Under the pieces are notes generated by a model. The model worked only from the letters and a program-made list of their open reading frames with translations, was not told where the DNA came from and made no database searches. Below are positions 1 to 14,353 of a stretch of 14,353 nt of DNA, in pieces. Position numbers and translations under genes: made by a program. Location: positions 1 to 14,353 of the forward strand of contig QMVG01000011.1 of assembly GCA_003660975.1 (NCBI GenBank), written 5' to 3'. Source of the DNA: Candidatus Micrarchaeota archaeon. GTDB taxonomy: Archaea; B1Sed10-29; B47-G15. Numbering within the stretch: the first letter of the stretch is position 1; every line of letters begins with the position of its first letter.

Positions 1-43
1 CTCCCTCCTCCATATATGATATATGACATATGCTACATGTCAA
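1..43 (-). promoter_or_regulatory. Sigma70-like promoter plus RBS for a gene starting left of the window, overlaid by 7-bp tandem repeats
   Basis: Minus strand reads TTGACA (43-38), 16 nt, TATCAT (21-16), then GGAGGAGGGAG (11-1). Plus strand has atatgat/atatgac/atatgct/acatgtc at 14-41. Confidence 0.6.
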
Positions 44-367
44 GTGTTGGTACTCAGGCTTAATACCTCTCGGAAATTTGACTGCCTGAGGTGAACGGTT
101 AGCGATTTTCCCCTTTAAAGACCCTCAAGGTGATCCGGTCTTCCCCTTATTTAGTATACTTTAAAGTACAATACTCCAAAGTATACATTCTAATCCTTGA
201 AGGAGAAGAGTAAGATATCCTCCCTTTTCAGAGCCAGATCCTTTAGTTCCTCACTAAATCCTGATTTTACCTCATCTTTATTTGCATTGAGTGGCTCAAA
301 GGCTTCCAAGTCGAGCTATCTTAATTAAAAGGGATTGAGGGATTATAAGGATATATTCTCCCCTCCC

Positions 368-431
368 AAGGGCCGAGCAGTTCCTGCAAAGGATTTGACC
401 GCGGGGCAAAAGATCAAAAATTAAGACCTGG
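368..431. repeat. 64-bp direct repeat, copy 1 (partner at 2677-2740)
   Basis: Manual ungapped alignment to 2677-2740 gives 55/64 identity; both copies are followed by pyrimidine-rich tracts. Confidence 0.9.
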
Positions 432-512
432 TCCTTTTTCCCTTCTCCTACTCCTATAGTCCTATAGTAGCTTCTTCCTCCCTCTTGAGTAACCTCGCCA
501 AATTGGCGAGCG

Positions 513-1490
513 CTACCTGGTTCCTTTGTACCCCCGGACATTTAAAGCCTTCCATCGCAACATCGGATGGCGACGAATTCGTTCGACCAAGGCTTTGTCT
601 CGTGTCAGCAACCAAGGTTCAATCTCACCGTGATCTAACAACCGGTCCAGGAATTCCATTTCCGCACCGGTGAAAGGCAGCACACACGCGAGCTTCTCCT
701 GGCACTCCTCCACGATGCGGCTTGCCCAGGATCGGATATCTCCTACGGAGTCTACGAAGTTCCGCCGTAGAAGGGGCAGAAGCTGGTCCTTGAGGTCTTT
801 CTCCTGAAAATCCACATCTTGGATCCTCACCTCGCGCCAATTGCGGCGGCTCATAGCGCCGTAGACGACGAAGGCCAGCCGAAGGCGTTCTCTGTTGAGC
901 TCCAATGAGGTTAGCAGGAGATGTACATCGAACAGATCCCGGCTGGCCTTGCGCGATAGAAGAGCGACCAGTTTTCCCGCCGCTAACTCGTGTAAGTCGA
1001 GTACGGGAATCCCAAGGGACTGGACCGTGCCAAGGGTTTGGGAATCCCTCGTTCCCGGAGGCCATAAAGGGACGCGGTACATGTAGTTGAGGTCGACCGC
1101 GAGATTGCCGCCCGTGCCCAGCGCACTCTCGTAGCGAAGCGACCATTTGCCGCCCGCGTGCTCTTCCTCTGATGGGAGACGCCGGATTGTGAAACCTTCG
1201 CGCTCACATACTGCTCGGATCGCTTCTTCCACCTTTGGCCGTTCCGCTCGCATGACCTCGCGCTTGGGGCTTCCTACGTAGTTGAGGTCGAGGTCGATGG
1301 AAAGCCTTGGGAGGTCAGCTAAGAAGAGATTCAAGGCGGTTCCACCTTTCAAAACCAAGCGATTTTTTAGAAAAGGATGACGAAAGAGGGCTTCCAGAAG
1401 ACGGAGCAGAAGCATGGCCTTTTCCAGCATCTCGGGGCGGAAACCGGTGGCTTCCGCCGCAGAAAGAAGGCCCTCCTTGGATATCCTCAC
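513..1490 (-). CDS. abiEii: Type IV TA toxin, AbiEii/AbiGii-family nucleotidyltransferase (~325 aa)
   Basis: LKGGTALNLF...RLSIDLDL (GG plus DxD NTase motif) and ELAAGKLVALLSRKASRDLFDV C-terminal motif. Start placed at GTG 1490, which overlaps the abiEi stop as GTGA and has AGGAGG at 1495-1500, rather than at 1544. Confidence 0.92.
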   Translation of the reverse strand: MRISKEGLLSAAEATGFRPEMLEKAMLLLRLLEALFRHPFLKNRLVLKGGTALNLFLADLPRLSIDLDLNYVGSPKREVMRAERPKVEEAIRAVCEREGFTIRRLPSEEEHAGGKWSLRYESALGTGGNLAVDLNYMYRVPLWPPGTRDSQTLGTVQSLGIPVLDLHELAAGKLVALLSRKASRDLFDVHLLLTSLELNRERLRLAFVVYGAMSRRNWREVRIQDVDFQEKDLKDQLLPLLRRNFVDSVGDIRSWASRIVEECQEKLACVLPFTGAEMEFLDRLLDHGEIEPWLLTRDKALVERIRRHPMLRWKALNVRGYKGTR

Positions 1491-2290
1491 AAAACCTCCT
1501 CCCAACGGCGCTCCAATATTTCTACCGGGACAACCAGGTTCCACTCCGGGACAAACTTCCCTGATTCCCTAAAAGCACGAACCATGTAGTGGGGGCTCCG
1601 GGGGCGGTGGGCCTGCAGGGCTGAGAGGTGTCGTTCCTCAACCATAAGCCTTTCGCGATGTTGCTCTAGGAAGAACCCAACCTTGGCCGCGGTAGTCGCA
1701 TTTTCTAAAAGCAGGGTATACTCCACGACCACATCCAGATCGAAGAACTCCACCATTTCCAAAGAGCGCCAGATTTCCTCCCACCCGCCTCCGAGGTCCG
1801 GACGATCCAACACATCCACCAACGTTCGTTCCAGGTTGGTGACTCGAACGGGAAGCCCGGATCGCTCGTGTGTTTCCACGCCGAAGAGCTCTTTTCCCTT
1901 GGCGCGAAGTGGCTTGGGGAACGGAACGCTTTGGAATACGTAAGAGCGGAACCTCAGGGGAGAGGAGCGCCGCAGGGTGAGATAGAGGATGAGATTGCTA
2001 ACAGAATAGGCTTTCCCGTGGAACTCGAGCGCGGTGTGGTAACCAAGCACCGCGTCCTCGGTCATTTTGGCCCCCAGGAGGTATGGGTCTACCGGGCATG
2101 AGGCTGGCTCCGTACTAGGGGGAACCACGACATACAGACCGCGACGGACCCGCAGTATTCGCCCCTTCTTTTGGTGATAAGCGAGGAGGGCTTTGCGGGT
2201 CCAGTTGCTAACGGGGCCGCGTTGCGCGAGAAAGGTTGTAAACTCGTCTACGGTGAACACCGGGTGCTTAGCGAAGAACTTTTCCAGCAT
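1487..2290 (-). CDS. abiEi: Type IV TA antitoxin / transcriptional regulator, AbiEi family (267 aa)
   Basis: N-terminal wHTH-like segment (VFTVDEF...KGRILRVRRGLY), YHTALEFHG, VTNLERTLVDVLDRP; directly upstream of and translationally coupled to the AbiEii gene. Confidence 0.9.
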   Translation of the reverse strand: MLEKFFAKHPVFTVDEFTTFLAQRGPVSNWTRKALLAYHQKKGRILRVRRGLYVVVPPSTEPASCPVDPYLLGAKMTEDAVLGYHTALEFHGKAYSVSNLILYLTLRRSSPLRFRSYVFQSVPFPKPLRAKGKELFGVETHERSGLPVRVTNLERTLVDVLDRPDLGGGWEEIWRSLEMVEFFDLDVVVEYTLLLENATTAAKVGFFLEQHRERLMVEERHLSALQAHRPRSPHYMVRAFRESGKFVPEWNLVVPVEILERRWEEVL

Positions 2291-2305
2291 CTTCTTTCAC
2301 TCTCC

Positions 2306-2366
2306 ACTTGACAAACATGCAAGATGAGGCTAACGAAATTAGCCCTTTATCGCGCAAATGTCAAGT
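2306..2366 (-). promoter_or_regulatory. abiE promoter with overlapping 28-bp imperfect inverted-repeat operator
   Basis: Minus strand TTGACA (2364-2359), 17 nt, TAATTT (2341-2336). Arms 2306-2333 and 2339-2366 share ACTTGACA and GGCTAA ends, with a 5-bp spacer. AbiEi proteins are known to autorepress through promoter inverted repeats. Confidence 0.8.
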
Positions 2367-2676
2367 CCTGGCACCAATAGATCCTTAGGTCTAATCACGG
2401 GCCAAAGCGAGAAGTTGACTCCTTCCTATAGCTGCGAAATGAGCCAATTTTCCGAGTTCACTTTTCCCTCTACGAGCATCGCCTTCGCTTTGAACAATGG
2501 CGTGAAACAAAACCGTGAAACCTTCAAAGAAGCGAGATCGCTCGAGATCTTTTGAGAGCAACTCCCAGTAATGACATTACTATCGGGAAGAACATAGCCA
2601 CAGTAATAACGGAGAGTGATACCCAAGTCAGGAATCAGTTCCCTGCAAGAGACTAATGACTCCCTGATGGGCCCTT

Positions 2677-2740
2677 AAGGGCCGGGCAGTTCATGCAAAG
2701 TACTTAGCTGCGGGGCAAAAGGTCAAAAATCAAGACCTGG
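2677..2740. repeat. 64-bp direct repeat, copy 2 (partner at 368-431)
   Basis: 55/64 identity to 368-431; its left edge lies in the perfect 14-bp palindrome ggcccttaagggcc (2670-2683). Confidence 0.9.
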
Positions 2741-2847
2741 CTCTTTCCTCCTTTCCTTCTGAGCAGGGGGGCGGCTACAGACAGCAAAAGATCGTCTGCC
2801 TTGCTGAATCGTCCGGGTTATACCCAGGCCGTGGACCAGCAAACTGC

Positions 2848-3648
2848 TCAGCCATGATCACGGGCCCTTGCCGTTGAAAAGACCTTAATTGCGATATTTG
2901 TCTCGACTAATCCCTGAACGACCCGCATTGCAAGCTGAGCTTCTTTGCACCCTAAAACTACACCGGCTTCTAGGTTCGAAGTCAATCCCGGACCAGTCAG
3001 GTTGGCGGAGCCTAGGACCATGCGTTTTCCATCAGCGATTACCAATTTGGCGTGGAGGAGTCCTCCTTCCATTACGGGAGCCGAGTAAACGATCAGCTGG
3101 CCCCTGATCCGCTCCGCTTCTCGCCGTATAGCCTCTAACGCAACGCTCTGGTTGGAGGCCAAATTATCTGCCGCATGGGTGAGCACGATCAGTCGGACAC
3201 CGCGCTTTAGAGCTCGAATGACTGCGCTTAGTATTTCCATAATTCCTTTCTCTTGGAGGAAAGGTGAGGTCATTACCAGCTCCCGTCGAGCGGTCTTCAC
3301 TGTCTCCAAAATGGCCTTGAGGTAGGTGGAGCCGAGCTCCGAAGCTGCCGGATGCGTCTCGGGTAGCGTCCAAACTAATTGTGGCGTTCTTTCTTCTCCC
3401 TTCTCCTCTTCTACGAGGCTGTCCAGCCACCGCGCTAAGGGGCGAGGACGGAGCCGATTCTCCCTATCCAGAACCTCTGCTGCCCGAAGTTCTTCCCATA
3501 GAAGGCGGTCCCCGCCCTCTCCCAAAAGCGCGACCGCCCAATCCAGATCCTGTAAGCGCAGCACAGTGCCCAAGCGAAACCATAAGGCCGCCCCTAACCG
3601 ACGGAGCCGATCCTCATTAAGGCGCCGACAGATCTCCTCCCGTGTCAT
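2848..3648 (-). CDS. drmC: Phospholipase D-family nuclease, DISARM DrmC-like (~266 aa)
   Basis: Single HKD motif LHAKLVIADGKRMVLGSANLT...NLEAG, with LVWTLP and LVMTSPF upstream. Start placed at ATG 3648 (MTREEI) with GGAGG at 3652-3656; overlaps the DUF1998 gene end by 32 bp. Confidence 0.82.
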   Translation of the reverse strand: MTREEICRRLNEDRLRRLGAALWFRLGTVLRLQDLDWAVALLGEGGDRLLWEELRAAEVLDRENRLRPRPLARWLDSLVEEEKGEERTPQLVWTLPETHPAASELGSTYLKAILETVKTARRELVMTSPFLQEKGIMEILSAVIRALKRGVRLIVLTHAADNLASNQSVALEAIRREAERIRGQLIVYSAPVMEGGLLHAKLVIADGKRMVLGSANLTGPGLTSNLEAGVVLGCKEAQLAMRVVQGLVETNIAIKVFSTARARDHG

Positions 3649-5458
3649 AATCCTCCCAGTATCCGTGTTGAATTTCAGTGGGTGCCATGTTTTCCCATTC
3701 CACATCGCCTCCGTAAAGAACAGACCGGGAGAGGTAATGGTTGAAATATGGGCAGTTGTACTCCCGATGCAAACAGCCAGCACAACTCGCTCCGTTTTCA
3801 GCACATAGGGGATCATACAGGCAATAGCGCCCACCCTGGATGCTATCCTGGAGCCACTTTTTGAAGCGCAGGCTAAATAGCGTGGCCAGTCCACCGATTC
3901 GGGCTCCGTCGAAGCGGTTCACGAACAGCACAAAAGAGAGGGTCTCCGGCATAAAATACTCGCCTAGGCTCTGAGGGGAAAATCCGCTCCATTCAATGCG
4001 CTGAAGCAAAATGTGGCTGATGGTGTGCAGCAGATACAGGATCCCCTGGGCTGGGAGAGTCAGGTCGCGGTCGCCACGGAACCCCTCGGCGAGGATTTCT
4101 TGATAAAGACGGGCCCAGGCTTCCTCCGGGCTCTGTGGAGGGGAGCCGGAAAGCAAATTGTTCCGGATCAGCCAGTTCAGCACCCGCTGAGGGTCCAGCT
4201 GGAACCACAGGGCTTCGGTCTCCGCGGGTAAGACGAATAAGGGGATGTGGCCCTCCTCATCCGCTGGGAAGGGATTGAGAAGGGCACGCTGAGGATCTCG
4301 GGCCACCCGGCTATAGCCGAAGGCCAGAAGGGCCACCGGGAAATCATCGATGTGCACTGCCTCTCGAAGCCCTAGCCTTTCTACCTCTGCCTGTGCATCA
4401 TCCTTCAACTGCTTAGTGGTCGTCAGTTGATGCCTGCCTGAATCCATCAGGATTATGTGCTCCACCAGACGGCGGGGAGGGGGCAGAATGAGCTGATCCG
4501 AAGAAACAAGGTTTTTGATACGCTTGATTTCTGCTTGACCTGGAGGACGGGAGAGCTTTTCTTCATACTCTTGAGCCTTTTCAGGCTCGTGCTTTCTCAG
4601 TGCTTCGAGCAATTCACGGACTTCACTGTTGATTTCTAAGGAATTCCTTGCACGTTGTCCCATGATCTCCGCCACGGGTTTCTCCAGCAGACCCCAGCAC
4701 CGGGCCAGAAGCAAGGCATACTCATCAGGACCCAAGTTTGAAAACCGGCTTTCCTCAGATTGGTCGAAATTCACAAAGGCCGTAACGTGCGGAATGTAAA
4801 GGCCTGGCTCTCCAGTGGGATACACACGGAGAAAGCGTTCATACCTTCGCTGGCCCGCCTCAGCGTTTTGGACTCTCTCGCTATAGCGACACCTGCAAGG
4901 GGTCATACGGGGCTTTTGAATTTCGAACCCGCATACACCGCAGACCCATCGCGCCCTTTGTACTCGGCCGGGGTCGTAAAAACGTAGATAACTCCTGCCG
5001 TGCTGCGGACACCCTCGGTCCGGCAGGTGAATCTCCTCCAGACGTCCGCAGTTATGGGCCTCTACATAAGGTAACTGGAGGAGTTTCCCTCTGCAGCTCT
5101 CACGCGGGCACCGCCCATCGAAGTGATCCTCCTCCCGTGGACGGAAGACATGTCCACATTTCTGACATTGGAACGTGGTAGGAAAAAGACGGAAGCGCAC
5201 CTCCCGTGGCCGGCCAATCCGATACTGCCTGCGCTGGCGCTCGTCCCGCGGATCCGGGAAATCAGGGGGGTTCCCAAGGCGGTGCCAGACCTGCAAGGCT
5301 TCGTTCAGCGCTTCAAATAGCGCTAGCTCGTTGATTCGATCGGGCGAATCCATATCTACGCTGTCGACGATGCAGAGGCCGTAGCGGTCGTGCGGGAAAA
5401 TGGCCCCCGGAAGGTACCGGTAGAGAACTTGGGTTTGCCCGCGCTCAAACCTCGCCAT
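3617..5458 (-). CDS. drmB: DUF1998-domain Zn-binding protein, DISARM DrmB-like (613 aa)
   Basis: N-terminal RGQTQVLYRYLPGAIF; Cys clusters CQKC, CPRESC, CGVC; C-terminal LLHTISHILL...GGL...CLYDPLC...SCAGCLH...CPYFNHYLSR typical of DUF1998; 12 bp downstream of the helicase. Confidence 0.87.
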   Translation of the reverse strand: MARFERGQTQVLYRYLPGAIFPHDRYGLCIVDSVDMDSPDRINELALFEALNEALQVWHRLGNPPDFPDPRDERQRRQYRIGRPREVRFRLFPTTFQCQKCGHVFRPREEDHFDGRCPRESCRGKLLQLPYVEAHNCGRLEEIHLPDRGCPQHGRSYLRFYDPGRVQRARWVCGVCGFEIQKPRMTPCRCRYSERVQNAEAGQRRYERFLRVYPTGEPGLYIPHVTAFVNFDQSEESRFSNLGPDEYALLLARCWGLLEKPVAEIMGQRARNSLEINSEVRELLEALRKHEPEKAQEYEEKLSRPPGQAEIKRIKNLVSSDQLILPPPRRLVEHIILMDSGRHQLTTTKQLKDDAQAEVERLGLREAVHIDDFPVALLAFGYSRVARDPQRALLNPFPADEEGHIPLFVLPAETEALWFQLDPQRVLNWLIRNNLLSGSPPQSPEEAWARLYQEILAEGFRGDRDLTLPAQGILYLLHTISHILLQRIEWSGFSPQSLGEYFMPETLSFVLFVNRFDGARIGGLATLFSLRFKKWLQDSIQGGRYCLYDPLCAENGASCAGCLHREYNCPYFNHYLSRSVLYGGDVEWENMAPTEIQHGYWEDYDTGGDLSAP

Positions 5459-5470
5459 ATTCCTACCTTA

Positions 5471-8400
5471 CTATTCCTGGCTCAAACGCCTTAGTAAGTG
5501 GTCGTCCGCCTCAGGCGAAGTCCGAAAGGGAACGCCGGATTCGATATCCCGAAGGCTCCGCATCGGCTGCGGTCGAACGCCCATGAATAAATACTTCTTA
5601 TGAGTAGTCCTGAGGCTAAACCCTTGACATTCTATGGCTTGTTCTAGAGCTTGAGCCATCATTCGCTTTAGATCCACATCGTAGGCGCTGCGGTCTAAGC
5701 CATAGGCCTTCCGCAATTTGGCGAGTATTTGTCTCCGCTTCTCGGGATCTCTCAGGATTTCCAAGACTTGGTCACGACGCAATAGCCCTTCGCTAACCAT
5801 CATCAGCCCGCAGAAGATACCTGGAAAGGTACGGTCGATGGCGCGACGAGCAAAGCGGTTGACCGGCACAGGCTGAACCATCCGATCTAAGTTGTCGTGG
5901 AACTCCCGAAACCGGTTATAGATACTGGAAGTCCGTGCGGAATAAGCGGGGAGCAAAGTGACCACCAATCCTAGGTGCTTTCGACCGCAGCGGCTGGTAG
6001 CCTGAATGTATTCCGCAACCTCGCCGGGAAAATGGTCGAGGACCATTAGATTGATGCGTTCAAAGTCCACCCCATGACTGATCATTTTCGTGGCTACTAC
6101 TGCATCCAAATGGTCTTCGTCCTCCCAAGATGGAGGATTATCCGCGAGTTGGACAACGTCCGTAATCTCTGCTGGCTTGGACCGGCTGGACAAATACTTG
6201 ACATTGGGTTCGCGGGACTCAAATGCTGGCAGATCAAGGCGGACTAGGTAATCCTTGGCCCGGGTCCCCCCGGCCAGGTTGCCAACGTAGACCAAGGCGA
6301 TGTTGTAAAACTCCAAGAGCTGGCGAAGCGCGGATTCATCCTTCAACCCTGCACAGATAGCCAGACCCTGATAGGGGTTCTGAATCATTTCCGCTACGGT
6401 GTCTAGGAGAACCCCCGCACACCATGCAGCAAGATCCGTGGGATGCCCGCCGGGCGGTCGGAAGCCTACAAAGATTCGATGGAATCGCGTCGAATCGCCA
6501 TCCCGTTCCGGTTCCATATAGAAGCTCCGGTGGCGCTCGTAGCCCCGAGCGGGGGACTTTCGGGCCCACCGTACCCCATAGAGGTGCTGGACTTGATGTT
6601 CGAAGCCTTCGATTGTGGCTGTGGCGGCGATCACCTTAGGTGGGAAGTGAGAGACCTCCTCGGCCAGGTAGCGAATCAATGTCTCGTAGTGGCCCGCAAA
6701 GGCTCCGAGTTCCTCTTGTAGCAAATGTAGCTCATCCTGAATCTGCAGAGCTGGTGCTGGATCGTGCACAGGCACATATCTTAGTTGTTTCCCTTTGCAA
6801 CCAAAGTCACAATGTTTGCCCCGTCCATATCCATGGACACATTGCCATTCAGGACCGCGGAGGAGGATCCCGAAGCGGTGCTGGAGTCCAATGGTGGCAA
6901 TTTTATCTACAGTTCCCACGATCAAGGCAGGCAAATAGCGATAAATTTCTGAATCAGACACTAGCAAGGGCAGCTCCTCCCCACAGGACGTGCAACGGTG
7001 CCGGAGCCGCACATTCTTACGGTCTGGTTCCACCTTAACAGAATCTTTTCCCCCGCAAGCAGGACAGTTTGGAACCACACGGTATCGCTCGAGATCTTCT
7101 GGGCTCAGCTTATCTATATCTCCAGGCTTCAAGATGTTAGGAGTTTGGGCTGAGCCCACAAAGTAGCCTAAGCGCACCGGATCGGATTGATCAAGTTTAT
7201 CCTTGAGGAGTTTTTGGCGTTCCTTTTCCGTTTCCCAAATCACCCGGAGGGCCCGTTGGAGCTGTTGAATGCTTAACATCCGTAGGGGGAGCCTTAGCCA
7301 GGCTGTCACCCCGCGCTCCTTCCCTCGTAGCCGGTCGTAAAGGATAGCGCAGCTGATGAGTCCCAAGTAGGCCTCGGTCTTGCCCCCACCCGTCGGGATC
7401 CACAGGACCTCACCGATCTCCAGGTGGTCATCCCAGCGGCGCGGCGTCCCGGGTGGCCACTCCCCTTGGCAGTAACCTTCTCGGAGAGCCAGAGCAGGGA
7501 GCTGGCTCACGATGAAAACCACCTGAAATAGTCGCCAACGGTCGAAGCGGCCTTGGGCTACGCGTATCATGACCCGGTTCATAGCCTGGAAGGCCTCTTG
7601 AAGGCGAGAATCGACTGCCATCGCCGCAATTCCTGCAGCGAACCGGTCGATCTCTTCCTGGAACGCCTCGAGATCTTTCCGGCACACCTTCAGCGAGTCC
7701 GAATCCAGACTCAGATCATTGGCCGCTATTTTCCGTTCCCACTCTTGGGCAAATTCTTCCATTTCCCGACGGATACGCTCCAGAGCTTCCAGAGGCTCTT
7801 GACTCAGGATGCTGAACCGGGTTTCCTCGGATGCTCGCAGGATCACCCGAGGTTGGGCATAGTGGGCCAGTGCTTGGGTTTGGAATGTTCTGCGGTCTTC
7901 GCTAACCTCGATGGAGGTATTGTGACCTACAGCCCACACCCTGCGGTCGTACATATAGTCTTCAGGGATCGGCAAGAGCTCCACAGGAGAGACTTCTCCT
8001 TGAAGCACTCGGACGGTGAGATGGACATCGCCTAAAATGTGGTAATAATCCTCAGAGCGCTTCTCAAAGTTGGACGGCGTGAGGTTCCGTACGTAGATGC
8101 GGAGCCGGACGGTCCCGTTAGGCTGGGGGTCGGCGTAAAGCGTTAGGGCCGCCCGGAGGGGAGGACGGTTTCGGGGATAGCCTTGGACGATCCGGTCCAA
8201 CCATCGCTGGAAGCTTTCCTCATTAGCCAGCGCGTCCACGGGCACTTCGGGCACACGCTCAAAAGTCGGCATGGCGTCTGGGGCAGCGCAGGCTTGATCG
8301 AGAACCCGGTCCACCTCTGCCTGGATGACTCCCTGATCTGAAAGGCGCATACGTCGGCCACCTGGGATGACCAGCGAGATAGGGCCCACACGGACGAGCC

Positions 8401-8914
8401 AACGCCGGCATACCTCCGCCAGGGTCATACTGCCTGAAGGTTCACCTGGATCTATGTCAGCGCCTAGGGAACTGCGTTGCTCCTCAAAAGTTGGCAGGTG
8501 GCGGGTGTAGATCGCGAACGCTACCTTCACCTCCAGCCGGATCTCTCCCTGTTCGGGTCGGATTCGGAGCTCCATCCCCAGCGCGGAAGGGGAGCGACGG
8601 GAGACGCTTGGCGTCTCGCGCTCCTCGACGCTTTCAAACTCTCTTTCCGGCGCTTCAGAAATTTTGGCGAGCTTAGCGCTCTTTTTTACTTTCACAGTCT
8701 GGATCTCCTCTGGCTCCTCCACCGGCTCCCCTTCGGCAAACTCTGGCTCGTCCACTTGGCGATCTGAGGGGACCAAGACCCCCAAGCGACAGTGGTCGAT
8801 GGGCAAGCGGTTTACAATCCGATCTTCATCCCGACCTGCTAGCTGGCGTTCTAGCCGGTCGATCAAGAATTGAACTAGCTCCAATTCATTGTGATAAGAA
8901 AGTTTGCCTTTCAT
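5471..8914 (-). CDS. drmA: SF2 DEAD/DEAH-box helicase, DISARM DrmA-like (1147 aa)
   Basis: WRLFQ Q-motif region, PTGGGKTEAY (I), PLRMLSIQQ (Ia), GTVDK (Ib), DELH (II), AATAT (III), ATKMISHGVD (V), YIQATSRCGR (VI); CPAC/CTSC Zn insert; C-terminal MRSLRDIE; AGGAGG RBS at 8925-8930. Confidence 0.9.
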   Translation of the reverse strand: MKGKLSYHNELELVQFLIDRLERQLAGRDEDRIVNRLPIDHCRLGVLVPSDRQVDEPEFAEGEPVEEPEEIQTVKVKKSAKLAKISEAPEREFESVEERETPSVSRRSPSALGMELRIRPEQGEIRLEVKVAFAIYTRHLPTFEEQRSSLGADIDPGEPSGSMTLAEVCRRWLVRVGPISLVIPGGRRMRLSDQGVIQAEVDRVLDQACAAPDAMPTFERVPEVPVDALANEESFQRWLDRIVQGYPRNRPPLRAALTLYADPQPNGTVRLRIYVRNLTPSNFEKRSEDYYHILGDVHLTVRVLQGEVSPVELLPIPEDYMYDRRVWAVGHNTSIEVSEDRRTFQTQALAHYAQPRVILRASEETRFSILSQEPLEALERIRREMEEFAQEWERKIAANDLSLDSDSLKVCRKDLEAFQEEIDRFAAGIAAMAVDSRLQEAFQAMNRVMIRVAQGRFDRWRLFQVVFIVSQLPALALREGYCQGEWPPGTPRRWDDHLEIGEVLWIPTGGGKTEAYLGLISCAILYDRLRGKERGVTAWLRLPLRMLSIQQLQRALRVIWETEKERQKLLKDKLDQSDPVRLGYFVGSAQTPNILKPGDIDKLSPEDLERYRVVPNCPACGGKDSVKVEPDRKNVRLRHRCTSCGEELPLLVSDSEIYRYLPALIVGTVDKIATIGLQHRFGILLRGPEWQCVHGYGRGKHCDFGCKGKQLRYVPVHDPAPALQIQDELHLLQEELGAFAGHYETLIRYLAEEVSHFPPKVIAATATIEGFEHQVQHLYGVRWARKSPARGYERHRSFYMEPERDGDSTRFHRIFVGFRPPGGHPTDLAAWCAGVLLDTVAEMIQNPYQGLAICAGLKDESALRQLLEFYNIALVYVGNLAGGTRAKDYLVRLDLPAFESREPNVKYLSSRSKPAEITDVVQLADNPPSWEDEDHLDAVVATKMISHGVDFERINLMVLDHFPGEVAEYIQATSRCGRKHLGLVVTLLPAYSARTSSIYNRFREFHDNLDRMVQPVPVNRFARRAIDRTFPGIFCGLMMVSEGLLRRDQVLEILRDPEKRRQILAKLRKAYGLDRSAYDVDLKRMMAQALEQAIECQGFSLRTTHKKYLFMGVRPQPMRSLRDIESGVPFRTSPEADDHLLRRLSQE

Positions 8915-8966
8915 AGAGGTCTGTCCTCCTGACTAACTCAATTTAAGCTGTTCTCCGTGATCATCC

Positions 8967-11219
8967 TCACTTGTGCACCTCACATATTGTGACGACTTCC
9001 ACGGCGGCAAAGACGTCGTATACTTCCTCACCGATTTCGCGGGCGAACTGCAAGGCCTCCTTATACCCATACCCTGTGCCAGATACGATGCTTCGCAGGA
9101 TCTGATGCAAGGCTCGACCTGCTTGACGGCGCAGCTTCCTCTCCACACGAATCCTGCGAAAGGTTTCGTGAATCATTTGTTCGTTCGGAAAAAGGCCGCT
9201 ACGCCTCGCCATAATGGCCATATCCTTTTCATAGAGGGGTGCAAGCGTGGCTTCGTCTAAGTCAGGGCCTCGAAAGTAGGTGACAAACGCTGGATATTGT
9301 ATACTCAGACCTTCTCGAGCCAATTGAGCATGAAGATCCCTTAGGCTAACACAGTTCTTCCGCAGTTGATCCTTTGCAGCTTGCCATAGATCCAGATATA
9401 GACGATCTACGTGTCCCATACGAGCTCGTAAAGCGTCGAGCAGACGCTCATAGAGTCCTTCATAAACGGCATCGACAAGCAGCACCAACCGCATACCAGG
9501 ACGCAGCTCCGCTGCCTGCATACGCCGTACCTGGTCCTGTGCTTCATAGAATACATACACAAACTGACTGGGAAAATATGTCAAACACCGCCCGTCCTCC
9601 AAGGCAACCTGGATTACCTCATCAACACCGGAAGGAATGACCGAGCGCCCAGACGTATCAACCTCTCTGTCAGCACTCCACTCAAATTCCTGATCCCATG
9701 ATTCAAGCAGACGTTCAATAACGAATCCCGGTGTAGGATAAACAATCCGTGCTCTGCGTGTTTGTAGGACTTCTCTCTCCATAACCAGCGCTGGACGTGG
9801 CGTTGGAGACGGCATTTTGGGGAAATGCTCAAAACCTAGCCGTGTAAGAGCTGCCCGACGGGACTCCAGTTGTTGCCACTTCTCCAAGTCGGCGTAGAAC
9901 CGGCTCCAGAACTCTTGCTCAAGCGCTGCCTCGTAAGGATAGGCGAAAACCTCTATAACTTCTGGAAAATAAAGATCGAGGAACCGATAGCTTGCCGGCC
10001 GGTATCCAGGAAGGAGGGTTTGGCGGATGTCCCCAGCGGCGACACGGCGTGCTTCCTGCATCGGGGTAATCACCTCGATTCTCTCAAGGACCCGCTCTCC
10101 GAAGAGAGAAAGAAGACAAAGCATCAGGATCCTTTGATGAGCCCAGGTAGGCACGGCCACGCGCAAGAAGTTCGACTCTGTAGAGCGAAGTAATTCATCT
10201 AAACGAAAAGCCAATGCCCAGAATTTGGGTGGTTCTTGAAGGGCGATCAAGTACTGGTAGGCGCGGTCCAAAGCCGAAAGAAGGGAATACCAGCGAACTT
10301 CCATATCGGCCTGGGGTGGCTCCTGTGCCCGCAGACGCTCCAGACGATTACGGAGCGATGGCCGGACAGTTTCCTCTAAATCAGACAAAGGAACAACCAG
10401 CTGGCGCAGCTGATGGTAAATCCCCCAGGCCTCTTTCAAGGACAGGAATGAGCTTTGAGCCACATCCAGGCAACTCCATAAACACATCTCGGCTTCCTCT
10501 AAAGCTTCCCCCAGCTCTCCTGCTTCACAGATCCATATACGCCGTTGGGCATCCATAGGCTCTTGCTTCGCTGCTGGATCCCAGAGCCAGGTTGTTAGCT
10601 CCTCGTGATTATTAATAATGGGTCGTTTGTTCTCAGGGAGAGGTGGTGTAATGAGTATGCAGAGTGGCACATTTTGGAATGTATTTAGTAAATCGGGTAA
10701 CTGCCTTAACACATAGGGCAGGAACGAATCTATGACAACCGATGAAAGATGATGGATTGTACGCCTTTGAATCCAGCCCGGGTTAGCAAAATATACTCGA
10801 GGTTTGTCTGATGAGCTTTCTTCAGTATAGCGGCTAAGGGTTTCCACTTCCCAAACTTCAGTAATTGAGATTCCATTCAGCTTGACATTCTGTAGCAGTG
10901 TCATTGACCGACGCGGCACAGGGGTAAGTACTATAATGTCGCCATTCAGCAACGGTCGCCCTGTCTGGTGTCGATGGACTAGATCCTGGACCAGAAGACC
11001 TATCGTCACAGCTGGGATTAAGTTATCTGCGGGTGGAGCGGCCATAAGGAGCAGACGCAGAGGACGCTGAGCCCTCTGGGCGGCAATGACTGCCATGGCT
11101 GTGCTGATCCGCTCGAACAGTCGGAACGTCTCCGGGAGCATCCTCAACATCGCCCCGGCCGGGGTATTAGGATCAAGACCCCAGAACCTATCGGATCCAA
11201 TCCCTTCCTTTGAGTTCAA
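8967..11219 (-). CDS. Large hypothetical protein, probable DISARM DrmE-like (~730-750 aa); start uncertain (TTG 11219 or ATG 11150)
   Basis: Long ORF between the methylase and drmA. Size and position match DrmE. It has no Walker A or SNF2 motifs, so it is not DrmD. The CDS is secure; the DrmE identity is inference. Confidence 0.62.
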   Translation of the reverse strand: MNSKEGIGSDRFWGLDPNTPAGAMLRMLPETFRLFERISTAMAVIAAQRAQRPLRLLLMAAPPADNLIPAVTIGLLVQDLVHRHQTGRPLLNGDIIVLTPVPRRSMTLLQNVKLNGISITEVWEVETLSRYTEESSSDKPRVYFANPGWIQRRTIHHLSSVVIDSFLPYVLRQLPDLLNTFQNVPLCILITPPLPENKRPIINNHEELTTWLWDPAAKQEPMDAQRRIWICEAGELGEALEEAEMCLWSCLDVAQSSFLSLKEAWGIYHQLRQLVVPLSDLEETVRPSLRNRLERLRAQEPPQADMEVRWYSLLSALDRAYQYLIALQEPPKFWALAFRLDELLRSTESNFLRVAVPTWAHQRILMLCLLSLFGERVLERIEVITPMQEARRVAAGDIRQTLLPGYRPASYRFLDLYFPEVIEVFAYPYEAALEQEFWSRFYADLEKWQQLESRRAALTRLGFEHFPKMPSPTPRPALVMEREVLQTRRARIVYPTPGFVIERLLESWDQEFEWSADREVDTSGRSVIPSGVDEVIQVALEDGRCLTYFPSQFVYVFYEAQDQVRRMQAAELRPGMRLVLLVDAVYEGLYERLLDALRARMGHVDRLYLDLWQAAKDQLRKNCVSLRDLHAQLAREGLSIQYPAFVTYFRGPDLDEATLAPLYEKDMAIMARRSGLFPNEQMIHETFRRIRVERKLRRQAGRALHQILRSIVSGTGYGYKEALQFAREIGEEVYDVFAAVEVVTICEVHK

Positions 11220-13089
11220 GCTGTTCCCCCCATTTCCAATAAAGCTGAAGAAGTTGATTTACTTTGCCCTCCCGAAGCGCTTCCGCCAGAGCCAGGCCCA
11301 TCGCTATCAGGGCTTTTTCCTCATCGGTAGACCCAACCCAGTAAAATGGACAAGAAGGTGCAGGTACTTCACAGCGCATACACTCTAGGACCAGATCGCA
11401 CCGCATGGACCTGGAACCTTTTCGAGTGGGATCCCAGGTTTCGTCGGTCTGCACCGTGGCTAAAGCATGAATATGAAAGCCAGCCCGATCTAGGGCAACG
11501 CACAGCGCCTGCCACGCTGCTAGCTTTCGGTTACGAAAAGTGAACACTAGACGGCCTTCTGGTTGGAGAACCCGATGGCATTCCTGGAAGCAGCGTGTTA
11601 GGAGTTCCATATAACTTTCCGTGTCACGCCCTTGGAAGCGGTTAGAAGATGCCTCCTGCTTTTCCCTAATGGAAAGCGGCTTCTGGTAAAAGCTCATCCA
11701 GAAGTGAAACAGACGGGCAAGCTCGCCGTACTGAATATCATCATGATAAGGAGGGTCGGTAAGAACAAGGTCTACAGTCCTGTCCCGCAAGGCCATTTGA
11801 ACGCTGCTCCCAAGAACTAGATAGATTCCTGACTCTAAACCTAGATCCAAGTAAGGGGAAGGATCCGACAGCAAATGAACTTGCTGGTCCATCCCAATTT
11901 CACAGCGAACCCAATCGGCCACTTTTTTCATCGTTTGCAGTCTTCGAGGCAAAGTTCCCCGACCTACAGGCGAAAGCGGGTTGATCTCAACGGCCAAGAG
12001 GGTATGTGCATAGCGATGATGGGCCAATGCCTCTACCGCCTTCGGATGATAACGTTCCCAACGAGTAAGGAAAGCCGGCATCTCGGCCATCCCTAGAACG
12101 GCCAAAGCCAGATGATCTCGGCATGGGTGGTCCATATTGCTCAGCACCCGAAGGCCCTCAAGTAAGATCGCCGCCTGCCGATCTGTGTACAAGTCCCCCC
12201 AAAACCGGAAGCCAGCGTTGATCAAGCGGTTTGTCTCCAAACCTGGTGGGATTGGTTGCCGAAGCTGTGGAAAAACTTCCGAAGCCTGACGCGCTTCCAC
12301 AGGGTCAGCTAGATCGGCTGGACGAAGGTGAACTCGATGACGTCCGTTAGCGATGACGAGCTCCTGGACCAACGCTGGATACCATCGCGGTGGACTCGTC
12401 AGAAAAGCTGCTTTGAACGTCAAGTGTCCACACAATGGACATTGAAACTCTCCCCTTCTCTTTGGAGTCTGAATCAGGCTTTTGCAGCTGGGACATTGTG
12501 TGGGCGGGGAAGTCTGAGGCCCCGACCAGACCATTCCGCACGCGGGACAACCATAATAGGCTTGATCTTCGCCGGCTTGCCGCGAGGTGAGAGAGATCAT
12601 AGTATCCGGAAATAGTATAATATCTCCGCCACATTCCGGGCACTTTCCTCTCCTGACCCTTAAAATATGAATCAGCTCTCGACCATCCTGTCGGATGTAA
12701 GGTCGGCGTAAAGGCTCTAGGATTTCGAGCAACCATCGACCAGCCTCATCCAGCGCCTCGAGAGAAACAGGGGTCAACGCCGTTTTCAGCCCGAAGACCG
12801 GCCAAGGATACAGCTCCTGGACATAAATTGGAAGCCCCCGCCGCGCCGCCTCGACAGCAATGGTGCCACCTCCTCCAAAGGGGTCAGCCACTCGAACCGC
12901 ACCCGCTGTGTCCAAGATAGCTCCAAATAGTTGGCTAGGGCGGCGGGCCCACCATCGGTAGGCCGACCTCATAGGAAGTAATCTTTCCCGCAACCGGATT
13001 TCTGCTCGGATCCAGCTGCTAAGATGGTTCCAGTCCACTAGGGAAAGCAGATATTCTTGACCGACTATTTTCCGTTGTGTACGGATCAT
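11188..13089 (-). CDS. Amino (N6-adenine/N4-cytosine) DNA methyltransferase with Zn ribbons, COG1743/DUF1156-like (~633 aa; alternative start GTG 13128)
   Basis: YRWWARRP, SAM-binding motif I ADPFGGGGT, four CxxC motifs (CPEC, CPAC, CPSC, CPLC), WGDLYTDRQ, catalytic motif IV LTDPPY. Motif I precedes motif IV. Confidence 0.87.
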   Translation of the reverse strand: MIRTQRKIVGQEYLLSLVDWNHLSSWIRAEIRLRERLLPMRSAYRWWARRPSQLFGAILDTAGAVRVADPFGGGGTIAVEAARRGLPIYVQELYPWPVFGLKTALTPVSLEALDEAGRWLLEILEPLRRPYIRQDGRELIHILRVRRGKCPECGGDIILFPDTMISLTSRQAGEDQAYYGCPACGMVWSGPQTSPPTQCPSCKSLIQTPKRRGEFQCPLCGHLTFKAAFLTSPPRWYPALVQELVIANGRHRVHLRPADLADPVEARQASEVFPQLRQPIPPGLETNRLINAGFRFWGDLYTDRQAAILLEGLRVLSNMDHPCRDHLALAVLGMAEMPAFLTRWERYHPKAVEALAHHRYAHTLLAVEINPLSPVGRGTLPRRLQTMKKVADWVRCEIGMDQQVHLLSDPSPYLDLGLESGIYLVLGSSVQMALRDRTVDLVLTDPPYHDDIQYGELARLFHFWMSFYQKPLSIREKQEASSNRFQGRDTESYMELLTRCFQECHRVLQPEGRLVFTFRNRKLAAWQALCVALDRAGFHIHALATVQTDETWDPTRKGSRSMRCDLVLECMRCEVPAPSCPFYWVGSTDEEKALIAMGLALAEALREGKVNQLLQLYWKWGEQLELKGRDWIR

Positions 13090-13687
13090 GGTTGGATTTT
13101 GTAGAGATCTTCCACCATACCCTCTCACAGCACTCAGAGGTTGTGGGAAGGTACGAGCTAGGGTCTTCGTCTTTATCCTTCACATCCCGCCGGTCAATGC
13201 GAGGCTGGAAGTTGGAGGAGTATTTGATGCCGTAAGGCGGGTCCACGTAGATCATCTGGACCTTTCCCGCCATCCCCTCCTTGACCAGAAGGGAGTTCAT
13301 CACGAGGAGCGAGTCACCCAAGATAAGTCTGTTGGCCCAACCCACCTCGTGTTGGTAAAACTCTATTTGCTGATCGGGACGCAGAGGTGTTTCGCCGAAA
13401 AGGGAAAGTTGCGGTTCAGGCTTTTTGACAGCCTCAAGGATAGCCCGGGTAGAGATGCGCTCATGGATGTGCAGCGAGACGACATCTACTTCAAAGGAGG
13501 TGTGTTCGGCTTTTCCAGCCCAAACGAGCTGAGGATCGAGATGTGGATCATATTCATAGCGAGTCGTTCGCCTCTCCTTAACCTCATATGTCGGCGCAAT
13601 CCCTGCCGGAGGGTTGTTCTTCCTCCTGGCCTCCTCGTGCCGATAATCCCCTACCTGCTGATTCTTAGTCCTTCTTCTCCTGACCAT
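13019..13687 (-). pseudogene. mod: Truncated Type III R-M Mod-like (beta-class) DNA methyltransferase, N-terminal fragment
   Basis: DYRH...RKNNPPAG, YDPHLDPQLVWAGK, LHIHERIST, WANRLILGDSLLVMNSLL, KVQMIYVDPPYGIKYSSNFQP. Mod-like sequence appears to end at KDKDED (~13161) and is followed by an atypical tail; no FxGxG motif; no res gene in the window. Confidence 0.8.
13637..13687. repeat. 51-bp direct repeat (mod 5' end), copy 1
   Basis: 44/51 identity to 14133-14183 by manual alignment. Confidence 0.9.
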
Positions 13688-14057
13688 ATCCTTTTACTCC
13701 TCTAATGCATGCCTTTGGCCACCGGCTTCCCGACCATCATATCTACATCCCCTCTGCACGACTGCCAAGTAAATTGCCGTGTGCATCGCAAAGAAAAGAA
13801 GTGTTGGAAGGGTGGAGTGTTGTCTGACTTGCTGCGGAGATCAAATCTTCCCCTCGAGTCGCTCTCTCAATCCTCGCCGTATTTATCCGGGCTTAGAGAC
13901 CGTGGGGGAATGGGAGTTACTCTTTCAAACACTCTCACCGAGTGGAAGTACTTCGGAAGAGCGGCAGATAAAGCTTTAACAACGACGCGGTGTGTGCTCT
14001 TGAAAGGAAAACCCATTCCCAAGATAATTAAAACTTTATATTAAGATGTTTTAAAAA

Positions 14058-14183
14058 TCAAGGGATTTGATGTGAAAATGTCATCTTTTTTATCTTCCTG
14101 GATTCGTGCAGAATTTGGCTTAAGGTGAGAAGGTGCCAATAATCCCCTACCTGCTGGTCCATAGTCCTTCTTCTCTTGGGCAT
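14058..14183 (-). pseudogene. Second mod 5'-end remnant (41-aa ORF, first 17 codons mod-like)
   Basis: Translates MPKRRRTMDQQVGDYWH..., versus MVRRRRTKNQQVGDYRH of the 13687 gene; has its own GGAGGA RBS at 14191-14196; similarity ends at 14133. Confidence 0.72.
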
Positions 14184-14353
14184 CCTTAGATCCTCCCCAC
14201 CAATGCCTTTAGGCGTGAAAGTTACCCCCTTTTTCACAAGTAGATAACCTCCTGTAGGATGTGTTTGCCTATCCTCGGCTTCAGGCCGGATTTCTCCACC
14301 AGATCTACCCTTTTCCCCAACAACTCACTGAGATAGATCTCAATCTCAATAAA

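Follow-up and report, generated by a model that had tools for sequence, protein, structure and literature searches.

The window, that is, the whole stretch of DNA that was analysed, is a contig of 14,353 nucleotides from a Candidatus Micrarchaeota archaeon (QMVG01000011.1, assembly GCA_003660975.1). Its minus strand carries five co-oriented genes, all with open reading frames, which encode in order an amino-methyltransferase, a DrmE-like protein, DrmA, DrmB and DrmC (Table 1). Read 5' to 3', the four junctions consist of a 32-bp overlap, a 52-bp gap, a 12-bp gap and a second 32-bp overlap. For each of the five proteins, the alignment with homologues covers nearly the full length and gives no sign of truncation. 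Family conservation that begins at about position 3 speaks for the TTG start of the 750-aa gene, and the DrmC homologues align from residues 1-10 of the protein that starts at the ATG at 3648. According to a motif scan, the catalytic motifs of the methylase, DrmA and DrmC are intact.

Table 1. Genes of the DISARM-like operon and of its upstream boundary (window coordinates).
Feature	Position	Strand	Remarks
Amino-methyltransferase	11188..13089	-	633 aa from ATG; GTG at 13128 would give 646 aa
DrmE-like protein	8967..11219	-	750 aa, TTG start
DrmA, YprA-family SF2 helicase	5471..8914	-	1147 aa
DrmB, DUF1998-type zinc-binding partner of DrmA	3617..5458	-	613 aa
DrmC, PLD-family nuclease	2848..3648	-	266 aa from ATG at 3648; longest ORF starts at 3894
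Type III Mod-like methylase gene, 5' remnant	13163..13687	-	About 175 aa; PADLOC MTase_III 8.7e-28; upstream boundary of the module

The Mod-like remnant shares 95.7% amino acid identity over 70 aa with an intact paralogue of at least 802 aa at the start of another contig of the assembly (C21). This similarity ends about 70 bp before the start of the DISARM-like methylase, and the rest of the Mod gene is absent from the window. The window also carries AbiE. As the window is a whole contig, nothing beyond it is visible. A scan of the whole window for promoters and terminators found no more sites than expected by chance and none close to either end of the operon; for an 85-bp repeat, no signal of folding was seen (z = 0.51 and 0.20).

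In the part of the literature available to us, the DISARM core is described as the helicase drmA, the DUF1998 gene drmB and the PLD gene drmC, together with a methylase. Here, the methylase is the DPPY enzyme, which is encoded by the first gene and overlaps the next by 32 bp. DrmA matches the PADLOC DrmA model (2e-103) and Pfam Helicase_C (6.3e-7), aligns with the Serratia DrmA structure 7s9v over residues 459-1041 (E 4.4e-51) and contains GGGKT at residue 511, DELH at 727 and a CPAC/CTSC zinc site, as well as an acidic stretch with 17 D/E in residues 50-110. On NCBIfam DrmAS, it scores 364 bits against a cut-off of 950. The higher score for DrmAS than for DrmAL was dropped as a sign of a class-2-like DrmA, since the DrmAS cut-off is also reached by class 1 DrmAs (Paracoccus, Deinococcus). 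DrmB is recognised by PADLOC (3e-32) and, over nearly its full length, by NCBIfam DrmB_fam (1e-13, 51 bits vs. a cut-off of 240), and has a C-terminal cysteine cluster; in Pfam, no family matched it at E ≤ 0.01, hence not PF09369 (DUF1998) either. DrmC matches PADLOC DrmC (3.2e-19), Pfam PLDc_2 (1.5e-14) and NCBIfam DrmC_I (87.8 bits vs. a cut-off of 133) and carries the HKD motif HxK(x)4D(x)6GSxN at residue 199. All five proteins of the operon stay below the NCBI curated cut-offs and, as a set, far below them.

The DrmE-like protein consists of an SF2-helicase-like N-terminal part, a disordered linker (residues 484-532) and a C-terminal DrmE_C domain. Its own matches are sub-threshold (Pfam DrmE_C 7.2e-5, 23 bits vs. 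GA 27; NCBIfam DrmE_fam 18.6 bits vs. a cut-off of 80), and the PADLOC DrmE models do not match the 750-aa protein. Its homology to DrmE is instead based on its relatives, nine of nine of which match DrmE_C and 13 of 16 of which match DrmE_fam (best 2.5e-19), and on the nearest ESM Atlas clusters, which are DrmE; 85 DrmE-like clusters were found at E ≤ 1e-30. The AF2 model (pLDDT 76.7) retrieved Hef, MDA5/RIG-I, FANCM, XPF and Chd1 in Foldseek, with TM scores of 0.3-0.4 to the PDB chains. The motif scan found neither GK[ST] nor DE.[HD] in the protein, a result that rests on plain GK[ST] counts and looser patterns, the strict patterns having missed the motifs of DrmA too. The model thus predicts an SF2 helicase fold, and the scan suggests that this fold lacks the ATPase motifs. 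The published text available to us reports drmE as required in class 2 DISARM and still calls DrmE a gene of unknown function.

The methylase contains, in this order, a WWARRP motif, motif I (DPFGGGGT, with FGGGG at residue 71), an insert of about 370 aa with two four-cysteine zinc ribbons, and motif IV (DPPY at residue 445). We take WWARRP to be typical of DUF1156 proteins, and the succession of motif I, zinc-ribbon insert and DPPY presumably represents the alpha-like order of the methylase classification. About 600 homologues were found; across 53 of them, the columns for WWARR, D.F.G.GT, the four CxxC pairs and DP.Y are invariant. Pfam identifies N6_N4_Mtase (5.7e-8), PADLOC matches PglXI (1.8e-23, partially, as only the catalytic stretch 440-581 is covered) and DUF1156_MTase (2.6e-8), and NCBIfam DUF1156_antiphage (NF042963) covers the catalytic part only, with 55.7 bits against a cut-off of 1000. 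Pfam did not report PF06634 (DUF1156) for the window methylase; a paralogue in one of the related loci (L008) has the DUF1156 N-terminal domain (Pfam, 5.1e-5). Judged by sequence, the enzyme is a distant relative of the DUF1156 methylases.

Neither PF13659 (PglX-like adenine methylase) among the Pfam matches of the window methylase nor the DrmMI model among the 25 listed of its 30 PADLOC matches was found, and DrmMI was likewise absent from all PADLOC matches of the methylase orthologues in L005 (20 matches) and L006 (19). Weak Pfam matches also point to RNA methylase families (UPF0020, RsmD-like) and were counted against the main explanation. Using the AF2 model of the methylase (pLDDT 90.2), Foldseek retrieved no PDB match at E ≤ 0.001 and only weak matches to class I SAM methylase domains, a phmmer search of the PDB gave no match, and a scan of the viral contigs (viral_contigs) with the methylase profile revealed no relative. 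As a rule of thumb, DPPY rather than SPPY points to N6-adenine. Since the motif here is DPPY and not SPPY, the modified base is predicted to be N6-adenine rather than N4-cytosine, a preference that we regard as clear though far from compelling.

Two classes of DISARM are set out in the published text available to us, namely class 1 with the SNF2 gene drmD, drmMI (pfam13659) and drmABC, as in Serratia sp. SCBI, and class 2 with drmE, the m5C methylase gene drmMII and drmABC, as in Bacillus paralicheniformis (Ofir et al, 2018). Neither PF00145 (m5C methylase) nor PF00176 (SNF2) has a match in the 1.33-Mb, 89.66%-complete assembly to which the window belongs; PF00145 is also unmatched in the genomes that hold L005 and L006, and no PF00176 gene adjoins the module in L005, L012, L015 and L016. 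An earlier note, made from the letters of this DNA, had described five intact co-oriented genes with the above junctions, and both the reading frames and all four junction lengths were confirmed. The gene identities that it proposed also held, by PADLOC for DrmA, DrmB and DrmC and by Pfam, NCBIfam and the ESM Atlas for the DrmE-like protein. The same is true of its assignment of the methylase to the DUF1156 type, which PADLOC, NCBIfam, tblastn and the L008 paralogue bear out in the form of a distant relationship, and of the lack of SNF2 and m5C methylase genes, within the assembly searched.

With a profile of the DrmE-like protein, 11 loci were gathered. The methylase gene lies directly upstream of the DrmE-like gene in nine of these, with junctions that overlap or nearly abut, and seven contain all five genes in the same order. 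In one locus (L007), the contig end cuts inside the methylase, and another (L015) has the methylase, DrmE, DrmA and DrmB genes and no PLD match. The methylase is absent from the two distant DrmE-like loci (L013 and L014; 29% identity, short contigs), where a BamHI-like restriction-modification pair adjoins. Found independently via the methylase, the same five genes are present on a plasmid of Rubrobacter tropicus (NZ_CP045120, about 117.6-128.8 kb), where PGAP names the orthologues only as hypothetical, helicase-related or PLD-like. The carriers comprise Actinomycetota, a Syntrophales MAG, a Deltaproteobacteria MAG and metagenomes, and, within its small-genome phylum, only the genome to which the window belongs. 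Integrases flank three loci (L005, L009 and L016), L015 lies beside type IV secretion genes, and a type I HsdR gene is located upstream in L011. The module is found again in distant lineages and on mobile islands; its layout is rare but recurring. The earlier note had named recurring synteny as a test of its proposal, and the nine of 11 loci together with the Rubrobacter plasmid provide it.

In the DrmA tree, the 11 methylase-linked DrmAs form one clade (SH-aLRT 100), whose monophyly is partly built in because its members were found by similarity to the proteins of the window. The methylase tree recovers the same four groups as the DrmA tree, and co-inheritance with DrmA extends over 41-64% methylase identity. 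As their sequences indicate, methylase and DrmA are inherited together, and the congruence of the two trees argues for an old co-inherited module and not for a recent hybrid, the term under which the locus had been introduced in the earlier note. In a tree that does not include the class 2 system of Bacillus paralicheniformis, the clade is placed on a long separate branch (1.42) together with DISARM-like systems of haloarchaea, cyanobacteria and Streptomyces; class 1 and a Lactiplantibacillus system that has an m5C methylase lie elsewhere. Its sister lineage is Streptomyces cellulosae, which has a homologous, divergently encoded zinc-ribbon methylase (26% identity, E 3e-34). The proposal of a class-2-like core stands with respect to gene content only, as a DrmE-like gene is present.

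We consider it likely, with a probability of about three in four, that the five genes are an intact operon and represent a distinct, conserved subtype within the DISARM family, whose systems act against phages and plasmids. In such a system, the zinc-ribbon methylase would methylate a host sequence motif and mark self DNA, and DrmA, as an active SF2 helicase, would form with DrmB a translocase that loads on the ends of incoming DNA. The structure of the Serratia DrmAB complex has been solved, and the available part of that work describes a translocase loading on DNA ends. The PLD nuclease DrmC may contribute to DNA damage. In the most speculative step, the DrmE-like protein would serve, without catalysis of its own, as a DNA-binding subunit or adaptor through which methylation status is coupled to DrmAB, and would fill the slot of the SNF2 helicase DrmD of class 1. 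Strict self-marking need not apply, since in the Serratia class 1 system, as far as the available text reports, the methylases are dispensable and can be lost without toxicity, and protection for the most part does not depend on methylation. A more far-reaching version, which we regard as possible and put forward tentatively, is a third class of DISARM. In it, DrmE, as an SF2 pseudo-helicase with a dead ATPase, would be the degenerate counterpart of DrmD and, with a zinc-ribbon DUF1156-like N6-adenine methylase, would read or write the self mark and license DrmAB. If this were true, all DISARM classes would have a sensing pair of (pseudo)helicase and methylase before the common DrmABC effector.

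The Serratia data also lend weight to an unlikely reading in which the methylase is an accessory or modulator instead of a self-marker: DrmAB would tell invaders by their free DNA ends, and methylation would only tune the response. That methylase deletion caused no autoimmunity in Serratia class 1, according to the text available, fits this idea, and the acidic stretch of DrmA could, by its position and by analogy with class 1, be an autoinhibitory trigger loop. However, the methylase is kept directly upstream of the core and co-inherited with it in all close relatives, and loss of the class 2 methylase is reported as deleterious in the published text at hand.

We give very little credence to two remaining explanations. 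Defence genes form clusters, AbiE and the type III Mod remnant lie on this contig too, and DrmAB cores on plasmids have many different neighbours, all of which would suit two independent units side by side in a defence island, namely a methylase that is an orphan or type II-like, whether or not the 750-aa protein belongs to it, and a methylase-less DrmABC. Such a chance neighbourhood is hard to reconcile with the same gene order in nine of 11 related loci and in Rubrobacter, with methylase/DrmE junctions that overlap or nearly abut, and with congruent methylase and DrmA trees. It is just as improbable that an ordinary class 2 DISARM recently had its m5C methylase swapped in a trivial cassette exchange. 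A DrmE-like gene plus DrmABC is indeed the gene content of class 2, and the DrmE-bearing relatives in Halarchaeum and Allocoleopsis carry m5C methylases, but methylase and DrmA have been inherited together across 41-64% methylase identity, the Streptomyces sister lineage already has a homologous methylase, the DrmA clade lies on its 1.42 branch, and the 750-aa protein escapes the PADLOC DrmE models. The distinct and conserved DISARM subtype is the reading that we prefer.

Teaching and annotation usually distinguish two classes of DISARM, and here a third layout is kept across distant lineages. Loci of this kind receive no name in annotation, because the NCBI curated models name none of the five proteins and the DrmE-like protein escapes the PADLOC DrmE models; we assume that PADLOC might report them as "DISARM_other", a label for which a text search found nothing relevant. 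The copy in Rubrobacter tropicus is on the plasmid of a cultured, harmless bacterium, so that the module is open to direct testing. The prediction of a helicase fold that lacks the ATPase motifs offers a first structural hypothesis for DrmE and suggests a common logic between class 1, with its DrmD, and the DrmE-bearing systems. Our literature searches found no description of this gene layout. Its novelty is limited by the fact that the field, in the published text available, already acknowledges "many uncharacterized DISARM-like classes".

Compared with class 2, the module shares a probable DrmE-family protein, DrmA, a probable DrmB, DrmC and a single methylase in one operon without SNF2. It differs in the methylase, which is an m5C enzyme in class 2 and here a DUF1156-like amino-methyltransferase with DPPY and two zinc ribbons; in the DrmE-like protein, which is missed by the PADLOC models and sub-threshold in DrmE_fam; and in its DrmA branch, which is separate from that of the sole Firmicutes m5C-methylase system in the tree. 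With class 1, it has in common the DrmA/DrmB/DrmC core, with a DrmA helicase core that matches 7s9v, the use of an amino-methyltransferase and not of m5C alone, and an SF2-fold protein encoded beside the methylase, the fold being a prediction here. In contrast to class 1 with its SNF2 protein DrmD, no SNF2 gene was found in the assembly, and the putative SF2-fold protein lacks ATPase motifs; the methylase is PglX-like in its catalytic region only and not over its length; the N-terminal 458 residues of the window DrmA do not match class 1 DrmA; and class 1 DrmAs reach 1057-1399 bits on NCBIfam DrmAS, compared with 364 for the window DrmA.

Closer in the DrmA tree are the DISARM-like systems on plasmids of Streptomyces cellulosae, Halarchaeum sp. 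CBA1220 and Allocoleopsis franciscana, which share the deep DrmA clade (SH-aLRT 100) and are annotated only as helicase-related, hypothetical or PLD-like. In all three, DrmA is preceded by a protein of about 800-900 aa whose DrmE_fam signal is weak or absent, and DrmB is present. DrmC follows DrmB in Streptomyces and Halarchaeum, whereas in Allocoleopsis the PLD gene is found upstream, next to the m5C methylase. By BLASTP, the second proteins of these systems are not similar to that of the window, and while the Streptomyces methylase is a divergently encoded homologue of the window's zinc-ribbon enzyme, Halarchaeum and Allocoleopsis have an m5C enzyme. The anti-phage DUF1156 methylases (NF042963; PADLOC DUF1156_MTase, HmaB) share the DPPY region and motif I with the window methylase, at 24.6-26.7% identity in tblastn; their profiles are about 950 aa long, compared with about 630 aa for the window enzyme, whose genomic partners are DrmE, DrmA, DrmB and DrmC. 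Finally, ARMADA, as presented in the available part of a recent preprint (Bell et al, 2025, preprint, 10.1101/2025.09.15.676423), is also a DISARM-related YprA-family helicase system that keeps a methylase, and it combines a fused YprA helicase with an active, BrxHII-like helicase and a PglX-like methylase. In the module described here, by contrast, the helicase is divided between DrmA and DrmB and is accompanied by a PLD nuclease, a predicted pseudo-helicase and a DUF1156-like methylase.

The five genes of the module lie together on the minus strand of a contig that the window covers completely, in a 1.33-Mb assembly of 130 contigs that is 89.66% complete (see table). An earlier note had described them as co-oriented, intact and tightly joined. 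This description held in every respect: the five large ORFs share the minus strand, homologues of every product align over nearly its whole length, and the junctions were confirmed exactly (32-bp overlap, 52-bp gap, 12-bp gap and 32-bp overlap). The methylase has FGGGG at residue 71, DPPY at 445 and CxxC pairs at 150, 181, 199 and 217; DrmA has GGGKT at 511, DELH at 727 and a zinc site (CPAC/CTSC); DrmB ends in a Cys cluster, and DrmC carries HxK(x)4D(x)6GSxN at 199. The N-terminal region of DrmA also contains an acidic stretch (residues 50–110, window 8614–8767) with 17 D/E in 61 residues, which may be a counterpart of the class 1 DrmA trigger loop that acts in autoinhibition. By sequence comparison, the window holds a genuine DISARM-like subtype that is intact and recurs elsewhere.

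Features of the module and its flanks in the window
Feature	Position	Strand	Remarks
Methylase	13089..11188	minus	633 aa from ATG; GTG at 13128 also possible
DrmE-like protein	11219..8967	minus	750 aa, TTG start
DrmA helicase	8914..5471	minus	1147 aa
DrmB	5458..3617	minus	613 aa
DrmC, PLD protein	3648..2848	minus	266 aa
AbiEi	2290..1487	minus	complete
AbiEii	1544..513	minus	complete
85-bp direct repeat, copy 3' of DrmC	2677–2760
85-bp direct repeat, copy 3' of AbiEii	368–452
Mod-like methylase remnant	13163–13687	minus	5' part, ~175 aa
Second short copy of the Mod-like gene start	~14130–14180		seen by eye

Three of the core proteins match PADLOC models (DrmA 2e-103, DrmB 3e-32, DrmC 3.2e-19), and all five module proteins score far below the cut-offs of the curated NCBI families. 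DrmA aligns with the solved class 1 DrmA of Serratia (7s9v) at 4.4e-51, in the helicase core only (residues 459–1041). The reported lack of an SNF2 gene and of an m5C methylase extends to the window's own genome, 89.66% complete, in which neither PF00176 nor PF00145 has a match; PF00145 is likewise without a match in the genomes holding two related loci, L005 and L006. A higher score for NCBIfam DrmAS than for DrmAL was considered as a class 2 signal and rejected, since DrmAs of class 1 also exceed the DrmAS cut-off.

No PADLOC model matches the 750-aa protein, and its own matches are sub-threshold both for Pfam DrmE_C (7.2e-5, 23 bits versus 27) and for NCBIfam DrmE_fam (residues 264–748, 4.6e-4, 18.6 bits versus a cut-off of 80). 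The link with DrmE becomes firmer because DrmE_C is matched by all nine relatives compared (E≤0.01), 13 of 16 relatives match DrmE_fam (best 2.5e-19) and two match DISARM_DrmE, and because its closest neighbours in the ESM Atlas are clusters of DrmE families (score 0.98). An AlphaFold2 model built from 16 sequences (pLDDT 76.7, pTM 0.64) predicts two alpha/beta domains split by a helical insert (residues ~50–480), a disordered linker (484–532) and then a beta-barrel with a helical bundle, corresponding to DrmE_C. Foldseek returned 174 PDB matches at E≤0.001 with TM scores of ~0.3–0.4, headed by the Hef helicase domain (1.1e-7) and followed by MDA5/RIG-I, FANCM, XPF and Chd1. In the Atlas model, residues 5–460 align with DEAD/DEAH helicase clusters (TM 0.43–0.44 by query), and the whole protein aligns with a "DrmE family" cluster at TM 0.57. 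A motif scan found neither GK[ST] nor DE.[HD] in the DrmE-like protein, whereas DrmA has both; among the second-position proteins of related systems, GK[ST] is absent from 12 of 15 and occurs in the other three only around residues 497–553. We read the DrmE-like protein as a putative SF2 pseudo-helicase. Among the papers searched, the few that refer to DrmE describe it as a gene whose function is unknown.

The methylase matches Pfam N6_N4_Mtase (5.7e-8) and the PADLOC models HmaB, DUF1156_MTase and, in its catalytic part only, PglXI; with NCBIfam DUF1156_antiphage it reaches 55.7 bits, the cut-off being 1000, and annotated DUF1156 proteins on plasmids are 24.6–26.7% identical to it (tblastn). 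Motif I is followed by a long zinc-ribbon insert and then motif IV, which we take to be the alpha-like order of methylases, and the invariant columns among 53 homologues include WWARR, D.F.G.GT, four CxxC pairs and DP.Y. Although the structure model is confident (pLDDT 90.2, pTM 0.90), it matched nothing in the PDB at E≤0.001, nor did phmmer find a match there; the weak structural matches are class I SAM methylase domains, among them those of BpuSI, HsdM, CamA and TaqI. The family, larger than the first DrmE search suggested, comprises 597 proteins at E≤1e-5; each of the best 120 is ~630 aa long and shows no less than 40% identity. At the related locus L008, a second, paralogous methylase (12383–14323, 25.7% identical to that of the window) lies just downstream of DrmC and has a Pfam DUF1156 N-terminal domain (5.1e-5).

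The same synteny, which the earlier note had suggested looking for, recurs elsewhere. A word-limited search gave 10 relatives of the 750-aa protein, and a profile made from these led to 11 loci, two from species genomes and nine from metagenomes, which were compared by tblastn with the window's five proteins. The same five genes in the same order were found in seven of the 11 (L005, L006, L008, L009, L010, L011 and L012). L007 keeps the order up to a contig end inside the methylase. In L015, the methylase, DrmE, DrmA and DrmB are followed, in place of the PLD gene, by two ORFs of 161 and 225 aa (17996–19145) that match no Pfam family, and the module adjoins type IV secretion genes (a TraG/TrwB-like coupling protein and a T2SSE ATPase). 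The most distant DrmE-like genes (29% identity), L013 and L014, are on short contigs, on which the zinc-ribbon methylase was not found; upstream of the latter are a BamHI-like restriction endonuclease with an N6_N4 methylase and, further upstream, a TPR/NACHT-like protein. In a separate tblastn search of 72,556 plasmids, the methylase hit four records. The one with at least 80% query coverage is the Rubrobacter tropicus plasmid NZ_CP045120, which carries all five genes in order, followed by an integrase, under the RefSeq names hypothetical, hypothetical, helicase-related, hypothetical and PLD-like. A full HMMER search with the DrmE-like profile, covering 1.84 billion representatives, found 384 matches at E≤1e-3, of which 145 also pass 1e-10 and 85 pass 1e-30, the strongest being mostly full-length (~750–840 aa).

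Within lineages the system is rare: the methylase occurs in one of 31 genomes of the window's phylum, which is the window's own, and among 401 genomes sampled from the phylum of L005, one has a close methylase and six have paralogues of 26–30% identity. Several copies of the module are flanked by integrases or conjugation genes, which fits horizontal spread. The other 30 genomes of the window's phylum measure 0.3–1.2 Mb (rounded); when a genome is this small, the presence of a 10-kb defence operon suggests that it was acquired horizontally.

The flanks of the window's module also hold defence genes. The sole feature upstream, abutting the operon, is the remnant of a type III Mod-like methylase gene, 95.7% identical in protein and 83% in DNA to an intact gene (802+ aa) at the start of another contig of the assembly, C21 (2–2407), where a Res-like 946-aa ORF follows. 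The remnant and the second short copy suggest turnover of defence cassettes at one site. Directly downstream of DrmC is an AbiEi/AbiEii toxin–antitoxin pair (PADLOC 2.9e-118 and 1.8e-107), bracketed by the direct repeat, whose copies are 81% identical, show no folding signal and have no further copies in the assembly; the repeat may be an att-like duplication that arose when the AbiE cassette inserted.

By homology with studied DISARM systems, the methylase would mark a host motif, DrmAB would be a translocase engaging incoming DNA with free single-stranded ends, and DrmC an accessory nuclease. A DPPY motif makes N6-adenine methylation more likely, and N6-adenine would accordingly be the more probable modified base. 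The DrmE-like pseudo-helicase may serve as an adaptor or DNA-binding subunit without catalytic activity, taking the place of class 1 DrmD.

Phylogenetic analysis spoke against the word "hybrid" in the earlier note, at least in the sense of a recent one. In a DrmA tree (22 rows, none of them canonical class 2 of Bacillus paralicheniformis; IQ-TREE quick, LG+G4, 1129 columns, SH-aLRT only; several rows of deviant amino-acid composition), the 11 DrmAs linked to the zinc-ribbon methylase form one clade with support 100, a monophyly partly built in since similarity to the window is how its members were retrieved. Sister to this clade is the system of Streptomyces cellulosae (support 94). Branching next are Allocoleopsis, which has an m5C methylase (83), and two systems from haloarchaea: that of Halarchaeum includes an m5C methylase, and that of Halomicrobium has an annotated "DrmE family protein" and no methylase beside it. 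Together these 15 rows make up a clade (support 100, long branch of 1.42) apart from class 1 (Paracoccus, Deinococcus), Bacillus cereus with SNF2 and Lactiplantibacillus with an m5C methylase. A methylase tree of 12 rows recovered the same four groups.

Among the papers listed, a literature text search found no third DISARM class or type, though the supplementary tables of Bell et al may list the clade described here; "DUF1156" and "DISARM" co-occur in one paper, with 1 and 3 mentions and none in its title or abstract. The Streptomyces cellulosae methylase is homologous to that of the window (26% identity, 3e-34) but encoded divergently, and the system, on plasmid CP109195 (14297–18641), adjoins Tn7-like genes (a TnsA-like endonuclease, a transposase and an AAA ATPase). 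The DrmA query also matched 17 Bacillus plasmid records; Bacillus cereus NZ_AP022916 carries drmA, DUF1998, a helicase-related 1084-aa protein, DUF4391 and then a site-specific methylase, another arrangement unlike the class 1 order of textbooks. In the published PADLOC definitions, type I needs DrmD and DrmMI, and type II needs DrmE and DrmMII; an Asgard genome paper reports a class II system that also has drmD. In class 2, drmA, drmB and drmE are reported to be essential and loss of the methylase to be deleterious, whereas in the class 1 system of Serratia the methylases are dispensable.
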